Virus genome (UHGV): UHGV-0307316
Reading direction: 5' to 3' (one strand)
Length of the DNA stretch: 64,000 bases
DNA from: a virus
How positions within the stretch are numbered: the first letter of the stretch is position 1; every line of letters starts with the position of its first letter. Positions 1 through 64,000 of the stretch are shown one piece after another. Under the pieces are notes generated by a model. That model was not told where the DNA came from. It was given only the letters and a program-made list of their open reading frames with translations, and did not search any database. The translations under genes were made by a program, and so were the position numbers.

Positions 1-2
1 CG

Positions 3-1379
3 GGTTCTCAAGAGGTCTTTTTAAATACTAATGCTGACTTGGTACTCTATGGTGGTGCTGCTGGTGCTGGTAAGACTGCCGCATTGTTAATGGACTCTTT
101 AAGATTTATTGAAGACCCTAACTATAATGCTGTATATTTCCGTCGAAATACAACACAGTTACAAGGTGGTTTATGGCCTGCTGCAAAGAAACTATTTGGT
201 AAGTTTGGTGGAATTCCTCACGAGCAGAAGATGACTATCACATTCCCTTCTGGGGCAACTATCAAGTTTACCTATCTAGAACTTGAAAAGCACGCTGAAG
301 GTCATCAGGGTATTGAATACTCAGCTATTTACTTTGACGAAGGCACACACTTCTCTGCTTCACAGATTTCATACCTACAAACCCGTCTACGTTCTGGTGC
401 TGAAGGCGATTCATACATGAAGATTTCCATGAACCCAGACAGAGACCACTTTATTTACGATTGGGTAGAGCCATTCTTAGATGAAGAAGGCTACCCAGAC
501 CCTGAAAAATGTGGTCGTATTCGTTGGTATGTGATGAACGATGGTGTGATGGTTTCTGATTGGGAGAGAGACAAGATTCTTGAAATGTTCCCCCTTGAGA
601 TTCCTCAAACATACACCTTTATTTCTGGTACGATTGATGATAACCCAATCCTTGACTTCTTAGAGCCTAAGTACCGTGGTAAGTTGGAAAACAACACTCC
701 TGTAAACGTTGCAAGACTTCGTTTCGGTAACTGGAAGGCTCGTGCAGAAGGTTCAAACTATTGGCAAAGACAATGGTGTGAAATTGTTGATTCACTCCCA
801 GAAGATGTATTTGATGTTAGAGCATGGGACTTAGCAGCAACTTTACCATCTGAGATTAACCCTAATCCAGACTGGACAGCAGGTGTTAAGATGGGTAAAT
901 CTAAAAAAGACGGTTGCTATTATATCATTGATGTAGTAAGATTTAGAGATAGACCCTCTGGAGTCGAAACACAAATTAATTTGACTGCTGAAAGTGACGG
1001 TAAGCGAACTGGTATTTTTATCCCTCAAGACCCAGGCGCTGCTGGTAAATCCTACGCAACATCCCTCATCAGGAAACTTGCCGAGAAAGGTTATCGAGCA
1101 AGAGCCAAACCAACAAATAAAGATAAAGTTACCCGCTTTGCGGGATTTTCTGCTGCTTCTGAAGCTGGACTTGTAAAAGTCTTGAGAGGTAGTTGGAATG
1201 AAGCTTACTTTCAAGAACTTGAAGGCTTTTGTGGTGACGGTAAAACTAAAGATGACCAAGTGGATGCTACCAGTGATGCTTTCAACAGTCTTAACGAAGT
1301 TAAATTATTCAAGCCACCATCAATGGGTGCTCACACAGATTTAGTGAGAGGAAACCCATATGAGGGGCTTAGACGTTGA
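3..1379 (+). CDS. terL: Terminase large subunit, 5'-partial (frame is open upstream of the TTG at 39 to the window edge)
   Basis: Walker A P-loop GGAAGAGKT at the N-terminus of the listed ORF; upstream in-frame translation (..SQEVFLNTNADL..) has no stop; acidic nuclease-like C-terminal half; first gene of the structural block. Confidence 0.8.
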   Translation, partial: GSQEVFLNTNADLVLYGGAAGAGKTAALLMDSLRFIEDPNYNAVYFRRNTTQLQGGLWPAAKKLFGKFGGIPHEQKMTITFPSGATIKFTYLELEKHAEGHQGIEYSAIYFDEGTHFSASQISYLQTRLRSGAEGDSYMKISMNPDRDHFIYDWVEPFLDEEGYPDPEKCGRIRWYVMNDGVMVSDWERDKILEMFPLEIPQTYTFISGTIDDNPILDFLEPKYRGKLENNTPVNVARLRFGNWKARAEGSNYWQRQWCEIVDSLPEDVFDVRAWDLAATLPSEINPNPDWTAGVKMGKSKKDGCYYIIDVVRFRDRPSGVETQINLTAESDGKRTGIFIPQDPGAAGKSYATSLIRKLAEKGYRARAKPTNKDKVTRFAGFSAASEAGLVKVLRGSWNEAYFQELEGFCGDGKTKDDQVDATSDAFNSLNEVKLFKPPSMGAHTDLVRGNPYEGLRR

Positions 1380-1386
1380 TAGCTAG

Positions 1387-2862
1387 GTGAGAAGAATGGC
1401 AGATATTACAGAAACACAAGAAAGCTTACCACCATTTAGAATGGGTGAAGTAGGTTCTTTGGGTCTGAAGGTTAAGAATGGAAGAATCTATGAAGAACCT
1501 CGTCAGGCACTAAGGTTCCCTGAAAGTATTAAAACTTTCCAATTAATGATGCGTGACCCTGCTGTAGCAGCATCTGTAAATATTATTAAGATGTTTGTCA
1601 GAAAAGTCAACTGGAGATTCGTACCTCCAAAGGGAAAAGAGCAAGACCCTAAAATGCTTGAAAGAGCAGACTTCTTTAATTCTTTAATGGATGACATGGA
1701 GCATGATTGGGCAGATTTTATTAATTCTGTAATGTCATTCTGCACTTATGGGTTCTGTGTTAACGAGAAAGTTTATAAGAAGCGACAGGGTAAAAAAGGA
1801 AAGTACCAGTCAAAATTTGATGATGGTCTAATTGGATGGGCTAAATTACCAATCAGAAACCAATCAACACTTGATAAGTGGTATTTTGACGAAGACTTTA
1901 GAAAAGTTACTGGTGTTAGACAGAATCTGAGAAATGTTTCACATATTGCTGGAGCAATTAATCTCGGAGAAAGGCCACTAACAAGAAAACTTCCACGAGC
2001 TAAATTCATGCTGTTTAAGTATGATGATGAATATGGAAACCCAGAAGGTCGTTCACCATTACTTAATGCCTATGTACCGTGGAAGTATAAAGTTCAGATT
2101 GAAGAGTACGAAGCCGTTGGTGTTTCAAGAGACTTGGTAGGTATGCCAAAGATTGGTTTACCACCAGATTATCTGGATGAAAATGCAGAACCTGAAAAGA
2201 AAGCTTTCGTACAATACTGCAAAACTGTTGTTAACGATATGATTGCTAATGATAGAGCAGGTTTAATCTGGCCTAGATATATCGACCCAGATACTAAAGA
2301 GGATATTTTCGAGTTCTCATTAGTTTCTAGACAGGGTGCTAAAGCATACGATACAGGTTCTATTATTGACAGATATTCCAAGCAGATTATGATGGCATTT
2401 ATGTCAGATGTTCTTGCTATGGGTCAGTCAAAATATGGTTCATTCTCTCTTGCAGATTCTAAGACAAGCTTACTAGCAATGTCAGTGGATATTCTGCTGA
2501 AGCAAATTAAGAACGTAATTAACCGTGATTTAGTTGCACAGACTTATGCTCTTAATATGTGGGACGATGAAGAACATGTACAAATCACTTATGATGATAT
2601 CGAAACTCCAGACCTTGAAGCAATTGGTTCTTATATCCAGAAGACTGTTGCAGTAGGTGCTTTGGAAGTTGACAAAGAGCTATCTAACAAGCTTAGAGAG
2701 CATATTGGTCTTCCTCCTGCTGATGAGTCTCAACCAGTATCTGAAAAGCTTTCTCCAAATAGTCAAAGCCGTTCAGGAGATGGTTATAAGACCGCTGGAG
2801 AAGGTACTGCAAAGACACCTTCAGCGAAAGACCCAAGCACAGCAAATAAGGCAAATAAATAA
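1387..2862 (+). CDS. Portal protein
   Basis: 491 aa ORF immediately downstream of terminase with a 7-nt gap; size and position typical of portal; no motif-level proof. Confidence 0.7.
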   Translation: MRRMADITETQESLPPFRMGEVGSLGLKVKNGRIYEEPRQALRFPESIKTFQLMMRDPAVAASVNIIKMFVRKVNWRFVPPKGKEQDPKMLERADFFNSLMDDMEHDWADFINSVMSFCTYGFCVNEKVYKKRQGKKGKYQSKFDDGLIGWAKLPIRNQSTLDKWYFDEDFRKVTGVRQNLRNVSHIAGAINLGERPLTRKLPRAKFMLFKYDDEYGNPEGRSPLLNAYVPWKYKVQIEEYEAVGVSRDLVGMPKIGLPPDYLDENAEPEKKAFVQYCKTVVNDMIANDRAGLIWPRYIDPDTKEDIFEFSLVSRQGAKAYDTGSIIDRYSKQIMMAFMSDVLAMGQSKYGSFSLADSKTSLLAMSVDILLKQIKNVINRDLVAQTYALNMWDDEEHVQITYDDIETPDLEAIGSYIQKTVAVGALEVDKELSNKLREHIGLPPADESQPVSEKLSPNSQSRSGDGYKTAGEGTAKTPSAKDPSTANKANK

Positions 2863-3362
2863 TGGCTGAAGTTATCTCTATTTCAAATGCTACACGAGTG
2901 CATTCGTATAGAGGTGTTCTTATTATCACTGACAAATTATCTGTAGGGGCTGGCTCAAGGGTCAGCCTTTCAGGTTATGTAAGTGATGGTGGAACCTCTG
3001 ACGTTTTCACTATTTGTAGGTTACTTGATTCTCCAATGAGTGGAAAACCGTTTATTTCAGGAAATTGTAGTGAAATTGTTAAAATTCCATTTGACAGTTC
3101 ATGCCTTTTGGGTGTAAAGTTATATAACTGCGAGAATAAACGTATCAATGTTAATAGCATTGAAGCCGCTTTCATTACCCTCGACACTGCATTTCAATCT
3201 CCAATGACAGTTAATAAAGAAACAAACAGACTTGAATACATTTTTTCACAAAATGATTACAAAGTACTTGTCAAAGGCAAAGTATATGATATGATTGTAA
3301 ATGTGGTAGATGAATCTGGTAACCATTCAACAGTCCTTAAACAAAAAGTAAGGTTTAATTAA
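2862..3362 (+). CDS. Hypothetical virion-module protein
   Basis: ORF in operon context between portal and protease, start overlapping previous stop. Confidence 0.4.
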   Translation: MAEVISISNATRVHSYRGVLIITDKLSVGAGSRVSLSGYVSDGGTSDVFTICRLLDSPMSGKPFISGNCSEIVKIPFDSSCLLGVKLYNCENKRINVNSIEAAFITLDTAFQSPMTVNKETNRLEYIFSQNDYKVLVKGKVYDMIVNVVDESGNHSTVLKQKVRFN

Positions 3363-3694
3363 TGGGAACATTAACTATTGATGGTAAGAATAAAATCCTC
3401 GCCACGCTAACCCCAACGACTATTATTTTACACAATGTAGACCCAACGGCAGACCCTACAGCAAATAAGGTTACTCAGCCAGTGGCTATTTATTTTTCTG
3501 AACCGGATAATGGCTTAATTGCCTCAGAAGATACAGTTAATATTACTGTTCCAGCTTCTGCAACGGTCTCACACTATAGCTTGTGGGATGCTAACGATAA
3601 ATGCGTGGCAACTGGTGCTCTTAGCAAACCTCAATTCTTTGCTGAAGAAGGTATCTATGTTATCTCTTCAGTCTCTGTAGATTTAAACAAATAG
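3362..3694 (+). CDS. Hypothetical virion-module protein
   Basis: Translationally coupled ORF (ATG overlaps preceding stop). Confidence 0.4.
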   Translation: MGTLTIDGKNKILATLTPTTIILHNVDPTADPTANKVTQPVAIYFSEPDNGLIASEDTVNITVPASATVSHYSLWDANDKCVATGALSKPQFFAEEGIYVISSVSVDLNK

Positions 3695-3705
3695 GGTGAG
3701 TAAAA

Positions 3706-5052
3706 ATGAGTTCGAATATCTTCAGACTTGCTGATAGATTATTCAACCAACCTTTACTAGCCACTGAATCATTAGCTCACTCAGCAGCAACTTATGTGAA
3801 TAACAGATTGCTGGGTGATGTCCAAGCAGCAGTAAACTTTGATAAACCCAAAGGTGAAGCAAGAAGTCTTTTAAAAGTAAAAGATGACATTGCTATTATT
3901 CCTATTATGGGTGGTTTAACCCATCGTATGACATTCATTGATGCAATGTGTACAGGTGGATTAAGCTCTTATGAAGGTTTGCGTAGAGGCTTTGACGAAG
4001 CTTTAGCAGATGAGTCAATCAAGACTATTGTTCTGCACATCGATTCTGGTGGTGGTGAAGCTTCAGGTTGCTTTGAATTAGCACGTCACATTATGGCTTC
4101 AAGAGGCCAAAAGAAAATTATTGCTTATGTAGATGAGTTCGCTTGTTCCGCTGCATACGCTCTTGCATCTTCTGCTGAAGAAATTATTGCATCACCAGAT
4201 GCAGATGTTGGTTCTATTGGTGTAATTATGGTTCATCAGGAATTAACTAAGGCATTTGAAAAGAATGGCGTAACAATTAACGTCATCAAAGCTGGTGAGT
4301 TTAAAGGTATGGGTTCACCATTCCAAGCACTCTCAGAAGAAAGCAAAGAAAGACTTCAAAAGAGAATTAATGATACCTACGCAACCTTTACAGGTTTTGT
4401 AGCCGAATCTCGTAATCTCTCTGAAGAAGCTGTAAAGAATACTGAGGCGAATGTTTATTCTGCTCAGGAAGCTCTTGAACTTGGTTTAATTAACTCAATC
4501 ATGTCTCAAGATGATTTCTTAAATTACTTACAAGGTTCTGAAGAGGCTCCTGTAAGTTTAAACGTTAACAATTCAGGTGAAGAAATGACTGAACAAGAAA
4601 AGCAAGAACTAGAAGCTTTGCGTCTTCAGGTTGCTCAAATGAAAGCTAAAGAACAGGAAGCTGCTTTGTCAGATTTGACTAATAAGATTTCTGCTTCTGC
4701 TGAAGCTTTTGGATTTGATGCAAAAGAAGCTGCAACGACTATTTTAGGTGCTGGTCTTGACAACCCTCTGAGTGTTCTGTTTATGAATGCTATGGAAGGT
4801 GCTAACCAGAAACTTAATGAAACTATCGCGTCCCATGCTTCTGCAATGGAAGAAAAAGAATCAGAAATTACCAAGCTGAAAGAAACTGCTGGTGCTGTTC
4901 TTGAACATTCCAATGCTATGGAAGAAATGGGTAATGACGGCGAAGCTGATTTGGTTGAAGAAGAAAAAGAACCAGCTAAGAATGCTTCCGAAGACACCGC
5001 TGAACAACGCAAACTGGCTCTCCAGAATGCTCTAAAATCTCTTATTAAATAA
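3706..5052 (+). CDS. Prohead serine protease (S49/SppA-ClpP-like) with C-terminal coiled-coil scaffold-like domain
   Basis: N-terminal half has S49-like signatures (IIPIMGG, HIDSGGGEASG, SAAYALASSAEEI); C-terminal third is E/K/A/Q-rich coiled-coil; lies between portal and capsid genes. Confidence 0.7.
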   Translation: MSSNIFRLADRLFNQPLLATESLAHSAATYVNNRLLGDVQAAVNFDKPKGEARSLLKVKDDIAIIPIMGGLTHRMTFIDAMCTGGLSSYEGLRRGFDEALADESIKTIVLHIDSGGGEASGCFELARHIMASRGQKKIIAYVDEFACSAAYALASSAEEIIASPDADVGSIGVIMVHQELTKAFEKNGVTINVIKAGEFKGMGSPFQALSEESKERLQKRINDTYATFTGFVAESRNLSEEAVKNTEANVYSAQEALELGLINSIMSQDDFLNYLQGSEEAPVSLNVNNSGEEMTEQEKQELEALRLQVAQMKAKEQEAALSDLTNKISASAEAFGFDAKEAATTILGAGLDNPLSVLFMNAMEGANQKLNETIASHASAMEEKESEITKLKETAGAVLEHSNAMEEMGNDGEADLVEEEKEPAKNASEDTAEQRKLALQNALKSLIK

Positions 5053-5063
5053 GGAACACAATA

Positions 5064-5441
5064 ATGGCATATCAAGGTTTTACTAAGTTAGGTAACAGAG
5101 AACCTCTGAATGATATCATTCTTTGGGAACAGGTTACCCCAACAGGCCACTCTCGTAAAGAGTATACTCCAAAAGCTTCTACAGAATACCGTGTAGGTGA
5201 AGTTCTGAAAGCAGATGGCTCTAAAGTTGCAGCAGGAGAAGAAGCTCAGGCTGATTCTGTATGTATCGTTAACTTTTATGCAGACCTGCAACTGTCTTAC
5301 CACGGTCAGTTGAAAGTGGTTGGTATTTACCGCGACGCAGAACTGAAAGACATGCTTACTCTTGAGTCAGATGTTGATGCTGATGAAGTCAAGAAAGCAC
5401 TGGCTGCTAAAGGTATTGATTTCGTACCAACTGGCCTGTAA
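5064..5441 (+). CDS. Hypothetical head protein (possible decoration or scaffold accessory)
   Basis: 125 aa ORF between protease and major capsid gene. Confidence 0.35.
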   Translation: MAYQGFTKLGNREPLNDIILWEQVTPTGHSRKEYTPKASTEYRVGEVLKADGSKVAAGEEAQADSVCIVNFYADLQLSYHGQLKVVGIYRDAELKDMLTLESDVDADEVKKALAAKGIDFVPTGL

Positions 5442-5474
5442 TAACAATAATAAGACATTCTGGAGAATTTTACA

Positions 5475-6581
5475 ATGTTGACTAATTCTGAAAAAAGCAG
5501 ATTTTTCCTTGCTGACCTGACTGGTGAAGTCCAGTCTATCCCAAATACTTATGGGTATATTTCCAACTTAGGTCTGTTCCGTTCAGCACCAATCACCCAA
5601 ACTACTTTCCTTATGGACTTGACTGATTGGGATGTTAGCTTGCTTGATGCGGTAGACCGTGATAGCCGTAAAGCAGAGACTAGCGCACCTGAGCGTGTTC
5701 GTCAAATCAGCTTCCCAATGATGTACTTCAAAGAAGTTGAAAGCATCACTCCTGATGAAATTCAGGGTGTACGTCAGCCAGGCACTGCAAACGAACTGAC
5801 TACTGAAGCTGTAGTACGTGCTAAGAAGCTGATGAAGATTCGTACCAAGTTCGATATTACTCGTGAGTTCCTGTTTATGCAAGCTCTGAAGGGTAAAGTT
5901 GTTGATGCTCGTGGTACGCTGTATGCTGACCTGTACAAGCAGTTCAACGTTGAGAAGAAGACTGTTCACTTCGACCTTGACAACCCTAATGCTGACATCG
6001 ACGCTTCTATTGAAGAACTGCGTATGCACATGGAAGACGAAGCGAAGACTGGCACTGTAATCAACGGTGAAGAAATTCACGTAGTTGTTGACCGTGTGTT
6101 CTTCAGCAAACTGACTAAACACCCTAAGATTCGTGACGCTTATCTTGCACAGCAGACTCCGCTGGCTTGGCAACAGATTACTGGTTCTCTGAGAACTGGT
6201 GGTACTGACGGCGTTCAGGCTCATATGAACACTTTCTACTACGGTGGTGTTAAGTTTGTCCAGTACAACGGTAAGTTCAAAGACAAGCGTGGCAAGGTTC
6301 ACACTCTGGTGAGCATTGATAGCGTAGCAGACACTGTTGGTGTTGGTCATGCTTTCCCTAACGTTTCTATGCTGGGTGAAGCAAACAACATCTTCGAAGT
6401 GGCTTATGGCCCATGTCCTAAGATGGGTTATGCAAATACACTTGGTCAGGAACTGTACGTATTCGAATACGAAAAAGACCGTGACGAAGGTATTGACTTT
6501 GAAGCTCACTCTTACATGCTGCCATACTGTACTCGTCCTCAGTTGCTGGTAGATGTTCGCGCTGACGCCAAAGGTGGCTGA
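5475..6581 (+). CDS. Major capsid protein
   Basis: 368 aa ORF after protease/scaffold; codon usage typical of a highly expressed gene (cgt/ctg/aaa rich); size fits HK97-fold capsid proteins. Confidence 0.7.
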   Translation: MLTNSEKSRFFLADLTGEVQSIPNTYGYISNLGLFRSAPITQTTFLMDLTDWDVSLLDAVDRDSRKAETSAPERVRQISFPMMYFKEVESITPDEIQGVRQPGTANELTTEAVVRAKKLMKIRTKFDITREFLFMQALKGKVVDARGTLYADLYKQFNVEKKTVHFDLDNPNADIDASIEELRMHMEDEAKTGTVINGEEIHVVVDRVFFSKLTKHPKIRDAYLAQQTPLAWQQITGSLRTGGTDGVQAHMNTFYYGGVKFVQYNGKFKDKRGKVHTLVSIDSVADTVGVGHAFPNVSMLGEANNIFEVAYGPCPKMGYANTLGQELYVFEYEKDRDEGIDFEAHSYMLPYCTRPQLLVDVRADAKGG

Positions 6582-6601
6582 TAAATTTAGGAGGGTTATG
6601 A

Positions 6602-7051
6602 ATGTGTTATACAGGCGACCCAGCCAATAACCCTCTTGATAGAGTAAGAATCCTCTGCACAGACACTAATAATGATGAAATCCTTATTGAGCAGTCTGTG
6701 CTAGAGTGGTTCTATCTAGAATCTGGAAAGGATGAAAAGAAAGCAGCCATCAAAGCTCTTAAATATTTACTCTTTCAAGTAGCCAAGATGGGAGATGAGA
6801 AGGTTGGTGGTGTTTATTTACGTAACTCTTCCAGATTCAAATCTCTGAAAGCTGTTTATGACGACCTTGTTAAAAGCTCTGTTTCAGGACTACCCTATGC
6901 AGGTGGTATTAATCAGTGTGATATTGACATGCGTCGTCAGAATCCTTGCTCTGTCAAGAAATACACAGAATATGGTGATGCTGCCAGATACGAAGGCAGA
7001 GATTACTGCAACCGTGTTAATGGCGTATTTATTATCGAGCGAGATGAATAA
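6602..7051 (+). CDS. Head completion / neck protein (putative)
   Basis: Position between capsid and tail genes; tightly packed operon. Confidence 0.35.
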   Translation: MCYTGDPANNPLDRVRILCTDTNNDEILIEQSVLEWFYLESGKDEKKAAIKALKYLLFQVAKMGDEKVGGVYLRNSSRFKSLKAVYDDLVKSSVSGLPYAGGINQCDIDMRRQNPCSVKKYTEYGDAARYEGRDYCNRVNGVFIIERDE

Positions 7052-7533
7052 TGGTTAAAAGGGTTATTCACCCCGCGAGAGCAAAATTAGTCGGGGCTAT
7101 GAAGAACTTGCAAACGGCTAATGCTCAAGTTGGGTATTTTCAAGAACAAGGTCAACATAGCTCTGGTTTTTCTTATCCTGCTTTAATGTATTTACAAGAA
7201 GTTATTGGGGTTCCTTCAGCTTCTGGTAAAGTATATCGTAGGTTGTTTGAAATCACTATGATGCTAAACAAACAGACCTTGTTAGAGCAGACTAAGAAGA
7301 ATCTATATAAGCAACTTAGCAGTCTCAACACAGACCCTTCAAATACCTTAGAAGCATTTGCAAAGAATACTCAAAAGGTAATTAAAAGGGGTTTTGGTAA
7401 TTCTGCTATCCTCCCTCCTAACGCACCTTCCACAGTCAAGAAAAAAGGCTTTAACGCACCTCTTGTTGAGACAGGTGACTTAAGAGATAACCTTGCTTAT
7501 AAAATTTCTACTAAGAAGGGTATTAAAAAATGA
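7051..7533 (+). CDS. Head-tail connector protein (putative)
   Basis: Position; start overlaps previous stop. Confidence 0.35.
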   Translation: MVKRVIHPARAKLVGAMKNLQTANAQVGYFQEQGQHSSGFSYPALMYLQEVIGVPSASGKVYRRLFEITMMLNKQTLLEQTKKNLYKQLSSLNTDPSNTLEAFAKNTQKVIKRGFGNSAILPPNAPSTVKKKGFNAPLVETGDLRDNLAYKISTKKGIKK

Positions 7534-7931
7534 GACTCTTAAACAGACACAGCTTTGTAGTAAAGCGTAAAGTCTCTGAAGATGGTTATTATAATGATGA
7601 TGGTGATTGGGTAGCTTCACAAGATATTGTAGAGGTTAACTGTAAAGGTAATATTCAGCCATATATCAAAGGTTCTGTAAAGAATGGTACACAGATTGCT
7701 TTACCGGAAGGTATTAGGCTTACCGATACAAGAATCCTGTATACCACATATAAGCTTAGAACTTCAGATGATGTAGAGTGGAATGAGTCTGACATTGTTA
7801 TGATTGATGGTCATGAGTATGAAGTATTTATGACTATGGATTGGTCACAGCAATTAGCCCATACATCCCATTATGAATATATCATTATTAGAAGGGATAA
7901 AATGAATGCAGTTAGAAACAGCAGAACTTGA
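7530..7931 (+). CDS. Head-tail joining protein (putative)
   Basis: Position; overlapping start/stop. Confidence 0.35.
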   Translation: MRLLNRHSFVVKRKVSEDGYYNDDGDWVASQDIVEVNCKGNIQPYIKGSVKNGTQIALPEGIRLTDTRILYTTYKLRTSDDVEWNESDIVMIDGHEYEVFMTMDWSQQLAHTSHYEYIIIRRDKMNAVRNSRT

Positions 7932-8505
7932 AAAAGGTCTAGTTAGAACCTTAGTGGATGTTATTGGTCACAGATTAGCTCGTGATAAAAATAATAGACC
8001 AAACGTAATTAGAGCTTACCCTTCTGATAACTCAAATGACAAAGGTTTAAAACCTGACCAGCCATTTATTACCGTATATTGTCAAGATGCTGCAACACCT
8101 TATGGTTGGGTTCTTGATAAGTTTGTTGAAGATGATGTAGCTTGTTACAGAATCGCTTTTCAGATTCCTGTATTGATTACGGTAAATGGTAAAGGTGCTC
8201 ACAGTATTATGCTTGAGCTTAAACAAAGATTAGAGATGAGTTCAGTCAGAGATTTAATCCTTGAAGAAACAGGAGCTACAGTATTAGACACTGGAGCAAT
8301 CCCTAACGATTACACTTATCTCAATACAGATTTCGAAAATTCTGCGCCTCTTGTTGTAACTCTTGTAAAAAACTCAGTCCTGAAAGATGAACGTGGAAGT
8401 ATTATTGAGCGTGTCATTGTTGATGGTGAGTTGGTTTATGAAGAAGGGCAAGAGCCACCAGAATATACTATCCATCTAGATGTAGACTCCAAAGGGGTAA
8501 AATAA
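7906..8505 (+). CDS. Tail completion / neck protein (putative)
   Basis: Position directly upstream of putative sheath gene. Confidence 0.35.
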   Translation: MQLETAELEKGLVRTLVDVIGHRLARDKNNRPNVIRAYPSDNSNDKGLKPDQPFITVYCQDAATPYGWVLDKFVEDDVACYRIAFQIPVLITVNGKGAHSIMLELKQRLEMSSVRDLILEETGATVLDTGAIPNDYTYLNTDFENSAPLVVTLVKNSVLKDERGSIIERVIVDGELVYEEGQEPPEYTIHLDVDSKGVK

Positions 8506-9858
8506 ATGTGGAATCCAATTGTTAATGTAGATATTACATTGAACACCGCAGGAACTACAAGAGAAGGTTTTGGTTTGCCACTATTCTTAGCTTCAACAGA
8601 TAACTTTGAAGAAAGAGTGCGTGGTTATACTTCCTTAACTGAAGTTGCTGAAGATTTCGATGAGAATACTGCTGCATATAAGGCTGCTAAACAACTTTGG
8701 AGTCAGACTCCTAAAGTAACTCAGCTTTATATTGGTAGACGCGCTATGCAGTACACTGTATCAATTCCTGATGAGGTTACTGAGAGCACGGACTACTCAA
8801 TTACTGTAGCTGTCGGTGGGGGAATGTCACAACCATTCCAGTACACCTCACAAGGTGAAGATACTGCCGAGAATGTATTACAACAGTTTAAAACACAGAT
8901 TGAAGCTGACCAATCAATTAAAGATAAAGTTTCAGTCAATGTTACTGGTAGCAACGGTTCTGCCACAATGGTCATCTCCAAAGCTGGTGACAATGATTTC
9001 GTGAAGGTAACCACTACAGCACAAACTGTGTCTATTGCAAGCACAACTGCTGATACAGCGTCAACTGCTCTGGCAGCTATTGAAGCTTATTCTACCGACT
9101 GGTATTTCATTGCAGCAGAAGACAGAACTCAACAGTTTGTTTTGGCAATGGCTTCTGAGATTCAGGCTCGTAAGAAAATCTTCTTCACAGCTAACTCTGA
9201 TGTAGCAGCACTGCAAGGTACAGAATTAAATAGTGCAAATGATGTTCCAGCACAGCTTGCTAAGAGTATGTATACTCGCACAGTTTGCTTGTGGCATCAC
9301 ACAGCGGCAGAAGATTATCCAGAGATGGCATATATTGCTTATGGCGCTCCATACGATGCAGGGTCAATTGCTTGGGGTAATGCTCAGTTGACTGGTGTAG
9401 CTGCTTCTTTACAGCCAGCTAATAAGAGACCTCTGACAAGCATTCAGAAGTCAGCTTTAGATGTACGTCACTGTAACTTTATCGACCTTGATGGTGGTGT
9501 TCCAGTGGTTCGTAGAGGGATTACTTCTGGTGGGGAATGGATTGATATCGTCCGTGGTGTTGACTGGTTAGAATCAGACCTGAAAACTTCTCTGAGAGAC
9601 TTGCTAATTAACCAGAAGGGTGGTAAGATTACTTATGATGATACTGGTATTACCCGTATTCGTCAAGTCATTGAAACCTCTCTACAAAGAGCAGTCAACA
9701 GAAACTTCCTGTCATCTTACACAGTTAATGTTCCTAAAGCCTCTCAAGTTGCTTTGGCAGACAAGAAAGCTCGTATCCTGAAAGATGTTACCTTCGCAGG
9801 TATCTTAGCAGGGGCTATCTTGGATGTTGACTTGAAAGGTACAGTGGCTTACGAATAA
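8506..9858 (+). CDS. Tail sheath protein (putative)
   Basis: 450 aa ORF followed by a ~150 aa ORF, chaperone pair and tape measure: the canonical sheath-tube-chaperone-TMP order of contractile tails. Confidence 0.5.
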   Translation: MWNPIVNVDITLNTAGTTREGFGLPLFLASTDNFEERVRGYTSLTEVAEDFDENTAAYKAAKQLWSQTPKVTQLYIGRRAMQYTVSIPDEVTESTDYSITVAVGGGMSQPFQYTSQGEDTAENVLQQFKTQIEADQSIKDKVSVNVTGSNGSATMVISKAGDNDFVKVTTTAQTVSIASTTADTASTALAAIEAYSTDWYFIAAEDRTQQFVLAMASEIQARKKIFFTANSDVAALQGTELNSANDVPAQLAKSMYTRTVCLWHHTAAEDYPEMAYIAYGAPYDAGSIAWGNAQLTGVAASLQPANKRPLTSIQKSALDVRHCNFIDLDGGVPVVRRGITSGGEWIDIVRGVDWLESDLKTSLRDLLINQKGGKITYDDTGITRIRQVIETSLQRAVNRNFLSSYTVNVPKASQVALADKKARILKDVTFAGILAGAILDVDLKGTVAYE

Positions 9859-9873
9859 TAGAGGTAAATTGGA

Positions 9874-10320
9874 ATGGCTATGTATCAGCAATATTCCCCT
9901 AAAGACGTTGTATGTAGCTGGAATGGTATTGCCATTGAAGGCTTTGCCCCAGACTCATTTTTACGTCTACAGAGAACATCACCACTTATCACACCAGTTG
10001 TAGGTGCAGGTGGTCAGGTTGCTCTGACAAGAAATGCAGACAAGACAGGTACTATTGAGATTGAGCTAATGCAGACTTCTCTCTCTAACCAGATGCTTTC
10101 TGCAATTCAAGCTAAACAAGACAACATGGAACTTGAAGAAGATATCTCTTCTAACTTCGTAATCTACGACCCATCAGGCTCTGTTCTGGCAACTGGTATT
10201 AATGCTTGGTTGCAGGAATTACCACAGATTGAACTTGGGCGTGACCAGAACTCTAAAACTTGGATTTTTGGTTGTGAGAAGCTAGACTACACTTCTACAA
10301 TTCCAGCGTCAAGTGTTTAA
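9874..10320 (+). CDS. Tail tube protein (putative)
   Basis: 148 aa ORF between putative sheath and chaperones, followed by a strong terminator (typical attenuation after major tail genes). Confidence 0.5.
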   Translation: MAMYQQYSPKDVVCSWNGIAIEGFAPDSFLRLQRTSPLITPVVGAGGQVALTRNADKTGTIEIELMQTSLSNQMLSAIQAKQDNMELEEDISSNFVIYDPSGSVLATGINAWLQELPQIELGRDQNSKTWIFGCEKLDYTSTIPASSV

Positions 10321-10332
10321 TAAATCCTATAA

Positions 10333-10365
10333 GGGGGAGACTTTAAAAGGTCTTCCCCTTTTTTG
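10333..10365 (+). terminator. Rho-independent terminator after tail tube gene
   Basis: GGGGGAGAC-loop-GTCTTCCCC hairpin followed by TTTTTT. Confidence 0.6.
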
Positions 10366-10393
10366 TTTCTTTTAAAAGTATTAAGGAATCACA

Positions 10394-10792
10394 ATGAAAA
10401 CAGAATCTAAAGTAATTAATGGTAAGAAAGTAAATATCGTTCTGCTTGGGGCAAGAGATGGGATTAAGATGTCTATGAAGCTGGGTAAAATTGTTGTTCC
10501 AACATTTGCACAGATGCTATCAAGTCTGACTGATAAAGATAAGAAAGAAGCTCCAATGGTTCCATTTAAAGACCTTGTTGAAGCTTGTTTTGACAGAATT
10601 GAAGAAATTAACCTTGAAGAAATGGCTACCCTGTTATTTCAAGGGGCAACTGTTGATGACTTCCCACTCAATATTGATACATACTTCCAAGCAAACTACG
10701 GTGAGTTTATTGATTACTTAGCATTTGCGCTGGAGGCAAACTTCGGAAGTTTTTTCGAAGCAAGCATTTTCAAAAGCCTAACTTCTCAGTAA
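10394..10792 (+). CDS. Tail assembly chaperone (G-like, 0-frame product)
   Basis: Small ORF immediately upstream of tape measure; ends with slippery site and -1 frame ORF. Confidence 0.6.
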   Translation: MKTESKVINGKKVNIVLLGARDGIKMSMKLGKIVVPTFAQMLSSLTDKDKKEAPMVPFKDLVEACFDRIEEINLEEMATLLFQGATVDDFPLNIDTYFQANYGEFIDYLAFALEANFGSFFEASIFKSLTSQ

Positions 10793-11033
10793 ACATGGGT
10801 AATACTCTACAGACACCACTAACTGATGCTGCTGTAGAGGCAACCTATGAAGAAGCAGACGAGATGAAATTTGTGCTTGCTATTTATGGTATGGAAGGGT
10901 GTAAAGAAACACTTGACCAACTCTTTGCTATGACATTCTCTGATTTATTATCATTGAGACAATTTCTTGAAATTCAGAGGTCGTATAAAGAGGAAATTGC
11001 TTACAACGAACTTAGAAGAGCAGGAAAAATGTA

Positions 11034-11034
<1 letters not shown>
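10394..11034 (+). CDS. Tail assembly chaperone -1 frameshift fusion product (G-T-like); shift at 10750-10756
   Basis: Heptamer T_TTT_TTC at 10750-10756 in X_XXY_YYZ register of the 0 frame; -1 frame is open from the shift site through the 10795-11034 ORF, which ends 1 nt before the TMP start. Confidence 0.5.
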
Positions 11035-19143
<8,109 letters not shown>

Positions 19144-19145
19144 TA

Positions 19146-20318
19146 ATGGCAGTAGGTGAAATTCAAATTAGTGCCTTGCCTCAAGCATCCTTACCAATTG
19201 ACCTTAGTGATATCTTCCATCTTAAGCAGGGTATTGAGGATAAGAGGTGTACTCTTGAGCAATTACTTGCTCCACACGCAAGCCTAAGAAATAACCCTCA
19301 TGGTGTTACTAAAACACAAATTGGTTTAGATAATGTTATTAATGCTCTTCAGTTAGTCGCTGCAAATAACTTATCAGATATTGTTAATGTAGCTGAGGCA
19401 AGAGCAAATCTACAGATTATGTCTTCAGAAGAGGTTAATAACCTTGTCCAGCAACATATCAAGGACAAGAGTAACCCACACAATACAACTAAGGCACAGG
19501 TTGGTTTAAGTAATGTTCAGAACTGGACAACATCTAATCTGTATAACGAAGATGCAGATAAGTATGCTACAGCAAGAGCATTAAATAACTTGTACAAGGC
19601 TGTTCAGGCTTCTTATCCAGTAGGTACTATCCATCTTTCTATGAACTCTGCAAACCCTTCCACATACTTAATTTGTGGAGGTACTTGGGAGTTAGTTTCA
19701 AAAGGCAGGGCATTGGTTGGCTATGACTCTGATACAAGACCAGCAGGTTCTATATTTGGCGCTTCAACTGTCACTTTGTCAGTTAATAACATACCTCAGC
19801 ACTCCCACTCTGTGTCTCTTAGCGGTGGTGGTCACACTCATAATGCAACTGTGTCAATTTCAGCTTTTGATTATGGGACTAAGACTACAAACTCTTTTGA
19901 CTATGGGACAAAAGCTACTAACACAACTGGTAACCATACACACAGTGTGTCAGGTAACACTAGCACCAATGGTACTCACAACCATGATGTGTATCCTAGA
20001 GCAAATGATGGCTCTGGTAATGCTGTGGCTGACTCTGATGGTGGTGGTCCAAGAAGGACATCAAGGACTTCTAGTGATGGTGCGCACTCACACAGCTTTA
20101 ACGTCACATCTGGTGCATCAGGTGACCACAGCCACACGGTTGGTATTGGTGCTCACAGTCATACAGTTGGTATTGGTTCACATACGCATAGTGGCACTGT
20201 AACAGTTTCTTCTTCTGAACATACACATAGTGGCAATACAAATAGTGTTGGTGGAGGTCAGGCAGTTAATATTGAACAGCCATCCTTCGTACTGTATGTA
20301 TGGCAGAGAACAGCTTAA
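19146..20318 (+). CDS. Tail fiber protein (short paralog) with His-X-His C-terminal module
   Basis: N-terminal tail-fibre-type repeats (NPHGVTKTQIGLDNV / NPHNTTKAQVGLSNV); C-terminus SFDYGTK(T/A)TN repeats and HxH runs (GAHSHSF, DHSHTVGIGAHSHTVGIGSHTHSG) like T4 gp37-type metal-binding fiber tips. Confidence 0.7.
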   Translation: MAVGEIQISALPQASLPIDLSDIFHLKQGIEDKRCTLEQLLAPHASLRNNPHGVTKTQIGLDNVINALQLVAANNLSDIVNVAEARANLQIMSSEEVNNLVQQHIKDKSNPHNTTKAQVGLSNVQNWTTSNLYNEDADKYATARALNNLYKAVQASYPVGTIHLSMNSANPSTYLICGGTWELVSKGRALVGYDSDTRPAGSIFGASTVTLSVNNIPQHSHSVSLSGGGHTHNATVSISAFDYGTKTTNSFDYGTKATNTTGNHTHSVSGNTSTNGTHNHDVYPRANDGSGNAVADSDGGGPRRTSRTSSDGAHSHSFNVTSGASGDHSHTVGIGAHSHTVGIGSHTHSGTVTVSSSEHTHSGNTNSVGGGQAVNIEQPSFVLYVWQRTA

Positions 20319-20327
20319 TTTCTTTAC

Positions 20328-20348
20328 AGGGGCTTTATAGCCCCTTTT
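20328..20348 (+). terminator. Rho-independent terminator between the two fiber genes
   Basis: AGGGGCT-TTAT-AGCCCC hairpin followed by TTTT. Confidence 0.5.
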
Positions 20349-20364
20349 AAGAGGAAAATTTATA

Positions 20365-22713
20365 ATGGCAGATTACAAATTGAGTGAGCTAAACTCAATC
20401 GACACAATCCGTTCAGATGACCTTCTTCATGTCAGAGTTAAAAAGAGACCTAAAATGCTGGGTGATGAAGACCGTCGAATGACCTATCAAGATTTCTTAG
20501 CATCTTTTAAGCTTGAAAGATTTGTTCAGATTGCTGGTAGCACTATGACGGGTGACTTAGGAATTGTTAAGCTACTTTACGGTGGCAAGGCTGTATTCGA
20601 CCCCACAGGCTCTTCTGAGATTACTGTTGGTGATATTTTAAAGACTTTTAAAATCAACGCAAACGACCTTAAACTAACTATTGCAGACGCTTCAAGGTCG
20701 GCAACTGTTTATCATACTTTGAATAAGCCAAGCCCTAATGAACTTGGGATGAGAACTAATGAAGAGAATGACGCAAGGTATGCAAGACTAGCCGTGAATA
20801 ATACCTTTAGAGGTACTCAAGCTATCCTCTCTGACAATGGAGCGCTCATTATTAAAAATATCACTCAAGGTGCTCCACTCTATCTTCGTGGTCAAGATGC
20901 AGATGGTACTAACAGATGGTATCTAGGTAATGATAATAGGGGTACAAATAATCTTGTATTGAAGAATGTAAAGTCTGACGTTTCAATTGCTATTTTAGAG
21001 AATTTGGTGAAAGTCAACAGAACTCTTCAAATTGCTGGCCAAGTTCAGCCTTCAAGTTTTGCTAACTTAGATGCTAGGTATTTTACCCAGACAGCAGCTA
21101 ATCAGAGATTTGCGCAGTTAGCTGGTAATAACACTTTTACTGGTACTAACACTTTCTCTAATTTTGTTGCTAAGAAGAATGCTGAAGCCATCACTCTGCG
21201 AAATGTGGACACTGCTCCCTCTTTATATATCCGAGCAAGAAAGTCAGATGGGAATTATAAGTGGTATATTGGTAATGACGGTGATGAGAACATTTTAAAA
21301 ATCTATAACTATCTAACAGAAACACAAGTCTCACTAGGTAACACTATTGCCATGAGCAAAACAGTTCGAATTGATGGTCAAGTACAACCTTCTGATTGGA
21401 CTAACATTGATTCTAGATATATTCCGGCAGCCACTTTGAGTAATCTCCCTAAACTTAATGTTGCTAATACTTTCACAAATGTGCAGACTATTGTATCAGA
21501 TAATGAAGGTTTAGTATTAAGGAGCTTAACACAGGGACAGCCACAATATATCCGTGGTGTTGATACTGCGAATGTATCTAGGTGGTGGCTGGGCGTAGGA
21601 ACTGCTAATTCTAACGTGGTAACCTTGAGCAACAGCTTTTCAGGCACTCAAATTTCCCTAGAGCCAACATTGGTTAGTATGAATAAGAATCTGTATATTA
21701 ATGGGCAGGTTCAACCAAAAAATTGGTCTAACTTAGATGCTAGATACTTTGTTAAGACTCAGTTATTAAATCAATCTTTGATGACTGCATCTGTAGATAA
21801 TCTTGAAAACCCTTCAGCATTTAATCTTGGGTATTCAGGTTTTGTCAGAAACAACAATGTGACTAGTGGTCTGAAAGAGTTGGCAATTCATGTTGCTCAC
21901 TCTAGTAAGACTGCTGCACACGCAAGGGGTATCTCTTTTGTATACGGTTCAAACGGTTTGGCAACATTCACCTATGCCTATGACAAAAATGGTGACTATG
22001 CCGGAGAGGCACAGATTTACACAACTGATTTTAAACCAACCCCTTCAGAGATTGGTGCATATACTAAAGCAGAAACTGACCAGAAATTTGCAACAGCAAT
22101 TAGTGACTCTACAGACCTTAATAAAATCTATCCAGTAGGTATTGTAACTTGGTTTAACAGTGATGTTGACCCTAATACAGCACTACCTGGGTTAACTTGG
22201 ACGTATCTTAACAATGGTGTTGGTAGGACTATCAGGATTGCAGCAGCAGATGGTTCAGATGTTGCTACAACAGGTGGTTCAGACTCTGTGGTGTTATCTG
22301 TTGGTAACTTACCGTCACACACCCATAGTTTCTCTGCTACCACTTCATCTTTTGATTATGGTACGAAGAACACTAATAGTACTGGTGCTCACACCCACTC
22401 AGTTAGTGGTACTGCTGCATCTGCTGGGCAACACGCACACAGAATTTCACAGGGTGACAACGCTAACGTTCCATCAGGTAGAGTTGCATCTTCGAACTCT
22501 GCTCAGACCCATGTTGGTTGGACTGAAAATGATGGTGCTCACACCCACTCAGTTAGTGGTACTGCTGCATCTGCTGGTGGACATGCTCACTCTGTAGGTA
22601 TTGGTGCTCACAGCCACACAGTTAGTGGTAACACTGGTGGTACAGGCTCTGGTTCAGCATTTAGTGTTACTAACCAGTTCTACAAGTTAATGGCTTGGGT
22701 AAGAACTGCTTAA
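20365..22713 (+). CDS. Tail fiber protein (long paralog) with internal ~70-aa repeats and His-X-His C-terminal module
   Basis: Three degenerate repeats ending in LDARYF/IDSRYI; C-terminus SSFDYGTKNTNSTGAHTHSVSGTAASAG (duplicated), GHAHSVGIGAHSHTVSG. Confidence 0.75.
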   Translation: MADYKLSELNSIDTIRSDDLLHVRVKKRPKMLGDEDRRMTYQDFLASFKLERFVQIAGSTMTGDLGIVKLLYGGKAVFDPTGSSEITVGDILKTFKINANDLKLTIADASRSATVYHTLNKPSPNELGMRTNEENDARYARLAVNNTFRGTQAILSDNGALIIKNITQGAPLYLRGQDADGTNRWYLGNDNRGTNNLVLKNVKSDVSIAILENLVKVNRTLQIAGQVQPSSFANLDARYFTQTAANQRFAQLAGNNTFTGTNTFSNFVAKKNAEAITLRNVDTAPSLYIRARKSDGNYKWYIGNDGDENILKIYNYLTETQVSLGNTIAMSKTVRIDGQVQPSDWTNIDSRYIPAATLSNLPKLNVANTFTNVQTIVSDNEGLVLRSLTQGQPQYIRGVDTANVSRWWLGVGTANSNVVTLSNSFSGTQISLEPTLVSMNKNLYINGQVQPKNWSNLDARYFVKTQLLNQSLMTASVDNLENPSAFNLGYSGFVRNNNVTSGLKELAIHVAHSSKTAAHARGISFVYGSNGLATFTYAYDKNGDYAGEAQIYTTDFKPTPSEIGAYTKAETDQKFATAISDSTDLNKIYPVGIVTWFNSDVDPNTALPGLTWTYLNNGVGRTIRIAAADGSDVATTGGSDSVVLSVGNLPSHTHSFSATTSSFDYGTKNTNSTGAHTHSVSGTAASAGQHAHRISQGDNANVPSGRVASSNSAQTHVGWTENDGAHTHSVSGTAASAGGHAHSVGIGAHSHTVSGNTGGTGSGSAFSVTNQFYKLMAWVRTA

Positions 22714-22792
22714 TCCCTTGTTAACTGATTGTTAAGATGGTGTTAATATTCTTTATGGGTATTCTCACCATCTTGGCTGATGAGGTGATTAA

Positions 22793-22987
22793 ATGCCTAC
22801 AATCCTAGCAATTCTTCTAAAAAATCTAGGTAGCTTCTTCTGGAAACTCATTTTATCCCTTCTAAGTGAATACATGATTGAGAAAGTGTTCTTTAAGCTT
22901 GCAAGATATCTTGCGAGTAAAACAGACACACCTATTGATGATGAGTTCGTAGATAACTTAGAAAAAGCTTTTAAGGGGGAGAAATAA
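22793..22987 (+). CDS. Small hydrophobic protein (function unknown)
   Basis: 64 aa with hydrophobic N-terminal segment; follows tail fibers. Confidence 0.3.
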   Translation: MPTILAILLKNLGSFFWKLILSLLSEYMIEKVFFKLARYLASKTDTPIDDEFVDNLEKAFKGEK

Positions 22988-23359
22988 ATGAAGTGGCTAG
23001 AGGAAGCTTTTAAAAATAATATTGGTGCAATTGTAGTTGGTATTTTTAGTGTTATTGGGATGTATACCACCATGCAAGTTTCAAGTGGTAAACAAGAAGT
23101 GTCTGTCACAACAAAGTTACAGCAGCTAGATAATTATTCAAAAAGTAACTATTCAGCTATTCATGATTTACAGTCTGACATGAGATTGATTCAGCTAGGG
23201 ATGGAGAACCAGAAAGTTCAGTTAGAGAATGTTAAGGGCGAAAACGCAAAACTTACCAAAACTCTTGATAAATTCTCTGACAGTGTAAATAATCTGGCTC
23301 AATCAGTATCAGCCCTCCAAGCTATTACTGAGAAGAACACAAAGAATACTGAAAAATAA
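22988..23359 (+). CDS. Membrane-anchored coiled-coil protein (function unknown)
   Basis: N-terminal TM helix (IGAIVVGIFSVIGMY) then coiled-coil-like sequence; last gene of + block 1. Confidence 0.3.
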   Translation: MKWLEEAFKNNIGAIVVGIFSVIGMYTTMQVSSGKQEVSVTTKLQQLDNYSKSNYSAIHDLQSDMRLIQLGMENQKVQLENVKGENAKLTKTLDKFSDSVNNLAQSVSALQAITEKNTKNTEK

Positions 23360-23365
23360 AATTTA

Positions 23366-23396
23366 AGGCTCCCGTAAAAAGGAGCCTTTTTTGTTT
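23366..23396. terminator. Bidirectional rho-independent terminator at convergent junction
   Basis: AAGGCTCC-CGTAAAAA-GGAGCCTT hairpin flanked by A-run upstream and T-run downstream; sits between + block end (23359) and - block end (23396). Confidence 0.6.
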
Positions 23397-24295
23397 TACT
23401 TACCTACTGACAGAGGTGCTTCAATCTTCCCTGCATGTTGGTAGTTGTTAATGCCACCAATAAAATCACTTGCAGTGAGATGTTTTAGGTCACTTAAAGT
23501 GTTAAGTGGGATACCAATCTCAAAAGTTGGTGCATGGAACTCTTCATTGTTCATCAGTTCATAAACCTGCTTCATATGGTTCTGATAAATCTGAGTATCT
23601 CCAAAGACACCTATCAAATATCGTGGAGTGTATCCAGTCATCTTACAAAGGACTTCCAGAATAAAACCATAAGATGCAATGTTAAACGGAAGCCCTAAAA
23701 AGGTGTCTACAGAACGCTGATACCATTGTAAGTCAACTTCACCCTCGTTGGTGATATAAATCTGAAACAGAACATGACAAGGTGCTAAAGCCATTGAGTT
23801 TGCTGCAATATCTGCTGCATTCCAAGCGTTAACAAGCATGTAACGGTCTGTGATATCACCCTTCATCTTCGCTACTAAGGTCTCTAACTGGTCTACAACA
23901 CAACCATCATGACCCTCAAAGTTTCTCCACTGAACCCCGTAGATTCTACCACCTGCATCCTCTAACCAGTCTTGTTCAGAGGAATAATTAGAGCTTAACC
24001 AGCGTTTAAAATCATCTGACCAGATAGTCCAGCGTTCCCCATCATTTTCACCCCAAGTACGGTAACGAAGTTCACCAAGTTTATTCTCACCATTCAGGAA
24101 CCATAAAGCTTCCCCAATAACTTGCCGTGTAAACACCTGTTTAGATGTTAAGAGTGGGAAACCAGTTCGCATATCAAAACGAAACTGTGGTGGAGCAAAT
24201 GCAGAGATAACCTCTCCAGTTCGTGTAGTACGCAGTTCACCAACGGATAAAACATGGTTCAGGATATTTTTGTAACTCAAATCAGCTTGTGACAT
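23396..24295 (-). CDS. thyA: Thymidylate synthase
   Basis: N-terminal RTTRTGE motif and active-site PCH (ALAPCHVLFQ) in the translation. Confidence 0.85.
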   Translation of the reverse strand: MSQADLSYKNILNHVLSVGELRTTRTGEVISAFAPPQFRFDMRTGFPLLTSKQVFTRQVIGEALWFLNGENKLGELRYRTWGENDGERWTIWSDDFKRWLSSNYSSEQDWLEDAGGRIYGVQWRNFEGHDGCVVDQLETLVAKMKGDITDRYMLVNAWNAADIAANSMALAPCHVLFQIYITNEGEVDLQWYQRSVDTFLGLPFNIASYGFILEVLCKMTGYTPRYLIGVFGDTQIYQNHMKQVYELMNNEEFHAPTFEIGIPLNTLSDLKHLTASDFIGGINNYQHAGKIEAPLSVGK

Positions 24296-24296
24296 A

Positions 24297-24842
24297 TCAA
24301 AAGTGTCCTTTTACTTGTGGAACATAAATTTCAAAGGTTGCTTTACCATCATCCGATGGCCTTGACTGTACCTTTGCAAATACACGGCTATCATACAGCT
24401 TCTCAAAGAAGTTTTCAAAAGGTAAATGCACAGTGGCCTCTTCAGTAACTTTATGGAAGACTGTATGGAACACCACACCAGCATACGGTAAAGCATTGAC
24501 AAGGACACCTGCACCACCAATTACAAAGACATCTTCATCAATAGAGCTATCAAGATACTTCAAAAATGCTCCAAATGACTCTTTACTGGCTTTAGCATAC
24601 ATTACATCATCTTTGCCAAAGTCTATGCCTAAGTATGGTACAGAATTTGTTAAGATTAGGTTTGCACGTTCTGGTAGAGGTTTACTACCCAGAGTCTTAA
24701 AAGTCTCATTACCCATCACTACTAAGTTATTTTTAGTGAGTCTCTTAAACTCTTGCATGTCCTGTTTATGTCGAGGCCACGGCATACCAGTTGGAGTACC
24801 AAACTCACCATTTTCACCACTTGCAAAGATTAATTTAATCAT
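24297..24842 (-). CDS. Dihydrofolate reductase
   Basis: N-terminal IFA..NGEFG..MPW and VVMGNETFKTLG..PLPER motifs; adjacent to thyA. Confidence 0.8.
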   Translation of the reverse strand: MIKLIFASGENGEFGTPTGMPWPRHKQDMQEFKRLTKNNLVVMGNETFKTLGSKPLPERANLILTNSVPYLGIDFGKDDVMYAKASKESFGAFLKYLDSSIDEDVFVIGGAGVLVNALPYAGVVFHTVFHKVTEEATVHLPFENFFEKLYDSRVFAKVQSRPSDDGKATFEIYVPQVKGHF

Positions 24843-25099
24843 TTTGTAAATCCTTTCTTAATGAACCAGTTGATAACACTCTTCACAACTTTACTACGAT
24901 GGTAGATAAAATGTGGAGAGGGTTGGTATGAACCATAAGCCCAGAAAGCGATAATTTCATTACACACTGTGCATCGGGTACTTTCTTCAGCAATATGACC
25001 GTTAACTATTTCACTTACCTCACCTTGTAAGTCTGTACACCCACAATGTGGACAACGGATAGGTGTTCCATCAGACTCATAGCAGTGTTCAATTTTCAT
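24839..25099 (-). CDS. Zinc-ribbon protein (hypothetical)
   Basis: CPHCGC ... CTVCN cysteine pairs. Confidence 0.35.
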   Translation of the reverse strand: MKIEHCYESDGTPIRCPHCGCTDLQGEVSEIVNGHIAEESTRCTVCNEIIAFWAYGSYQPSPHFIYHRSKVVKSVINWFIKKGFTK

Positions 25100-25615
25100 C
25101 TATTTAACCTCAAAAACTGGTTCAAGAACCAATATAAAGTCTACACAGTCATCTTCTTCATCCAGAATACCATCAAAGTTCTTAGGTACAAAGTCGAAGA
25201 GACTCATAGAATATCGGTCAGAAGTAACCCTGATAGTGTTCCCTAGATTCTCTACAGTTAATATTGTACGGCTTTCTGTTACCTCACTTAGAAGATTACT
25301 CACAAAGTCATCTAAGAAGTGTTTCATCAGTGACTTGAAGCCTTTAGGGTAATCTGTACCAGAGTATGTTTCAATCTGAGGAACAAGCTTAACATTTATA
25401 CTAGTCTTTGTTAAGAACGTTTTAGAGAACATGCTATCAGGTAGCTTACAAACAGTCTTTCCAGTACCTTCATGTTCAATCTCAACAAAACCAGCTTCGT
25501 CGCCACATGTAACTATTTTAAAAGATGCTTCATTCTCATACTGTGAAGCCATAAACTTTTTAAGCATCTCTTTAAGGAAATCTGCATGAGCATCTTGTAA
25601 GTAGACATCAATCAT
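25100..25615 (-). CDS. Hypothetical protein
   Basis: 171 aa ORF in - strand operon. Confidence 0.35.
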   Translation of the reverse strand: MIDVYLQDAHADFLKEMLKKFMASQYENEASFKIVTCGDEAGFVEIEHEGTGKTVCKLPDSMFSKTFLTKTSINVKLVPQIETYSGTDYPKGFKSLMKHFLDDFVSNLLSEVTESRTILTVENLGNTIRVTSDRYSMSLFDFVPKNFDGILDEEDDCVDFILVLEPVFEVK

Positions 25616-25628
25616 AGTTAATCACCTA

Positions 25629-25988
25629 TTATGGGAACAGACACTTAATGTCATCGTTTTTGAAAACGAAACTTGTGTAGTTGTGACCATCAACATCCAA
25701 CCAAACAGCCTGAACATCTACACCATCAATATTCTGGTAAAGCTCTTTAATGAAGTGGTCTTTCACAAACTGACTGCTAGTGGTTTCCAGCTTGATGTTT
25801 GAGATTGCTGAACCTACAGCCATATAACCCATGACACGTTTCTTCTCAGTATGCTTAATCTTACCATCTTTGTAAGCCATAATGAGATTGGAGAGAATCT
25901 TCACACCATAATACTTTTCAAGGTGAGTAGGTACACCGTAAAAGCCTAATGCGAAGTTTTCAGAGTGGATAATGTTTTCACGTTTCAT
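25629..25988 (-). CDS. Hypothetical protein
   Basis: 119 aa ORF in - strand operon. Confidence 0.35.
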   Translation of the reverse strand: MKRENIIHSENFALGFYGVPTHLEKYYGVKILSNLIMAYKDGKIKHTEKKRVMGYMAVGSAISNIKLETTSSQFVKDHFIKELYQNIDGVDVQAVWLDVDGHNYTSFVFKNDDIKCLFP

Positions 25989-25989
25989 A

Positions 25990-26319
25990 TTAATCTGCCA
26001 ACCTTAAATTAAAATTAACACCAAATTTTTCACATACTTCCAACATATACTCAAGGGAGACATTACCAGTGAGATGAATTATGTTGGACACACGAGCCTG
26101 AGAGATACCACAAATTTTAGCAACTTGCTCTTGAGAAAGACCTCTGGATTTAATCTCTCTCTTAAAACGATGTGCAACGAAGTCTCTCATTTCGTCTACA
26201 TCCATTGGACAAATATAACTCTCCATTTCAGCCTCTCTATCAGCCTCCCAATCATCTTGTGGGGCATAAGGGTCAAAAACCTCATTCATCTTTCTTCTTC
26301 CGTTTGCGTGAAGTATCAA
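25990..26319 (-). CDS. HTH (XRE-like) DNA-binding protein
   Basis: Helix-turn-helix signature GLSQEQVAKICGISQARVSNI in C-terminal half. Confidence 0.5.
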   Translation of the reverse strand: MILHANGRRKMNEVFDPYAPQDDWEADREAEMESYICPMDVDEMRDFVAHRFKREIKSRGLSQEQVAKICGISQARVSNIIHLTGNVSLEYMLEVCEKFGVNFNLRLAD

Positions 26320-26494
26320 TTAATGAGTCTATGTTAGTAGCCCTGACCTTTTCACGTTCATCGTTAAGATAATCATCAAGAGCCTTTTCAATCTGTGAAT
26401 CATCTTGACAGATAACTGTAAAGACTGTAAAGCCGTCTGTATCGTCAATTATCTTACCATAACCGCTTCTGGGATGTAACTTTTTAAGAGCCAT
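26282..26494 (-). CDS. Hypothetical small protein
   Basis: 70 aa ORF; first gene downstream of repeat module A on - strand operon path. Confidence 0.3.
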   Translation of the reverse strand: MALKKLHPRSGYGKIIDDTDGFTVFTVICQDDSQIEKALDDYLNDEREKVRATNIDSLIDTSRKRKKKDE

Positions 26495-26495
26495 A

Positions 26496-26879
26496 TCAAA
26501 TACCTGTGCAGCTTCTGTTTTCTAAGAAATACTCAACACCATACATAGCTTTTTGCATCAAATCTTCTTTAAACTGAATACGATGATTAAGCATAGCCTG
26601 TACATCAATATCATCATGGTGCTTCTCTTTAATATTTGCAGATTGCAGGAAATACTCTGCAAGAACACGATACTGATAGTCAGTTACCTTGTCAGTCATC
26701 TCTGTTAAAGACTCTTCAGAGATTGGTTTAAGTAACTCACCATTAGCCAAAGCAACACCTTTAACAATCTGACAAGTGTCTTCTGGAACACCTGATAAGT
26801 CCACATTTGGAAGTTCTGTTGCATTGACTGGTAAATTCATTGCCATAACCATTGCAGCAGCTAATAAAATCTTTTTCAT
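26496..26879 (-). CDS. Secreted/periplasmic protein (signal peptide)
   Basis: N-terminus MKKILLAAAMVMAMNLPVNA with A-x-A cleavage-type site. Confidence 0.45.
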   Translation of the reverse strand: MKKILLAAAMVMAMNLPVNATELPNVDLSGVPEDTCQIVKGVALANGELLKPISEESLTEMTDKVTDYQYRVLAEYFLQSANIKEKHHDDIDVQAMLNHRIQFKEDLMQKAMYGVEYFLENRSCTGI

Positions 26880-26923
26880 AATGACCTCAAAGTTATATTG
26901 AATTTTGTATTACATTGAGTATA

Positions 26924-26952
26924 AAAATAAGCTATAACACCTGACTTGTCAA
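26924..26952 (-). promoter_or_regulatory. Candidate sigma70-like promoter for 26879 gene (TTGACAAG -35 type)
   Basis: On - strand: TTGACAAG, 17-nt spacer, TATTTT about 45 nt upstream of the start codon. Confidence 0.3.
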
Positions 26953-26996
26953 CAGACTTTATAGCTTATTTGGCAGATTTTTTATAAGGCTACTGC

Positions 26997-27390
26997 CATC
27001 CTTCCATACCACACCTCACCCAACCATACCATGCCTTACCAGACCGCACCTTGCCTCATTAAAAGACCCTCTTAAAAGACCTTTTAAAAAGGTAAGTCTC
27101 ATTTTAATGTAGCTGAGACTAACTACCCGCACCGAACCTCACCTGACCTGACCGCGCCATACCTAACCGCGCCTTACCACACCTCACTTAAAAACCCTAT
27201 GAGATACTCTATCGAATATAATTTAAAGACTCTTAAGTGATGTAATCGAATTTTTATGTAGCTCCGATTAACTACCCGCACTTTACCAAACCTCACCCTA
27301 CCCTACCAGACCTTACCTAACCGCGCCGTACCTCATTAAAAGACCCTCTTAAAGACCTTTTAAAAAGGAGCCTCCGAAGAGGCTACCTAG
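26997..27390. repeat. Intergenic repeat module A (two sub-copies): phased CC/ACC 5- and 10-bp repeats plus conserved hairpin cores
   Basis: Cores CATTAAAAGACCCTCTTAAAAGACCTTTTAAAAAGG and TAAGTCTCATTTTAATGTAGCTGAGACTAACTACCC; ACC every 5 bp across 27121-27185; paralogous to 28510-28790. Confidence 0.8.
27362..27386 (-). terminator. Rho-independent terminator for - strand gene 27396-27836
   Basis: On - strand: AGCCTC-TTCG-GAGGCT hairpin followed by CCTTTTT. Confidence 0.55.
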
Positions 27391-27395
27391 TCAAC

Positions 27396-27836
27396 TTAGA
27401 AAGGTTTTCTACGTTGCTTGTTAATGTTAGCTTTCATAGCAGCTAAATGGTTTTGCTGTTCAATTAGTCGTGAACGTTCTTGATGGCTAAGTACCATAGT
27501 GTTCACATTCTCAATCGCTTGAGTGGCTTGCTTTAAAGCACGACCAATCTTACCAGACATTTTACGTTTTGCAATAGTTGCTTGATGCTTAGGTTCAACC
27601 ACACGATAACCAACACCCATTGAAGCAACCAGATAAATCTTCTCTTCTTTAAGAAGCTTCTCAATAAACTTCTCAAGTCGATTTAAGCGTGTAAGTGCGT
27701 AAGCTTTCATTTCATCTTCGTACTTAACAATGTCACCTTGATAAGTTGGCTTCACAATACCTAAGAAGGTATCCATCTCAGAGTGTGATACAGTGTCACC
27801 GTAACTAAACTTTGCTGCTAATGCTTTTGTATTCAT
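27396..27836 (-). CDS. Hypothetical protein (repeat-bracketed cassette)
   Basis: 146 aa ORF; basic C-terminus; flanked by repeat modules. Confidence 0.4.
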   Translation of the reverse strand: MNTKALAAKFSYGDTVSHSEMDTFLGIVKPTYQGDIVKYEDEMKAYALTRLNRLEKFIEKLLKEEKIYLVASMGVGYRVVEPKHQATIAKRKMSGKIGRALKQATQAIENVNTMVLSHQERSRLIEQQNHLAAMKANINKQRRKPF

Positions 27837-27838
27837 AA

Positions 27839-28444
<606 letters not shown>

Positions 28445-28509
28445 TTAGTTGATTGTTAAGTTGTTTGTAAAGAACCCTCAACAGAAGACTCTTTAGAAAC
28501 TTGGTAGAT

Positions 28510-28790
28510 TTTTAACGTGGATACTACCATCCACCCATACCGTGCCACACCACACCGGACCGTACCATGCCCAACCCTACTACACCAGACCTTATTAAAA
28601 GACCCTCTCCAAAGACCTTTTAAAAAGGTAAGTCTCATTTTAATGTAGCTGAGACTAACTACCCATACATTACCGCACCATATTATACCCTACCCCACCA
28701 TACTTCACTGCACCGAGCCACGCATTACATCACTTAAAAAACCTTTTCAAAGACTCTTAAGTGATGCTGGTGAGTACCCGTTGGTTTATG
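28510..28790. repeat. Intergenic repeat module B (paralog of module A)
   Basis: Shares the core GACCTTTTAAAAAGGTAAGTCTCATTTTAATGTAGCTGAGACTAACTACCC (28614-28664, identical to 27078-27128) and ATTAAAAGACCCTCT, plus CC/ACC-phased tracts and CACTTAA...TTAAGTG hairpin. Confidence 0.8.
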
Positions 28791-28830
28791 CTGCTCAGTA
28801 TACTCACCAAATTTTCTATGTCAACAACTT

Positions 28831-29967
28831 TTATTCGTAGTCTCGAATAACGAGACCAACAGGGAACTGTAAAGAACCCTTACGAGTCATCTTCTGGAAC
28901 TGAACCGTTAAAGGTTTCCCGATAAACTCTTCAGGATGCTCAGCAAGATACTGTTTCTTCTCGTGTGTAGTTTTCCATGAAACATCTACAAAGACGTTAG
29001 GAAGAGTCTCTACAACGAACTTACCATGACCACGCTTATCAGTCTTTACACCAGTCACTTTAAACTCTTCAGTGTGCATCTTCTTGTGCTTAATCAAGAA
29101 GTATGAACGGTGACCACACTCATAGAAAGATTCTTCAGAGATTGAACGGTACATTGCACCTTCAAACTTAGCTTCAACCCACTTATCATGAGCTTCATCA
29201 AACTCTTCCCAAGAATTTACACGGATAGTCTGTACAGGAACAACTCTACAGGTATCCCCAAGCTCAACAATAGGTGAGTTATCAATAACTTCACGACGCT
29301 CAGGCCAAGATTTTGAATTGTCACAGATATCATACCAGTAGAATTTAAGAAGGTGACGGTCTGGATTGTCAGCATTCTTAATCATAGATACAATATCTTC
29401 TAAGTCCCAACCATGAGCATAAATCTCTCCGTCAAAGTCTTCAACTTGCGGATGTAATTTAAGCAACAAAAGCAAATCTGGGATTAGTTCTGTTGGAACG
29501 TTGTAAACAGTATTCTCACGAGAATAAGCTGTGAAACTGACTGAATCAGCATCTCTTGAGATTCTACAACGTACACCATCAAGTTTTGGTTGAGCATCAG
29601 CAGGGAACTTCAGATACTTTGCATGACTAACCTTTGCAGCATCATGAGCAAGCTGTACACCTACCTTCTCAGTATTCTGTGCAGACTCTTTTGTGTAAGC
29701 ATAACCTTTACGGTCAACTTGCTTTTTATACTTAGCAGCAACTTCAAAGAGAGCTTGCTGTTCAGCGTTACGCTCATTCTTTTTACCGATGTTCTTAGGC
29801 TCTGCTGTATACTCTTCAAACATCATCTTGCCATTCTCTTTACCATAGGTTGTAATAACTTTGTCACCTACAGCAACACATGACCAGACGTTGAAGGAAC
29901 CATCTTTATTTTGTTTGTACAGAATTGTCATTTTTAACCTCTGAGTGATACCAAGTATTGCAAGCAT
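28831..29967 (-). CDS. ATP-dependent DNA ligase
   Basis: Adenylation motif I KLDGVRC (KxDGxR) in the translation; size as for T7-type ligases. Confidence 0.8.
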   Translation of the reverse strand: MLAILGITQRLKMTILYKQNKDGSFNVWSCVAVGDKVITTYGKENGKMMFEEYTAEPKNIGKKNERNAEQQALFEVAAKYKKQVDRKGYAYTKESAQNTEKVGVQLAHDAAKVSHAKYLKFPADAQPKLDGVRCRISRDADSVSFTAYSRENTVYNVPTELIPDLLLLLKLHPQVEDFDGEIYAHGWDLEDIVSMIKNADNPDRHLLKFYWYDICDNSKSWPERREVIDNSPIVELGDTCRVVPVQTIRVNSWEEFDEAHDKWVEAKFEGAMYRSISEESFYECGHRSYFLIKHKKMHTEEFKVTGVKTDKRGHGKFVVETLPNVFVDVSWKTTHEKKQYLAEHPEEFIGKPLTVQFQKMTRKGSLQFPVGLVIRDYE

Positions 29968-30124
29968 TACATGCGTAAAGCTCTAAGTCATTTTTATCTG
30001 GTTTGTGGAAACAGTTTGACCCACAACGACACCGGAATAGCTTACCATCAACACGAAGAATGAATGTTTCAAGCTCACCATCTTCTGTAAGAACTGCGTT
30101 CTTAAATTTATCTTCTACAGTCAT
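29906..30124 (-). CDS. Zinc-finger small protein (hypothetical)
   Basis: CRCGSNC ... CNACN cysteine pairs. Confidence 0.35.
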   Translation of the reverse strand: MTVEDKFKNAVLTEDGELETFILRVDGKLFRCRCGSNCFHKPDKNDLELYACNACNTWYHSEVKNDNSVQTK

Positions 30125-30327
30125 TTTCTCTTACCACCAATCTCTACGTCGATAACTTGAACATCGCCAGCAACATCAAACTTATGAATGATGCTTTCCA
30201 CAGTGTAAGTCCAACCCTCAATGCGAACCAACTCACCTTCTCGTGGGACGATTGGATTACGTTGAGCTACGGTTGTAGTGGAGTGAACAACATCATAACA
30301 ATAGATGTAGTTTACTAAGACTTCCAT
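30121..30327 (-). CDS. Hypothetical protein (start trimmed to internal Met to avoid overlap with lipoprotein gene)
   Basis: ATG at 30325-30327 (- strand) preceded by GAGG; the longer listed ORF would overlap 30338-30607. Confidence 0.3.
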   Translation of the reverse strand: MEVLVNYIYCYDVVHSTTTVAQRNPIVPREGELVRIEGWTYTVESIIHKFDVAGDVQVIDVEIGGKRK

Positions 30328-30337
30328 CGTGAAAACC

Positions 30338-30607
30338 TCACTCAATAACCGTAGTGTGTGATTGACCATTTTTGCCATAGCTATAAGATGTTGTTGTTTG
30401 GGAGTTTGGACATCTGACAACAACAATATCTCTGCTTATAGCATCACCATGTAACTTGTATACTCTGCAATCTTGCATCTCTGGTGGGAGACTGTAAGAA
30501 GCATTTTTATCTTCATAAGAAGGGTTGCAGCCAGATAGAAAAACAACACCAAGCGCAATTACTGCTTTCCACATAATACTTCCCCAGAGACTGTACATTT
30601 TCTTCAT
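30338..30607 (-). CDS. Small lipoprotein (candidate superinfection-exclusion / receptor-masking protein)
   Basis: Signal peptide with lipobox (VVFLSGC); short mature domain with an additional Cys. Confidence 0.5.
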   Translation of the reverse strand: MKKMYSLWGSIMWKAVIALGVVFLSGCNPSYEDKNASYSLPPEMQDCRVYKLHGDAISRDIVVVRCPNSQTTTSYSYGKNGQSHTTVIE

Positions 30608-30837
30608 AGCAACTCCAGAATATCAATACGTTCACCTTTGAGTACTCCAGTACGGTCTTTTGCAATCTTACCGTCAACAATAAGAATGTGTGCAGACCTT
30701 AAAGTGTCGCTGTTAAAGGCTTTTACGAACTTGCTAGGCATCACTACAATACACATCTCCTGAATCAACTCTGGAGTATAGCAATTGTCGTGAAGTTGCT
30801 GAATAACGTCTGCAAGTGTCATTTTTGATGTCTCCAA
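30604..30837 (-). CDS. Hypothetical protein
   Basis: 77 aa ORF, translationally coupled. Confidence 0.3.
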   Translation of the reverse strand: METSKMTLADVIQQLHDNCYTPELIQEMCIVVMPSKFVKAFNSDTLRSAHILIVDGKIAKDRTGVLKGERIDILELL

Positions 30838-31028
30838 TATTCAATATCTACAAGTTCTTGTGCAATGCTTTTAAGGTTACTTTTGAGGAAAACTTTCTCA
30901 CCACCAGACAGGGAAGTGTTATCAATGAGTCTATTCATTCTCTCAAACAACTTCTGCTTACGGTTCTTGATAGTTTCCTTTGAAGCACCTTTCATCATCG
31001 CTGCATGGGTTCTTCCACGGTGACTCAT
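30819..31028 (-). CDS. Hypothetical small basic protein
   Basis: 69 aa ORF. Confidence 0.3.
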   Translation of the reverse strand: MSHRGRTHAAMMKGASKETIKNRKQKLFERMNRLIDNTSLSGGEKVFLKSNLKSIAQELVDIEYWRHQK

Positions 31029-31079
31029 AAGCCCTCCTATATAAGATATAGTATAAGGTACTCTTCCATGAGCACCTTG

Positions 31080-31595
31080 TCAACTTAGTTTTGCAAACTC
31101 TCCGTGGAGTTTTACAGCAGCTTCACAGTAAGCTTTATGGGCTTCTTCTTCCGTTGTGTATGTTCCTATATGTATAGTCTTACCATTATGGTTAATCTGG
31201 GCTACCCACTTACCAGACTTGCTTCTACTTGTGCCTTTTAAGTTTTTTGATGTTCTAGGTTGTCTCCTATTAGACATGTTCTGTTCTTTTGTGGCCTCTC
31301 TTAAATTGTTCCAAGCGTTATTCAAGCCATCTCCATCTTTGTGGTCAATGTGTTTATCAGGCCACTTGCCTGTCATCCAGAACCAAGCAATTCGGTGATT
31401 ACCTGTCCTGTATCCTAAAATCTGTGTGTGCATATACACACCAGACCTTGTGCGCTTAATTGCTCCGGCTTGGCTTCCAATAACCACCCTACTACTATGT
31501 GGAGGTCTACCAATCCATGTTAAGACCCCTGTTTCGGGGTCATAATCTAACCAAGACTTTAACTGTTCATGTGTGAATCCACAATCTCTCATCAA
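31080..31595 (-). CDS. HNH homing endonuclease with AP2-type DNA-binding domain
   Basis: HNH core IDHKDGDGLNNAWNNLREATKEQN; C-terminal AP2-like segment SKSGKWVAQINHNGKTIHIGTYTTEEEAHKAY; start abuts DNA polymerase stop. Confidence 0.7.
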   Translation of the reverse strand: MMRDCGFTHEQLKSWLDYDPETGVLTWIGRPPHSSRVVIGSQAGAIKRTRSGVYMHTQILGYRTGNHRIAWFWMTGKWPDKHIDHKDGDGLNNAWNNLREATKEQNMSNRRQPRTSKNLKGTSRSKSGKWVAQINHNGKTIHIGTYTTEEEAHKAYCEAAVKLHGEFAKLS

Positions 31596-34321
31596 TGTAC
31601 CTCATACCAGCTCTTACCAACCTTACCTGTGCCAGTTACAAGCGTCTCACTCTTCAAACCTAAATTCTTAGATGCCTGACCATACATCCAGTCAGTTATG
31701 GCTTTAACTTCTTGAGTCATACTTTCTGGGCATTCCCAACTGTTTTCATCGTGGTATGCCAGCAAAAGCCTAGCACCGATTGCTGGTTTTCGTCCATTTA
31801 ATTTTGTCAATCCTTCTTCACATGCTCTTCTACAAGCAAGATTAATTGCCTCATTTTGAATCTGAGCCTCTGAACCCATGAGCAAATAATTCAATAACTT
31901 ATGTGGAGATTTACACCACAACCAAGCTCCAGCAACCTTTACAAAACCACCTTTAGAGATTGCAGCAGTCTTACCAAATACCTCTTCAAGTGCCTTTTTA
32001 GTTGCTTTGTAGTCAGCTTCCAAGTCATCTAGCAGCTTTTTAATTTTAGGCAAACGAATAAAGTAAGTCTGTTTAGTCAGCGCACCTTCCTGAGTAGTTG
32101 CAGCTTTAATCGTCTTAGCAAACTTCTCATCACCTGCACCGAACAGCAGTGCATAGATACCATTCTTAGCTTTCTTACGACCCTTGCTAATCTCATGAAG
32201 AAGATTCTCATCCTGAGTAGCTCGACAAGTCAAGATGTCCTGCTCATCGTTCAAGTTAAAGTAAATACTGTTCAGTGTATGTGCATCAGTCCCTGAATAG
32301 ACAACGTACAGGTCATTCTCAGAGTCATAGCGAAGGTACTTATCAATCTCTGGGTTGAGGTACTCATCAAAGTGTTTACAGTAATAGCGTCCATCTTCTT
32401 GACGAATGAACTCAATTTCTTCTTTACCTTGCGTTACCGCTTTGGTGAAGTCTTTATCACCCATAAAGTTACAAAGAAGAACTAGCTGGGCTGAGTTCAT
32501 GTCTACAGAGACAACGTTAGTACCTTCCTCACAAATCCACACTGCCCTCATTGGTTCCCCATAGACAGCAGCACCAGACGGTACGTTTACAATACCATAC
32601 TGTGTCATACGTCCAGTTGAAGTACCAAACACCATTGCACCAGCACTAAGGCGACCATCAGGACGAATCTGGTTCAACCAACCTTTTTCATCATCCTTTG
32701 AGTTCTCAATAGTTCTGCGTCGGTGCATCAAAGTGTAGTATTTAGCAATCTTCTGTCCAAGCTCACCTTCAATCGTATCGTAAGATGATTCAGTAAGTTT
32801 TGGTGAAGTACGGATTAAGCAAGGCTCAAGCAAATCTGTGTACTTCTTCACAGACCAGTTATGCTCAATGTACTGGACGCCTTCGTGTTCAACATAACTC
32901 AAACCACACCGCTCAACCATTTCCTGCCACTTAGGATGCTTTGTAATCATCTTTTTATTGTCTTTGAAACGACAAACTTTGACAGGGCGACCATCAGAGT
33001 CTTTCTTGTAGTTCCAGTCATCTGGAATCCAACCAACTGATTTCAAGTAGTCTTTAACAACTGCTACCTGAGTCATACGAGAAACTTCAAACTCAATTGG
33101 TGTATATGGTGCATCAATCAAACCTGTGTAGCGACTTGACTCAAGTTCAAAGTGGTTAACAACGTGGCTGTTATAGTACTTCACAGTTTTGACTGTTTTT
33201 ACTGGCTTCCAGTCTTTGCATTTCTTACCAATCTTTGCGTTCAACTCATTGCAAATTGCACGAGCATCCTTCATTGCTACAAAGCCTTCCTTGTACTCTT
33301 CACCAGTTACAGAGTTGGTTGGTGTATAGCAATTCCTTTTTTCAATGTTAAAAATCTTTGTAGTTGGCTTACCAAATGGTTTGATTTCGTATGTCTGCAT
33401 CTCGCCATTACGTACCTGCTGACGATACTTTGTCTTAGGGTACTTGGTAATTCTTTTCAGTCCATCTGCATGACCAAATGTTTCAACATACTCATTCCAA
33501 GCTTTTGCAAACTCTTCTCCAGTGACTTTACCTTTGGTCTTAATAGTTGGAGGTAGATGTGGTTCAACCTCTGAAGCAAGCTCATTAGTCAACTTGTCAA
33601 GTTCCTTTACATGGAACTCCATAAGCTCTTTATCAGCTTTCCAACCATTGATAGCTTGTTGACTCATCCAGAAAGATGTTTCTTTAGCTCGCATGTAGGT
33701 TTCATAAGTGTCTATGCCACACTTCTTAAGCTTGAGATACTCATTATCAAGTGCCCGTTTAGTTTTGGCGTTAATACGGATATCTTCTACAACACGAGTG
33801 AAGATTTCTGCATTCCACACACCCCAATGTTCAATCTCTGGTTTACGAACACCAACACGAGCACCCCATGCAGCCAAGCCATGAGCACCTTTATAACCCT
33901 TTGGAGTTGGTCTATCCATCCACTGAACACGAGACTGGATAAGAGAATCCTGAAAGAAATTACTCCACGGCTTACACTTTGGATTATCAAAGTTCCATAA
34001 ATCCGGTGCAATGTGATTGAAAACCCACCAGTCATAACCTAGACCATTATGAATGCAAAGACGTTTTGCCTTTAACGCAAACTCAATACCTTCACGTAAG
34101 CCACCCTTAATGTACTTGGTATACTTGTGACCGAGGATAGGCTCATCTGTAAAGACCCATACAGGTGGCTCTTCATCGTCAGATTTATAGTCTGCGAAAG
34201 CCATTACGTGCACTTTAGTGAACTCAAGGAGTAAACCATCAGTTTCTGTATCACCAACTAAATGTAAGTTTTTAAAATCTACGTTTTCCATTTTTACTCC
34301 CTCTAAAATCATTAACCTCAT
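31592..34321 (-). CDS. DNA polymerase, family A (T7 gp5-like) with 3'-5' exonuclease domain
   Basis: Exo I VGDTETDGL; Pol motif A VSVDMNSAQLVLL; motif B KKAKNGIYALLFGAG; motif C AYHDE. Confidence 0.9.
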   Translation of the reverse strand: MRLMILEGVKMENVDFKNLHLVGDTETDGLLLEFTKVHVMAFADYKSDDEEPPVWVFTDEPILGHKYTKYIKGGLREGIEFALKAKRLCIHNGLGYDWWVFNHIAPDLWNFDNPKCKPWSNFFQDSLIQSRVQWMDRPTPKGYKGAHGLAAWGARVGVRKPEIEHWGVWNAEIFTRVVEDIRINAKTKRALDNEYLKLKKCGIDTYETYMRAKETSFWMSQQAINGWKADKELMEFHVKELDKLTNELASEVEPHLPPTIKTKGKVTGEEFAKAWNEYVETFGHADGLKRITKYPKTKYRQQVRNGEMQTYEIKPFGKPTTKIFNIEKRNCYTPTNSVTGEEYKEGFVAMKDARAICNELNAKIGKKCKDWKPVKTVKTVKYYNSHVVNHFELESSRYTGLIDAPYTPIEFEVSRMTQVAVVKDYLKSVGWIPDDWNYKKDSDGRPVKVCRFKDNKKMITKHPKWQEMVERCGLSYVEHEGVQYIEHNWSVKKYTDLLEPCLIRTSPKLTESSYDTIEGELGQKIAKYYTLMHRRRTIENSKDDEKGWLNQIRPDGRLSAGAMVFGTSTGRMTQYGIVNVPSGAAVYGEPMRAVWICEEGTNVVSVDMNSAQLVLLCNFMGDKDFTKAVTQGKEEIEFIRQEDGRYYCKHFDEYLNPEIDKYLRYDSENDLYVVYSGTDAHTLNSIYFNLNDEQDILTCRATQDENLLHEISKGRKKAKNGIYALLFGAGDEKFAKTIKAATTQEGALTKQTYFIRLPKIKKLLDDLEADYKATKKALEEVFGKTAAISKGGFVKVAGAWLWCKSPHKLLNYLLMGSEAQIQNEAINLACRRACEEGLTKLNGRKPAIGARLLLAYHDENSWECPESMTQEVKAITDWMYGQASKNLGLKSETLVTGTGKVGKSWYEVH

Positions 34322-34548
34322 ACATTACTGCAAAAAATTATAAAAAGCAAGTTGACAATGCACTTGACAAGGTGTTAATCTTTGCGAAGTGGGTTTTTAC
34401 TTAAAAGGTTACTTAACAGTTTAACTATACAGATACTTTAAATCTCTTAAAAGATTATTTAATAGCTTTTAAAAAGCTTTAAAGTATAACGTATAGAATA
34501 CGTTAAGATAAAAGATTAAAACTTAATAGTTACTTAAAAGAGGCTTAC
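34322..34548. promoter_or_regulatory. Divergent AT-rich control region between the - and + replication blocks
   Basis: Tandem TTGACA (34352, 34364), perfect palindrome AACGTATAGAATACGTT (~34490-34506), near-palindrome AGCTTTTAAAAAGCT, repeated CTTAAAAG. Confidence 0.5.
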
Positions 34549-34971
34549 ATGCAGAAAATGTTTGTTCACCCAGACATAGCTGACTTTGTTAGAGCTTTGC
34601 AGAAGTTGGAAGAACTTGACATTGCTGCTCAACGGGAATATGCTCACCATCACAGGAGAATGGTTGATATACAACATGAAATAGAGTTGTCTGAAAACTA
34701 TGAAGATGACTTAAAATGCTCTGTATTTGAGCATATGAAAGATGTTGCTACAGCAAGACGTAAAGCTAAAGACACAGTTGCTTTACTGGATTCTCTTAAA
34801 AAGAGGTTGCAAAGTGGTACAGACCTGTGTAATCTAGCGTCACTGATTAACGATGTTGAAACTTCTTGGGATAGGCACTATTATCCACGTTCTGAAAAGA
34901 CACTTGACTTTTCTTCATCAGAAAACTTAAAATGTTCTAGAAAGAAACTTAACCAACTGAGAGAGAAATAA
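34549..34971 (+). CDS. Hypothetical protein
   Basis: 140 aa ORF, first gene of + block 3. Confidence 0.35.
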   Translation: MQKMFVHPDIADFVRALQKLEELDIAAQREYAHHHRRMVDIQHEIELSENYEDDLKCSVFEHMKDVATARRKAKDTVALLDSLKKRLQSGTDLCNLASLINDVETSWDRHYYPRSEKTLDFSSSENLKCSRKKLNQLREK

Positions 34972-34972
34972 T

Positions 34973-35785
34973 ATGAATATCAATGTGGAACAGATGCTTG
35001 AAGAGAAAGGTGTTGATGAAGCATTCTTAATCAATGCCGTAGAAAGCATGGCTATGATTCTTCGTGGAAATAACTACACAGAACAGTTTATGCCTGCAAG
35101 CTACAACTTACCTGAAGACAAGTCTGATAGTAGTGCTTTTGCAGAGCAGGTTAATATGATGCTGTGTGACAAAACGCTTGCTTTAGCATCTATCGTTGTA
35201 GGTGTCGATGCTCTTGCAGAGTTCATTTTTTATGAGATGCAGAAAAATGACTATATTGCCATGACATCTGAAGAAAAAGACTCGCTGCTGCTCTTAGATA
35301 ATGATGAGCTAGTTGGCCTGTTAATTTCTTCAACGAGTGCTGTTATGGCTGCTCTTGAGAAGCGTATGAATGAGAAGTTGTCACGGTATGAAAAACTTGA
35401 TTGGGGCGTAGAAGAATTAAACCCACGAATCAAAGAGATTATCCAGCAAACCAAAGCTTCTTTGGAAGAAGCTGTGAAAGATGATTATGTAGCTGGCATA
35501 GAACCACTACAGGTGAAAGTTGCATTGATGATGCCAGCTATCTCTACGATGATGAATATCGTTGCATTAATCCAGCTTTCACAGATGATGGGTACAACCA
35601 TCGAGTTCATTGAGAGTATGACTGGTGGTGTCAGTATGCAAGCAATCAATGATGTTTTGGTGAGCATTGGAGCTTCAATCATTGAAGAGAAACTGCGCAT
35701 TAACTTTGGTGACGATTTTGTGAAGCAAATCGCAGCTATGGCTGAAAAAGAACACTCACAGATTACCACTGAACAACTGCACTGA
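34973..35785 (+). CDS. Hypothetical protein
   Basis: 270 aa ORF. Confidence 0.4.
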   Translation: MNINVEQMLEEKGVDEAFLINAVESMAMILRGNNYTEQFMPASYNLPEDKSDSSAFAEQVNMMLCDKTLALASIVVGVDALAEFIFYEMQKNDYIAMTSEEKDSLLLLDNDELVGLLISSTSAVMAALEKRMNEKLSRYEKLDWGVEELNPRIKEIIQQTKASLEEAVKDDYVAGIEPLQVKVALMMPAISTMMNIVALIQLSQMMGTTIEFIESMTGGVSMQAINDVLVSIGASIIEEKLRINFGDDFVKQIAAMAEKEHSQITTEQLH

Positions 35786-35802
35786 GTTTTTATAAATATT
35801 AC

Positions 35803-35827
35803 AAGCCTCCTTAGTTGGGGGCTTTTT
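35803..35827 (+). terminator. Rho-independent terminator
   Basis: AAGCCTCC-TTAGTT-GGGGGCTT hairpin (one G-U pair) followed by TTT. Confidence 0.45.
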
Positions 35828-35846
35828 AGTAATTAAGGGAGATAGA

Positions 35847-36590
35847 ATGAGTAATATTATCGCATTTACTGGAAAGGCACGCTCTGGAAAAGACACCTCA
35901 TGTTCTATTGTGAAGAACATCTTAGAGGATGAGTACGGCTACAATGTTGCTGTAATGGCCTTTGCAGACAACCTTAAAATGTCTGCATCAAAGATATTTG
36001 ACCTGACTTGGAATGACCTGTATGGTGAAACTAAAGAGACTCCACAGGTATTTGACTTATCATATCCTGAACTGATGTTTAAAGTTACGGAAGCTATGGA
36101 GTTCACCTTCAGAGATGAACGTTACCATATGGACTTCAAGCTTATGTCAGAGTTAACCGGACGATTAATCATGGAGCTTAAGAAGGTTGCTAAACCTACC
36201 CTATTAACACGTCTGGGATTTAGTAAAAAGTATAAATTCTCATCAAGACAAATTCAACAGATTTGGGGTACTGAAGTTGTCCGTAAAGTAATGGGCGACA
36301 AGTTCTGGTCTAAAGACCTTGAAAAAAGAATGGTTAGATTCCATGAAATGTGCTCACTTAGAAATCAATATGGTTTTGTCTTAATCAGTGATTTAAGATT
36401 TGACTCTGAAGCTGAATGGCTGAGTAGATTTGCACACCAAACTATTGAAGTAAAAAGAGACAATGTGGACAAAGTTTCATCACATGTTTCAGAAAATGGG
36501 ATTTCTACAAAATATGAGCGTGACATTATTCATAATAATGGTACTCTTGCAGACCTTGAGAACAAGCTAAGAGCCATCATTAAAGTTTAA
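35847..36590 (+). CDS. Deoxynucleoside monophosphate kinase (T4 gp1-like)
   Basis: P-loop FTGKARSGKDT and colinear similarity to T4 gp1 blocks (..IWGTEVVRKVMGDKFW.., ..IHNNGTLADLENKL..). Confidence 0.65.
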   Translation: MSNIIAFTGKARSGKDTSCSIVKNILEDEYGYNVAVMAFADNLKMSASKIFDLTWNDLYGETKETPQVFDLSYPELMFKVTEAMEFTFRDERYHMDFKLMSELTGRLIMELKKVAKPTLLTRLGFSKKYKFSSRQIQQIWGTEVVRKVMGDKFWSKDLEKRMVRFHEMCSLRNQYGFVLISDLRFDSEAEWLSRFAHQTIEVKRDNVDKVSSHVSENGISTKYERDIIHNNGTLADLENKLRAIIKV

Positions 36591-36598
36591 AAGAGAGA

Positions 36599-36799
36599 AT
36601 GAAGATGAGAGTAAAAGACAATTTTAAAGTTATTGACCACCGTTTAGTGGAACTCTCATCTCTTTCCAATGAGGTAATGATTGAACGTCTTAAGAGAGTT
36701 GAATCACGAAGGAAAGAGATTGCAGATGAAATTCATGAACTGGACAAGATTGAAAATGGATTGAAGGCAGAACTACAACGAAGAGGTGCTAATGTCTAA
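36599..36799 (+). CDS. Hypothetical small coiled-coil protein
   Basis: 66 aa ORF. Confidence 0.3.
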   Translation: MKMRVKDNFKVIDHRLVELSSLSNEVMIERLKRVESRRKEIADEIHELDKIENGLKAELQRRGANV

Positions 36800-38777
36800 A
36801 GGTCGTAAATTGAAAGAGGCTGGTCAGTTTGTTGGTCATTGCGCATGTCCACGTTGTGGTTCATCAGATGCTGGTTCAATCTATCATCATGACGATGATT
36901 CTTATTCAATGACTTGCTTTAGTTGTAACAAAGGTTTCCCAGAGTGGGATTTTGATAAAGGACAAATTGTGAGCACTTATTCTACTGGTTCAGACAATAA
37001 AAACCGTACTTTCCGTGGAATGGATTTAGACGATGTAAAAGAAAACCTAGAAGCAATGGACTTGAAAGATAGGAAGATTCCTGCAAAAGTCCTTGAACGC
37101 TTAGGTATCAAGGTTGACATTGACAGTGATGGTGAAATTGACGCGCATTTCTATCCAACTTACAAACGTAATGAAGATGGTAAGCTAGAGCACGTTGGCT
37201 ACCGTGTTCGTCACCGTTACCCAGAAGACCATCCAAAAGAACACCTACGAGGTAAGTTAAAAGACTTTTCTGGTGGTGTTGGAGACATTAAAGGTGAACT
37301 GGCAATGTTCGGTTCATGGATTGCTCCAGAAGGTGGTAACCGTCTATTCATCTGGGAAGGTGAGATGGAATGTGCGACAGCAATCTATATGACTTCTCTT
37401 GCGATTAAGGATAAATCTCGTCGTAAGAATTACTGTCACGTATCTGTTCCATCAGGTGCAAACATCAAGTCTATCAAAGATAACTATCAGTACATTACAT
37501 CATTTGATGAGATTTACTTGTGCTTTGATAACGATGAAGCAGGTGCTAAAGCCACTAAAGATGCTGCTGGTATCCTACCTATTGAGAAGGTTCGTTTATT
37601 CCAGTATCCAGAAGGCGTAAAAGACCTTAACGAGTGGTGGACAAAGTTCTATAAAGAGAAAGACACAGTTCTGGAAGGATTTAAGCAGCGTATCTACAAT
37701 GCACCTCGTTACTGTCCTGCTGGTATCAAGAACTTTGCAGATGGTTTTGAGGCAATGAAGAATCGTGGTCAGATTCCATTGATTCCTTTCCCAGAATCTT
37801 TCGGAGATTTGAACAGGCTGACTTATGGTGGTTACGGTTTAGGTGAGATTACAACTATTGCAGCACCATCTTCAGTAGGTAAGTCAGCTTACACTCGTGA
37901 GATGATTTATTCAGCTTGGAAAGAAACTGATTATAATATCGGTGTAATTCCTGTAGAAGATACTTACGAAGAACTTATGGAAATGCTCTGTGCAATCCAC
38001 CTGAGCAAGCAGATTTCTGAGATTCCTTATGATGAACGGGATTGGGATGAATTAAAAGGAGCACACGCAGAACTATCTAAAGGCCGTCGTATCCATATCG
38101 TTGACCATCAAGGGGCAATTGACCAAGATAACCTGCTAGAGTTTGTTGACTATCTTGTTAACAGTTTAGACTGTAAGATTATCATTCTTGACCCTATCAC
38201 GTTAGCCCTGTCACGTTCTGATACGGATGAAGAAGAAGTTTTGTCTGAGCTATTGCGTCGTTGCAAACGCTACCAGTATGCGCAGGTAAACGTATGTCAC
38301 GTTCGTAAGAGTGCAGGTGGTCAGAAAGCTAACTCTGAAGGTGGAGATATCTCTGAAGAGGATATTAAAGGTTCTGGTGCGTATTTCCAGATTTCTATGA
38401 ACAACATTCTGTTAATGCGTAACAAGGTTGACCCAGACCCTGTTAAGAAAAACTTGACAAAAATCAAGTTAACTAAGTGTCGTCGTCATGGTAAGTCAAC
38501 AGGTATTGCTGGTCATACTTGGTACAATCCAGATACAGGACGTCTTATCAAAGCTTCTGGATGTGGTGTTGATATTGATGGTGCAGCAGAAAATATTCGC
38601 CAGCAGTTTGGTATTGGTGAAGCTGAAGACCATTACGATGACTCTTTGCCACATTATGAGGACGAAGTGTTTGACCGTGAGACTGGTGAAGTCTATACTG
38701 AAGAGCAGCGTCAAAGCTCAACGATTCCACCTGTATTAAGTGAGGATGCAGATGACTGCCCGTTCGAAACTGAGTGA
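36786..38777 (+). CDS. DNA primase-helicase (T7 gp4-like)
   Basis: N-terminal Cys4 zinc ribbon (CPRCGS...CFSCN), TOPRIM-like acidic motifs (CFDNDEAG), DnaB-type Walker A (APSSVGKSAY) and Walker B (IIILDP). Confidence 0.85.
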   Translation: MLMSKGRKLKEAGQFVGHCACPRCGSSDAGSIYHHDDDSYSMTCFSCNKGFPEWDFDKGQIVSTYSTGSDNKNRTFRGMDLDDVKENLEAMDLKDRKIPAKVLERLGIKVDIDSDGEIDAHFYPTYKRNEDGKLEHVGYRVRHRYPEDHPKEHLRGKLKDFSGGVGDIKGELAMFGSWIAPEGGNRLFIWEGEMECATAIYMTSLAIKDKSRRKNYCHVSVPSGANIKSIKDNYQYITSFDEIYLCFDNDEAGAKATKDAAGILPIEKVRLFQYPEGVKDLNEWWTKFYKEKDTVLEGFKQRIYNAPRYCPAGIKNFADGFEAMKNRGQIPLIPFPESFGDLNRLTYGGYGLGEITTIAAPSSVGKSAYTREMIYSAWKETDYNIGVIPVEDTYEELMEMLCAIHLSKQISEIPYDERDWDELKGAHAELSKGRRIHIVDHQGAIDQDNLLEFVDYLVNSLDCKIIILDPITLALSRSDTDEEEVLSELLRRCKRYQYAQVNVCHVRKSAGGQKANSEGGDISEEDIKGSGAYFQISMNNILLMRNKVDPDPVKKNLTKIKLTKCRRHGKSTGIAGHTWYNPDTGRLIKASGCGVDIDGAAENIRQQFGIGEAEDHYDDSLPHYEDEVFDRETGEVYTEEQRQSSTIPPVLSEDADDCPFETE

Positions 38778-39033
38778 TAGTTATAAAAGAGAGGGGTTCA
38801 CACCATTCTTTGAAGAAAAAAGTTTAAATAAATTTCAGGAAGAGTGTTTGACAAAGATTGATAGGTTCTATAGAATGCTCCACATGAAATGCGATGGAGA
38901 AGTTGAAATAGAACAACAGTTCCATCAAAGTATGATTACAGTCATCATTACACTGCCTCAGCATAATATTGGTTGGCTGTTTATAATGAAAGAAAATGTG
39001 TTTGAATATCAAGTATATCGGAGAATATCATGA
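38740..39033 (+). CDS. Hypothetical protein
   Basis: 97 aa ORF overlapping helicase 3' end; coding status uncertain. Confidence 0.25.
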   Translation: MRMQMTARSKLSDSYKREGFTPFFEEKSLNKFQEECLTKIDRFYRMLHMKCDGEVEIEQQFHQSMITVIITLPQHNIGWLFIMKENVFEYQVYRRIS

Positions 39034-39186
39034 AACACTCTAAAGCATTTGAAAAAGTTTTTGGGGATTCCTTAAAAGCCACTGCTGGAAAACCAGCAAA
39101 ATACTATGAAGAAAAACGTGTAAGAACTGGAAAAACTGCACGTAAAGCAGCTTCTAAAGATAAGCACAACTTCCAGTAATTAGTAT

Positions 39187-39215
39187 TTGACAATAGAGTA
39201 TCAACAAATTAGAAT
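39187..39215 (+). promoter_or_regulatory. Sigma70-like promoter upstream of SSB gene
   Basis: TTGACA (39187-39192), 17-nt spacer, TAGAAT (39210-39215). Confidence 0.5.
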
Positions 39216-39251
39216 TGGTACTCTTCATAAATTGAGATAGAGGTTTAAATA

Positions 39252-40109
39252 ATGTCTAAAGTTGTTAAAATGAAAGCTCCGGTAGAGAAGTACAACGGTA
39301 CTGAACGTCAAACTCTGCGTTACCTGCTGAAAGATGTCTGGTTTTATTACCTGAACACTTCACCACGTCCGGGAAAAGGTAAATCTATTGACAAGAAATT
39401 CCCAGGAAAAGATTGTAACTACAGCGTATCAATTCTGGCAGAAGACGGTAACAAACTCTTTAAAGAGTTTACTAAGTCTAAGAAGAACCCAGAAGGTTGG
39501 GATAAAGTTACTACTGAAGCAGTTGATGCAGATGACTTCGAAGAGAAGTTTGGCTGCAAACCACCATTTGAAGCAGACACTTACTACATCTTGAAAGTAA
39601 GTCGTGCAGCAGCTTATAAAGATGGTGCTGTATGGACAGCTAAACAGTCATTCCCTGTAATGCTGATTGAAGAAGTGAATGGTAAGCGTGTAGCTGTTAA
39701 GCAGCCGATGAAGAAAATTAAAGCTCAAGCATCTGATAAACACGAAGATGACAAGAACTATGATGTAATTCATCCAGATATTGCAGTTGGTAACGGTTCT
39801 TTTGGTAGTGTGATTCTCTCTACTCACTTCTACACTTTTGAGAACAATGTTCTGACAAAACCTATTCAGGAACAGTTTATCATTGATACCCTTGTACCTT
39901 ACACTGGTGGTAACGGTGCTAATGGTGAACCTGAACTGGATGAAGATGAACTGGCTATGCTTGGTCTTGATGGTGTCGAAGATAACGGTGAAATCACTGA
40001 AGAAGACGCAACAGACCATAAATCTTCGAATGATTCTGATGATGGTGATGATGAAGATTTGCCAGACCCAGATGACGAAGAAGATGAAGACTTCGATACA
40101 GAAGATTAA
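39252..40109 (+). CDS. ssDNA-binding protein (T7 gp2.5-like, putative)
   Basis: Highly acidic C-terminal tail with aromatic residue (..DDEEDEDFDTED); sits between primase-helicase and exonuclease. Confidence 0.45.
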   Translation: MSKVVKMKAPVEKYNGTERQTLRYLLKDVWFYYLNTSPRPGKGKSIDKKFPGKDCNYSVSILAEDGNKLFKEFTKSKKNPEGWDKVTTEAVDADDFEEKFGCKPPFEADTYYILKVSRAAAYKDGAVWTAKQSFPVMLIEEVNGKRVAVKQPMKKIKAQASDKHEDDKNYDVIHPDIAVGNGSFGSVILSTHFYTFENNVLTKPIQEQFIIDTLVPYTGGNGANGEPELDEDELAMLGLDGVEDNGEITEEDATDHKSSNDSDDGDDEDLPDPDDEEDEDFDTED

Positions 40110-40126
40110 TCTCTAAAGTTACTTTA

Positions 40127-40154
40127 AAGCCCTGTACTCCGTATGGGGCTTTTT
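40127..40154 (+). terminator. Rho-independent terminator
   Basis: AAGCCC-loop-GGGCTT hairpin followed by TTTT. Confidence 0.45.
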
Positions 40155-40170
40155 CATATGGAGAGCCATA

Positions 40171-41211
40171 ATGGAGAAGTACACATTAACAAAACTTCCC
40201 GATTCAGTTACACATGTCTTTATTGACTCTGACAGTATTGCCTATAAAGGTGCTTGTGTAGTTGAGAAAGCAAAATATAAATACGTCAATAAACTCACAG
40301 CAGAAGAATCTGAACCATTTGACAATGCGAAAGATGCTGCAAGATGGTTAGCAGACCAGAGAATCCTTGTGGAAGAACTTGGCCTGACATTTGATGAAGA
40401 TGAATGGGAAAGACAGACTTGGAAAGAAGCTAAGAGTGAAAAAGAAGCTATCATGGCTACTCAACAGGTGCTTCAGGAATGGCTTAAGGTTGTTGGTAAA
40501 GAAAGAACTTGGGTAGGTTATTTAACAGAGAAAGGTGTGCATAAACATAAAGACATTAAAGGTCTTGAGCACCAATATCAAGGTAACCGTAAAGATGCTG
40601 TCACACCAACACACTTAGTTGCTTGTCGTGAATACCTTTTATCCAGACCAGAGTTCAAGCTCTTAAAGGGGGGCTTCGAAGCCGATTCAATCGTAATTGC
40701 TAAAGCTGAAAAGATGGGTAAGAAGGCTGCTCTTATGAGTATTGATAAAGACCTTCGACAAGCTGAAGGAACTTATTGTATTGATATGACTTATGAAAAA
40801 TCACCACTAATCTTTATTGCTGATAATAATGTTGGTGATATCTGGGATTGTCCTATCAAATCAAAACCAAAAGCTGCAAAAACAGTTGGTGTAGGTTTTA
40901 AGTTCTTGTGCTATCAGGCTGTTGCTGGAGATAATGCAGACAACTACTTCGGACTTAAAGGTGCTGGTAAAGTAGCTGTGATGAATGCTTTAGATGGTAA
41001 AGAGACCTACAAAGAGTGTCTTGATGCTATCTATGAACTCTATGCTAAAAAAGACTCTTATACCTATGTGTCATGGGATGGACAGACTGTTACAAAGACA
41101 CCGTTAGAGTTAATGGAACAGCATTTCTGGATAGCATATCAAGAGAGAAATCCAAAAGACAATTTCTCTTTCAAGAAATATAATTGGGAGCCGTGTATGA
41201 ATGAAGATTAA
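40171..41211 (+). CDS. 5'-3' exonuclease (T7 gp6-like)
   Basis: Colinear T7 gp6-like blocks: VFIDSDSIAYKGA, YQGNRK, MSIDKDL, GDNADNYFGLKGAG. Confidence 0.75.
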   Translation: MEKYTLTKLPDSVTHVFIDSDSIAYKGACVVEKAKYKYVNKLTAEESEPFDNAKDAARWLADQRILVEELGLTFDEDEWERQTWKEAKSEKEAIMATQQVLQEWLKVVGKERTWVGYLTEKGVHKHKDIKGLEHQYQGNRKDAVTPTHLVACREYLLSRPEFKLLKGGFEADSIVIAKAEKMGKKAALMSIDKDLRQAEGTYCIDMTYEKSPLIFIADNNVGDIWDCPIKSKPKAAKTVGVGFKFLCYQAVAGDNADNYFGLKGAGKVAVMNALDGKETYKECLDAIYELYAKKDSYTYVSWDGQTVTKTPLELMEQHFWIAYQERNPKDNFSFKKYNWEPCMNED

Positions 41212-41698
41212 AGGATTTGGCAATTGCCCTACCTACGGTCATTGGGTATCTTTATGTGGGGAAGTTGACCCCACTAAACATTTTGGCTTTGTCTATTTAG
41301 TACACTGTAAGAAGACTGGACAATATTATATAGGAAAGAAACAGCTTAACAGTGTGACCAAAAGAAAAGTTGCTGGGAAGACTCGGAAGAAGGTAGTCAC
41401 TAAGGAAAGTGATTGGATGACTTACGAAACCTCTTCTGAGTATATTAAAAAAGATATTGAGAGCTTTGGAAAAGAATTTTTTGACTTTTACATTATTCAG
41501 ACCTACTACACAAAAGGTGGCCTAGTCTATGGTGAAGCAAACCTTCAACATAAATTCGATGTAATGACAAAAAGGATTGACTCGAAGCTCAGACTCTTCT
41601 ACAATGCCAATATTGCAGCAATTAAGTTTATTACTAAAGAAACTTATGAAGATGCTGAAAAAAGAATCCATAAGGTAATGAAAGCAAATTGTGCTTGA
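41201..41698 (+). CDS. GIY-YIG-like nuclease domain protein (putative homing endonuclease)
   Basis: FGFVYLVHCKKTGQYYIGKK resembles the GIY..YIG signature; small basic protein. Confidence 0.35.
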   Translation: MKIKGFGNCPTYGHWVSLCGEVDPTKHFGFVYLVHCKKTGQYYIGKKQLNSVTKRKVAGKTRKKVVTKESDWMTYETSSEYIKKDIESFGKEFFDFYIIQTYYTKGGLVYGEANLQHKFDVMTKRIDSKLRLFYNANIAAIKFITKETYEDAEKRIHKVMKANCA

Positions 41699-41704
41699 TA
41701 ACTA

Positions 41705-41968
41705 TTGAGAGAGAATAAAATGTTTAACAAAAGCAAAGCTGTGAGTCATGTAGCAAAAGTTGACAGCAAGATTGAAGAACTTGAGCGCATCCTTGCAAAT
41801 GCCAGAGAGTCAATAATCAAAGAAGTTGAAGCTGTTGAATCTCAAATGCAGCACCTAATGCTTAAACGTCAAGAGCTACGTGAGCATCTAGAATATATTG
41901 AAACACGAGAGCTAAAAGTTAACAGATATTTTAAGGAGTCCGAATGTTTAACTCAAGAGAATCAGTAA
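41705..41968 (+). CDS. Hypothetical coiled-coil protein
   Basis: 87 aa ORF. Confidence 0.3.
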   Translation: MRENKMFNKSKAVSHVAKVDSKIEELERILANARESIIKEVEAVESQMQHLMLKRQELREHLEYIETRELKVNRYFKESECLTQENQ

Positions 41969-42699
41969 AAAACTGGAACCTTCGTTGTGGAAACACTCAA
42001 AAGCAACCTTACAGTGATGAGTATTGGGAATCTTTAAAATCTCAATCTCTGTGTATGCTTGAAGAAGCAAAAGAGCTTGTAAAAGCAATTGAAGAGAAAG
42101 ACCCCATTGAGACACTGGATGCTCAGGCAGATTTGCAATATGTTCTTGACGGTTTGATTTACCTGTCACAACATGACCATAACGGTGCTATGAAAGCTGT
42201 TTGCCGTAATAATGACCTGAAGTACACAGATGACTATGAAGAAGCTTTAAAACGTCTTGCAGACATTGAAAAGCGTACTGGTCAAGAGTGTATTATCAGA
42301 ATGTCAGTAGTTGATGGTAAAGAGTGGTATGCGATTGTTCGTACAGCCGATGGGAAGATTATGAAGCAATCAAATCTCCCTAAAGTACAGCTTGGTGAAT
42401 ACATTGTAGAGCTTGAAAGCCAAGAACTTTTTGTGGTAGTATCTGAGACATGCGTTATCTGCAAAGGTATTGTAGGTAGCTTAAAGGATTTGGGTGTAGA
42501 TGGTTTTGTAGAAGTTAATCCAATTACCTCTAAAGCAGATAAAGACTTCTGTAAAGAGAACGGACTATGGATTGCAGATATTGTCTACTATGATGGTGAG
42601 CAGTTCCATGTAACCTCATACCCGAAACTGAATTATGATGCTAATAACCTGAAGTGCTGGTTAAAAGGGGTTGGTTATAATGGATTCACAGAACATTAA
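41944..42699 (+). CDS. Hypothetical protein, possible MazG-like NTP pyrophosphohydrolase N-terminal domain
   Basis: Acidic helix pair (LEEAKELVKAIEE ... DAQADLQYVLDGL) reminiscent of MazG EExxE...D motifs; weak. Confidence 0.3.
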   Translation: MFNSRESVKNWNLRCGNTQKQPYSDEYWESLKSQSLCMLEEAKELVKAIEEKDPIETLDAQADLQYVLDGLIYLSQHDHNGAMKAVCRNNDLKYTDDYEEALKRLADIEKRTGQECIIRMSVVDGKEWYAIVRTADGKIMKQSNLPKVQLGEYIVELESQELFVVVSETCVICKGIVGSLKDLGVDGFVEVNPITSKADKDFCKENGLWIADIVYYDGEQFHVTSYPKLNYDANNLKCWLKGVGYNGFTEH

Positions 42700-43003
42700 T
42701 AAAGAGGGTGTGGCTCAAAAGAGCCACTTCTCAAACTACAATATTTCTATGACGGTGTTTATGAATGACCCGTTACTAGAAAAATATGGTGAGACTCCAG
42801 ATACACTTCTGGACAATGAACAAGTTTTAAAAGCAGTCCTATACAAATACGGGATTGATATTGAGAAAGAATATTCCTTTGAAATCTGCCAACACAGGAA
42901 TACTTTCGGTAAAGTTGTGATGGCTCCACTCTTTATGGGTGTAGAAAGGACTGACTATGGTTGGTTGTATCTAAAAAGAAACTTGGAGAAATACCGTGTC
43001 TAA
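42671..43003 (+). CDS. Hypothetical protein
   Basis: 110 aa ORF. Confidence 0.3.
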   Translation: MVIMDSQNINKEGVAQKSHFSNYNISMTVFMNDPLLEKYGETPDTLLDNEQVLKAVLYKYGIDIEKEYSFEICQHRNTFGKVVMAPLFMGVERTDYGWLYLKRNLEKYRV

Positions 43004-43334
43004 AGCAAAAAAGCTATCTTATGATGATATTGTCTCAGGTGCTAAGTTAGGCGTTGACAGCCTCGGACAAGATGTTAAGCACGGGGACACAGTTATGTAC
43101 TGTGATGACCGAAGAGGTAGAAGTGCAATCTTGTTTGGAAGAATTGTTTGCAAGATGCGAGGCAATTACGTTGTTGCAGACATGGATGTGAACGTTACAC
43201 AAAAACTTGAAACACTTATGGATGATAATACATCATCATGGTTCTCCCTGAATTGTATGCACACTTCTTCAGTCACAAAAGTAAGTGATAAGTTTTACGA
43301 TATGTGGCAGAATGAGCAAATTTTCAAGATTTAA
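42996..43334 (+). CDS. Hypothetical protein
   Basis: 112 aa ORF. Confidence 0.3.
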   Translation: MSKAKKLSYDDIVSGAKLGVDSLGQDVKHGDTVMYCDDRRGRSAILFGRIVCKMRGNYVVADMDVNVTQKLETLMDDNTSSWFSLNCMHTSSVTKVSDKFYDMWQNEQIFKI

Positions 43335-43340
43335 ACTAGG

Positions 43341-43362
43341 GAGCCTCTTCGGAGGCTCTTTT
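43341..43362 (+). terminator. Rho-independent terminator (UUCG tetraloop family)
   Basis: GAGCCTC-TTCG-GAGGCTC followed by TTTT. Confidence 0.6.
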
Positions 43363-43380
43363 CATCTGTAGGATTCGAAA

Positions 43381-45615
43381 ATGATTAAGACAATTAAAAA
43401 ATCAAATGGTACAGTAGTAAGCTTTGACCCAGAAAGACTGAATAAGTGGGCATCATGGGCAGATAAACGTGGAATTATCTGGTCAGAAGTCACTATGGAA
43501 GCTATGAAACGTGTCTATGAGGGTTGCACTACAAAAGAGATGCACCAAGCCATGATTGATGTTTGTGTTGATAAACAAACTCAAGAGTACTCAGATATGG
43601 CTGGACGACTGCTTTTGGGTATTATCTACAAAGAAGCATTTGGAGGATTTACTAAGGTTCCTACGCTGGTTACCTTCGTTAAAAATATGGAGAGAGCAGG
43701 ACTTTGGGAGAAGATGGACTACTCACAGGAAGAGCTTGAATACCTGCAAGGTTACATTGTGCACTCAAAAGATATCTCTTACGGTTATGCAGTCTTGAAA
43801 CAGTTCAGAGACAAGTATGGTATCCGTGATATTAAAACGGGAAGACTTTTTGAGTCACCACAATTTATGTTCATGGGTATGGCTATGAAAGCCTTTGAGA
43901 AGCAACCAAAGCACCGTAGACTGCAAGATGTTATCAAGCTGTACACTTACCTATCTGACCTGAAGATTAACGCTCCTACGCCCTATTTAAACGGGTTAAG
44001 AGCAACTAAATCAGGTTATGCGTCATGCTGTTTGATTAAGGCAAATGATACTGCTGAGTCTCTCGGTATTGCTGCAAAGGTTGCTTATGATATGACTACA
44101 AAGCAAGCTGGCATTGGGATGCTGATGGAGACTCGTACTATTGGTGATGGTATCCGTCAAAATACTATTGAGCACATGGGTAAACTACCTTATTACAAGC
44201 TTGTACGCTCATCTGTAGAGGCAAACAAACAGAAGAGTCGTGGTGGTTCAGCTAATAACTTCTACACTGCTCTAGACCCGCAGATTGAAGATTTACTGCG
44301 TTTGAAGCACCCTACAACGGTTCCTTCTAAACGTATTAATGAGATGGACTACTCATTTGGTACAAATGATTATTTCTGGCAGTGTGTTCAATATGATACA
44401 GACTGGTTGCTATTCTCTTACAAAGATGCACCAAAACTCTATGACATGTTCTACACAGCATCTGCTGATGAGTTTGCTATGGCAGTTGGTCACGCAGTGC
44501 ATTCAGGTGTTAAGCACAGACGAGTAAAGGCTCGTGAAATTGCTAAACTGTTTATCCAGCAGCGTTATGCAACAGGTCGTGTGTACCCATTCTTCACGAA
44601 TAATGCAAACACACATACACCATTTAAAGAGCCTTTGAAGATGTCAAATCTTTGTATGGAAATTGTATTGCCAGTGTATGGTTTTGAGAAAGAGACAGAC
44701 CTTTACAGAGATGATGCTGTGAAAGAGGATGGTGAGGTGGCTCTTTGCTTCCTAGCTAGTTTGGTTGCAGGGAGAATTTCAGAAGATGAATACGCTGACG
44801 TTGCTTATTATGCTCTTGCAATGGTTGACTCCGTTATTGACCTTATGGATTATCCGTATCCGTCGATGCGTAACCACGTTCAGAAGCGTCGTTCTGTTGG
44901 GATTGGCCTTACAAATGTGGCTCATTACCTTGCGAAGAACTACGTGAACTACTCTTCACGAGCAGGTAAAACGAAACTTCATGAACTGGCAGAGATGCAC
45001 TCTTACTATCTGCATGAAGCCTCTCTGAGACTTGCTAAAGAACGTGGCGTGCCAGAGTACATGAAGTTCACTAAGTATCCTGAAGGCTGGGTTCCTCCAA
45101 AGACAGCTAACAAGAAGATTGATGAAAAGCATGATGCAAAACTACGATATGATTGGGATGACTTAGCACAACGTATCAAAGAAAATGGTGGAATCCGAAA
45201 CTCTGTATTAGAAGCTTACATGCCTAATGAGAGTTCTTCACTGGCAACCAATACGACAAATGGTTTGTACCCAATTCGTGACTTTATTTTAACTAAAAAG
45301 TCTGCAACTGGTAACGTACTGTTTATTGTTCCAGATTATGAAGAATTGAAGTATGTCTATGAAATTGCTTGGGATATCGACACCTTTGATATGATTGACT
45401 GTTATGCAATTGTTCAAAAGTTCACTGGTCAAGCTATCTCTTCAGACTTCTATGTTGACTATGCAAAGTCTAAGAAGGTATCATTGGCTCAAGCTTTGAA
45501 GTACATGATTTATGCCAACTCGGTAGGTATGAAAACCATGTACTACCTTAACAGTCGCATTGGTGTAGGTAAATCTGCACTGCAAGATGCTTATTGCGAG
45601 GGTTGTGGTGTTTAG
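43381..45615 (+). CDS. nrdA: Ribonucleotide reductase class Ia large subunit
   Basis: N-terminal ATP-cone (IKKSNGTVVSFDPERL), active-site NLCMEI, C-terminal Cys pair; followed by nrdB. Confidence 0.9.
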   Translation: MIKTIKKSNGTVVSFDPERLNKWASWADKRGIIWSEVTMEAMKRVYEGCTTKEMHQAMIDVCVDKQTQEYSDMAGRLLLGIIYKEAFGGFTKVPTLVTFVKNMERAGLWEKMDYSQEELEYLQGYIVHSKDISYGYAVLKQFRDKYGIRDIKTGRLFESPQFMFMGMAMKAFEKQPKHRRLQDVIKLYTYLSDLKINAPTPYLNGLRATKSGYASCCLIKANDTAESLGIAAKVAYDMTTKQAGIGMLMETRTIGDGIRQNTIEHMGKLPYYKLVRSSVEANKQKSRGGSANNFYTALDPQIEDLLRLKHPTTVPSKRINEMDYSFGTNDYFWQCVQYDTDWLLFSYKDAPKLYDMFYTASADEFAMAVGHAVHSGVKHRRVKAREIAKLFIQQRYATGRVYPFFTNNANTHTPFKEPLKMSNLCMEIVLPVYGFEKETDLYRDDAVKEDGEVALCFLASLVAGRISEDEYADVAYYALAMVDSVIDLMDYPYPSMRNHVQKRRSVGIGLTNVAHYLAKNYVNYSSRAGKTKLHELAEMHSYYLHEASLRLAKERGVPEYMKFTKYPEGWVPPKTANKKIDEKHDAKLRYDWDDLAQRIKENGGIRNSVLEAYMPNESSSLATNTTNGLYPIRDFILTKKSATGNVLFIVPDYEELKYVYEIAWDIDTFDMIDCYAIVQKFTGQAISSDFYVDYAKSKKVSLAQALKYMIYANSVGMKTMYYLNSRIGVGKSALQDAYCEGCGV

Positions 45616-45670
45616 TTTTAACAACTATGAGGGTCGTAAAAGACCCTCTAAAAATAACTTTGGAGAGACC

Positions 45671-45928
45671 ATGAAAGATTTAATAGAAAAACATGAGCGA
45701 CCTATATACTTGCTCCACAAGCCTCGGAAAACGATGTACTATGTGAGTAGCACAGATATGATGATAAAACAAAAGGATGACTCATGGGTTGCTGGTATCT
45801 CTTACATCTCTACAGCAGATGGTAAAATCTACGCAAGACCTTATGAGATGTTCAACAAAGAAAATTGGGAAGTTTTAGACAGAAAACAAGCCTTAGAAAT
45901 GATAAAGAAAGGAGAAATCACGCTATGA
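45671..45928 (+). CDS. Hypothetical protein (start set to internal Met with GGAGAG RBS)
   Basis: ORF between nrdA and nrdB. Confidence 0.3.
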   Translation: MKDLIEKHERPIYLLHKPRKTMYYVSSTDMMIKQKDDSWVAGISYISTADGKIYARPYEMFNKENWEVLDRKQALEMIKKGEITL

Positions 45929-46998
45929 TTAACCAGCACCCAATCTTTTTAGGTGGTGAGAGAAAAACTTTTGACTCACTTAATAAACACTACCCAAAAA
46001 TCTTTGAACTTTATAAACAACAAAAAGCACAAGACTGGTCAGAAGATGAGTTCACTTTTGAACAATCACGTCTTGATTTTGAGAGTGTCCCAGCATCAAT
46101 GTCAGGTGTAATGCTTGAGATTCTTAAGTGGCAGTGGGAAGCAGATACTCAAGTTGCTAAGAGCTTGGCATTTGCCTTTGCACCATTTATCTCTGATGAC
46201 ATCTATGCAACTGCAATTATGAAGCAGTCTGAGATTGAAAACCTACATGCCCTTACTTACTCAGAGATTGTAAGGCAATGTATTAAAAACCCTGAAACAA
46301 TCTTAGATGAGATTAACCAGAATGTTGCTGTGCAAGACCGATTAAAAACTGTGAATCGTGTTCTTGAAGAATTACTGGATGAAGGTATAAACTATCGTCT
46401 GAGTTATGTGCGTGATTCACTTCTGGACAAAGACCCTTTACACTTCCATAAAGTGATTCTGAAAGGGCTGTTTGCAGTGACTGCACTTGAAGGTATATCT
46501 TTTATGGCATCCTTTGCATGTACTTTTGCACTTGATGCTCAAGATAAATTTCAGGGTATTGCTCAAGCTGTGCAGAAGATTATGCTTGATGAAATCCTTC
46601 ACACTAAAATTGATATTGAAGTTTTAAAAGAAACTTTAAGAGATGATGAGTGGCAGAAAGCTTTTCAACAAATTCTTCCAGAGATTAAAGTAATCTTAGA
46701 TGAAGTAGTTGAAAGTGAAGAGAAATGGTCGTATTATATCTTCTCCGAAGGACGTGCTGTAGTTGGCTTAAATACAAAGCTTCTTCATGAGTGGGTTTAC
46801 TATAATGCTGCCCCACTGTATGATATGTTTGGCATTCCCAGAGATTTTGTAGCTCCTAAAGAACCACCTTTGAAGTACATGATTAAGAAGATGGAAATTG
46901 ATAAAGAGCAGAATGCTAATCAGGAGCAACAGAACGGTGCGTACCTATTGAATACTGTTGTAGATGATTTGAATAGTGGATTTTTAGAGGTTCCTTAA
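45925..46998 (+). CDS. nrdB: Ribonucleotide reductase class Ia small subunit
   Basis: Start at ATG 45925 preceded by AAAGGAG; di-iron/tyrosyl-radical type helices; directly follows nrdA. Confidence 0.85.
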   Translation: MINQHPIFLGGERKTFDSLNKHYPKIFELYKQQKAQDWSEDEFTFEQSRLDFESVPASMSGVMLEILKWQWEADTQVAKSLAFAFAPFISDDIYATAIMKQSEIENLHALTYSEIVRQCIKNPETILDEINQNVAVQDRLKTVNRVLEELLDEGINYRLSYVRDSLLDKDPLHFHKVILKGLFAVTALEGISFMASFACTFALDAQDKFQGIAQAVQKIMLDEILHTKIDIEVLKETLRDDEWQKAFQQILPEIKVILDEVVESEEKWSYYIFSEGRAVVGLNTKLLHEWVYYNAAPLYDMFGIPRDFVAPKEPPLKYMIKKMEIDKEQNANQEQQNGAYLLNTVVDDLNSGFLEVP

Positions 46999-47240
46999 TG
47001 ACTTATGTAATTTACTCCAAAACTGGATGCCCTCAGTGCGAGACTGCAAAGAATTTTGCAAAAGCTCGTGGTATTGACCATGTTGTGAGAATGTTAGGGC
47101 AGGACTATGAACTATCAGACCTGATTGATATTGCACAGATGCCAGTTCGTCAGATGCCATTCATCATGAAAACTGATGGGCAAAACCTAAAACCTGTTGG
47201 TACGCTACAGAATTTTATGGCAGAGGTGAATAATGCTTAA
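46998..47240 (+). CDS. Glutaredoxin/NrdH-like redoxin
   Basis: N-terminal CPQC active-site motif in an 80 aa protein; coupled to nrdB. Confidence 0.6.
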   Translation: MTYVIYSKTGCPQCETAKNFAKARGIDHVVRMLGQDYELSDLIDIAQMPVRQMPFIMKTDGQNLKPVGTLQNFMAEVNNA

Positions 47241-47439
47241 ACGCATTTGGGAAGGTTTGTTTGTTGATGCACCAGCTATTGTGATTGGTATGCTTATCGT
47301 TAACCTATTTACTGACTTTGAACAAGGTTCATTGTTTGGAGCCATGTTACTATGGGTTATCTTCGAAATATTAGAGATACAGTTAGGTATCACTGAAAAA
47401 CTAAGAGAACTCTTTGCGAAGTTTTCTAAAAAGATTTAA
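47233..47439 (+). CDS. Small membrane protein
   Basis: 68 aa with hydrophobic helices. Confidence 0.3.
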   Translation: MLKRIWEGLFVDAPAIVIGMLIVNLFTDFEQGSLFGAMLLWVIFEILEIQLGITEKLRELFAKFSKKI

Positions 47440-47445
47440 AATGAA

Positions 47446-47469
47446 AGGGTCTCTTCGGAGACCTTTTTA
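47446..47469 (+). terminator. Rho-independent terminator (UUCG tetraloop family)
   Basis: AGGGTCTC-TTCG-GAGACCT followed by TTTTT. Confidence 0.6.
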
Positions 47470-47487
47470 GCATGTAAAGGGGCAATA

Positions 47488-49632
47488 ATGAACAAAGTAC
47501 AGATTATTAAAAAGAATGGCTCACTTGAAGAACCTGATATCAAAAAAGTTTTAGCAGCAGTCACAAAGTCAGCTAACAGAGTTGGTTATAAAGAGCTTCC
47601 ACCAGATGTTACTCAAGCTCTTGAGTCAGCATTTATGAGGATTCTGGTAAAGTCCACTAAGCAGAATAATTTGCTAATTTCGGTAAATGATATTCACAGT
47701 ATTGTTGAGGGTGCTTTGGCAGAAGTCAATCACGAGATTTATGAGTCTTACTCAACATATAGAAATTACCGTAAAGAGGTTGCTCAAAATTGGGATGAAC
47801 TCTACCAGAAGACCAAAGATACACTCTTCTTAGGCGACCGAGAAAACGCTAATTTTGACAGCAGTTTAATTTCTACAAAAGGCTCAATTATTCGTGGTTA
47901 CCTGACTAAAGAAATCTTTAAACAGTACCATTTAACACCAGAGGAACTTGAAGCCATTGAAAAAGGATTTATCTATATCCATGATTTAAGAGACCTAATT
48001 TTTGGTGGTATCAACTGTTGCCTGTTTGACATTGGTAAAGTCCTGAAAGGTGGCTTTGAAATGTCTGGCATCGAATATTGTGAACCGAAGTCTGTGCTGT
48101 CAGCCTTACAGGTTATTGGTGATGTAGTTCTTTCAGCAACTGCACAGCAATTTGGTGGCTTTACTTTAGCAGAGATTGATAAGGTACTTGTACCGTATGC
48201 TAAGAAGTCTCTACGCTATCATGCTGAGAAAGCAGCATCTTATGGTATTCCTAAAGAACATTACCATAATTATGTCATGGAGCAGCTACAGATTGAATTA
48301 ACTCAAGGTTTTCAGTCACTTGAAATGAAACTGAACACTGTACCTTGCAGCCGTGGTGATTTCGCATTCACAACTTTAACATTCGGGTTACTTGACTCAG
48401 ATATGTCTAATGAAGACAACCGACTACAATACATGATTGCAAGTACTCTCCTAGATGTTCGTATGAATGGACAAGGTAAGAGCAAGAAGCCTGTTGTATT
48501 TCCTAAACTGGTTTATATTTATGACCAGAAGAGACATGATGAAAATATCTGTCAAGGTCACCTGTACAGTAAAGCTATTGAGTGTTGCTCTAAAGCAATG
48601 TATCCAGATTTCTTAAGTGTATCTGGTCATGGTGCTGTAGCAGAGGCTTTTGAGCGTTCTGGCAAGGTTATTTCGCCGATGGGTTGCCGAGCGTTCTTAT
48701 CTCCGTATCTTAACGAGAATGAGGAAGAGTTCTACGTTGGTCGTGCTAACATTGGTGCTGTATCTTTGAACTTACCAATGATTTACCAGTATTCTAAAGA
48801 GAATGGTTTAGATTTCTGGAAAGAGCTTGATAAGTACCTAGAGATGATTCGCAGCTTCCACAAGAAACGTTACGAAATGATTGCTAATATGCCAGCAAGT
48901 TCTAACCCTCTTGCATTCACACAAGGTGGTCTGTACAAAGGGACTAAGAAACCTACTGACAGGGTTGGTTGGGATATTGTGAAATCCTTCACAGCTTCTT
49001 TTGGGGTTACTGCTCTTGATGAGCTGTCTGTTCTTGCTGAAGGTAAACGACTTCATGAAGTTGGAAGCTATAGTTTTGCATACGATGTTCTGGCATACAT
49101 TAACATGAAAACTGAAGAGTTTAAGAACGAAGATGGCTTCCTGTATGCGGTATATGGCACTCCAGCAGAATCACTTTGTGGAACTCAGTTAAAACAGTTC
49201 AGGGATATGTTTGGTGTTATTAAAGGTGTCTCTGACAAGGAATACTTTACAAACAGTTTCCATATGAATGTTGCAGCAGACATCTCACCATTTGATAAGC
49301 AGGACTTAGAAGAACCATTCTTCCATATCTGTAGAGGTGGCAGAATCCAGTATGTAAGGGTAGCTAACCCAGAAAACTTACCAGCACTTAAAAGTTGTAT
49401 TACCAGAGGGATGTTGAAAGGTTTTTATCAGGGACTTAACTTTGACTTAGCAATCTGTGAGCATTGTGGTAACAGACCAAAATCAGATGTTGAAGAGTGT
49501 GAAGTTTGTCACTCACATGATATCTCTGTGATTAACAGAGTGTGTGGGTATCTTGGATGGACTAAGATTAAAGGTGAATCCCGAATGAACGATGCAAAAA
49601 TCGCTGAGATTCGTGATAGAGTCTCTATGTAA
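47488..49632 (+). CDS. nrdD: Anaerobic ribonucleoside-triphosphate reductase (class III)
   Basis: N-terminal ATP-cone, C-terminal Zn ribbon (CEHCGN...CEVCHS) and glycyl-radical motif RVCGY. Confidence 0.9.
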   Translation: MNKVQIIKKNGSLEEPDIKKVLAAVTKSANRVGYKELPPDVTQALESAFMRILVKSTKQNNLLISVNDIHSIVEGALAEVNHEIYESYSTYRNYRKEVAQNWDELYQKTKDTLFLGDRENANFDSSLISTKGSIIRGYLTKEIFKQYHLTPEELEAIEKGFIYIHDLRDLIFGGINCCLFDIGKVLKGGFEMSGIEYCEPKSVLSALQVIGDVVLSATAQQFGGFTLAEIDKVLVPYAKKSLRYHAEKAASYGIPKEHYHNYVMEQLQIELTQGFQSLEMKLNTVPCSRGDFAFTTLTFGLLDSDMSNEDNRLQYMIASTLLDVRMNGQGKSKKPVVFPKLVYIYDQKRHDENICQGHLYSKAIECCSKAMYPDFLSVSGHGAVAEAFERSGKVISPMGCRAFLSPYLNENEEEFYVGRANIGAVSLNLPMIYQYSKENGLDFWKELDKYLEMIRSFHKKRYEMIANMPASSNPLAFTQGGLYKGTKKPTDRVGWDIVKSFTASFGVTALDELSVLAEGKRLHEVGSYSFAYDVLAYINMKTEEFKNEDGFLYAVYGTPAESLCGTQLKQFRDMFGVIKGVSDKEYFTNSFHMNVAADISPFDKQDLEEPFFHICRGGRIQYVRVANPENLPALKSCITRGMLKGFYQGLNFDLAICEHCGNRPKSDVEECEVCHSHDISVINRVCGYLGWTKIKGESRMNDAKIAEIRDRVSM

Positions 49633-49642
49633 AACTTGACAA

Positions 49643-49681
49643 GGTGATGTGGGTCTTGATAGGCTTACATCACCTTTTTTA
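49643..49681 (+). terminator. Rho-independent terminator after nrdD
   Basis: GGTGATGT ... ACATCACC hairpin followed by TTTTTT. Confidence 0.55.
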
Positions 49682-49786
49682 TTGGATGTTAGATATGGCA
49701 GAAAGTATTATTGGGTTGTTCATAGGTTCTGTCTCACTAGGGTTCTTTTTAGGACTCTCTTATTGTGAATTGAAAGGTAAGTTAAA

Positions 49787-49987
49787 ATGTTTAAGATATC
49801 AAAAGCGTTGATATACATACTCCATATTCTAGTCTTCTTCTTTGGGGTTAGTGTTATGGTATGGGGTTTTTCAGACCCACAATGGAGTTTCTCATATCAT
49901 GGTCAGATGGATTTATGGTCATGCTTCAAACCATTTTTAGGGTTAGTCATAGCATTCAGTGCATTACCAACTAAGGTGAAATTATGA
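49787..49987 (+). CDS. Small membrane protein
   Basis: 66 aa, two hydrophobic segments. Confidence 0.3.
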   Translation: MFKISKALIYILHILVFFFGVSVMVWGFSDPQWSFSYHGQMDLWSCFKPFLGLVIAFSALPTKVKL

Positions 49988-50379
49988 TTAAGTTGAGCCA
50001 AAAACAGCTAGAGTGGATTAAAGATTATGCCTCAGAGTGTGGCTCTTGTGAAAAGAATCACGTAAGATACTCAACATTCCACACGGTCTTCACATTGTAT
50101 ATCGGTGACAATGTTCTAAGTGATTCTGTAGAAGATGGTGTAGCATTGCCTAATGAATTGCTTGACAAATTAGCTGTAGTCACTGGAACTTGGTCTGAAG
50201 AAGATGGTCACGAACTATCTGATGATGTTGTCTTCTACAGTCTTGAAAACATCATGAATCCAGAGTACATTATGCTAATGACTTGCGCACAAGATTGTGT
50301 ACCATTACAAAACTTCATTAAAGAGCATTGTGAAGAGTTTATTACTAAACAGGTTCCTTGTCAGGTGGTGTTTGAATGA
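49984..50379 (+). CDS. Hypothetical protein
   Basis: 131 aa ORF. Confidence 0.3.
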   Translation: MIKLSQKQLEWIKDYASECGSCEKNHVRYSTFHTVFTLYIGDNVLSDSVEDGVALPNELLDKLAVVTGTWSEEDGHELSDDVVFYSLENIMNPEYIMLMTCAQDCVPLQNFIKEHCEEFITKQVPCQVVFE

Positions 50380-50675
50380 GTAAAACAATTCGAAGAAAAG
50401 GTTTGAAGAACGTTCATGGACTCTATGAGTGGAGAAATGAGGTACGTAACAGAGAAAATGCTTCAGATGTCTACTTCCATTCTGATATGATGTCCAGAAA
50501 AGGAGGCTCTTATGACTTTACAAGCCAGCCTTGTAGAGAGATTAAGAAGGCCACTAAACGTCTTACAAGAACACAAATAAGGCAGCTTTCTAAGACATCC
50601 TTCTTAGATGAAGACTTTGACATTGATAGCAAGTCTCCAAAGAAAGCTGCTAAGAACACTTATATGTATTGGTGA
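50376..50675 (+). CDS. Hypothetical basic protein
   Basis: 99 aa ORF. Confidence 0.3.
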   Translation: MSKTIRRKGLKNVHGLYEWRNEVRNRENASDVYFHSDMMSRKGGSYDFTSQPCREIKKATKRLTRTQIRQLSKTSFLDEDFDIDSKSPKKAAKNTYMYW

Positions 50676-50684
50676 GGTAACTAG

Positions 50685-51170
50685 ATGAATTACATGGAGA
50701 TTCGACCATTTGATACAGCTAATGGTGAAGGGGTTCGTGTAAGCCTCTTCGTAGCTGGTTGTAAGCATCACTGCGAAGGCTGCTTTAACAGGGAGTCTTG
50801 GAAGTTTAATGCTGGTAAAGAGTTTACTTATGCAAACCTTTATGGCATTCTAAGACTTTTGGAAGATGACTCTTTAAGTGGGCTGTCTATCCTCGGTGGA
50901 GAACCATTGGATGACCGTAACATTGGAGAAGTCACTAAGATTTGTCAGAAGGTTAAATCAATCTATCCAGAGAAATCTATCTGGCTCTGGACAGGTTTTC
51001 AGTTACATGAAAAAATTCACCTTGATGTGATGAAATATGTTGACGTGGTGATTGATGGTAAGTATGATTCATCTAAACCAACAGTTAAACCATATCGTGG
51101 TTCTAATAACCAAAACCTCTGGAGAAAAGAGTATGGGTGGCAAGGTGATTGTCAGTGGAGAGCAGAGTGA
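50685..51170 (+). CDS. nrdG: Anaerobic RNR activating protein (radical SAM)
   Basis: CKHHCEGC radical-SAM cysteine motif near N-terminus; small size; near nrdD. Confidence 0.8.
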   Translation: MNYMEIRPFDTANGEGVRVSLFVAGCKHHCEGCFNRESWKFNAGKEFTYANLYGILRLLEDDSLSGLSILGGEPLDDRNIGEVTKICQKVKSIYPEKSIWLWTGFQLHEKIHLDVMKYVDVVIDGKYDSSKPTVKPYRGSNNQNLWRKEYGWQGDCQWRAE

Positions 51171-51250
51171 TTATTCTGGCAAATGGACTAAGGTATAACT
51201 CCAATTGGTATCACTGAAGAAGAACTTCATAAGTTCTGTATTAAACTTTA

Positions 51251-51535
51251 ATGAGAGAGAGACTAAAAATGGGAATTTTAGGTAATATGAAAGCTGGATT
51301 CTTGAAGGCACTGGAAAAAGCAGCAGCAATTGTTTCTATGACTGGAAAGCAGGTCGGTGTAGATGCTTCAGTGGTTGCACAGGTTCTTGCAAGCCAAATT
51401 GAACAGCAGCCTTACATCTACGTAGGCCGTGGTAAAGGTGGTAAGAAACAAGCCCACCGTCCGTCTGGTGCAGCAGCTATTAAACGAGCAGCTAAGAAAG
51501 CTCGTAACCGTAAACGTAATAAGAAGGCTAAATAA
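51251..51535 (+). CDS. Hypothetical protein with Lys/Arg-rich C-terminus
   Basis: 94 aa; C-terminal AKKARNRKRNKKAK. Confidence 0.3.
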   Translation: MRERLKMGILGNMKAGFLKALEKAAAIVSMTGKQVGVDASVVAQVLASQIEQQPYIYVGRGKGGKKQAHRPSGAAAIKRAAKKARNRKRNKKAK

Positions 51536-51537
51536 TC

Positions 51538-51858
51538 ATGAGCAAAGTTTATAACACTCGCAAATTACAGATTTTCGTACTGTGCCAGTTTATGGCTAAA
51601 GAATACAACTTCTACTATTGTGGTACAGGTTTTATTAGTGATGATGATGGCTCATACCTCCCATTTAAAGAAGCTGTAAAGCTCTTTAATGAAGAGAAAA
51701 GCTCTAAGAAAGATATTGAAAAGGTTAAGCTAACCTACAGCAAGAAAGATAAGAAGATTATCTGCCTAGATAACTTTGTGAAAGTTACTGGAGAAGCAAA
51801 AGAGTTTATGGATGAGAGTGAGATTTCATTCACAAGCATCTTGAAAGTAGCTCAGTAA
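51538..51858 (+). CDS. Hypothetical protein
   Basis: 106 aa ORF. Confidence 0.3.
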   Translation: MSKVYNTRKLQIFVLCQFMAKEYNFYYCGTGFISDDDGSYLPFKEAVKLFNEEKSSKKDIEKVKLTYSKKDKKIICLDNFVKVTGEAKEFMDESEISFTSILKVAQ

Positions 51859-51871
51859 ACAGATACTATAA

Positions 51872-51896
51872 GGGGACTGTAAAGGTTCCCTTTTTA
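51872..51896 (+). terminator. Rho-independent terminator
   Basis: GGGGAC-loop-GTTCCC hairpin followed by TTTTT. Confidence 0.45.
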
Positions 51897-51909
51897 TTTT
51901 GGAGATGAT

Positions 51910-52425
51910 ATGTATCTGTCAAACCTAAAACGTTCTGCTGCAATGTCAGTGCTAAGACTCAGCTTTGAGGAACGTCAAGAGTTCATTGACTCCCACCAAT
52001 ACGACCCCTCAAACTCCAATCACATGATTCTCTGGAATCGTGAAAGTACTCGTGAAAGAGCACTATTCCGTTATTACCCACACTACACTATAGATAACCT
52101 GTATGAATTGTTTGTTGTGAAGAACACCATTACAGTGCTCAATAAACTTTGCAGATACACAGGTAGCCAATCCTTCACATTAGGTCACCACAAGCCTGTT
52201 ACAAAGGGTGGTGAGCATCACTGTGCAAACTGGTTTATCCAGACTAAGCTTGATAACCAGAAGCAAGGCGACAGTCTTCTAAGCATCCCTAAGATGACCT
52301 ACGAAGAGCAAGAGAAATATATCAAAAATAATATGCCAGATGTGCTTGACAACAACTATACAGATTTGGCAATATCTCTCCTGTTGAAGTTCGAGACAGT
52401 TTATAGGGCAACTTACAATGGCTAA
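51910..52425 (+). CDS. HNH endonuclease (putative)
   Basis: LGHHKPVTKGGEHHCANWFIQTKLDNQKQG resembles the HNH core (His pair, Asn, Cys). Confidence 0.45.
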   Translation: MYLSNLKRSAAMSVLRLSFEERQEFIDSHQYDPSNSNHMILWNRESTRERALFRYYPHYTIDNLYELFVVKNTITVLNKLCRYTGSQSFTLGHHKPVTKGGEHHCANWFIQTKLDNQKQGDSLLSIPKMTYEEQEKYIKNNMPDVLDNNYTDLAISLLLKFETVYRATYNG

Positions 52426-52696
52426 AGAGAAGTGGGAAATTTTACCATTAGTCAGTGAAGGTGGTAATGGTTGTGAAATGTACATGATACGTGGTCATGT
52501 TCCAGAACCAATTGCACTTGAGATGGTAAACAACTTTACAGATGGTTCTTACAAAGACTTAGGAGAGCCAACTATAAAGCATCAATGGGTAAAACCTGTA
52601 CCAGACAGCACAGGTAACTGTAGTGTACTTTACCACGTTGTAGACCCTGTAAAATGCAAATCTGCAATGGCAGTAACAAACGTAACCTTTGATTGA
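52418..52696 (+). CDS. Hypothetical protein
   Basis: 92 aa ORF. Confidence 0.3.
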   Translation: MAKEKWEILPLVSEGGNGCEMYMIRGHVPEPIALEMVNNFTDGSYKDLGEPTIKHQWVKPVPDSTGNCSVLYHVVDPVKCKSAMAVTNVTFD

Positions 52697-53589
52697 GAGA
52701 CAAAACTATGAAAACATCTATCCGTGTTACAGTTCATTCACCAACTAAAGGGACTCACGAAGAAGAGTTTAACATCGTCCAATTTCCTTCTGGTGAGATT
52801 GGTGGACATTTTTCACCAGAGTTTGTTGATTTTACTGCTTATGCTGCATCATCCATCAACAACGTGATTATGATTATAAAGGGTTATGACAAAGACACAT
52901 TATTTGCTGTGGCACTTGCTAAAGAGGTAATTGATGATTTAGTACCTCATAAGTTTGCTATGAAGACTGCTATCTTTTACTATTTGCCAAATGCACGTTA
53001 CGACCGTCACATGTTTAAAGGTGATGCAGCAGCTTTGAAAGTGTTTGCACAACAGGTTAATGCAATGGGTTTTGATGCAGTCTGTGCAGTTGACCCTCAT
53101 AGTTACGTTCCAGATAACCTTTTCAATTGCTTCCAGAGTATTCCTCAAAAGGAGATTGCAGTCCATTACGCAAATGACCCTCTGATTGATTACTTAGTAG
53201 CCCCAGATGCAGGTGCTTCTAAGAAGATTGCAGAGACTGCTAAAGAGGTGGATAAACCATATATCACAATGTCTAAGGTGCGAAATCTTAAGACTGGAGA
53301 AATCACTGGTATGCGAATCCTTGACGATGTTGATTTGACCGATAAAACCGTCATGATTCTTGATGATATCTGTGATGGTGGTCGAACCTTCGTAGAGGCA
53401 GCTAAACACCTACGTGAAGCAGGTGCAAAACGTGTAGAGCTTTATGTAACACATGGTATCTTCTCTAAAGATGTTGAAAACCTTCTTGACAATGGTATCG
53501 ACCATATTTACACTACAAACTCTTTAGGCGAAGCTAAAGACCGTGGCTTAACACATTACAGTCAAGTTACTGTAGCAAACCTTGATTGA
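52693..53589 (+). CDS. Ribose-phosphate pyrophosphokinase family protein (Prs-like; candidate ADP-ribose pyrophosphokinase Adps)
   Basis: PRPP-synthetase-type C-terminal half: VAPDAGA, phosphoribosyl-binding loop VMILDDICDGGRT, YVTHGIFS. Confidence 0.75.
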   Translation: MRDKTMKTSIRVTVHSPTKGTHEEEFNIVQFPSGEIGGHFSPEFVDFTAYAASSINNVIMIIKGYDKDTLFAVALAKEVIDDLVPHKFAMKTAIFYYLPNARYDRHMFKGDAAALKVFAQQVNAMGFDAVCAVDPHSYVPDNLFNCFQSIPQKEIAVHYANDPLIDYLVAPDAGASKKIAETAKEVDKPYITMSKVRNLKTGEITGMRILDDVDLTDKTVMILDDICDGGRTFVEAAKHLREAGAKRVELYVTHGIFSKDVENLLDNGIDHIYTTNSLGEAKDRGLTHYSQVTVANLD

Positions 53590-53636
53590 AACTTTATATG
53601 GGCTTGAAAGACCCATTTTGAGAGAGAGATTAAAAG

Positions 53637-55418
53637 ATGACTAAATCACTTTATGCAGTACCAGCAGGTTTAAACGCGGATGCTTACAAGTCTGGCCATG
53701 TTTACCAGTACCCTAGTGCAACAGAATACTTGATGTTCAACCTGACACCACGTAGTGACAAATGGTTTAACAGCCCTTTAGCAATTGACGGTGTAGTGGC
53801 TTTTGGTATTCAACGTTTTGTTAAAGATTACTTGATAGACCACTGGAACGCCACTTTCTTTGAACGTGATAAAAAAGAAGCAATTGACGAAATCTTAGAA
53901 GTCATGAATGGTGTTCTGGGTAAAGATGCTATCGGTCGAGAGCATTGGGAAGCACTTCACGACTTAGGTTATCTACCAGTTGAAGTATACGCGGTAGAAG
54001 AAGGTACAGTTGTCCCTATGCGTGTCCCAATGATTGTCTTCCAGAACACTGTTTCAGGTTTCCATTGGGTAGCAGGTTATCTGGAAGATGCTTTCTCTGC
54101 TGAGATTTGGAAGGCTTGCACTATTGCAACTATTGCATTGCATTACAAACGCATCTGTAAGAAGTGGGCTGACCTTACTTGTGACAACGACTTACATCTG
54201 CCCTATCAGTGCCATGACTTTGCTATGCGTGGTATGTCCGGCTTTACTGATGACGCATTTAACGCTGTAGGTCACTTAACCAGCTTTAAAGGAACCGATA
54301 GCTTCCCTGCTGTATACACGGCTAAACGCATCTATGGACAGTCTTACCCAATCTCTGATATTGGTAGTTCTGTACCAGCCACTGAACACTCTGTAATGTG
54401 TGCAAACATTGCTTGGGAAGGTGGTAATGAATTGATTGAAGAAGAAAGACGCTTTAAAGGTGAGTTACAAACCTTCCGTCGTTTCTTAACAGAAACTTAC
54501 CCAACTGGTATTGCAAGTATTGTTTCAGATACTTATAACTTCTGGAGAACTGTGTCAGAAATCTTACCAGCACTCCGTAAAGAAATTATGGAACGTGATG
54601 GTAAACTGGTAATTCGCCCTGACTCTGGAGACCCTGTACATATTGTCACAGGTTATAAAGCAATCCACTTAGAGTGTGCTAAAAAGGCTTATTACGAGCA
54701 CCTAAGCAAGCTTGAAGCCAGCGACACAATGTTGAATGCTGTTCTGAACATGAAGCTTGAAAACATCAACTATGGTATTGCTGGATGGCTACTGTCAGAA
54801 GGCTACGAAATGGTTGTTGACAGAGAAGACTTTGAAGTAGCCGATACAGTGTTGCTGAAAGATGCTTACATCAACGGCTCTGCAAACGTTGTAACACGTC
54901 CTGTAGCGGAGATTGATGGAGCTATTAAGACACTGTACAACATCTTTGGGGGAACTATTAACTCTAAAGGGTTTAAGGTACTGGATGAGCACATTGGCCT
55001 TATCTATGGCGACTCTATCACGCTGGAACGTGCAAACGAAATCCTGAAGCGTCTGTATGAAATGGGTTTTGCAAGCTCTAACGTAGTGTTTGGTGTAGGC
55101 TCTTACACTTACCAGTACATGACTCGTGACACCTTTGCATTTGCTGTTAAAGCAACTCTTGCAAGCATTGGTGGTAAAGAGATTATGCTTGCAAAAGACC
55201 CTAAAACAGATAGTGGTGTTAAGAAGTCTGCTTTTGGTGGTGTAGTACCTATGTGGAATGGTGATAAGTTGAAAGCTGTAGATGGCTATGGATTCCAGAG
55301 CTTTGCAGATGTACTTGAACATCCAGCTTGTGCTCTACGTTTAGTCTTTAGTGACTCTGAGCAGTATGGTTACACATCTCTTGGTGATATTCGAAATAAT
55401 ATTGACAAGCAGCTTTAA
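53637..55418 (+). CDS. Nicotinamide phosphoribosyltransferase family protein (NadV-like; candidate nicotinamide ADPR transferase Namat)
   Basis: 593 aa ORF with NAMPT-like N-terminus (NADAYKSGHVYQYP); immediately downstream of Prs-like gene. Confidence 0.7.
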   Translation: MTKSLYAVPAGLNADAYKSGHVYQYPSATEYLMFNLTPRSDKWFNSPLAIDGVVAFGIQRFVKDYLIDHWNATFFERDKKEAIDEILEVMNGVLGKDAIGREHWEALHDLGYLPVEVYAVEEGTVVPMRVPMIVFQNTVSGFHWVAGYLEDAFSAEIWKACTIATIALHYKRICKKWADLTCDNDLHLPYQCHDFAMRGMSGFTDDAFNAVGHLTSFKGTDSFPAVYTAKRIYGQSYPISDIGSSVPATEHSVMCANIAWEGGNELIEEERRFKGELQTFRRFLTETYPTGIASIVSDTYNFWRTVSEILPALRKEIMERDGKLVIRPDSGDPVHIVTGYKAIHLECAKKAYYEHLSKLEASDTMLNAVLNMKLENINYGIAGWLLSEGYEMVVDREDFEVADTVLLKDAYINGSANVVTRPVAEIDGAIKTLYNIFGGTINSKGFKVLDEHIGLIYGDSITLERANEILKRLYEMGFASSNVVFGVGSYTYQYMTRDTFAFAVKATLASIGGKEIMLAKDPKTDSGVKKSAFGGVVPMWNGDKLKAVDGYGFQSFADVLEHPACALRLVFSDSEQYGYTSLGDIRNNIDKQL

Positions 55419-55429
55419 AAGTATATGAT
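55402..55429 (+). promoter_or_regulatory. Candidate promoter inside 3' end of NadV-like gene
   Basis: TTGACAAG (55402-55409), ~16-nt spacer, TATGAT. Confidence 0.35.
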
Positions 55430-55431
55430 AA

Positions 55432-55455
55432 AAGGCTCCCGTAGGAGCCTTTTTA
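55432..55455 (+). terminator. Rho-independent terminator after NadV-like gene
   Basis: GGCTCC-CGTA-GGAGCC followed by TTTTT. Confidence 0.6.
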
Positions 55456-55471
55456 ATTTCTGGAGAAGACT

Positions 55472-55807
55472 ATGAAAATCAAAGAAATGAACATCAACAT
55501 TGTCTTAGAAGAACGTTGGGAGAACATCAAGAAGCATGAAGATGGTCATAAGTTCCTTAACAAAATTTTAGTAGCAGCTAAAGAAGAACTGGCTGGCAAG
55601 GTTGCAGCAGCAATCACAATAAAGGTTTGTGTAAAAGGTCTTCCACAACATCACCAATTTGCACTTGACGAGTTTAAAGAAAGCTTCTACAATCCAAACA
55701 AACAGATGCTTGAAAGTAACTTTGCAGTATCTACAAGTATCGTTCATGACAGAAGCTTTATCCTTTACAAGAATATGAGAGGTGAGTCATGCAAGCATAT
55801 TGGATAG
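55472..55807 (+). CDS. Hypothetical protein
   Basis: 111 aa ORF. Confidence 0.3.
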   Translation: MKIKEMNINIVLEERWENIKKHEDGHKFLNKILVAAKEELAGKVAAAITIKVCVKGLPQHHQFALDEFKESFYNPNKQMLESNFAVSTSIVHDRSFILYKNMRGESCKHIG

Positions 55808-55965
55808 AAATTTTACTGTCACTTGGTAGTGTAGCAGTATTTGTTTACCTCCTTTGTAAGTACTTTGCAGAGCACAAAAAATGTGACTACTGTAATGGAG
55901 AGGGGTACATAAGGGCAGGATGTTGTCCTATGTGTGGTGGTTCTGGTAAAATGTTTAATAAGTAA
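55789..55965 (+). CDS. Unlisted small ORF (58 aa): membrane-anchored protein with two DnaJ-type CxxCxGxG zinc-finger motifs
   Basis: ATG at 55789 preceded by GAGGTGAG; translation MQAYWIEILLSLGSVAVFVYLLCKYFAEHKKCDYCNGEGYIRAGCCPMCGGSGKMFNK; below the 60-aa ORF-track cutoff. Confidence 0.45.
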   Translation: MQAYWIEILLSLGSVAVFVYLLCKYFAEHKKCDYCNGEGYIRAGCCPMCGGSGKMFNK

Positions 55966-55993
55966 TTTAACAGTAAACTGAGAGGAAAGTATT

Positions 55994-58360
55994 ATGCGCA
56001 TGGTAAATGACCACGCAGAAGTGATTAAGAGTTCAACTTCTTTAGAGACGTCTCAAGCACAGATTACAATGACACCTGAGATGTTCAGCCTTTTGAGTTC
56101 TGGTGTATATACCTTTAAAGAAAGGGCAGTGATTCGTGAACTGTCATGTAACGCAGTAGATGCTCAGAAAGAAGCTGGAAAAGAGAACATCCCATTCCAT
56201 GTGCATTTACCTACTCGTTTTGAGCCTTACTTCGAAGTTCGTGATTTTGGAACTGGATTGACTCATGATAAAGTTATGAGTTTGTACCTAAACTATGGAG
56301 CTTCTACGAAGAATGACTCTAATGACTACATTGGTGCAATGGGTATCGGCTCAAAGTCACCATTTGCAATTGCTCAGTCATTCACAGTATCTAGTTATGT
56401 TGACGGTGTTGTTAATAAGTACTCTGTTTATCTTGAGAATGGTATCCCTCAAGTAACTAAGCTGACAACTAACCAAACAAAAGAACCTAATGGTTTAGCT
56501 GTACGTGTGGCAGTTGCTGACCACCGTATCTCAAAGTTCTTTGAAGAAGCTGGGAATGTGTACTCATACTTCACTGTAAAACCAGAAAGTAATATTGAGT
56601 ACGACGATGTATTAGCAGATATGAACGTAATTGCCCGTGAAGAAGGTGTTTATGATGCCATGATTCATAAGCACAGCTGGCGTTCTAGTGATAACAGGAC
56701 AGAGTTTAATGTGGTGATGGGTAACATTGCCTATCCAGTGAACATGGAAGCGTTACTTGGTGATGATTTCTTCAAAGTCTTGCCAGAGTTTTTCCGTAGG
56801 AGCGTAGACCTTGTAAACATCTACATGCCTATTGGTTCAGTTGCTATTGCAGCTTCTCGTGAAGCATTGCAGATGAATGACACGACAAAAAATGTTATCA
56901 TTGAGGCTACTAAAAAGATAACTGAAGCAATTACAAAGGATGTTATCAAGAAAGTTAATAGCCAACCTACACTCATGGATGCTGCACAGGCTTATGCTGA
57001 GTTACGTTTGAACTCACGAGAGATGTTTAATGCTGTGTGTCCAAAGCTAGAGTGGGGTGGCGTTAAGCTTGATTCTCTGGAAGAAGAATTGCTAAACATT
57101 CGTCGTGGAATTATCTACGCAGAAGACGGCTCAGTCATTTATGAACGTGATGGTAAAGGCAATATTAAGGTTGATAGGAACGGGAACAATATACCTAAAG
57201 TAGATTATCTTTATGACCCAGTTGCTTATGTCAAGTTCAACTCTTTAGAGAGTAAGATTCGTGCAACATCGCTTTCCTACACTCAAGAGGCAAGTATGTT
57301 CAATATCTTTGGTGCAATGCGTAAAAGCCAAATTGAACAGTTTTTGTTCGTGATTAATGACCGTCGCAATAAAAATGGTACTGAGAAGACTGTAGGCCGC
57401 AATCAGATTCTGCGTGGTGCATGTCGAGACTACGCCAGTGAGTCAAGTCTGTTTCACAGATACAATGGTATTGTGTTTGTATTCTCGACTGAAAAAGAGT
57501 TAGACGACCTAATCAATCTACACAAACTTGATAAAAGCTTGTTAAAGATTGTGAAAATGTCTGATAAGGAGCACCATTACCAGCGCAAAGAAGCTGTAAG
57601 GGGTGTTGTAAAACTCTGGAAAGCTGTTCCAGCAGAAGGTGTAGCTTCCTATAAAGAGGTTTCAGAGGACTTAGACACAATTGAAGAACCTCAGCTTTAC
57701 ATTAAGGCAATTGGTGACACAGTTGATGGTGAATGTTTTTGCTCATCCCCAGAAGATGTAGCTAAGTCAGTTGCTAATGTTATTGGAAAGACAGTCTATG
57801 TTTTCCGAAAAGCAAATTGGAAAAAGATACCAGAAGACTGGATTGAAGTAGATGAGAAGCTCTTGAACGACAGCTTAACTGATGTTCATTGGATTAATCA
57901 TAACAGGTATACGACACGCATCTACATGAATGGTGTTCTTGACCTTACAAGTAGCTGGATTATTGCCAGAAACTTTACGTTCAATAACAGGAAGATTTCT
58001 CGTGGCTATTGCTATTCACGGGATACAAACAAAACTATCTTCCTAGAAGGTAATGAAGAGGCTGTAGAGGCAATGTTTGGTAAAATCCAGTATGTTGCTG
58101 CACCATTTGCATACACTTACACTATTAGTGTGTTGAAAACTTTGAAAGATTGTCTTGACAACGATACAAAGCTTTACAAGAAAATTAAGAAAGCTGGTGA
58201 CCGTATGGTTATTAAGGTGACAAACTACCTTTCAAAAAGAAAACAAGAAAACTTCTTGCTTTCTCATTTAGATTGGAATAAAGTGTCACCCATCGAAGTG
58301 AGTAAGTTCTTAGGTTTTGATGTGAAGTGTGTTCCAGAAGGAACTACAGTTTACGATTAA
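55994..58360 (+). CDS. rIIA-like protein with N-terminal GHKL-type ATPase domain
   Basis: Bergerat-fold motifs: N-box ELSCNAVDA (ExxxNAxDA), G1 box DFGTGLT, G2 box GAMGIGSKS; ~790 aa as for rIIA-family proteins. Confidence 0.5.
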   Translation: MRMVNDHAEVIKSSTSLETSQAQITMTPEMFSLLSSGVYTFKERAVIRELSCNAVDAQKEAGKENIPFHVHLPTRFEPYFEVRDFGTGLTHDKVMSLYLNYGASTKNDSNDYIGAMGIGSKSPFAIAQSFTVSSYVDGVVNKYSVYLENGIPQVTKLTTNQTKEPNGLAVRVAVADHRISKFFEEAGNVYSYFTVKPESNIEYDDVLADMNVIAREEGVYDAMIHKHSWRSSDNRTEFNVVMGNIAYPVNMEALLGDDFFKVLPEFFRRSVDLVNIYMPIGSVAIAASREALQMNDTTKNVIIEATKKITEAITKDVIKKVNSQPTLMDAAQAYAELRLNSREMFNAVCPKLEWGGVKLDSLEEELLNIRRGIIYAEDGSVIYERDGKGNIKVDRNGNNIPKVDYLYDPVAYVKFNSLESKIRATSLSYTQEASMFNIFGAMRKSQIEQFLFVINDRRNKNGTEKTVGRNQILRGACRDYASESSLFHRYNGIVFVFSTEKELDDLINLHKLDKSLLKIVKMSDKEHHYQRKEAVRGVVKLWKAVPAEGVASYKEVSEDLDTIEEPQLYIKAIGDTVDGECFCSSPEDVAKSVANVIGKTVYVFRKANWKKIPEDWIEVDEKLLNDSLTDVHWINHNRYTTRIYMNGVLDLTSSWIIARNFTFNNRKISRGYCYSRDTNKTIFLEGNEEAVEAMFGKIQYVAAPFAYTYTISVLKTLKDCLDNDTKLYKKIKKAGDRMVIKVTNYLSKRKQENFLLSHLDWNKVSPIEVSKFLGFDVKCVPEGTTVYD

Positions 58361-58365
58361 AGTGT

Positions 58366-58395
58366 TTGACAAGGGGCTTCAAAGCCCCTTAGAAT
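58366..58395 (+). promoter_or_regulatory. Sigma70-like promoter with terminator-like hairpin in the spacer
   Basis: TTGACAAG (58366-58373), 18-nt spacer containing palindrome AGGGGCTTCAAAGCCCCT, TAGAAT (58390-58395). Confidence 0.45.
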
Positions 58396-58439
58396 ATCCT
58401 CACAAAATGATTTATTAACTAACAAGAGAGAGTAATAAG

Positions 58440-59549
58440 ATGACTACTAAAACTAAAGCACAGATTGACGCAGAAATTTACAAACTGGTTAAAGAAGGTA
58501 AGCTGACTAAAACAGCTATTGCACAGAAATTTAATACTTCAACCCGTTCAGTCGGTCGTGCTGTAGAGCGTCATGAAGCAACATTAAAAGGGAATAAGAA
58601 GGTAACTTCTACACCAGCTACGAAGACTTTGAAGCAAGTTGCTAAGACCTTTAAAAAGAAAGCTGACAAACCAGTTGAAAAGGTTGTTAAAGATTCTGTA
58701 CAGAAAGCTCCAGTAAATAAACTGCACGAAGCTATGCAGAAAGATGACAAGATTGAGTACATGATTACTGGCGACTCTGTAATTATGACTTACGGTTCAG
58801 AATCTGAAATTGTTGAGTCTACTCATCCGAACTATCAAGAGATTGTAGTTCATGTTGTGAAAGGTGAGTTCAAGAAAGCCTTTGAACTGATGAACATTCG
58901 TAAGTCTATCGAAAACTTCACGCAGGGAGCTATCACAATCAAAGGTGATAAGCTATTCTACGGTGCTGTTGAGATGCGTTCTACTCTGGTTGACCGTATC
59001 CTTCACATGATGAAGACTGGTGATAAAGGTTTTGAACGACTTGTAATGTTCTTCGAAAAACTGATGGAAAACCCATCTAAAGATTCTGTAGAACAACTTT
59101 GGGGATTCATATCTCACCTTGATGTTGAAATTGATGAAGAAGGCTACATCATTGGTTGGAAGAAAGTCTCTACTCGTGAAGGCAAGCTGGTTGACTCCCG
59201 CACCTGCAAAGTACCTAATGATTTGGGTAACATTGTAGAAATGCCACGTTGGATGGTTGATAATAACCGTAACGTGACTTGCTCTCAAGGTCTTCACGTT
59301 GGTGCTTGGGATTATGTTCGTTACTTCTCAGGTGATACAATTCTGAAGGTTCGTGTCCATCCACGAGACGTTGTATCCGTACCAACTGATTACAACGATA
59401 TGAAGATGCGCTCGTCTCGTTATGAAGTTGCAGCAATCGTTGATAATCAACGTAAAGTACTGAAAGCATGGGATGGCAAGACTGAAGCTTTGCATGTCAT
59501 CGTTGGCACTGCTGGTGAACTTATCTCTGAGCGTAAACGTGAAATCTAA
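58440..59549 (+). CDS. Putative rIIB-like protein (by position after rIIA-like gene)
   Basis: 369 aa ORF immediately after rIIA-like gene; Lys-rich N-terminus; no diagnostic motif. Confidence 0.3.
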   Translation: MTTKTKAQIDAEIYKLVKEGKLTKTAIAQKFNTSTRSVGRAVERHEATLKGNKKVTSTPATKTLKQVAKTFKKKADKPVEKVVKDSVQKAPVNKLHEAMQKDDKIEYMITGDSVIMTYGSESEIVESTHPNYQEIVVHVVKGEFKKAFELMNIRKSIENFTQGAITIKGDKLFYGAVEMRSTLVDRILHMMKTGDKGFERLVMFFEKLMENPSKDSVEQLWGFISHLDVEIDEEGYIIGWKKVSTREGKLVDSRTCKVPNDLGNIVEMPRWMVDNNRNVTCSQGLHVGAWDYVRYFSGDTILKVRVHPRDVVSVPTDYNDMKMRSSRYEVAAIVDNQRKVLKAWDGKTEALHVIVGTAGELISERKREI

Positions 59550-59566
59550 TAAGTAATTTCTTAAAA

Positions 59567-59588
59567 GGCTGCTTCGGCGGCCTTTTTT
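59567..59588 (+). terminator. Rho-independent terminator (UUCG tetraloop family)
   Basis: GGCTGC-TTCG-GCGGCC followed by TTTTTT. Confidence 0.6.
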
Positions 59589-59649
59589 ATTTGTATTTTG
59601 TGCAGAGTGCTGTATAATTGTTGTCACGATAAACTAAACAGGAGAACCA

Positions 59650-60198
59650 ATGAAGAAATTGATTCTAGGTTTGTGCTTAATGTTTACAGCACACTTATCT
59701 TATGCAGTTGACTGCCCAGAGCTATCAATTAGCCAAAAAGTAAACATGTTAAAAGCTTACCAGTATGGTGAGAACAACATGGGTAAAGGTTGGGGTATCA
59801 CTCTAGCTGCTATAGCCTTACAAGAGTCAGAGTTAGGTCTGAAGGTAGAGAATAAAAAGACACATGATTATGGTATTTTCCAGAATCACTTGAAGACTGT
59901 TGTAAAGCGTAACAAAATTAGTCCTAATATGGCTAAAAAGAAACTCTTAAAAGACTTTAACTATGCTGCGAAGGAAACTCACAAAGAGCTTGAGTTTTGG
60001 ACAAAGGTGCATGGTCAGCCAAAGTCAAAGAAGACTTTACAAAAAGTTTTAGCATCATATAATGCTGGGTATTCGTACAAAATCCCTAAAGCTAAGAAAT
60101 ATTCTCAAGATGTCTATAACAACATGAAAGTCATTGCTCAATGTGAATTTGCAACAAACATTTCTAAGGTAAACCATGAAAAAATTAAAAAAGTCTGA
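59650..60198 (+). CDS. Lytic transglycosylase (SLT domain) with signal peptide; candidate endolysin
   Basis: Signal peptide MKKLILGLCLMFTAHLSYA; SLT motifs QESEL (ES), DYGIFQ (GLMQ-like), SYNAGYS (AYNxG). Confidence 0.7.
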   Translation: MKKLILGLCLMFTAHLSYAVDCPELSISQKVNMLKAYQYGENNMGKGWGITLAAIALQESELGLKVENKKTHDYGIFQNHLKTVVKRNKISPNMAKKKLLKDFNYAAKETHKELEFWTKVHGQPKSKKTLQKVLASYNAGYSYKIPKAKKYSQDVYNNMKVIAQCEFATNISKVNHEKIKKV

Positions 60199-60871
60199 TG
60201 AAGTACTGTGTCATGCTTACGACTTACATCCTCATGAGTTAGGTCTTGATTCCTGTGTATGGACTCCAGAACAGTGTAGGGATTTTGAAGACACTGCAAG
60301 AGAAGTTGTATGCTCACTCGAAGAGTTCCACACATCAGAGCCAATTGTGAATGTTGTAGATAAAGAGACTGGACAAACTATAGGTGTAAGTCGTGATAGC
60401 TTAGTCATAGTCAATAAAGACCTTGTAGAAAAAGGTAACCTCATCTTAGCAGATATTGATGGTGTTCTTACAAATTTTAATCACGAAGATTGCTCAACGG
60501 AATTGACTGATGGGTCATTCTCACAGTACACTAATCTTCTTGACTCTGTAAGAGCAAAACCAACGTATGTCTTTAGTATTATTGATGCAATTGCTAATCA
60601 TGCTGCCATTGGACTCTTGACAGCGAGAGGTGAATCTCAGAGAATACCTACTGAGATGTTTTTAAGGCACAATATAGAGCATGATTACTTGCTTTTTATG
60701 CGTGGTTTTGGAACTAACTCTATAAGTGCAGAAAGTTTGAAAGTGAGGATGATTCAGTCTTGCATTCTTCCTTACTTTAATATAGTATGTTTTATAGAAG
60801 ATACAGAGAAGAATGTTCAGAAGGTAAACAGAATCCTTCCACACATTAAAACCATGTTAGTTAAACACTGA
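60176..60871 (+). CDS. HAD-like hydrolase domain protein (putative phosphatase)
   Basis: HAD motif I-like LILADIDGVLT, motif II-like LLTARGE, acidic motif CFIEDTEKN; N-terminal extension unusual. Confidence 0.35.
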   Translation: MKKLKKSDEVLCHAYDLHPHELGLDSCVWTPEQCRDFEDTAREVVCSLEEFHTSEPIVNVVDKETGQTIGVSRDSLVIVNKDLVEKGNLILADIDGVLTNFNHEDCSTELTDGSFSQYTNLLDSVRAKPTYVFSIIDAIANHAAIGLLTARGESQRIPTEMFLRHNIEHDYLLFMRGFGTNSISAESLKVRMIQSCILPYFNIVCFIEDTEKNVQKVNRILPHIKTMLVKH

Positions 60872-60880
60872 GAGAAACTT

Positions 60881-61345
60881 ATGAACAATATCATTACGGT
60901 AGCACTGGACGTTACAGCAAACAAATCTGAAGTAGTTCGTAACATTATCAAGAGCAACTTTGAAGGTAAAATCTTCCGTGCTGTCAATGTAAAAGCAGAC
61001 GGTAACATCCGGGAGTATCGTGCTCTTCTGAATGTTAAGAAACACGTAAAAGGTGCTGGTTCAACGACTGCACACAAAGAAAACCTGATGACTATCTATG
61101 ATATGGGTATGGCTTCAGAGTTAGGTACTGAAGGTATCGTTAAAGAAGGTGCTCCGTATCGCTCTTTCAATCTGGAAACTGCTCTTATGCTTTCCTTTAC
61201 AAGTGGTTCTAAAACAACTACTTATCTCTTTACTGATGCTGCAACGGTATCTGCTATCAAGGATAGCACCGTCAAAGCTGGGGTAGCTGCTGCTGCAAAA
61301 GCTTCTTCGATGGCTGCAAATGTCCTTGCTAAAGTCCTCGGTTAA
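60881..61345 (+). CDS. Hypothetical protein
   Basis: 154 aa ORF. Confidence 0.3.
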   Translation: MNNIITVALDVTANKSEVVRNIIKSNFEGKIFRAVNVKADGNIREYRALLNVKKHVKGAGSTTAHKENLMTIYDMGMASELGTEGIVKEGAPYRSFNLETALMLSFTSGSKTTTYLFTDAATVSAIKDSTVKAGVAAAAKASSMAANVLAKVLG

Positions 61346-61357
61346 GGTTAAGATACA

Positions 61358-61380
61358 GGCTCCTTCGGGAGCCTTTTTCA
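61358..61380 (+). terminator. Rho-independent terminator (UUCG tetraloop family)
   Basis: AGGCTCC-TTCG-GGAGCCT followed by TTTTT. Confidence 0.6.
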
Positions 61381-61397
61381 TTTCAGGAGATTGTTAA

Positions 61398-61745
61398 ATG
61401 ACATTTAAAGAGTTCTGTCAAGCTACTTTCATAATTGTTTTCTTAGTTGGGGCAGGTGTCTGGGGAGGATACTCTTACAGAGACTATCAAGTTGCTGAAG
61501 TTGAGCTAAATAATGAGAAACTAATAAGTGTTGCCAAAGATGCTTATCAGGAAGGTTTAGCCACACTGAGCACCAATTACAAAAATGATTTGAAAGATGT
61601 GCTTGCTAAGAATAAGCATACAAAAGAGGTACTAACGTATGAAAAGACTAAGCCAGAGTTTTATAATGTTTGTGTTACTGATAATTATGTCAGGGTGTTC
61701 AACGAACAAAGTGAGCAGTACATTCAAAAACTCCCAAGTAAGTGA
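61398..61745 (+). CDS. i-spanin (Rz-like, putative)
   Basis: N-terminal TM helix (FIIVFLVGAGVWGGY) then coiled-coil periplasmic domain; lipoprotein ORF begins inside its 3' end. Confidence 0.5.
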   Translation: MTFKEFCQATFIIVFLVGAGVWGGYSYRDYQVAEVELNNEKLISVAKDAYQEGLATLSTNYKNDLKDVLAKNKHTKEVLTYEKTKPEFYNVCVTDNYVRVFNEQSEQYIQKLPSK

Positions 61746-61908
61746 GAGTGATAAGTACACTCAAGAAGAATCACGGTATATCATCAAAGGCAACACAGGC
61801 AGCGATGTAGCAGCAGCCCTTGAGTTCTATCGTGACGGCTTTTACCAGTGCACAATCAAAGCTAACAACCTTATTGACATGATTTTATTAGGGAATAAGC
61901 AGCAATGA
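61639..61908 (+). CDS. o-spanin (Rz1-like lipoprotein, putative), overlapping the i-spanin gene out of frame
   Basis: Signal peptide with lipobox (LLIIMSGC); starts within 61398-61745 in a different frame. Confidence 0.5.
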   Translation: MKRLSQSFIMFVLLIIMSGCSTNKVSSTFKNSQVSESDKYTQEESRYIIKGNTGSDVAAALEFYRDGFYQCTIKANNLIDMILLGNKQQ

Positions 61909-62174
61909 CAGAGAATCAAGATACTTTTTACGTAGAAGGGTACTTACTGTTACCACGACCAAAAGAGACTTATATGCGAATTGATTTCTCACCAACCATT
62001 ATGGATAATGTGATGTGCCATATCTTTATGCAAGGTGTCACAGCACAGCTTAAACATGTTGGTAAAGAGTGCAAAATAAAGGTTGACACTCATCCAGAAA
62101 TCAAAGAGAATCACTACACATGGTTCTTACCAGATTCTAAAGAAATCTTAGCAGTTCTTAAAACGAGGAAGTAA
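61905..62174 (+). CDS. Hypothetical protein
   Basis: 89 aa ORF. Confidence 0.3.
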   Translation: MTENQDTFYVEGYLLLPRPKETYMRIDFSPTIMDNVMCHIFMQGVTAQLKHVGKECKIKVDTHPEIKENHYTWFLPDSKEILAVLKTRK

Positions 62175-62176
62175 CT

Positions 62177-62500
62177 ATGCAGATTAATGGAAGAGACTTT
62201 GTAGCCATTTACTATGAGAAAGGTAAAGAAGTTGGCGTAGCACAAGTATCTTATGGCAATGGTAAGTGGCTATATGGAACAATCGCAGTAGTAGGAACAA
62301 GAAGTGATACAAAAACCTTTAAAGATTGTGTTGACCTTCTTGAAGAATCCATCCAGAATCATTGGTGTCTGATATGGATGACTGATAACGAAGTGATGGA
62401 GCGTTTCAAAAAGATTGATATCAACATTGACAGTATTGAGCATGTTGATTTATATGAACTAACCGAAAAGGTAAGCTATGAAAGCTCTAGAGGTAATTGA
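62177..62500 (+). CDS. Hypothetical protein
   Basis: 107 aa ORF. Confidence 0.3.
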   Translation: MQINGRDFVAIYYEKGKEVGVAQVSYGNGKWLYGTIAVVGTRSDTKTFKDCVDLLEESIQNHWCLIWMTDNEVMERFKKIDINIDSIEHVDLYELTEKVSYESSRGN

Positions 62501-62705
62501 TAAAGACACTGGAGAAGTTACATCAGCATGTGTTTTCGTTAGTAACGACACAGTGATACCATTTTACAATCTCGATAGTTTTAGTTTTACAGGGATAACT
62601 CCAGAAGAATACTTTGAAGACCTCACCTTTGCCAGAATCTCTATAGACACATTCTATAAATGCTTCTATGATGAAGGTAAAGAATTACGAGAAACTGAAC
62701 TATAA
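62478..62705 (+). CDS. Hypothetical protein
   Basis: 75 aa ORF. Confidence 0.3.
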   Translation: MKALEVIDKDTGEVTSACVFVSNDTVIPFYNLDSFSFTGITPEEYFEDLTFARISIDTFYKCFYDEGKELRETEL

Positions 62706-62717
62706 GGTATATATTAT

Positions 62718-62918
62718 ATGGCTGACTTCTGTAAAGACTGTTCTATCGAAATGTTCGGACGTGATACAGGTGACTTAAAAGGTCTTATCACTGAAGATGA
62801 CTTTAAAGCTGGTTATGCAATGCCAGTAATCTGTGAAGGTTGTGGGTGTATCTGGGTAGACCATGAAGGGCAACGTGTAAAACCTTCAGAAGATAAAGAA
62901 TCTTGGGAGAGATGCTAA
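62718..62918 (+). CDS. Zinc-ribbon small protein (hypothetical)
   Basis: CKDC ... CEGCGC cysteine pairs. Confidence 0.3.
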   Translation: MADFCKDCSIEMFGRDTGDLKGLITEDDFKAGYAMPVICEGCGCIWVDHEGQRVKPSEDKESWERC

Positions 62919-63704
62919 ATGGGTATTGTAAAAATCATCAATGGTGATATCTTTGCTGCATTTGATAAAGGTAAGTTTGACATCATTGGTCATGGTTGTA
63001 ACTGCATGAACCTAATGGGCGCAGGTATCGCTGACAAGATTTCTAAACTTTACCCAAAAGCATATGAGACCGATACAGAAGTTTATCTCTATGCAGGTGG
63101 TATAGGTCACAAACCCTGTGAGAATTTACTAGGTAATTTCTCTGTAGCACGCTTAAAACAAGGTCGTATAGCTAACCTTTACACTCAGCTTAAGACTGGT
63201 AAAGATGCCCGATACAGTGCTTTAGAGTCATCTTTGAAGCAACTTAACAGATACTGTGAAGTTAATCAGTTGAAGAAAGTTGGTTTACCTATGATTGGTG
63301 CAGGTATCGGTGGACTTGACCCTCAAGCCGTCACAGTTATCATCAATCAGGTGATGAAGAGTGTAGATGTTTATCTATATGTCTATGAAGGAGAGATGTA
63401 CCACAAGTTACTCTCAGGTTGGAAGAACTACTGTGAACCAGAATACTTTGCAGGTGTAGCAGTGTTCACAGATAACGCAGTTACCCTCTTCAGACGAAGA
63501 AAAGGTAAGATACATCAAAGTAACCCTCCGGTTGAAAAGATGTCTCTAAGTAACGCTCTAGTTACCCACCTGTCAAAGAGCAATCACAGAATTGCTGTAA
63601 CATTTGGTAGTGATGCAGAAGCTTATATCTATGCAAGAACTGATGAGGATATTGAGGCAATCTTCTCTTCACCAGAAGTTACCTTCTTAGACGCAAAGAA
63701 CTAA
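62919..63704 (+). CDS. Macro-domain protein (TARG1/DarG-like ADP-ribosyl hydrolase, putative) with C-terminal unknown domain
   Basis: N-terminal 140 aa resemble TARG1-type macro domains: GDIF...IGHGCNCMNLMGAGIA and GLPMIGAGIGGLD. Confidence 0.5.
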   Translation: MGIVKIINGDIFAAFDKGKFDIIGHGCNCMNLMGAGIADKISKLYPKAYETDTEVYLYAGGIGHKPCENLLGNFSVARLKQGRIANLYTQLKTGKDARYSALESSLKQLNRYCEVNQLKKVGLPMIGAGIGGLDPQAVTVIINQVMKSVDVYLYVYEGEMYHKLLSGWKNYCEPEYFAGVAVFTDNAVTLFRRRKGKIHQSNPPVEKMSLSNALVTHLSKSNHRIAVTFGSDAEAYIYARTDEDIEAIFSSPEVTFLDAKN

Positions 63705-63750
63705 GAAACTCTGTAGGATATTCACAATAGCCTAAGCCTTTCTTATCTGG

Positions 63751-63960
63751 TAAATTTTTCAGGTAAGGAGGGCTTTTTCATTTCAGATTTGTGCAGGTAG
63801 AGTTCTGTAGAGAAATCTATAGAGAAAATTTTGAACTCCAAAGAGAAAATTCATTTTCAAACTGTGCAGGTAATCTCCAAAGAGCTTTTTCATTTTCAAA
63901 ACGTGCAGACCCCGCTCAGGTCGGGCAAGAAAAATCATTTTAGAATTGTGCAGGTAGGTT
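63751..63960 (+). repeat. Array of four direct repeats TCATTTTCA(A/G)A-N2-3-TGTGCAG(G)TA in terminal intergenic tract
   Basis: GTGCAG at 63791, 63864, 63903, 63947, each preceded by (T)TCATTT(T)CA(G/A)A; related TTTTGTGCAGAG at ~59596. Confidence 0.6.
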
Positions 63961-64000
63961 TTTATAGACAGCCAGCCCAACCCCTCTCCCCCTCTTACTC

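Follow-up and report, generated by a model that had tools for sequence, protein, structure and literature searches.

A probable rIIA-rIIB counter-defence module in the genome of a Felix O1-like phage

RESULTS

Identification of the rIIA-rIIB locus

The two genes at positions 55994-59549 of the analyzed DNA (a 64,000-nucleotide stretch of a virus genome, hereafter the window) are, with a probability of roughly 0.88, the known rIIA-rIIB module of a Felix O1-like phage, a counter-defence system made up of two proteins. The pair is already annotated in relatives, where its function has been partly tested, and the locus itself is not new. The window is from the genome of a Felixounavirus (Felix O1-like, Ounavirinae); its region 55400-59700 matches 83 phage records at 95–98% DNA identity and 215 at 90% or above, and among the matches listed, annotated records call the genes rIIA and rIIB.

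All coordinates refer to the window, and all features lie on the plus strand. The rIIA gene (55994..58360, 788 aa) is located directly upstream of rIIB (58440..59549, 369 aa) on the same strand; both start with ATG and are preceded by a purine-rich Shine-Dalgarno sequence. Both reading frames were recovered with the lengths and boundaries given in the original prediction, and they are considered genuine because a 788-aa frame in DNA of 39% GC is far beyond chance and the family matches are very strong. Gene order and strand are identical to those of T4. The rII locus is fully syntenic with that of Bas63 (Escherichia phage JohannRWettstein, MZ501086), a member of the same genus, and with that of SUSP1 (Suspvirus, NC_028808), a member of the same subfamily, in which the shared order runs from prs through the spanins. 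SUSP1 gp081 and gp082 are 63% and 80% identical to rIIA and rIIB, respectively. The loci differ in that SUSP1 has additional HNH endonuclease genes near rII and a 345-nt ORF absent from the window (g81) separates nadV from the homologue of ORF111 in Bas63.

ORF111 (55472..55807, 111 aa, phrog_4262) is the conserved upstream neighbor of rIIA and is 59% identical to SUSP1 gp079. It is followed by ORF58 (55789..55965, 58 aa), which is 47% identical to SUSP1 gp080, ends 28 nt before the rIIA start, and combines an N-terminal hydrophobic helix (Kyte-Doolittle 19-residue maximum of 2.11) with a zinc-ribbon-like CxxC...CxxC tail. A possible correspondence of these two ORFs to T4 rIIA.1 was rejected, since BLAST gave no match between them. 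The spanin genes, placed by synteny with Bas63 and SUSP1, are located about 2 kb downstream, at 61398-61908. The PhageMaP preprint gives more than 80% homology of Bas63 gp84/85 to T4 RIIA/B. This figure was rejected, as direct BLAST with the proteins of the window gave 32% and 43% identity to T4, and these proteins are 97% and 83% identical to their Bas63 counterparts.

rIIA contains an Hsp90/MORC-like GHKL module

The original prediction described an rIIA-like GHKL ATPase with a possible rIIB partner and proposed an HMM search against both families; both were matched (phrog_612 and phrog_609). The 788-aa protein matched phrog_612 (RIIA) with an E value of 1.4e-188, aa 1-770 aligning with profile positions 1-716 of 725. 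Bas63 gp84 and SUSP1 gp081 were also matched, and the length fits the family span of about 700–800 aa. BLASTP against T4 rIIA (NP_049616) gave 32% identity over 306 aa (aa 24-317 of the window protein, E 4e-37), an alignment that covers the shared N-terminal GHKL module and runs beyond the nucleotide-binding core. The full-length profile match and the T4 match place the protein in the rIIA family, not merely among generic GHKL proteins.

The conserved part of rIIA (aa ~25-330, 56066..56983) consists of the GHKL (Bergerat-fold) ATPase and an adjoining second domain. The three complete Bergerat-fold motifs that had been read from the translation were all recovered and hardly vary across 64 aligned homologues, whose identity goes down to about 22%. 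These are motif I, ELSCNAVDA (aa 49-57, 56138..56164), with E49, N53, and D56 invariant; motif II, DFGTGLT (aa 84-90, 56243..56263), with D84 and G86 invariant and G88 nearly so; and motif III, GAMGIGSKS (aa 114-122, 56333..56359), with G114, G117, G119, and K121 invariant. The C-terminal region of ~460 aa (56984..58357) is confidently folded in the model and poorly conserved: past aa 320, identity to homologues drops to 0.1–0.3, and beyond aa 317, BLASTP gave no alignment to T4 rIIA. The rIIA architecture has been described as including a C-terminal domain that varies greatly (PMC7824862).

The predicted model of rIIA shows the GHKL ATPase with its adjoining domain arranged as in Hsp90, MORC, and TopoVI-B. 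The family profile matched Hsp90-family N-domains (best E 1.6e-5), and the single rIIA sequence gave no match in the PDB. The top fold and sequence matches are Hsp90-family chaperones; the closest folds also include the DNA-acting GHKL clamps MORC2/3, SMCHD1, TopoVI-B, and MutL. PF13589 is carried by rIIA relatives; a Pfam scan of the whole protein gave no match, and an NCBIfam scan gave only weak GHKL matches (HSP90, sacsin) far under their cut-offs. The GHKL module resembles Hsp90/MORC-type ATPases and not histidine kinases, which is a small addition to the existing annotation. PADLOC matched rIIA to the defence protein TmtA (E 1e-8), but only over aa 20-134; this was read as the shared GHKL domain, and the assignment was rejected. 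No transmembrane helix was predicted in rIIA or rIIB (Kyte-Doolittle 19-residue maxima of 1.29 and 0.69), so the classical label of "membrane integrity protector" is not explained by the sequence.

rIIB has an N-terminal HTH and a conserved core

The 369-aa ORF, which had been suggested as rIIB from its position, is a true rIIB: it matched phrog_609 (RIIB) with an E value of 7e-89 and T4 rIIB (NP_049889) with 43% identity over 215 aa (BLASTP, E 1e-59). Pfam scans of the whole protein gave only sub-threshold helix-turn-helix (HTH) matches and did not yield PF26926, the rIIB family model; cluster representatives 96% identical to the window protein carry a precomputed match to PF26926.1.

The protein begins with a three-helix HTH domain (aa 6-50, 58455..58589), which is confident in the model and similar to sigma region 4 and DeoR DNA-binding domains. 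A lysine-rich linker (aa 54-89, 58599..58706) with pLDDT below 50 is predicted to be disordered, and K and R make up 29% of aa 51-95. The conserved core (aa 127-339, 58818..59456) is common to T4 rIIB, which also has an N-terminal HTH. Compared with T4 rIIB, the window protein is longer by 57 aa and has a more extended basic linker and, at its C terminus, a beta extension of ~30 aa. The core had no PDB relative by sequence or by fold: the rIIB profile gave nothing significant against the PDB, the single sequence gave no match, and fold searches of the model matched the HTH alone, with no Foldseek match at E ≤ 0.001. The C-terminal part of rIIB is thus without a solved structural relative, a second small addition.

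Within the family, conservation and occupancy are lowest in the HTH region, where occupancy is 0.5–0.6 over aa 1-80. The C-terminal half exists within the genus as several alleles of 80–90% identity where rIIA is nearly uniform, and the divergence between the rIIB proteins of Bas63 and the window is concentrated in aa 241-300 and 331-369.

A predicted promoter with a hairpin in its spacer separates rIIA and rIIB

The gap between rIIA and rIIB is about 11 nt in T4, whereas in the window it is 79 nt and contains a sigma-70-like promoter, TTGACA-18-TAGAAT (58366..58395). TTGACA (58366-58371) and TAGAAT (58390-58395) enclose the 18-nt spacer AGGGGCTTCAAAGCCCCT, which is filled by a GC-rich hairpin, AGGGGCT / TCAA / AGCCCCT (58372..58389). 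The hairpin-bearing promoter-like site described in the original prediction was found at these coordinates, with a consensus score of 11/12; folded alone, the spacer forms a stem of 7 bp closed by a 4-nt loop (-11.6 kcal/mol). Only 1 of the 35 TTGAC-type candidates in the window has a strongly hairpinned spacer, the one before rIIB. The pattern TTGACA-N16-18-TANAAT was seen three times in the window where 0.36 would be expected, an 8-fold over-representation that none of 100 shuffles reached, and all three occurrences use TAGAAT.

Across Felixounavirus, Suspvirus, and Mooglevirus, neither hexamer changes, while the hairpin loop varies. The intergenic element of Bas63 differs from that of the window at 2 of 79 bases, and SUSP1 shares the TTGACA-hairpin-TAGAAT arrangement with a spacer of 17 nt instead of 18. 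The promoter-in-hairpin element is therefore kept across three genera, which is the third small addition. The more distant Ounavirinae Zyzzx and Pistou have a GC hairpin of different sequence in the same gap, and the two hexamers are absent from that of Pistou. No covariation was found in the hairpin, since its stem is invariant in the three genera apart from one non-compensated change in SP3; support for the hairpin as such therefore comes only from the different-sequence hairpins at the same place in the two further genera. It is not a canonical terminator, as it has no T-run, and it would be part only of read-through transcripts from rIIA.

End-point RT-PCR of Felix O1 showed a maximum at 10 min for ORF2 (rIIB) and at 25 min for ORF1 (rIIA) (PMC3185647 Table 3). 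Together with the conservation of the predicted promoter and hairpin, this timing makes separate regulation of the two genes plausible. A possible but doubtful alternative is that TTGACA...TAGAAT is not a working promoter and that only the RNA hairpin matters, as a 3'-end stabilizer or processing site of a co-transcribed rIIA-rIIB message. The retention of different-sequence hairpins in Zyzzx and Pistou, the latter without the hexamers, fits this alternative, a stable hairpin in the spacer could hinder promoter use, and the Felix O1 paper lists no promoter here (PMC3185647). However, an RNA element does not account well for hexamers that are invariant in three genera around a varying loop, for the 8-fold excess of a pattern that always has TAGAAT, or for maxima of rIIB and rIIA at different times in Felix O1; moreover, a stem-loop between -35 and -10 is one of the commonest arrangements in the experimentally active PeSL cassettes of RB49 and phi1 (PMC2839356). 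Separate regulation from an intergenic promoter thus remains our preferred reading.

Flanking signals and similarity to PeSL cassettes

A second sigma-70-like promoter, TTGACA-16-TATGAT (55402..55429, 11/12), precedes the small-ORF/rII block and overlaps the end of nadV; it is conserved in Bas63, FSL SP-107, and UAB_Phi87. Directly after its -10 hexamer is a terminator-like hairpin (55430..55453) with a 10-bp stem, a 4-nt loop, and a T-run, so that the two form a composite promoter/terminator, located where the window differs from Bas63 and FSL SP-107 by the indel of a 345-nt ORF. An intrinsic terminator follows rIIB (59563..59586); its sequence, ggctgcttcggcggcctttttt, is listed as terminator t2 of Felix O1 (PMC3185647 Table 2).

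The intergenic element at 58366-58395, with its hairpin at 58372-58389, is similar to the PeSL (promoter-early stem-loop) cassettes known from T4-type phages (PMC2839356, PMC4122927). In such cassettes, a sigma-70 promoter close to the consensus lies in an intergenic gap and has a GC-rich stem-loop within it or adjoining it (PMC2839356); this arrangement is seen both here and at 55402-55453. The element at 55402-55453, with a stem-loop just downstream of the -10 hexamer, corresponds to another described PeSL subclass and lies at a point of ORF insertion/deletion. PeSL-like elements were previously described only in T4-type phages. The cassettes of RB49 and phi1, which belong to a different phage family, number in the dozens, compared with two elements in 64 kb here; these two are among about eight strong GC hairpins in the 64 kb. 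The RB49/phi1 cassettes are experimentally active (PMC2839356); for the elements predicted here, the evidence of activity is indirect, namely the different maxima of ORF1 and ORF2 in Felix O1. As a tentative and rather unlikely proposal, taken as a whole, the rII block may be built from PeSL-like elements that uncouple rIIB from rIIA and mark recombination points, and the C-terminal half of rIIB may be a recombining, diversifying surface shaped by RIIB-sensing defences, as in the case of the Lysobacter gasdermin system and T6 RIIB.

DISCUSSION

The original prediction attributed to the rII proteins a role against abortive-infection and exclusion systems, and this role has been published for close relatives of the phage. 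Deletion of Bas63 g84 or g85 lowers plating efficiency 10^4–10^5-fold on hosts with QatABCD, complementation restores it, and gp84 and gp85 are co-essential counters of this system (PMC11482910). Knockdown of RIIA/RIIB in SUSP1 lowers plating in the presence of lambda RexAB and has no effect without Rex (PMC11879866), and transposon insertions in T4 rIIA and rIIB are depleted only with RexAB (bioRxiv 10.1101/2025.11.20.689424). By analogy with these orthologues, rIIA and rIIB of the window would probably be dispensable on a defence-free host and required on hosts with RexAB-type abortive infection. The window rIIA is 97% identical to Bas63 gp84 and rIIB is 82.6% identical to gp85; because rIIB is 17% unlike the tested allele, mostly in aa 241-369, specificity could differ.

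According to the proposed mechanism, rIIA would be a soluble or peripheral protein whose N-terminal third contains the GHKL ATPase and second domain, of the kind that dimerizes on ATP binding in Hsp90, MORC, MutL, and TopoVI-B, followed by the lineage-variable C-terminal region. rIIB would contribute a small N-terminal HTH, a basic disordered linker, and the C-terminal core. The ORF111-to-rIIB block would be read from the 55402 promoter and end at the 59563 terminator, with the composite hairpin/promoter damping or stabilizing the rIIA message and giving rIIB its own start. The two proteins would be needed together, though not on defenceless hosts, and would allow infection to be completed despite abortive-infection systems, such as lambda RexAB and QatABCD, that otherwise collapse the cell before progeny are formed. 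From the fold and the genetics, we infer an ATP-driven action of rIIA with ATP hydrolysis, dimerization, and contact with rIIB; the point at which the pair blocks defence may be the membrane or the trigger.

A less probable alternative concerns the mechanism only, as the genes are still rIIA and rIIB: the module might act on DNA or transcription and not on the membrane, with rIIB as an HTH transcription factor and rIIA as a MORC-/MutL-like DNA clamp, remodeling or masking those intermediates of phage replication or recombination by which RexA or QatA is triggered, or repressing phage genes. The confident HTH of rIIB, with its likeness to sigma region 4 and DeoR, points in this direction, but conservation and occupancy in the family are lowest there, and T4 rIIB can do without its N-terminal segment for growth on K(lambda), the basis of the classical frameshift work. 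Likewise, MORC2/3, SMCHD1, TopoVI-B, and MutL are among the closest folds of rIIA, but its top fold and sequence matches are Hsp90-family chaperones and not DNA enzymes. Comparative work terms rIIB a "specific TF" (PMC7824862), and QatABCD includes a nuclease and an ATPase (PMC11482910), in keeping with an action on DNA; against it, an r1589-like rIIA-rIIB fusion was described as "apparently hypomorphic" and is rexAB-susceptible (PMC8594841).

The product name "RIIA/RIIB lysis inhibitor" in PHROGs and most GenBank records, and the spanin genes about 2 kb downstream of rIIB, would suit a pair of literal lysis inhibitors that delay holin-mediated lysis on superinfection and do not counter host or prophage defences. 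Lysis inhibition in T4, however, depends on rI and holin T and is not known to depend on rII. As the T4 RefSeq note also ties rapid lysis to "various lysogenic strains" and specific prophage effects, and loss of the genes is harmless on defence-free hosts with a strong effect only in the presence of RexAB or QatABCD, we consider this reading highly improbable.

The assignment of the locus to the rIIA-rIIB counter-defence module is therefore retained. Little is added here beyond correct annotation, and the three additions noted above are small and checkable, not discoveries. Few phage genes have been known for longer than the rII genes, and experiments on Bas63, of the same genus, and on SUSP1, of a sister genus, have recently confirmed their counter-defence function. 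On the way in which a GHKL ATPase and its HTH-bearing partner neutralize RexAB and QatABCD, a biochemical question general to the rII family, the window offers no better handle than Bas63 or T4.

Identification of the rIIA-rIIB gene pair

The gene pair consists of rIIA (55994-58360, + strand, 788 aa) and rIIB (58440-59549, + strand, 369 aa), each preceded by a purine-rich ribosome-binding site. The original prediction, made from the sequence alone, had described an rIIA-like GHKL ATPase followed by a possible rIIB partner. The ORF listing placed both ORFs on the same strand with exactly these coordinates, the three ATPase motifs it had quoted were found at aa 49-57, 84-90 and 114-122 of rIIA, and the sequence claimed as a hairpin-spacer promoter was present at 58366-58395. 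As the ORFs, motifs and intergenic element were all present as described, the observation was right in all details. The HMM comparison that it proposed also agreed: rIIA gave a full-length match to the PHROG profile 'RIIA' (E 1.4e-188), and rIIB matched 'RIIB' (E 7e-89).

In T4, rIIA and rIIB likewise adjoin on one strand with rIIA first. The identity to T4 rIIA was 32% in the N-terminal third only (aa 24-317, E 4e-37), where the alignment stops, and that to T4 rIIB was 43% in the C-terminal two-thirds (aa 127-339, E 1e-59). A preprint claims >80% homology between gp84/85 of the Felixounavirus Bas63 and T4 RIIA/B (PMC11482910), but BLAST of the near-identical window proteins gave these values of 32% and 43%. 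No model matching rIIA or rIIB was found in the Pfam copy searched; in a large protein database, PF26926 is carried by close rIIB homologues and PF13589 (HATPase_c_3) by many rIIA homologues. The 1055-position profile phrog_609, named 'RIIB', was matched by both the rIIA N-terminus (positions 31-299) and rIIB (755-1048), so it seems to contain natural rIIA-rIIB fusions or merged gene calls.

Source and genomic neighbourhood

A megablast search with 55400-59700 against GenBank phage records found 277 records, with identities of 95-99% in 83 and 90-95% in 132. Nearly all belong to the genus Felixounavirus and are Escherichia, Salmonella, Shigella or Citrobacter phages; the top match was Felixounavirus LF110P1 (97.9%). 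The gene names rIIA and rIIB are used in annotated records among the matches listed, and the locus has been known since 2010 or earlier. In GU169904.1 ('Staphylococcus phage SA1', 147 kb), positions 122395-123095 are rIIA/rIIB DNA 91.6% identical to the Felix O1-like locus, which suggests that the assembly is mixed or mislabelled.

The gene order is prs, nadV, two small ORFs, rIIA, rIIB, a 182-aa secreted protein, a polynucleotide-kinase-like gene and spanins, and the order around rIIA-rIIB is common to UAB_Phi87, Bas63 and SUSP1 (Suspvirus, the sister genus). Just 5' of the rII block lie a ribose-phosphate pyrophosphokinase-like gene (52693/52708-53589, about 293-298 aa), 79% identical to Bas63 g79, and NadV (nicotinamide phosphoribosyltransferase, 53637-55418), 98% identical to Bas63 g80. 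Since g79 and g80 reportedly counter Sir2-HerA, a defence that depletes NAD (PMC11482910), two modules for counter-defence, 52693-55418 and the rII pair, would adjoin here.

The second small ORF, ORF58 (55789-55965, 58 aa), ends 28 nt 5' of rIIA and has a transmembrane-like helix at its N-terminus and a CxxC...CxxC zinc-ribbon tail. It is kept in Bas63 and SUSP1 (47% identity in the latter) and showed no similarity to T4 rIIA.1; it may be a partner at the membrane for the soluble rII proteins. The 182-aa protein 3' of rIIB (59650-60198) has a signal-peptide-like N-terminus and 75% identity in SUSP1. It belongs to phrog_600 (function unknown); one record names it 'putative lysin', and it gave a weak SLT lytic-transglycosylase match that was below threshold (E 0.0012).

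Organization of rIIA and rIIB

Searched against the PDB, the sequence profile of the rIIA family matched N-domains of the Hsp90 family (TRAP1, E 1.6e-5). The Bergerat residues E49, N53, D56, D84, G86, G114, G117, G119 and K121 are invariant in homologues down to about 22% identity, and G281, R289 and E290 form a second invariant patch; conservation is high at aa 1-200 and 281-320 and low in the remainder. No transmembrane helix was predicted in rIIA. The rIIB model (mean pLDDT 86, 70 sequences) comprises a three-helix bundle (aa 6-50), a lysine-rich disordered linker (aa 54-89) and an alpha/beta region that starts at about aa 94 and is well ordered up to the C-terminus.

Within the genus, where rIIA is uniform, rIIB alleles are mosaic, especially at aa 241-369. 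rIIA is about 97% identical to those of UAB_Phi87 and Bas63 alike, whereas rIIB is 97.6% identical to that of UAB_Phi87 and 82.6% to that of Bas63, ranging in the latter from 100% at aa 151-210 to 43% at aa 331-369. In the protein database, rIIB clusters occur at 96, 93, 89, 87, 84, 82 and 80% identity, and rIIA clusters drop directly from 98% to 68%.

Probable function of the rII proteins in counter-defence

Owing to experiments in close relatives, the best-supported reading is that rIIA-rIIB would serve as a module of two proteins that counters abortive-infection systems. Deletion of Bas63 gp84 (rIIA) or gp85 (rIIB), which share 97% and 82.6% identity with their counterparts in the window, lowered plating efficiency 10^4-10^5-fold on QatABCD hosts; complementation restored plating for the most part, and the two genes behaved as co-essential (PMC11482910). 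When RIIA or RIIB of SUSP1 (63% and 80% identical to the window proteins) was knocked down with dCas13d, plating was unaffected on Rex-free hosts and less efficient on hosts with lambda RexAB, and plating on RexAB was likewise lowered in T4, MM02, EdH4 and N4 (PMC11879866). The plating experiment suggested in the original prediction is already published for the same genus and for its sister genus, and it came out as predicted. T6 RIIB by itself sets off a Lysobacter gasdermin defence system, and T6 escape mutants from this system have inactivated rIIB (PMC10312443).

The name 'lysis inhibitor' used in databases is a historical one; a note in the T4 record ascribes the rapid-lysis phenotype to prophage effects. 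The poorly conserved helix-turn-helix (HTH) region of rIIB weakens the alternative that the rII proteins act on DNA or transcription, not at the membrane, and so does the N-terminal segment of T4 rIIB, which is classically dispensable. For the counter-defence module, the fold suggests that rIIA may be a clamp or chaperone that dimerises in an ATP-dependent way, with the conserved rIIB core as its probable functional partner; the site of action may be the membrane or the trigger of the defence.

Predicted promoter and hairpin elements

In the 79-nt gap between rIIA and rIIB, TTGACA and TAGAAT are separated by an 18-nt spacer (58366-58395, + strand), and this spacer, AGGGGCTTCAAAGCCCCT, forms a hairpin with a perfectly paired 7-bp stem and a loop of 4 nt. 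In a gap alignment of eleven Ounavirinae, both hexamers and the GGGGCT/AGCCCC stem were kept in Felixounavirus, Suspvirus and Mooglevirus, with a variable loop (TTCAAA, TTTGAA, TGAAAA); the spacer measures 18 nt in Felixounavirus, as against 17 nt in Suspvirus and Mooglevirus. In Zyzzx and Pistou, which are more distant, the gap contains GC hairpins that differ from this one. As no T-run lies 3' of the window's hairpin, it does not qualify as a canonical terminator. The transcript of the predicted promoter would start about 6-8 nt past 58395 and exclude the hairpin, and a read-through transcript from rIIA would include it.

This layout is that of the PeSL (promoter-early stem-loop) cassettes of the T4-type phages RB49 and phi1, whose stem-loop, 'generally GGGG...CCCC', is commonest between the -35 box and the -10 box or in overlap with the latter, and for which activity was demonstrated both as promoter and as terminator/attenuator (PMC2839356). 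In end-point RT-PCR of Felix O1, ORF2 (rIIB) was at its maximum at 10 min and ORF1 (rIIA) at 25 min (PMC3185647), a timing that fits the suggestion of separate regulation made in the original prediction. Across the window, the pattern TTGACA-N16-18-TANAAT is over-represented (3 matches; 0.36 expected), with TAGAAT as the -10 hexamer in all three. The two further sites are exact TTGACA-N17-TAGAAT on the + strand at 38848-38876 and 39187-39215, the latter intergenic and 5' of a 285-aa ORF. As this unusual hexamer is common to the three sites, it suggests a phage-preferred promoter variant.

A second composite element at 55402-55453 (+ strand), with a predicted promoter (TTGACA-16-TATGAT) and directly 3' of it a terminator hairpin with a 10-bp stem, marks the end of nadV and the start of the block of ORF111 (55472-55807), ORF58 and rIIA. 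Exactly at this place, Bas63 and FSL SP-107 have an extra 345-nt ORF (bas63_0081 / SP107_00260), with the promoter/hairpin element 5' of it, that the window is without; this indel is reminiscent of small-ORF insertion/deletion at PeSL. The terminator 3' of rIIB is a canonical one and does not differ from t2 of Felix O1.

In summary, the identification is correct. The gene pair is well known and its phage genus well sampled, and the window sequence does not depart from its many annotated relatives. The points that remain are small: the rIIB core, which is without a solved fold, the allelic mosaicism of rIIB, and the presence of PeSL-like elements outside T4-type phages.

What the first reader, a model, noticed from the sequence alone, without database searches (positions are those of the whole stretch)
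59650..61908. Lysis cassette: signal-peptide SLT transglycosylase plus overlapping spanin pair, with no obvious holin
The SLT-domain protein (ES, GLMQ-like and AYNxG motifs) has a cleavable-looking signal peptide, implying Sec-dependent export. Downstream an i-spanin-like type-II membrane coiled-coil protein (61398-61745) overlaps out of frame with a lipoprotein (61639-61908, lipobox IMSGC), the classic Rz/Rz1 arrangement. No canonical holin lies between them; the intervening genes are a HAD-like hydrolase and an unknown protein.
Basis: partly seen in the sequence, partly recalled or inferred. Interest (0 to 1): 0.35.

Follow-up and report, generated by a model that had tools for sequence, protein, structure and literature searches.

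The report
Felix O1-type spanins plus exported transglycosylase
This stretch of a Felix O1-like phage genome holds an already catalogued pair of outer-membrane-disrupting "spanin" genes and a secreted cell-wall-cutting enzyme related to phage T4 Vs.1, but it is not a self-contained lysis cassette, because the phage's main lysozyme and putative holin lie elsewhere in the genome.

Summary
The window is a Felixounavirus genome, 95-98% identical to many deposited phages. There is a 182-aa protein with a short cleavable-type signal peptide and ES / YGIFQ / SYNAG motifs. There is a HAD-type (PseT-like) phosphatase and a conserved unknown 154-aa protein. There is also a type-II membrane protein whose 3' end overlaps, in the +1 frame, a lipoprotein gene.

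The spanin pair is real: the lipobox ORF is conserved across three phage genera, and the overlap shows a dual-coding constraint. It is also already known: Felix O1 is listed among overlapped spanins in SpaninDB, and relatives carry i-/o-spanin annotations.

The "lysis cassette without a holin" reading does not hold. Felix O1-like phages scatter their lysis genes. A soluble GH24 lysozyme (Felix gp35) lies outside this window. A putative class III holin lies at window 22988-23359.

The SLT-like protein is Felix O1 ORF3, a homologue of T4 Vs.1 (phrog_600). This is a Sec-exported GH23 family found in about 2,100 phage records. Where checked (radambza/Felix O1), it sits beside a separate endolysin, as it does in T4 (gene e, from memory). 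Its function has never been tested. It is most likely an accessory periplasmic lytic transglycosylase, not the endolysin. Ordinary and already annotated; low interest.

The parts
55994..58360 (+). rIIA homologue (context; gene 1 of Felix O1)
   Evidence: 788-aa ORF. Annotated rIIA in relatives.
58440..59549 (+). rIIB homologue (context)
   Evidence: phrog_609 'RIIB lysis inhibitor', 7e-89. Annotated rIIB in relatives.
59563..59592 (+). Rho-independent terminator after rIIB (Felix O1 't2')
   Evidence: 10-bp stem, then a T-tract. The sequence is identical to t2 in Table 2 of PMC3185647. The stem is conserved in Mooglevirus, which differs at one stem position (GGCAGCC for GGCGGCC, turning a T-G pair into T-A).
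59591..59618 (+). Candidate sigma-70-type promoter for the SLT gene: TTGTAT-N16-TATAAT (inferred)
   Evidence: Read from the sequence. The perfect -10 and its position are conserved in four phages, and the -35 is TTGAAA in 3HA14. It was not listed by the consensus scan because the -35 matches only 3 of 6. Inference only.
59650..60198 (+). Vs.1-family Sec-exported GH23/SLT-like enzyme (Felix O1 ORF3). The signal peptide is 59650-59706; the predicted mature protein starts at V20.
60176..60871 (+). PseT-like HAD 3'-phosphatase. It has no kinase P-loop and overlaps the SLT gene by 23 nt.
   Evidence: phrog_3970, 2.7e-134. Residues 84-219 match only the phosphatase part of PNK profiles. The DIDGVLT motif is visible in the sequence. 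A distant homologue carries a faint HAD_PNKP hit.
60881..61345 (+). Conserved 154-aa protein of unknown function (Felix O1 ORF5)
   Evidence: phrog_2267, unknown function. No Pfam hit. Homologues at 54-99% identity; the named and long-contig hits are Felix O1-like (Ounavirinae) phages. No TMD.
61357..61379 (+). Rho-independent terminator (Felix O1 't5') abutting the i-spanin ribosome-binding site
61398..61745 (+). i-spanin (type II inner-membrane protein; TMD at residues 6-24; periplasmic Cys92)
   Evidence: phrog_1152 'Rz-like spanin', 1.5e-41. AGGAG lies 8 nt upstream of the start. 407 phage records hold a homologue, including Mooglevirus, Kolesnikvirus and Kuravirus. C92 is invariant. Felix O1 ORF6.
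61639..61908 (+). o-spanin (outer-membrane lipoprotein; lipobox MSG|C20; Ser at +2; second Cys71)
   Evidence: Annotated O-spanin in Meda and others. The AAGAGG RBS is visible in the sequence. The lipobox ORF and the C-terminal LE(F/W/Y)(Y/W)(R/Q)D..(Y/F)..C motif are conserved in Kuravirus and Kolesnikvirus. The frame shows an excess of synonymous changes, and the overlap evolves at half the rate of the flanks.
22988..23359 (+). Putative class III holin (Felix O1 gp79 homologue), far from the finding. One N-terminal TMD and a helical periplasmic domain of about 90 aa.
   Evidence: 98% identical to radambza_20 'holin'. TMD at residues 11-31. Called 'putative class-III holin' in PMC4591319. Listed as a holin candidate in PMC3185647. 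PHROG gives unknown function, so the assignment is putative only.
22793..22987 (+).
   Evidence: phrog_402, unknown function. No 19-aa window with Kyte-Doolittle hydropathy above 1.6.
62919..63704 (+). Macro-domain protein (T4 Tk.4-like; context)
   Evidence: Pfam Macro, 1e-7, above threshold. The Felix O1 ORF13 note reads 'in tk-vs intergenic region'.

Best explanation
The region is the rII-proximal early/middle block of a Felix O1-like myovirus. It encodes four things:
1. A Vs.1-family enzyme. This is a single GH23 (SLT/goose-lysozyme-like) domain behind a cleavable Sec signal peptide. It is exported to the periplasm as a soluble protein and, in this lineage, stapled by a Cys22-Cys165 disulfide.
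2. A PseT-like 3'-phosphatase, whose start overlaps the end of the SLT gene.
3. A conserved protein of unknown function.
4. After a terminator, an overlapped two-component spanin.

Lysis itself most likely follows the T4-like scattered scheme. A putative class III holin (window 22988-23359) permeabilises the inner membrane. A soluble GH24 lysozyme, encoded outside this window, then reaches and degrades the murein. The i-spanin/o-spanin complex encoded here finally fuses or disrupts the outer membrane.

The exported SLT-like enzyme is an accessory peptidoglycan-cleaving factor. It probably cuts glycan strands locally or at a low level, as the similar-sized Sec-exported 'specialised' transglycosylases of secretion systems do (EtgA, IagB). 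It is neither the gatekeeper nor the main executor of lysis.

Shown here: homology, motifs, fold, family-wide signal peptide, gene order, and reality of the spanin pair. Inferred: enzymatic activity, timing, and the accessory role.
For: Identity of the genome:
- 246 phage records cover at least 80% of the query stretch window:58400-63000, at 90-98% identity in nearly all of them.
- The window is collinear with phage radambza.

SLT protein:
- It hits phrog_600 at 2.7e-57, the same family as T2 Vs.1 at 2.8e-68.
- BLASTP against T2 Vs.1 gives 32% identity, E 1e-16.
- The Felix O1 RefSeq note names ORF3 after the T4 vs-regB ORF.
- 2,129 phage records hold a homologue, including T4-like, Vi01-like, KVP40-like and jumbo phages.
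- The catalytic Glu and the SYNxG motif are invariant.
- 45 of 57 relatives hit Pfam SLT.
- The fold matches GH23 enzymes. The best PDB sequence match is the type III secretion transglycosylase EtgA. Three relatives give weak IagB hits.
- 145 of 165 family members have a signal-peptide-like N-terminus, and most of the rest look like mis-called starts.
- Cys22 and Cys165 co-occur in 33 relatives, are both absent in 24, and never occur singly. This pattern fits a periplasmic disulfide.

Separate endolysin and holin:
-.
- PMC3185647, PMC4319497 and PMC4591319.

Virions and timing:
- gp3 is not in the Felix O1 virion proteome.
- By RT-PCR, ORFs 3, 4, 6 and the lysin ORF35 all peak at 25 min.

Spanins:
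-.
- Felix O1 is listed among overlapped spanins in PMC6139136.
Against: - No experiment on any Vs.1-family protein was found in the held literature. The only mention is a 2006 remark that vs.1 has marginal SLT similarity. Activity, localisation and phenotype are therefore all inferred.
- The window protein alone is below Pfam's SLT threshold.
- Foldseek E-values against the PDB are modest (0.008, TM about 0.5).
- The holin assignment is by topology only. PHROG lists it as unknown function.
- The SLT gene peaks at the same RT-PCR time point as the lysin, so a direct part in lysis is not excluded.
- The signal peptide was judged by hand-made rules, not by a trained predictor.
Confidence: 0.75

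Rival explanations
1. The SLT protein is the phage's (or a second) true endolysin. It is exported by Sec ahead of time and held inactive until the membrane is de-energised, as with signal-peptide endolysins such as Lys44 of Oenococcus phage fOg44, or SAR endolysins. Lysis from this locus would then need no canonical holin.
For: - It has a signal peptide and an intact catalytic motif.
- It lies within 1.2 kb of the spanin genes.
- It peaks by RT-PCR at the same time point as the lysin ORF35.
- Some deposited records call it 'putative lysin'.
Against: - Complete relatives carry a soluble GH24 endolysin and a putative holin elsewhere (PMC4319497).
- The signal has a short 13-residue h-region and an AXA site. 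It does not have the roughly 20-residue Gly/Ala-rich uncleaved segment of a SAR domain.
- The family also occurs in T4. By established T4 genetics, recalled and not tested here, gene e mutants fail to lyse although vs.1 is present.
- The gene has its own sigma-70-like promoter in the rII early/middle block.
Confidence: 0.1
2. The SLT protein is a specialised transglycosylase that opens the murein mesh for a phage-built envelope-spanning structure. One candidate is threading or lateral movement of the spanin complexes encoded just downstream in what looks like one transcription unit. An alternative is remodelling of the sacculus to affect superinfecting phages.
For: - Its size, signal peptide and single GH23 domain are those of EtgA/IagB-type enzymes.
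- No promoter fits between terminator t5 and the i-spanin RBS, so the spanins are probably read through from the SLT promoter.
- SLT, PNK and the spanins stay in one neighbourhood in three other Ounavirinae genera/records (Mooglevirus, Kolesnikvirus, Felix O1). A distant Ounavirinae-like metagenomic contig keeps rIIA-rIIB-SLT-PNKP, but no spanin was identified on it.
Against: - In T-even phages vs.1 lies between regB and vs, not next to the spanin genes pseT.3/pseT.2.
- Kuraviruses have homologous spanins without an adjacent SLT gene.
- Lambda-type spanins need no such enzyme (established knowledge).
- There is no direct evidence for any partner.
Confidence: 0.12
3. The SLT protein is a virion-associated murein hydrolase used during DNA injection.
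For: Many phage SLT domains are tail or internal-virion proteins. T2 Vs.1 gives weak PHROG hits to 'lytic tail protein' and 'internal virion protein' families.
Against: - A cleavable Sec signal would remove it from the cytoplasm, where virions assemble.
- It is not among the 17 Felix O1 virion proteins found by mass spectrometry.
- The word searches of the Bas63 cryo-EM paper found no mention of 'lysozyme' or 'lysin', and its only 'transglycosylase' refers to C. difficile bacteriocin hub proteins.
- The gene lies in the rII block, not among the structural genes.
Confidence: 0.02

Closest known systems
Phage T4/T2 Vs.1 (ORF between regB and vs; PHROG 600)
   Same: - Same PHROG family.
- 32% identity over 85% of the length, E 1e-16.
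- Same length (181-182 aa).
- N-terminal signal peptide and ES / YG.FQ / SYN.G motifs.
- A Macro-domain (Tk.4-like) gene lies nearby in both.
- Function untested in both.
   Different: - In T-evens the gene sits between regB and vs. Here it sits between rIIB and a PseT-like phosphatase.
- T2 Vs.1 lacks the Cys22/Cys165 pair.
Specialised lytic transglycosylases of secretion systems (EtgA, PDB 8urn; IagB/IpgF)
   Same: - Roughly 150-190 aa with a Sec signal peptide, a single GH23 domain and a catalytic Glu-Ser.
- Best PDB sequence match (E 3e-4).
- Weak IagB hits for 3 of 57 relatives.
   Different: - No secretion-system partner is encoded.
- The Asp in the beta-hairpin region (D73 here) is not conserved in the family.
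- The Foldseek match to 8urn is weak (E 0.11).
Two-component spanins, overlapped class (for example P2 LysB/LysC; Felix O1 entry in SpaninDB, Kongari et al. 2018)
   Same: - A type II inner-membrane protein plus an outer-membrane lipoprotein.
- The o-spanin starts inside the i-spanin gene in the +1 frame and ends beyond it.
- Each partner has a periplasmic Cys.
- Felix O1 itself is listed as overlapped.
   Different: - This is not the embedded lambda Rz/Rz1 layout.
- The mature o-spanin has no proline, unlike the proline-rich lambda Rz1 (from memory).
- It has a conserved structured-looking C-terminal motif.
- The pair is not next to a holin or an endolysin.
T4 scattered lysis genes (t, e, pseT.3/pseT.2, rI, rIIA/B)
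   Same: - Holin, endolysin and spanins lie at separate loci (PMC3185647; PMC4319497; PMC6139136).
- The holin candidate has one TMD and a large periplasmic domain.
- The spanins are next to a pseT-type gene.
   Different: - The spanins here are overlapped, and no T4-type phage appears among the 30 listed of 407 i-spanin tblastn hits or in the organism tally.
- T4 spanins are separated, with 0 Cys in the i-spanin and 2 in the o-spanin.
- The holin candidate is 123 aa against 218 aa for T4 T (from memory).
Signal-peptide and SAR endolysins (fOg44 Lys44, P1 Lyz, phage 21 R)
   Same: A muralytic enzyme exported by the Sec system independently of a holin.
   Different: - Those enzymes are the phage's lytic enzyme and sit in a lysis cassette.
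- Here a separate soluble GH24 endolysin exists.
- The signal here is a short cleavable type, not a SAR anchor.

Membership tests
GH23 / SLT family-1 lytic transglycosylases | Catalytic Glu in an E-S motif at the end of a helix | tested here: met
   E59 is invariant in 57 of 57 relatives. S60 is present in 53 of 57.
GH23 / SLT family-1 lytic transglycosylases | G-L-M-Q-like and A-Y-N-x-G motifs | tested here: met
   The sequence has YGIFQ (G75 in 52/57; Q78 in 38/57, His in 17) and SYNAG (Y137 and G140 in 57/57; N138 in 55/57).
GH23 / SLT family-1 lytic transglycosylases | Score above the Pfam PF01464 gathering threshold | tested here: not met
   The window protein scores 18.8 bits against 21.3. 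Homology is transitive instead: 45 of 57 relatives hit SLT with E<0.01 (best 8e-12). T2 Vs.1 scores 24.7 bits.
GH23 / SLT family-1 lytic transglycosylases | Lysozyme-like alpha-helical fold | tested here: met
   The AlphaFold model has pLDDT 85. The top Foldseek PDB matches are all GH23: g-type lysozyme, Ralstonia GH23 chitinase, Cj0843 and EtgA (probability about 1, TM about 0.5, E from 0.008). Viral SLT proteins match at TM 0.7, E 1e-9.
GH23 / SLT family-1 lytic transglycosylases | Non-hydrolytic cleavage giving 1,6-anhydro-MurNAc | not testable with these tools
   This needs a muropeptide analysis of the purified mature protein.
T4 Vs.1 family (PHROG 600) | Full-length profile match and pairwise homology to T-even Vs.1 | tested here: met
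   phrog_600 at 2.7e-57 over residues 1-170. T2 Vs.1 hits the same family at 2.8e-68. BLASTP E 1e-16. The RefSeq note supports this.
Sec-exported soluble periplasmic protein | n-region with K/R, short h-region, AXA-type site, no lipobox; conserved across the family | tested here: met
   MKK / LILGLCLMFTAHL / SYA|V. 145 of 165 relatives have a signal-peptide-like N-terminus by a hand-made rule. The Cys pair covaries. No trained predictor was available.
Two-component spanin (overlapped class) | i-spanin: N-terminal TMD, type II topology, periplasmic helical domain | tested here: inconclusive
   The TMD at residues 6-24 is met, as is the phrog_1152 hit. The periplasmic helices are predicted only at low confidence (pLDDT 56). 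Coiled coil was not verified.
Two-component spanin (overlapped class) | o-spanin: lipoprotein signal with lipobox, and a non-Asp residue at +2 for outer-membrane sorting | tested here: met
   The sequence reads IIMSG|C-S. Lipoboxes are also present in the homologous frames of Mooglevirus, Kuravirus and Kolesnikvirus.
Two-component spanin (overlapped class) | o-spanin gene starts inside the i-spanin gene out of frame and extends beyond it; both frames are under selection | tested here: met
   The offset is 241 nt (+1 frame) and the overlap is 107 nt. The overlap diverges at 0.125 per nt, against 0.24-0.26 in the flanks. The o-only part shows a synonymous excess.
Two-component spanin (overlapped class) | At least one periplasmic Cys for intermolecular disulfides | tested here: met
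   i-spanin C92 is invariant. The o-spanin C71 is conserved across genera. The rule comes from PMC6139136.
Two-component spanin (overlapped class) | Outer-membrane disruption, shown by complementation of lambda Rz/Rz1 amber mutants | not testable with these tools
   No experiment on Felix O1-type spanins was found in the held papers.
Contiguous holin-endolysin-spanin lysis cassette | Holin and the phage's endolysin adjacent to the spanins | tested here: not met
   No TMD protein lies between 59650 and 62500. The GH24 endolysin and the holin candidate are at distant loci. The literature says they are scattered.
SAR / signal-peptide endolysin systems | The exported enzyme is the phage's lytic murein hydrolase, and a SAR anchor (if present) is uncleaved and weakly hydrophobic | tested here: not met
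   A separate soluble Phage_lysozyme is present in complete relatives (137 bits). The signal is short with an AXA site.

The most novel reading that the evidence does not exclude
The Vs.1 family may be a conserved, holin-independent, Sec-exported lytic transglycosylase. It is present in about 4% of deposited phage genomes: T4-like, Vi01-like, Felix O1-like, KVP40-like and chimallin-type jumbo phages. Large virulent myoviruses may place it in the periplasm well before lysis. Its purpose could be to pre-condition the sacculus: setting the abruptness or robustness of lysis, opening the mesh for spanin complexes, or altering the wall against superinfection. That would add an untested extra component to the holin-endolysin-spanin scheme.
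Probability: 0.3. Interest if true: 0.5.

Novelty: already known. Interest (0 to 1): 0.2.

Why it matters
For genome annotation, the result is a correction. The locus is not a holin-less lysis cassette, and 'putative lysin' overstates what is known about the SLT-like gene.

The only open biological question it touches is the role of the Vs.1 family. This is a signal-peptide GH23 enzyme kept by thousands of large lytic phages, including T4, and it has no assigned function. T4 and Felix O1-type phages that infect E. coli K-12 are genetically tractable. A knockout with lysis-curve, muropeptide and superinfection assays would settle it cheaply.

Tried and rejected
- A single-sequence phmmer search of the SLT protein against PDB sequences found nothing meaningful. 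Only the family profile reached EtgA and g-type lysozymes.
- NCBIfam gave no family for the window protein.
- Pfam gave nothing for the phosphatase, the 154-aa protein or the spanins.
- The homologue search for the 154-aa protein returned 24 hits (54-99% identical) with no Pfam domain or functional name; the named and long-contig ones are Felix O1-like phages.
- The AlphaFold model of the i-spanin was too uncertain (pLDDT 56) to confirm a coiled coil.
- Literature searches for any functional work on Vs.1 found only Nolan et al. 2006. A search for LysO1 found nothing.
  - 22793-22987 has no strong TMD but abuts the putative holin.
  - 47233-47439 has two TMDs.
  - 49787-49987 has one TMD.
  - All three fall in PHROGs of unknown function or generic 'membrane protein', so none can be called a holin.
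- I first recalled that T4 spanins carry one Cys each forming a heterotypic bond. The paper shows 0 in the i-spanin and 2 in the o-spanin, with homotypic bonds, so that analogy was dropped.
- A lipoprotein reading of the SLT N-terminus (LGLC) was rejected. Position -1 is Leu, and Cys9 is not conserved.


Full report
**What the window is.** The 4.6 kb stretch window:58400-63000 around the finding matches 277 deposited phage genomes by megablast, and 246 of them cover at least 80% of it. Identity is 90-98% in nearly all of these. Almost all are Felixounavirus or other Ounavirinae of Escherichia, Salmonella, Shigella and Citrobacter. A whole-window BLAST against Escherichia phage radambza shows collinearity. 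The window corresponds to radambza 37096→1 and 86702→59831, reverse-complemented. It therefore lacks radambza 37097-59830, which holds the tRNA cluster and neighbouring genes.

**Checking the observation.**
- The 182-aa product of 59650-60198 starts MKK-LILGLCLMFTAHL-SYA|VDCPEL. This is a basic n-region, a 13-residue hydrophobic core and an AXA-type cleavage site, with no lipobox.
- It carries LQES, YGIFQ and SYNAG motifs.
- 60176-60871 overlaps it by 23 nt. It matches only the HAD phosphatase half of polynucleotide kinase/phosphatase profiles and has a DIDGV motif but no P-loop.
- 60881-61345 has no recognisable domain.
- 61398-61745 has a single N-terminal TMD and hits the PHROG 'Rz-like spanin' at 1.5e-41.
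- 61639-61908 starts 241 nt into that gene, in the +1 frame. It has an AAGAGG ribosome-binding site, the lipoprotein signal MKRLSQSFIMFVLLIIMSG|C, and Ser at +2.
- No membrane protein lies between these genes.

The layout is the 'overlapped' spanin class, not lambda's 'embedded' one. The coiled coil could not be verified: the AlphaFold model is helical, but pLDDT is only 56.

**Are the spanins real?** Yes.
- i-spanin homologues occur in 407 phage records, including Mooglevirus (76% identity), Erwinia Kolesnikvirus and the podovirus genus Kuravirus (26-37% identity).
- In all three, the same out-of-frame position holds a lipoprotein ORF. After correcting start codons that were called too late in two deposited records, the signals read ...SLMSG|C...MSLSA|C and ...MTTAS|C.
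- Each is followed by 'ST' and by a conserved C-terminal motif LE(F/W/Y)(Y/W)(R/Q)D..(Y/F)..C.
- Against three relatives, the doubly coding segment diverges at about half the rate of the singly coding flanks or less. For Mooglevirus the figures are 0.125 against 0.24-0.26 per nt. The o-spanin-only part shows a synonymous excess: 13:3, 6:0 and 24:17.
- Each partner keeps one periplasmic Cys. i-spanin C92 is invariant and o-spanin C71 is conserved across genera. This fits the rule that two-component spanins need an intermolecular disulfide (PMC6139136).
- None of this is new. Felix O1 is listed among overlapped spanins in that survey. Many records annotate the pair. Felix O1 ORF6 is annotated 'Rz-like spanin'.

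**Is it a lysis cassette lacking a holin?** No.
- The Felix O1 genome paper states that holin-lysin cassettes are absent. It says the lysin is gp35, with Phage_lysozyme and endolysin_autolysin domains. It says the holin, as in T4, is not adjacent to the lysin, and it lists gp79 among the holin candidates (PMC3185647).
- In radambza, the 154-aa lysin has no signal sequence and scores 137 bits on Pfam Phage_lysozyme.
- tblastn finds no copy of that lysin in the window, because its locus falls in the part the window does not cover.
- The protein annotated as holin is in the window, at 22988-23359 (98% identity). It has one TMD (residues 11-31) and a periplasmic domain of about 90 residues.
- Its PHROG is of unknown function, so the holin call remains putative.
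The other two candidates are small membrane proteins with no functional assignment.

**What the SLT-like protein is.**
- Alone, it is below Pfam's SLT threshold (18.8 against 21.3 bits), and its PHROG (600) is of unknown function.
- A homologue search, followed by an exhaustive profile search, found 1,256 cluster representatives (603 at E<1e-10). Nearly all of the 150 listed are 150-270 aa.
- In an alignment of 57 relatives down to 26% identity, E59, G63, Y137, G140 and Y151 are invariant. S60, G75, W117, S136 and N138 are nearly invariant; Q78 is kept in 38 of 57 (His in 17). 45 of the 57 hit Pfam SLT.
- The AlphaFold model (pLDDT 85) finds only GH23 folds at the top of the PDB list: g-type lysozymes, the Ralstonia GH23 chitinase, Campylobacter Cj0843 and EtgA.
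- In the viral structure library it finds small phage 'SLT domain' proteins at TM 0.7.
- The best PDB sequence match of the family profile is the type III secretion transglycosylase EtgA.
- tblastn against phage genomes finds 2,129 records. They include T4, T2 and many other T4-like phages, where the match lies on 'vs.1'. They also include Vi01-like, KVP40-like and Aeromonas phages.
- A contig labelled 'Campylobacter coli' carries chimallin and is therefore a jumbo phage.
- T2 Vs.1 is 181 aa and has its own signal peptide and ES / YGMFQ / SYNSG motifs. It falls in the same PHROG and aligns at 32% identity, E 1e-16.
- The Felix O1 RefSeq record already labels ORF3 'hypothetical 20.7 KD protein in vs-regB intergenic region', which is T4 Vs.1.
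[quoted passage not shown] No functional work turned up.

**Where it acts.**
- A signal-peptide-like N-terminus is present in 145 of 165 family members. Most exceptions look like truncated gene calls.
- In the alignment, the Cys after the cleavage site and a C-terminal Cys are both present in 33 sequences and both absent in 24. They never occur singly. This is the pattern expected of a structural disulfide in an exported protein.
- Felix O1 gp3 is not among the 17 proteins detected in virions, and no lysozyme or lysin is mentioned in the Bas63 virion cryo-EM paper.
- The protein is therefore most likely a soluble periplasmic enzyme, not a virion component.

**Expression context.**
- The rIIB gene ends in a strong terminator (Felix 't2').
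- Immediately after it lies TTGTAT-N16-TATAAT. The -10 is perfect and conserved, and the -35 is TTGAAA in Mooglevirus. This promoter is an inference.
- SLT, phosphatase and the 154-aa gene follow, then terminator 't5'. Its T-tract abuts the i-spanin ribosome-binding site, leaving no room for a promoter. The spanins are therefore probably expressed by read-through.
- RT-PCR in Felix O1 placed ORFs 3, 4, 6 and the lysin ORF35 in the class peaking at 25 min, and ORFs 2 and 5 in the class peaking at 10 min. Those data are coarse.
- The order rIIA-rIIB-(x)-SLT-PNKP persists in a distant metagenomic relative at 36% identity. SLT-PNK...spanins-Macro persists in Kolesnikvirus.

**Best explanation.**
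- Lysis follows a T4-like scattered scheme: putative class III holin, then soluble GH24 lysozyme, then the overlapped spanin pair encoded here.
- The Vs.1-family enzyme is an accessory, Sec-exported GH23 enzyme. It is probably a lytic transglycosylase, because it has a single conserved catalytic Glu and the hairpin Asp is not conserved. It would cut murein locally or at a low level.
- A periplasmic transglycosylase need not be lytic. Bacteria keep several in the periplasm, and the similar-sized specialised enzymes of secretion systems act locally (established knowledge).
- Its exact role is unknown. I rate the accessory reading at about 0.75, a Lys44-like secreted endolysin at about 0.1, a role in opening the wall for spanins or against superinfection at about 0.12, and a virion enzyme at about 0.02.
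- One argument rests on my memory of classical T4 genetics, not on a tool result: T4 e mutants fail to lyse despite carrying vs.1.

**Novelty and score.**
- The genome, the spanin pair, the scattered lysis genes and the Vs.1 homology of ORF3 are all in public records or papers.
- What this analysis adds is modest. Signal peptides and a covarying Cys pair characterise the family. There is dual-coding evidence for the spanin overlap. Two deposited o-spanin start codons were corrected.
- The finding is ordinary. Interest is 0.2. The residual interest is that the Vs.1 family, widespread and present in T4, still has no tested function.

Noticed in passing
L010 2577-2939 (PP989838, Kuravirus) and L011 3709-3987 (PQ051114, Kolesnikvirus): The deposited o-spanin CDSs start too late and lack their lipoprotein signals. 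The open frame upstream encodes MRKLNQFFIMSALAMSLSA|C and MKRLFSLCFLTSVLVMTTAS|C.
   Followed up: yes
window 61357-61397: The T-tract of terminator t5 runs straight into the i-spanin ribosome-binding site. The spanin genes therefore seem to depend on terminator read-through for transcription.
   Followed up: partly
window 60176-60871: The gene annotated 'polynucleotide kinase' in relatives has only the HAD 3'-phosphatase half (DIDGVLT) and no P-loop kinase domain. In phage Meda it is split into two CDSs.
   Followed up: partly
phage records listed (for example MT074479, KM209228, MN895438, NC_070779): Vs.1 homologues in Ackermannviridae and in some T4-like phages are annotated 'RegB' or 'endoribonuclease'. 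This is probably a name carried over from the neighbouring T4 gene.
   Followed up: no
L005 (GCA_053226485.1, 'Campylobacter coli', 214.8-kb contig): This contig in a bacterial assembly encodes a PhiKZ-type chimallin and a Vs.1-like SLT protein, so it is a jumbo phage genome.
   Followed up: no
window 59650-60198 and 62919-63704; L008 (T2): Ounavirinae and T-even phages share a loose gene neighbourhood: rIIA, rIIB, Vs.1-like, PseT-like and Tk.4-like Macro phosphatase. In both groups the spanins lie next to a pseT-type gene, although no T4-type phage shows up among the listed i-spanin hits.
   Followed up: partly
window 59713-59715 (Cys22) and 60142-60144 (Cys165): The two Cys residues of the SLT family covary perfectly (33 both, 0 single, 24 neither). 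This points to an N-to-C-terminal disulfide staple that T-even Vs.1 lacks.
   Followed up: yes
L004 3503-3898 (radambza_59, outside the window): This CDS is annotated 'D-alanyl-D-alanine carboxypeptidase'. Its translation is acidic and shows no obvious peptidase motif, so the annotation looks doubtful.
   Followed up: no
window 47233-47439: A 68-aa protein with two predicted TMDs (class II holin-like topology) lies among the nucleotide-reductase genes. Its PHROG (4532) is of unknown function.
   Followed up: partly

What the first reader, a model, noticed from the sequence alone, without database searches (positions are those of the whole stretch)
62919..63704. TARG1/DarG-like macro-domain protein: candidate ADP-ribosylation eraser
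The N-terminal ~140 aa carry the glycine-rich phosphate-binding loops of TARG1/DarG-type macro domains (GHGCNCMNLMGAGIA and GLPMIGAGIGGLD), followed by a ~120 aa domain with no recognisable motifs. DarG-type macro domains reverse DarT ADP-ribosylation of thymidine in ssDNA, so a phage copy could neutralise DarTG-like or other ADP-ribosylating defences. It sits in the same block as the NAD-reconstitution candidate.
Basis: partly seen in the sequence, partly recalled or inferred. Interest (0 to 1): 0.6.

Follow-up and report, generated by a model that had tools for sequence, protein, structure and literature searches.

The report
AdfM-like phage macrodomain with extra domain
This Felixounavirus gene encodes an enzyme that most likely strips ADP-ribose off phage DNA to defeat the bacterial DarTG2 defence; relatives in phages T4 and PhiKZ were recently shown to do this, and this version carries an extra, fast-evolving tail domain of unknown role.

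Summary
The ORF is real (62919..63704, +, 261 aa) and both quoted motifs are present. Residues 1-157 form a macrodomain of the ALC1-like class (TARG1, DarG, SCO6735, Poa1p). It scores above the Pfam cut-off, and the fold matches TARG1 and Taq DarG best.

The window is a Felixounavirus. The closest characterised relative is T4 Tk.4 (34% identity, E=3e-24, same PHROG 335). A 2025 preprint named Tk.4 AdfM because deleting it sensitises T4 to DarTG2. PhiKZ AdfM (2026) removes DarT2 marks from DNA.

It is also untested for this protein.

- **Active site:** the TARG1/DarG catalytic Lys is an invariant Gln here and in T4 Tk.4. The thymidine-ADPr hydrolase SCO6735 has the same Gln, and there it is essential.
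- **C-terminal domain:** residues 158-261 form an orphan domain found only fused to this macro clade in Ounavirinae-type phages. It has no Pfam, PDB or viral-structure match, is unrelated to one DarT-linked DarG-like C-terminal domain, and evolves 2-5 times faster than the macrodomain.
- **Two alleles:** the gene exists as two ~42%-identical alleles swapped as a clean cassette between near-identical phages.
- **NAD genes:** they lie 7.5 kb away and are not adjacent.

The parts
62919..63704 (+). Complete ORF, 261 aa: AdfM-like macrodomain protein with a C-terminal extension
   Evidence: ORF list and sequence; PHROG 335 E=4.7e-113; 100% aa identity to Felixounavirus LF82P3 and 96.8% nt identity to phage radambza, where it is annotated 'putative phosphatase'
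62919..63389 (+). Macrodomain, aa 1-157, ALC1-like (TARG1/DarG/SCO6735/Poa1p) class
   Evidence: Pfam Macro; NCBIfam and PADLOC DarG models match their macro part only; Foldseek top hits are TARG1 and Taq DarG; the clade profile hits TARG1, DarG, SCO6735 and Poa1p at 1e-15 to 1e-18, against 1e-5 or worse for MacroD-type and viral macros
62988..63032 (+). Loop 1, G24-HGCNCMNLMGAGIA-38. H25 and N28 are invariant. N28 aligns with DarG N22, PhiKZ AdfM N23 and SCO6735 N27
   Evidence: Alignments A1, A3, A4, A5; residue roles from PMC13309987 and PMC9411070
63174..63188 (+). Invariant N86-L-Y-T-Q90 motif. Q90 occupies the position of the TARG1 K84, DarG K80 and PhiKZ K78 catalytic lysine. It is shared with T4 Tk.4 (CFNLYTQ) and equivalent to the essential Gln85 of SCO6735
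   Evidence: the HMM alignment pairs NLYTQ with YLITK; PMC9411070
63282..63320 (+). Diphosphate-binding loop 2, G122-LPMIGAGIGGLD-134. TARG1 D125 aligns to G131
63390..63701 (+). Orphan C-terminal domain, aa 158-261, beta-rich (6-7 strands and 2 helices). It is fast-evolving and found only fused to this macro clade
63734..63785 (+). Terminator-like hairpin plus T-run directly after the gene, marking the end of the rIIA-to-macro transcription block
62930..63890 (.). Approximate extent of the exchangeable allele cassette (ORF, terminator and part of the intergenic repeats), relative to allele-B Felixounaviruses
   Evidence: Sliding identity against L007 falls from about 97% to about 55% at about 62,930 and returns to 98% at about 63,890; per-gene identities; 13 isolates carry allele B, with nothing between 42% and 95% identity
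62718..62918 (+). Upstream 66-aa ORF with two CxxC pairs (PHROG 2210, function unknown). Its stop codon directly abuts the macro start codon (TAA ATG). It may or may not be functionally linked
   Evidence: the same abutting arrangement occurs in L007-L010; a different small CxxC..CxxC ORF abuts the macro gene in L006

Best explanation
The gene encodes a Felixounavirus member of the AdfM (anti-DarT factor, macrodomain) family. These are orphan, antitoxin-like ADP-ribosylglycohydrolases. Proposed mechanism: when infection releases the host toxin DarT2, DarT2 ADP-ribosylates thymidines in single-stranded phage DNA and blocks replication. The basic N-terminal macrodomain (pI about 9) binds the ADP-ribose through its two Gly-rich loops and cleaves the ribose-thymine bond, releasing ADP-ribose and restoring the DNA. 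Catalysis would be of the SCO6735 type. In that scheme a Gln (Q90), held in place by the conserved Asn (N28), positions the distal ribose for attack by an activated water. There would be no TARG1/DarG-type lysine nucleophile. The C-terminal 104-aa domain is an accessory module. Because it evolves 2-5 times faster than the enzyme core and differs most between the two alleles, it most likely sets specificity or adds a second layer of neutralisation, for example by binding DarT or another variable host factor. What is shown: the fold class, the homology to validated AdfMs, the active-site composition, the domain distribution, and the evolutionary rates and allele swap. What is inferred: the substrate, the anti-DarTG2 role of this particular protein, and any role of the C-terminal domain.
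For: Class: Pfam Macro scores above its cut-off. DarG is the only NCBIfam and PADLOC model hit; the window protein scores 47.6 bits, higher than the validated T4 AdfM at 36 bits. The fold is closest to TARG1 and Taq DarG. The clade profile hits TARG1, Mtb DarG, SCO6735, Poa1p and Taq DarG at 4e-18 to 9e-15, and MacroD-type or viral macros at 1e-5 or worse. Homology to validated anti-DarTG2 factors: T4 Tk.4 at 34% identity, E=3e-24 over aa 3-157, with shared HGCNC, MG[AS]G and NLYTQ motifs. The window protein, T4 Tk.4 and PhiKZ gp104 all have PHROG 335 as best hit. The T4 tk.4 knock-out becomes DarTG2-sensitive. PhiKZ AdfM removes DarT2 ADP-ribose from DNA. Active site: N28 and Q90 are invariant in all 19 clade members. 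The Gln-type site is catalytically competent on thymidine-linked ADPr-DNA in SCO6735, where Q85A, Q85E and N27S lose activity. Orphan status: no darT gene is nearby. The clade is almost absent from cellular genomes, with one genuine hit in 185,579 species genomes. Arms-race signature: two alleles at about 42% identity are exchanged as a clean cassette between phages whose flanking genes are 90-100% identical.
Against: There is no experiment on any Felixounavirus macro protein. The T4 evidence is a preprint and is genetic only. Identity to T4 Tk.4 is 34% and to PhiKZ AdfM 23%. The clade is equally distant from TARG1, Poa1p and DarG, and ALC1-like macrodomains act on several substrates: protein Glu/Asp-ADPr, O-acetyl-ADPr, Appr-1''-p and phosphate-linked nucleic-acid ADPr. 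The canonical catalytic Lys is absent, and similarity to SCO6735 by single-sequence search is weak (E=0.49), so the shared Gln could be convergent. The single-domain T4 protein suffices for the phenotype, which leaves the C-terminal domain unexplained. That domain is not acidic (net charge -4 to +3), so there is no sign of the DNA mimicry that cited papers report for the DarG C-terminal domain. Whether Felixounaviruses are resistant to DarTG2 at all is not known to me.
Confidence: 0.68

Rival explanations
1. It is an eraser of a different ADP-ribosylation mark. It would reverse protein-linked (Glu/Asp) or RNA- or phosphate-linked ADP-ribose added by other host ADP-ribosyltransferase defences or toxins (for example CmdTAC-type mRNA modification), or by a phage-encoded transferase, not DarT2 marks on thymidine.
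For: TARG1 is the top sequence and fold match, and it acts on protein and phosphate-linked nucleic-acid ADPr (PMC11833690). SCO6735 also de-modifies PARP1 in vitro. The fast-evolving C-terminal domain could target a different partner.
Against: The only phenotypes known for PHROG 335 members are anti-DarTG2. Gln-type SCO6735 was reported inactive in the assays on 5'-phosphate-linked and on 2'-OH RNA ADPr (results text seen; a Discussion sentence in the same paper reads the opposite way for RNA phosphate ends). No ADP-ribosyltransferase is annotated in the 26 kb of the close relative examined.
Confidence: 0.15
2. It is a housekeeping enzyme for ADP-ribose metabolites. It would act as a Poa1p-like ADP-ribose-1''-phosphate phosphatase or an O-acetyl-ADP-ribose deacetylase, clearing by-products of RNA repair or of sirtuin and NADase activity and supporting the phage's NAD economy. 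This is what the database labels 'phosphatase' and 'O-acetyl-ADP-ribose deacetylase' imply.
For: Relatives carry these annotations. Poa1p (6lfu) matches the clade profile at 1.5e-16. A PNK-like gene (60176-60871), Nampt and a PRPP-synthase-like gene are on the same strand within 10 kb.
Against: The labels are inherited from the CDD/Pfam A1pp naming, not from assays (T4 note: 'contains A1pp phosphatase motif'). The NAD genes are not adjacent. A housekeeping role does not predict deep allelic dimorphism with cassette exchange, nor restriction of the clade to phages. The T4 homologue has a defence-specific phenotype.
Confidence: 0.1
3. It is a non-catalytic binder. The protein would sequester ADP-ribose-derived molecules, such as immune signals like Thoeris gcADPR or His-ADPR, or bind ADP-ribosylated targets without hydrolysis, given that the canonical catalytic lysine is missing.
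For: Lys is replaced by Gln at the TARG1/DarG catalytic position. Some records label the protein 'high-affinity ADP-ribose binding module'.
Against: The Asn and Gln needed for catalysis in SCO6735 are invariant. T4 Tk.4, which has the same Thr-Gln site, gives a DarTG2 phenotype. Strong purifying selection on the macro half (dN/dS 0.06-0.19) is compatible with either reading.
Confidence: 0.05

Closest known systems
T4 Tk.4 = AdfM (anti-DarT factor macrodomain; bioRxiv 10.1101/2025.11.20.689424)
   Same: Same PHROG (335). 34% identity over the whole macrodomain (E=3e-24). Identical signature motifs HGCNC, MGxG and NLYTQ, with Gln at the catalytic-Lys position. Orphan gene in a lytic enterobacterial myovirus.
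   Different: T4 Tk.4 is a single 155-aa domain. The window protein has an extra 104-aa C-terminal domain. The genomic contexts differ (tk-vs region against the end of the rII-lysis block). The function of the window protein is untested.
PhiKZ gp104 = AdfM of chimalliviruses (Cell Rep 2026, PMC13309987)
   Same: Phage-encoded orphan macrodomain in PHROG 335. The conserved Asn is present. PhiKZ AdfM is shown biochemically to remove DarT2 ADP-ribose from DNA.
   Different: Only 23% identity (E=3e-4). PhiKZ keeps the DarG-type Thr-Lys (K78) and scores 132.9 bits on the DarG model against 47.6 here. It is a single domain and is imported into the phage nucleus.
Bacterial DarG2 antitoxin (Taq DarG 5m3e/5m31, Mtb DarG 5m3i; NCBIfam NF048014)
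   Same: ALC1-like macro fold, the Asn, the Gly-rich loops, and the predicted substrate (thymidine-ADPr on ssDNA).
   Different: Scores 47.5 bits against a 250-bit equivalog cut-off. The catalytic Lys80 is replaced by Gln. No relation to the C-terminal domain of the one DarT-linked DarG-like protein compared (hhalign probability 0.35%). No adjacent darT.
SCO6735 of Streptomyces coelicolor (PDB 5e3b; PMC9411070)
   Same: ALC1-like macrodomain, not part of a DarTG operon, with Gln at the catalytic-Lys position plus His-x-x-Asn upstream (H24/N27/Q85 against H25/N28/Q90). It cleaves thymidine-linked ADPr-DNA and protects against DarT.
   Different: It is a bacterial chromosomal gene. Sequence similarity is only at class level (profile E=3.9e-17, single-sequence E=0.49). 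The DNA-positioning lysines K34 and K89 appear not to be conserved by motif spacing, though I could not obtain a direct alignment. It has no C-terminal domain.
Human TARG1/OARD1 (4j5r, 4j5s)
   Same: Best single-sequence and fold match (E about 1e-5; Foldseek E=1e-9, target TM 0.83-0.86).
   Different: The K84/D125 dyad aligns to Q90/G131. S35 of TARG1 is Asn here. TARG1 is a eukaryotic protein-ADPr hydrolase.
Yeast Poa1p (6lfu), ADP-ribose-1''-phosphate phosphatase
   Same: Same macro class (profile E=1.5e-16). It is the source of the 'phosphatase' label on the phage genes.
   Different: There is no evidence that the phage clade acts on Appr-1''-p. The single-sequence match covers only aa 17-56.

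Membership tests
Macro domain (Pfam PF01661) | Sequence match above the Pfam gathering threshold | tested here: met
   32.4 bits against a cut-off of 22, aa 25-141 covering profile positions 2-117 of 118
Macro domain (Pfam PF01661) | Three-layer alpha/beta/alpha macro fold | tested here: met
   AF2 model pLDDT 85.5. 237 PDB chains at E<=0.001; the 50 listed are almost all macrodomains. Target TM 0.81-0.86 to TARG1 and DarG
ALC1-like macrodomain class (TARG1/DarG/SCO6735/Poa1p) | Closer to class members than to MacroD-type, PARG-type or viral macrodomains | tested here: met
   Clade profile: class members at 3.6e-18 to 8.8e-15, the best other macro at 1.2e-5, and alphavirus, coronavirus and MacroD types at 2e-4 or worse
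AdfM (phage anti-DarT factor, macrodomain) | Homology to an experimentally validated AdfM | tested here: met
   T4 Tk.4: BLASTP 34% identity, E=3e-24. PHROG 335 is the best hit for the window protein, T4 Tk.4 and PhiKZ gp104
AdfM (phage anti-DarT factor, macrodomain) | Phage-encoded orphan, with no cognate darT next to it | tested here: met
   Neighbours are rIIA, rIIB, lysin, PNK, spanins and small ORFs. No DarT/DUF4433 gene is present
AdfM (phage anti-DarT factor, macrodomain) | [quoted passage not shown] | not testable with these tools
   [quoted passage not shown] No published test was found for any Felixounavirus
DarG2 antitoxin (NCBIfam NF048014 equivalog) | Full-length match above the curated cut-off (250 bits) | tested here: not met
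   47.5 bits; only aa 7-160 match profile positions 4-150 of 338. The PADLOC DarG model likewise matches positions 18-145 of 329
DarG2 antitoxin (NCBIfam NF048014 equivalog) | Catalytic lysine (Taq K80) after the conserved Thr | tested here: not met
   Thr89-Gln90, invariant in the clade. PhiKZ gp104, a Klebsiella DarT-linked macro protein and TARG1 all have Thr-Lys
DarG2 antitoxin (NCBIfam NF048014 equivalog) | Conserved Asn (Taq N22) in loop 1 | tested here: met
   N28 is invariant and aligned to PhiKZ N23 (residue identity)
DarG2 antitoxin (NCBIfam NF048014 equivalog) | C-terminal DarT-binding domain | tested here: not met
DarG2 antitoxin (NCBIfam NF048014 equivalog) | Encoded in an operon with darT | tested here: not met
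   No darT in the window neighbourhood. Compare the Klebsiella plasmid locus L011, where darT overlaps the macro gene
TARG1/OARD1 | Lys84/Asp125 catalytic dyad | tested here: not met
   K84 aligns to Q90 and D125 aligns to G131 in pairwise HMMER, MAFFT and profile alignments
SCO6735-type (Gln-dependent) thymidine-ADPr hydrolase | Gln at the catalytic-Lys position, with the Asn that locks it | tested here: met
   Q90 and N28 are invariant. The equivalence of this position to SCO6735 Q85, DarG K80 and TARG1 K84 comes from PMC9411070. I could not obtain a direct residue alignment to 5e3b
Poa1p-like ADP-ribose-1''-phosphate phosphatase | Phosphatase activity on Appr-1''-p | not testable with these tools
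   There is only class-level similarity. The 'phosphatase' label in the records is an inherited annotation

The most novel reading that the evidence does not exclude
The orphan C-terminal domain is a new, non-homologous functional analogue of the DarG C-terminal domain. It would be a fast-evolving module that binds and blocks DarT2 (or another variable host ADP-ribosyltransferase or defence component), giving a two-layer anti-toxin on one polypeptide. On this reading, the two deeply divergent alleles that Felixounaviruses exchange as a cassette are specificity variants matched to different host DarT lineages. That would be a phage-side counterpart of toxin-antitoxin specificity evolution.
Probability: 0.2. 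Interest if true: 0.6.

Novelty: new variant of a known kind. Interest (0 to 1): 0.4.

Why it matters
Felixounaviruses are widely used as E. coli and Salmonella biocontrol, typing and therapy phages. Knowing that they carry an AdfM-type counter-defence, in two exchangeable versions, helps predict host range on DarTG2-carrying strains. It also offers a natural experiment on how specificity evolves in anti-toxin enzymes. The protein extends the AdfM family to a two-domain architecture. Together with T4 Tk.4, it indicates that the larger enterobacterial-phage branch of the family uses a Gln-type active site, as in SCO6735, and not the DarG lysine. This is relevant to the still unresolved mechanism of thymidine de-ADP-ribosylation. 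About 2,800 of 50,697 phage records carry a macro relative that is mostly mislabelled 'phosphatase', so the annotation could be corrected broadly.

Tried and rejected
1. DarG membership was rejected. The match is below the equivalog cut-off, the Lys is absent, no relation was found to the DarG-like C-terminal domain compared, and there is no darT.
2. TARG1-type catalysis was rejected because neither dyad residue is present.
4. The large multi-stretch hits in that hmmsearch proved to be PQQ/beta-propeller and retroelement repeat proteins, so I treated them as noise. The 'standalone' P0032 is a truncated fusion.
5. The afdb50 fold library was unavailable.
6. A WG/KWG-repeat idea for the C-domain, prompted by the F-D-G-V pattern, got no Pfam support.
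8. A degenerate motif scan of 185,579 species genomes gave 3 hits. One is a real clade member in a phage-like MAG region without DarT, one appears to be chance, and one on a 3-kb contig was not examined. No bacterial ancestor was found.
9. 'VpaE1_ev035' as an evolved derivative of VpaE1 that swapped alleles is not supported, because neighbouring gene content also differs.
10. A functional link to the NAD genes was not supported because they are 7.5 kb apart.
11. PhageMaP (Bas63) and the LeRoux BASEL work were searched for direct data on this gene or on DarTG2 sensitivity of Felixounaviruses, and none was found.

Full report
OBSERVATION. The window carries an ATG-to-TAA ORF at exactly 62919..63704 (+) encoding 261 aa, and both quoted glycine-rich motifs are present at aa 24-38 and 122-134. 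The window is a Felixounavirus. The protein is 100% identical to one in Felixounavirus LF82P3, and the surrounding 2 kb is 96.8% identical to phage radambza. In related records the gene is labelled 'putative phosphatase', 'macro domain protein' or 'O-acetyl-ADP-ribose deacetylase'.

WHAT THE N-TERMINAL HALF IS. Pfam Macro scores 32.4 bits against a cut-off of 22. The only NCBIfam and PADLOC models hit are DarG, and both match only over their macro portion. The NCBIfam score (47.5 bits) is far below its curated cut-off of 250 bits. An AlphaFold2 model built on 19 homologues is confident (pLDDT 85.5, pTM 0.85). Its best PDB matches are TARG1 (E=1e-9, target TM 0.83-0.86) and the Thermus aquaticus DarG macrodomain (E=4e-9, target TM 0.81). 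A profile of 19 clade members hits TARG1, BT1257, M. tuberculosis DarG, SCO6735, yeast Poa1p and Taq DarG at 3.6e-18 to 8.8e-15. Alphavirus, coronavirus and MacroD-type macrodomains score 2e-4 or worse. So aa 1-157 form a macrodomain of the ALC1-like class, roughly equidistant from all of its characterised members.

THE DECISIVE COMPARISON. tblastn shows the macro half in about 2,800 phage records, including the T-even gene next to vs. This is T4 tk.4, annotated 'phosphatase; contains A1pp phosphatase motif'. A November 2025 preprint (10.1101/2025.11.20.689424) found tk.4 as the single transposon hit that is conditionally essential on DarTG2-expressing E. coli. It showed that a clean knock-out sensitises T4 and named the gene adfM. 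Independently, a 2026 Cell Reports paper (PMC13309987) named PhiKZ gp104 AdfM and showed that it removes DarT2-made ADP-ribose from DNA. Its active-site residues correspond to Taq DarG N22 and K80.

The window protein is 34% identical to T4 Tk.4 over the whole macrodomain (E=3e-24) and 23% identical to PhiKZ gp104 (E=3e-4). All three, and the second Felixounavirus allele, have PHROG 335 as best family. It is no longer a new idea, and nobody appears to have tested a Felixounavirus protein.

ACTIVE SITE. Across 19 two-domain homologues, and across a broader 19-member clade set, the invariant residues include H25, G26, N28, C29, M33, G36, A38, N86, L87, T89, Q90, P124, G127 and G129. In MAFFT and HMM alignments, Q90 sits where TARG1 has K84, PhiKZ AdfM has K78 and a Klebsiella DarT-linked macro protein has Lys. 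TARG1 D125 aligns with G131. T4 Tk.4 has the same CFNLYTQ motif, so the Lys-to-Gln change is a trait of this phage clade, including a member with a proven phenotype, and not a defect.

The same substitution occurs in SCO6735. This ALC1-like macrodomain cleaves thymidine-linked ADP-ribose from DNA and protects S. coelicolor against DarT. There Q85A and Q85E abolish activity and N27S nearly does. The authors propose that the Asn locks the Gln, which positions the distal ribose for a water-initiated reaction (PMC9411070). In that paper's assays SCO6735 was inactive on 5'-phosphate-linked and 2'-OH RNA ADP-ribose (PMC11833690). I therefore infer a Gln-type, SCO6735-like mechanism acting on thymidine-ADPr DNA. 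The macro half is basic (pI about 9), which fits a nucleic-acid substrate. I could not obtain a residue-level alignment to 5e3b itself. The single-sequence match is weak (E=0.49), so the shared Gln may be convergent.

All two-domain homologues recovered from metagenomes sit in the same synteny: rIIB, lysin, PNK-like HAD, small ORFs, then macro. The architecture is therefore a feature of Ounavirinae-type phages. The C-domain evolves faster, with dN/dS of 0.29-0.69 against 0.06-0.19 for the macro half. It remains under constraint.

ALLELIC DIMORPHISM. In metagenomic locus L007, the nine genes upstream are 90-100% identical in protein sequence to the window, and the abutting 66-aa ORF is 100% identical. 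The macro protein is only 41% identical: 53% in the macro half and 23% in the C-domain. Nucleotide identity drops from about 97% to about 55% at about 62,930 and recovers to 98% at about 63,890. Thirteen sequenced isolates carry this second allele at 95% identity or more, including BPS17L1, Si3, finno, phiWec172/174/177 and ECML-1. About 200 carry the window's allele, and nothing lies between 42% and 95%. Both alleles keep all catalytic motifs. More distant genera show macro divergence in line with their flanks. A discrete, exchangeable cassette with two deep alleles is what one expects of a counter-defence gene under diversifying pressure. That interpretation is an inference.

CONTEXT. The gene is the last in a co-directional block and is followed by a terminator-like hairpin at 63734-63775. 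A 66-aa ORF with two CxxC pairs (PHROG 2210, function unknown) ends directly before its start codon. Nampt (53637-55418) and a PRPP-synthase-like gene (52693-53589) are real but lie 7.5 kb upstream, separated by rIIA, rIIB, lysin, PNK and spanin genes. So 'same block as the NAD genes' is only loosely true and gives no functional argument. No darT or ADP-ribosyltransferase gene is nearby. A motif scan of 185,579 species genomes found essentially no cellular members of the Thr-Gln clade.

VERDICT. Best explanation (confidence about 0.68): an AdfM-family, Gln-type ADP-ribosylglycohydrolase that removes DarT2 marks from phage DNA, with an orphan, fast-evolving accessory domain. Rivals:
- Erasure of other ADP-ribose marks: 0.15.
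- Poa1p/OAADPr-type metabolite housekeeping: 0.10.
- Non-catalytic binding: 0.05.

The protein is not a DarG or a TARG1 by their defining features. It is a member of the phage AdfM family by homology, in a new two-domain, dimorphic form. Interest is moderate (0.4). The main idea is already published for homologues, and the C-domain and the allele cassette are the parts worth an experiment.

Noticed in passing
window 62930-63890; L007 6012-6934; phage records: The macro gene exists as two deeply divergent alleles (about 42% aa identity) within the genus Felixounavirus. They are exchanged as a clean cassette between phages whose flanks are 92-99% nt identical. 13 isolates carry allele B, about 200 carry allele A, and there are no intermediates.
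   Followed up: yes
window 62718-62918 (+); L006 5810-6001: A 66-aa ORF with CxxC...CxxC (zinc-ribbon-like; PHROG 2210, unknown function, no Pfam) ends at TAA directly before the macro ATG. The same arrangement holds in relatives L007-L010. In the distant locus L006 a different small CxxC..CxxC ORF abuts the macro gene, while L005 has an unrelated 103-aa ORF there. It could be a translationally coupled partner.
   Followed up: partly
window 63778-63968: The intergenic region downstream of the terminator holds 3-4 direct repeats of about 34 nt ending in TCATTTTCAAAnTGTGCAG(GTA), spaced 39-157 nt apart. The strict 22-nt motif occurs only here in the 64-kb window (2 matches against 0.03 expected). 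It could be a cluster of phage promoters or a regulatory or recombination site. The downstream edge of the allele cassette lies inside it.
   Followed up: partly
window 52693-55418 (+): A PRPP-synthase-like gene (298 aa, TTG start) and a 593-aa Nampt (NAPRTase + NAMPT_N) lie here. They appear to be the Felixounavirus NAD-salvage genes. From my own knowledge, Bas63 is the reference for NARP2; the NARP preprint 10.1101/2024.02.11.579819 mentions Bas63 34 times, but I did not read it. They are 7.5 kb from the macro gene and not adjacent.
   Followed up: partly
window 60176-60871 (+): A 231-aa protein in the PHROG 'polynucleotide kinase' family (E=3e-134) has no Pfam hit at E<=0.01. Relatives show weak HAD_PNKP hits. 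It overlaps the end of the lysin-like ORF by 23 nt.
   Followed up: no
L014 6695-7288 (-): A 425-kb contig binned as a 'Candidatus Pacearchaeota' MAG carries a 197-aa member of the phage Thr-Gln macro clade (HGCNC, MGAGIA, NLYTQ) beside a peptide-deformylase-like ORF. This suggests a phage or mis-binned region and not an archaeal gene.
   Followed up: no
L015 (LR699048, VpaE1_ev035) against L016 (KM657822, VpaE1): The phage named VpaE1_ev035 carries macro allele B, while VpaE1 itself carries allele A. Neighbouring gene content also differs, so the name does not imply a simple derivative.
   Followed up: partly
L011 (Klebsiella pneumoniae plasmid NZ_CP124697, 1170-3616): A darT gene overlapping a 371-aa macro-domain gene (Thr-Lys type) sits on an IncFIA/IncFII/IncR mobilizable clinical plasmid next to IS903B. 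This is a DarTG2-like system circulating on plasmids among Enterobacteriaceae, the family that includes the hosts of these phages.
   Followed up: no

What the first reader, a model, noticed from the sequence alone, without database searches (positions are those of the whole stretch)
63751..63960. Four direct repeats (TCATTTTCAAA..TGTGCAGGTA) in the terminal intergenic tract
Four copies of a ~22-bp motif occur in one orientation within about 180 bp of non-coding sequence after the macro-domain gene, with a related copy at ~59583-59605. This looks like iterons of a replication origin or clustered phage-specific promoters; the final 40 bp is C-rich (CCCAACCCCTCTCCCCCTC).
Basis: seen in the sequence. 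Interest (0 to 1): 0.5.

Follow-up and report, generated by a model that had tools for sequence, protein, structure and literature searches.

The report
Conserved four-site DNA array in Felix-O1-like phages
Four copies of a 25-base two-part DNA motif sit in one gene-free gap at the head of the early-gene block of a Felix O1-like phage; the array is kept across the whole phage subfamily and occurs nowhere else in the genome, so it is almost certainly a docking array for one DNA-binding protein, but whether it controls transcription or starts replication cannot be decided from sequence.

Summary
Four same-strand copies of a bipartite motif, (A/T)5-TCATTT-N7-GTGCAG, start at window 63778, 63851, 63890 and 63935. 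They lie between the terminator of the macro-domain gene and the first early promoter of a Felixounavirus.

- **Unique in the genome.** Across the reconstructed 88-kb genome only these four sites score high. One weak fifth site lies inside a sigma-70 promoter after rIIB. A genome-wide class of phage promoters is therefore refuted.
- **Not the genome end.** The experimentally determined terminal repeat of the relative UAB_Phi87 maps about 7.2 kb away.
- **Conserved.** The same array in the same position occurs in Mooglevirus, in Erwinia Kolesnikvirus phages, and in an unclassified 88-kb phage contig. That contig has almost no detectable DNA similarity to known phages.
- **Constraint pattern.** The two motif blocks are nearly invariant, while the 7-nt gap and the inter-site spacers drift. 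Spacing and copy number are flexible.
- **Negative tests.** No Rfam family, no RNA fold signal, and no copy in E. coli genomes, plasmids or bacterial genomes.

Best reading: an array of binding sites for one unidentified sequence-specific DNA-binding protein. I narrowly favour transcriptional control of the early-block boundary over a T4 oriE-like origin. The element appears undescribed and is of moderate interest.

The parts
62919..63704 (+). Macro-domain ('phosphatase', T4 Tk.4-like) gene. It is the last gene of the rIIA-rIIB-...-macro block and always lies immediately upstream of the array.
   Evidence: ORF. Pfam Macro match, E = 1e-7. The same gene precedes the array in Mordin, ESh21, phiEa104, Coenus, L052 and the novel L035/L144 contig.
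63734..63785 (+). Intrinsic terminator of the macro-gene transcript: a 17-pair hairpin at 63734-63775 followed by a T-run. The T-run is also the 5' part of site 1.
   Evidence: Terminator scan on the equivalent L002 5729-5770. It is the dominant hairpin in the RNA fold. The stem shows compensatory changes between Felix, Mordin and L052 types. It is annotated as a terminator in Barry, KhF1 and ASO1A.
63772..63796 (+). Site 1: GCTTTTTCATTTCAGATTTGTGCAG
   Evidence: 36.2 bits; 32.0 bits with the independent matrix. The TCATTT and GTGCAG blocks are invariant in 26 distinct relatives' sequences.
63800..63844 (+). Long spacer between sites 1 and 2. It has its own short tandem repeat (TCTGTAGAGAAA-like, two to three copies) and is variable among relatives.
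   Evidence: the repeat finder family D2. Higher column entropy than the sites. The stretch from here through site 2 is deleted in L018 and L052.
63845..63869 (+). Site 2: GAAAATTCATTTTCAAACTGTGCAG
   Evidence: 35.3 bits; 31.3 bits. It appears dispensable: deleted in L018/L052 and point-mutated in L013 (TCCATTT) and L049 (GTGTAG).
63884..63908 (+). Site 3: GCTTTTTCATTTTCAAAACGTGCAG. It is followed by ACCCC instead of GTA.
   Evidence: 35.9 bits; 33.1 bits.
63929..63953 (+). Site 4: GAAAAATCATTTTAGAATTGTGCAG. With its upstream GGTCGGGCAAG it is the ortholog of Erwinia-phage site 3 (GGTCTGGCAAGAAAAATCATTTTCGATTTGTGCA).
   Evidence: 31.6 bits; 26.6 bits. Cross-genus comparison.
63970..64000 (+). 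C-rich, G-poor tract, cut by the window end. In full it is a homopyrimidine mirror repeat, CCCCTCTCCCCCTC-TTA-CTCCCCCTCTCCC, and its complement fits a G-quadruplex pattern. It is not an obligatory part of the element.
   Evidence: mirror symmetry; G3+N1-7 x4 on the minus strand. 15 of 27 distinct Felix/Moogle sequences carry it and 12 carry an unrelated allele. This explains the BLAST break at window 63959.
59581..59618 (+). Fifth, weak site: CCTTTTTTATTTGTATTTTGTGCAG (59581-59605), directly after the rIIB terminator hairpin (59567-59582). It overlaps the -35 (TTGTAT, 59591-96) and spacer of a sigma-70-type promoter with -10 TATAAT (59613-18) for the gene at 59650.
   Evidence: 12.3 bits; 18.3 bits. 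It recurs 4.17-4.88 kb upstream of the array in most Felix/Moogle loci, and 6.6 kb upstream in L054. TGTGCAG is invariant there while its flanks differ between Felix, Moogle and L054. The promoter hexamers are read directly from the sequence.

Best explanation
**What it is.** The four repeats are an array of binding sites for one sequence-specific DNA-binding protein. The protein is most likely phage-encoded and is not identified. Each site is asymmetric and bipartite: an A/T5 run plus TCATTT, then GTGCAG 7 nt further on. The block centres are about 12.5 bp apart, so two adjacent major grooves would be read.

**Where it sits.** The array occupies the gene-free gap between the terminator that ends the rIIA...macro-domain transcription unit and the first strong sigma-70 promoter of the early small-gene block.

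**Favoured function (inferred, not shown).** The array controls transcription at this boundary. The bound protein would occupy four strong, promoter-less sites here and one weak site that overlaps the -35 and spacer of the promoter after rIIB. It would thereby set the timing or insulation of early versus later transcription. It could act as a repressor or roadblock, as a -35-replacing activator at the weak site, or as a titration reservoir.

**Shown.**
- The sites exist and are unique to this locus.
- Their two blocks are under purifying selection across three named genera and one unclassified phage contig.
- They are not the genome terminus.
- They are not a genome-wide promoter class.

**Inferred.** That a protein binds them, which protein it is, and what binding does.
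For: **Uniqueness.** Weight-matrix scans of the reconstructed 88,150-bp genome find only the four sites (31-36 bits; 26.6-33.1 bits with a matrix built from other phages). The next hit is the fifth site.

**Conservation of position and orientation.** The order macro gene, then array, then early promoter is kept in Felixounavirus, Mooglevirus, Erwinia Kolesnikvirus and the novel contig L035/L144. L035/L144 shares the rIIA-rIIB-PNK-methylase-macro synteny. It gives no megablast hit in the phage collection, and its only blastn hits are about 110-140-nt stretches over the macro gene.

**Selection pattern typical of a protein site.** Motif columns are invariant in 65 of 100 cases, against 24 of 82 spacer columns (Fisher p = 1.7e-6). 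Variation is concentrated in the 7-nt gap between the two blocks.

**Independent, redundant sites.** Spacing varies (73/75/77, 39/41, 45 in Felix and Moogle; 37/37/39 in Erwinia phages). Copy number ranges from 3 to at least 5.

**Link to transcription.** The fifth site lies in the -35/spacer of a promoter with a perfect TATAAT and a poor -35. TGTGCAG is invariant there while its flanks diverge between genera.

**Not an RNA element.** There is no Rfam match above noise. Fold z-scores are -0.84 on the plus strand and +0.96 on the minus strand. Repeat spacings are not multiples of 3 in all lineages, so the array is not coding.
Against: - No binder is identified. The only recognisable HTH protein (HTH_3, 99 aa) is found in Felix and Moogle genomes but not in the Erwinia phages, which also carry the array. 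Neighbouring genes show no DNA-binding domain.
- The array lies 110-290 bp upstream of the first early promoter. None of the other early promoters carries a site.
- The four array sites overlap no convincing promoter.
- The fifth site's score alone is within the shuffle range, and it is absent from the Erwinia phages and from L144.
- A unique direct-repeat array beside a promoter and an A/T-rich stretch is equally what an origin looks like.
- There are no transcript, ChIP or binding data for any member of this phage group. Literature searches returned nothing.
Confidence: 0.4

Rival explanations
1. Replication origin of the T4 oriE or lactococcal-phage type. The four repeats would be iterons bound by an unidentified phage initiator or accessory protein. 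The adjacent strong early promoter would supply a host-RNA-polymerase transcript as primer for the T7-like replisome. The A/T-rich stretch would unwind, and the G4/H-DNA-prone tract could stabilise an R-loop.
For: - It is a unique locus in the genome.
- It has 3 to at least 5 same-orientation repeats conserved across the subfamily.
- It lies in one of the few large gene-free gaps, about 520 bp.
- A 40-nt window of 80-85% A+T and a TTGACT-17-TAGTAT promoter lie 130-180 bp downstream.
- The replisome is T7-like, with a PolA-type polymerase and a gp4-like primase-helicase (PMC3185647; Toprim and DnaB_C domains). From memory, T7 initiates at its origin from an RNA-polymerase transcript.
- T4 oriE likewise has evenly spaced direct repeats and depends on an early promoter (PMC3016281).
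- Iteron initiators often also bind a single site in a promoter, which would fit the fifth site. This point is from memory.
Against: - No initiator-like gene was recognised next to the array, nor among the annotated 50 kb of a pharokka-annotated relative that I read.
- There are no DnaA boxes.
- Felix-type spacing of 73/39/45 drifts by +/-2 bp, unlike phased iterons.
- Cumulative GC skew follows transcription direction and shows no inflection at the array. This is weak evidence.
- The structure-prone tract is replaced in 12 of 27 distinct sequences.
- Even for T4 oriE, no link between the iterons and origin activity has been established.
Confidence: 0.3
2. Four tandem promoters of a special class, firing rightward into the early block. 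They would be recognised by host RNA polymerase together with a phage factor that replaces -35 recognition, as MotA/AsiA do in T4.
For: - At the fifth site the motif spans about -38 to -20 of a promoter with a perfect -10 and a poor -35. That is the geometry of an activator-dependent promoter.
- Sites 1 and 4 are followed by TAnnnT-like hexamers (TAGAGT, TAGGTT), as read from the sequence.
Against: - The motif does not recur upstream of other transcription units.
- Sites 2 and 3, and most Erwinia-phage sites, have no -10-like hexamer at a fixed distance.
- The consensus scan calls no promoter in the array.
- No phage RNA polymerase or specificity factor is known.
Confidence: 0.08
3. RNA-level element. 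The repeats would act in a transcript as protein-binding or processing modules. The transcript could be read-through from the macro gene. Alternatively it could be a leftward RNA from a candidate promoter (TTGACT-17-TAAGAG or TAGCCT) at the right edge of the C-rich tract.
For: - A well-conserved TTGACT with an A/T-rich upstream stretch faces left in Felix and Moogle, in both alleles (read from the alignment).
- The repeats are strictly co-oriented.
Against: - No Rfam match.
- No excess folding on either strand.
- No conserved hairpins between the sites.
- The candidate -10 lacks the conserved final T in the C-tract allele, and the promoter is absent from the Erwinia phages.
- A strong terminator sits just upstream on the plus strand.
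Confidence: 0.07
4. DNA-entry checkpoint analogous to the T5 injection-stop region. The array would mark the inner border of the roughly 7-kb early block next to the right genome end, and would halt or pace DNA transfer until early proteins are made.
For: - By homology with the experimentally mapped UAB_Phi87 terminal repeat, the physical end lies about 7.2 kb to the right.
- The whole interval between is the early small-gene block, transcribed toward that end.
- From memory, T5 has a repeat-rich non-coding region at the inner border of its first-step-transfer DNA.
Against: - There is no evidence of two-step DNA transfer in any Felix O1-like phage.
- It is not known which end enters first.
- The resemblance is positional only.
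Confidence: 0.05
5. Physical genome end or packaging site (terminal repeat or pac).
For: The KhF1 GenBank record begins and ends in this gap with a 377-bp overlap.
Against: - The Bal31- and run-off-mapped 608-bp terminal repeat of UAB_Phi87 (590 nt as extracted from the supplementary PDF) is a different sequence (PMC4837284 Fig. S1).
- It is absent from the window.
- It maps to ASO1A 15128-15712, 7.2 kb away.
- The KhF1 overlap starts with N-ridden, low-quality sequence just past the G/C tract, so it is an assembly artefact.
Confidence: 0.02

Closest known systems
T4 oriE iteron cluster
   Same: Both are clusters of same-orientation direct repeats in a lytic myovirus, conserved in syntenic position among relatives, and lying next to an early (host sigma-70) promoter. 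In both cases function is inferred from the arrangement only (PMC3016281).
   Different: T4 repeats are 12 nt and evenly spaced. Here the unit is about 25 nt and bipartite, with irregular spacing. There is no sequence similarity. The phage groups are unrelated, and the replisome here is T7-like. No origin has been mapped in any Ounavirinae phage.
Plasmid and lambdoid iteron origins (RK2/R6K gamma, lambda ori, P1 oriR, P4 ori/crr)
   Same: Three to six direct repeats of about 20 bp in one orientation, unique in the replicon, with an A/T-rich region nearby. In these systems the initiator often also binds a site in a promoter (from memory).
   Different: No cognate initiator gene lies within or beside the array. 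There are no DnaA boxes. Spacing is not helically phased. The array lies between a terminator and an early promoter, not inside or next to a rep gene.
Asymmetric operator sets of phage repressors (P1 C1 operators, mycobacteriophage L5 gp71 'stoperators'; from memory)
   Same: The sites are non-palindromic, read in one orientation, and one site overlaps a promoter.
   Different: Those operators are scattered through their genomes in many copies. Here four of the five sites are clustered in one promoter-less gap. The phage is strictly lytic and has no known repressor.
T5 injection-stop region (from memory)
   Same: A non-coding, repeat-rich stretch at the inner border of a terminal block of early genes that is transcribed toward the genome end.
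   Different: In T5 the block lies inside a 10-kb terminal repeat and two-step transfer has been demonstrated. Here the terminal repeat is only about 0.6 kb, lies 7 kb away, and two-step transfer is unknown.

Membership tests
Iteron-type replication origin | Three or more direct repeats of about 17-25 bp in one orientation, unique in the replicon | tested here: met
   Four sites on the same strand, and nowhere else in the 88 kb apart from one weak site.
Iteron-type replication origin | Regular, helically phased spacing of the repeats | tested here: not met
   Spacing is 73/39/45 in the window, with variants of 75/41/45 and 77/39/45. Erwinia phages have 37/37/39, which is even but equals about 3.5 helical turns.
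Iteron-type replication origin | Cognate initiator gene adjacent or identifiable | tested here: not met
   Pfam and PHROG scans of the eight upstream genes and of the macro gene show no Rep-like or DNA-binding domain. The annotation of a relative lists only a polymerase, a primase-helicase, a ligase and one HTH_3 protein. Many small proteins remain uncharacterised.
Iteron-type replication origin | Adjacent A+T-rich unwinding element and/or DnaA boxes | tested here: inconclusive
   There is a window of 80-85% A+T at about 64095-64125 (coordinates continued into ASO1A), but it coincides with the upstream element of the early promoter. No DnaA box with up to 1 mismatch was found.
Iteron-type replication origin | Origin activity (copy-number peak, autonomous or phage-dependent replication) | not testable with these tools
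   GC skew shows no inflection at the array, but it tracks transcription direction and is uninformative.
Phage-specific promoter class | Motif recurs upstream of several transcription units | tested here: not met
   Outside the array, only the fifth site at 59581 is both conserved among relatives and inside a promoter. With the independent matrix it scores 18.3 bits and the next hits fall from 13.6 bits, all within the shuffle range (maximum 19.1). With the 16-site matrix the fifth site (12.3) and one hit at 43366 (11.6) lie slightly above that run's 10-shuffle maximum of 9.3, and all others are at or below 4.2. TGTGCAGGTA with up to 1 mismatch gives 8 matches against 5.0 expected.
Phage-specific promoter class | Conserved -10 or start element at a fixed distance from the motif | tested here: not met
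   The hexamers after GTGCAG differ between sites and lineages. Sites 2 and 3 have none.
Sigma-70 promoters | TTGACA-16..18-TATAAT-like pair | tested here: not met
   No promoter is called within the array. The only plus-strand call in the gap is TTGACT-17-TAGTAT, 170 bp downstream. The fifth site does overlap TTGTAT-16-TATAAT.
Direct terminal repeat / packaging site | Coincides with the physical genome ends | tested here: not met
   The UAB_Phi87 terminal-repeat sequence is absent from the window. It maps 7.2 kb away in the near-identical ASO1A genome.
Known structured RNA (Rfam) | Covariance-model match at or near the gathering score | tested here: not met
   The best hit scores 19.5 bits against a gathering score of 50, with E = 0.7. 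Fold z-scores are -0.84 and +0.96.
Operator array of a transcription regulator | At least one site overlaps core promoter elements | tested here: met
   The fifth site spans the -35 and spacer of the promoter at 59591-59618. TGTGCAG is conserved there while its flanks vary. The four array sites themselves overlap no promoter.
Operator array of a transcription regulator | Identified cognate DNA-binding protein | tested here: inconclusive
   The one HTH_3 protein has a distribution (Felix plus Moogle, 261 records) that does not cover the Erwinia phages carrying the array. Its binding specificity cannot be tested here.

The most novel reading that the evidence does not exclude
The array, the adjacent early promoter and the structure-prone G/C tract together form the primary replication origin of Ounavirinae. 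This would be a new origin type in which a T7-like replisome lacking its own RNA polymerase is started from a host-polymerase transcript, with a still-unknown protein bound to bipartite iterons recruiting it. Alternatively, the array is a DNA-entry or early-block boundary checkpoint. In either case it would be the first defined cis-acting control element of this widely used therapeutic and typing phage group.
Probability: 0.3. Interest if true: 0.6.

Novelty: new member of a known kind. Interest (0 to 1): 0.4.

Why it matters
Felix O1-like phages are classic Salmonella typing phages and are common in therapeutic and biocontrol cocktails. Their genome paper states that their temporal control of transcription is unknown (PMC3185647), and I found no study that maps a replication origin in them.

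This array is the clearest conserved non-coding signal found in the genome. It is unique in the genome, kept from E. coli and Salmonella phages to Erwinia phages, and defined to the nucleotide. It gives a concrete handle for three experiments:
- a DNA pull-down to find the binding protein;
- deletion or GTGCAG point mutants;
- marker-frequency and 5'-end mapping.

It also marks a junction that genome engineers should avoid or could exploit: the border between the conserved core and the hyper-variable early block. If it turns out to be an ordinary operator set, the gain is modest.

Tried and rejected
1. **Terminal repeat or pac site.** Rejected using the published UAB_Phi87 end sequence. The KhF1 record overlap is an assembly artefact with N-ridden sequence.
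2. **Rfam and RNA folding on both strands.** Nothing found.
3. **Sigma-70 promoter scan.** No promoter in the array.
4. **GC and AT skew on the genome rotated to the terminal repeat.** Skew follows transcription direction with no inflection at the array, so it is uninformative.
5. **Array copies outside phages.**
   - The two-copy pattern in 185,579 bacterial genomes gave 44 hits; none carries an array (at most two 16-bit matrix hits per locus), and the two loci inspected are unrelated repeats.
   - The metagenome scan gave 43 hits, none a true array.
   - BLAST against E. coli genomes and plasmids gave no match.
6. **Candidate binder.** Neighbouring genes have no DNA-binding domain. The single HTH_3 protein is not detectable in the Erwinia phages.
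7. **Known host sites, compared by eye from memory.** DnaA box, IHF, Fis, CRP, marbox, sigma-E, sigma-32, sigma-54, the RfaH ops element and T7-group promoters were considered. None fits all four copies across lineages. Only the DnaA box was tested by computation.
8. **L039 'insertion' after site 3.** The sequence switches to GC-rich foreign DNA, so this is probably a chimeric metagenome contig and not a natural split of the array. The methyltransferase insertion seen in some BLAST hits lies elsewhere.
9. **Literature.** The Felix O1 and wV8 genome papers, the UAB_Phi87 paper and the Bas63 PhageMaP preprint do not mention these repeats. The phiEa21-4 paper was not available.
10. **Coding potential.** Spacings of 73 bp, and of 37/37 bp in the Erwinia phages, break any reading frame. 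The small ORFs annotated here in some records are spurious.

Full report
**Identity of the window.** The last 3 kb of the window is 94-96% identical to more than 200 Felix O1-like myoviruses (Ounavirinae, Felixounavirus). Positions 63700-64000 are 100% identical to Escherichia phage vB_EcoM_ASO1A 7614-7914. The finding lies in a gene-free gap of about 520 bp. On its left is the macro-domain ('phosphatase') gene at 62919-63704 (Pfam Macro). This is the last gene of the rIIA-rIIB-...-macro block. On its right, just beyond the window, is the first of a run of small early genes.

**The observation.** Four same-strand copies are present, starting at 63778, 63851, 63890 and 63935, with spacings of 73, 39 and 45 bp.
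- Aligned without gaps against the copies from other phages, the conserved unit is about 25 nt: G-N-(A/T)5-TCATTT-N7-GTGCAG.
- A weight matrix built only from Mordin and phiEa104 sites scores the four window sites at 26.6-33.1 bits. Whole-genome shuffles reach a mean maximum of 12.2 and an overall maximum of 19.1.
- Site 1 begins in the T-run of a real intrinsic terminator. The terminator is a 17-pair hairpin at 63734-63775 whose stem shows compensatory changes between lineages.
- The C-rich end is real and continues beyond the window.

**Not the genome end.** Felix O1-like phages have short direct terminal repeats: 608 bp in UAB_Phi87, mapped with Bal31 and run-off sequencing, and 581 bp in Pr103Blw. 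The published UAB_Phi87 repeat sequence is absent from the window. It maps to ASO1A 15128-15712. That position is about 7.2 kb to the right of the array, beyond the early block, in a 1.5-kb gene-free gap between convergent terminators. The KhF1 record does start and end inside this gap, but the overlap begins with N-ridden, low-quality sequence just past the G/C tract. I read that as an assembly artefact.

**Not a genome-wide promoter class.** I rebuilt a full genome of 88,150 bp from the window plus ASO1A 7915-32064. Only the four sites score high (31-36 bits). The next hit is the fifth site at 12.3 bits (18.3 with the independent matrix), and everything else is at shuffle level. TGTGCAGGTA with up to 1 mismatch occurs 8 times against 5.0 expected, and three of those are in the array. 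No sigma-70-type promoter is called inside the array. The Felix O1 genome paper reports no phage RNA polymerase or specificity factor, and states that temporal control is not understood.

**Conservation.**
- The same arrangement (macro gene, terminator, array, pyrimidine-rich tract, strong early promoter) occurs in Mooglevirus (Mordin, ESh21) and in Erwinia Kolesnikvirus phages (phiEa104, Coenus). There the sites read TTTTCATTTT-N6-GTGCATAG at 37/37/39-bp spacing.
- A pattern scan of IMG/VR recovered about 30 Felix-like contigs with the array. It also recovered a novel 88-kb contig, L035/L144. That contig gives no megablast hit in the phage collection, and its only blastn hits are about 110-140-nt stretches over the macro gene. 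It keeps the rIIA-rIIB-PNK-methylase-macro synteny. At least five sites follow its macro gene.
- Orthologous sites keep copy-specific flanks across genera. For example, GGTC(G/T)GGCAAGAAAAATCATTTT appears in Felix site 4 and in Erwinia site 3. The array is therefore ancient and not a recent local duplication.
- In 26 distinct Felix/Moogle sequences, 65 of 100 motif columns are invariant against 24 of 82 spacer columns (Fisher p = 1.7e-6). Variation inside the motif falls in the 7-nt gap between the two blocks.
- Spacing drifts by +/-2 bp. Site 2 is deleted in L018/L052 and point-mutated in L013 and L049. The sites therefore look independent and partly redundant.

**The fifth site.** Directly after the rIIB terminator lies CCTTTTTTATTTGTATTTTGTGCAG, followed by AGTGCTG and then TATAAT. 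Read as a promoter this is TTGTAT-16-TATAAT, or TTGAAA-16-TATAAT in Moogle. The motif spans the -35 and the spacer. TGTGCAG is invariant while its flanks differ between Felix, Moogle and L054. A promoter spacer has no reason of its own to be conserved in this way. This is the only direct link between the motif and transcription. The site is absent from the Erwinia phages and from L144.

**Other tests.**
- Rfam gave only noise.
- RNA folding z-scores are -0.84 and +0.96.
- GC skew follows transcription direction with no inflection at the array.
- There is no DnaA box.
- A 40-nt window of 80-85% A+T coincides with the upstream element of the early promoter.
- The array has no match in E. coli genomes or plasmids. 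No true array was found in 185,579 bacterial genomes or in the metagenome collection.
- Neighbouring genes show no DNA-binding domain.
- The only recognisable HTH protein (HTH_3, 99 aa) occurs in Felix and Moogle genomes but is not detected in the Erwinia phages.
- The replisome is T7-like.

**Interpretation.** The data fit one picture well. The sites form a unique, ancient, orientation-fixed array of bipartite asymmetric DNA sites under purifying selection, that is, docking sites for one sequence-specific protein. I put this at about 0.7-0.75. What binding achieves is not shown.
- I narrowly favour transcriptional control of the boundary between the rIIA...macro unit and the early block (0.4 for the full statement). 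The reasons are the promoter-embedded fifth site, the position between a terminator and the first early promoter, and the unphased, redundant sites.
- An origin of the T4 oriE kind is almost as likely (0.3). The array is unique in the genome and sits beside an early promoter and an A/T-rich stretch. T4 oriE has the same look, and its iterons are likewise unproven. Against an origin are the missing initiator gene, the irregular spacing and the replaceable G/C tract.
- Tandem special promoters, an RNA-level role, a T5-like entry checkpoint and a packaging role are progressively less likely. The terminal-repeat version of the packaging role is refuted.

**Novelty and value.** The literature I could read does not describe these repeats. 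The Felix O1 paper lists only perfect repeats of 24 bp or more. The kind of element (a direct-repeat protein-binding array in a phage control region) is well known. This family of sites is new and well delimited. Interest is moderate, at 0.4.

Noticed in passing
window 63970-64000, continuing to about 64010 (ASO1A L012 896-925; L002 5970-6010): The C-rich tract is a near-perfect homopyrimidine mirror repeat, CCCCTCTCCCCCTC-TTA-CTCCCCCTCTCCC, of the kind that can form a triplex (H-DNA). Its complement fits the canonical G-quadruplex pattern. It is bi-allelic: 15 of 27 distinct Felix/Moogle sequences carry it, and 12 carry an unrelated segment of about 60 nt (GGTGGGTGCAGGTGGGGATGTCGCCATTTCTCACAAGG...) whose G-runs are on the other strand. 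It is also C-rich and G-poor, like a Rho loading site.
   Followed up: partly
L003 1-140 and L004 2680-3057 (KhF1, KT184313): The KhF1 GenBank record begins with N-ridden, low-quality sequence immediately past the G/C tract, and its two ends overlap by 377 bp. The structure-prone tract seems to have broken the assembly there. It is not a physical genome end.
   Followed up: yes
window 59567-59621: The rIIB terminator is followed at once by a motif-like site embedded in a promoter (TTGTAT-16-TATAAT) for the gene at 59650 (phrog_600, weak SLT-like match, signal-peptide-like N-terminus). TGTGCAG in the promoter spacer is invariant across Felix and Moogle.
   Followed up: partly
L002 6040-6160 (just right of the window) and the alignment: Between the C tract and the first early promoter lies a very conserved block, AAAAGTCAAGAGAAAAATTTGTAGCGGATTGAAAAATAATTCTTGAYT. 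It could hold a second rightward promoter (TTGAYT-17-TAGTCG/TATTCG, with a poor -10). On the other strand it could hold a leftward promoter (TTGACT-17-TAAGAG or TAGCCT) firing into the array. Neither passes the consensus scan.
   Followed up: partly
L002 6120-8560; L012 1040-7740: The early block is a string of small genes, each preceded by one of two near-identical cassettes. One is a promoter (TTGACAC...TAAATT) plus a GGGAAGGGGATGACCTTCCCC hairpin plus an RBS. The other is a terminator (GGGGCTTA...TAAGCCCC) plus an RBS. These are the 39- and 57-bp repeats noted in the Felix O1 paper. They look like the shuffling cassettes described for T4-type phages (from memory). Gene content of the block differs even between 95%-identical phages.
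   Followed up: no
L012 8129-8713 (ASO1A 15128-15712); L035 600-760 (minus strand): The homolog of the mapped UAB_Phi87 terminal repeat sits in a 1.5-kb gene-free gap between convergent terminators. It is packed with TGTTAAGA/TCTTAACA repeats. In the novel contig L035, a similar TTAACA-rich tract lies immediately after the TCATTT...GTGCA array. In that phage the two repeat systems are therefore adjacent.
   Followed up: partly
L035 / L144 (IMGVR_UViG_3300045988_063805, 88,375 bp): An unclassified Felix-O1-like phage contig with almost no DNA-level similarity to any phage in the INPHARED collection. It keeps the rIIA-rIIB-PNK-macro synteny, carries two HNH endonuclease genes and a DNA methyltransferase in that block, and has a short (148-aa) macro protein.
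   Followed up: partly
L039 4430-4621: After site 3 this metagenome contig switches abruptly to GC-rich sequence unlike phage DNA. It is probably a chimeric assembly and not a real insertion in the array.
   Followed up: partly
window 63507-63563: The C-terminal extension of the macro-domain protein (absent from the 148-aa version in L035) contains an internal 27-nt imperfect tandem repeat: AAGATACATCAAAGTAACCCTCCGGTT / AAGATGTCTCTAAGTAACGCTCTAGTT.
   Followed up: no
L007 1584-1899; L009 1242-1430; L010 1180-1598; window 63783-63980 (-) and 63791-63943 (+): Several GenBank records annotate small 'hypothetical protein' ORFs across the array on either strand. Repeat spacing breaks the frame between lineages, so these are almost certainly spurious gene calls.
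   Followed up: yes
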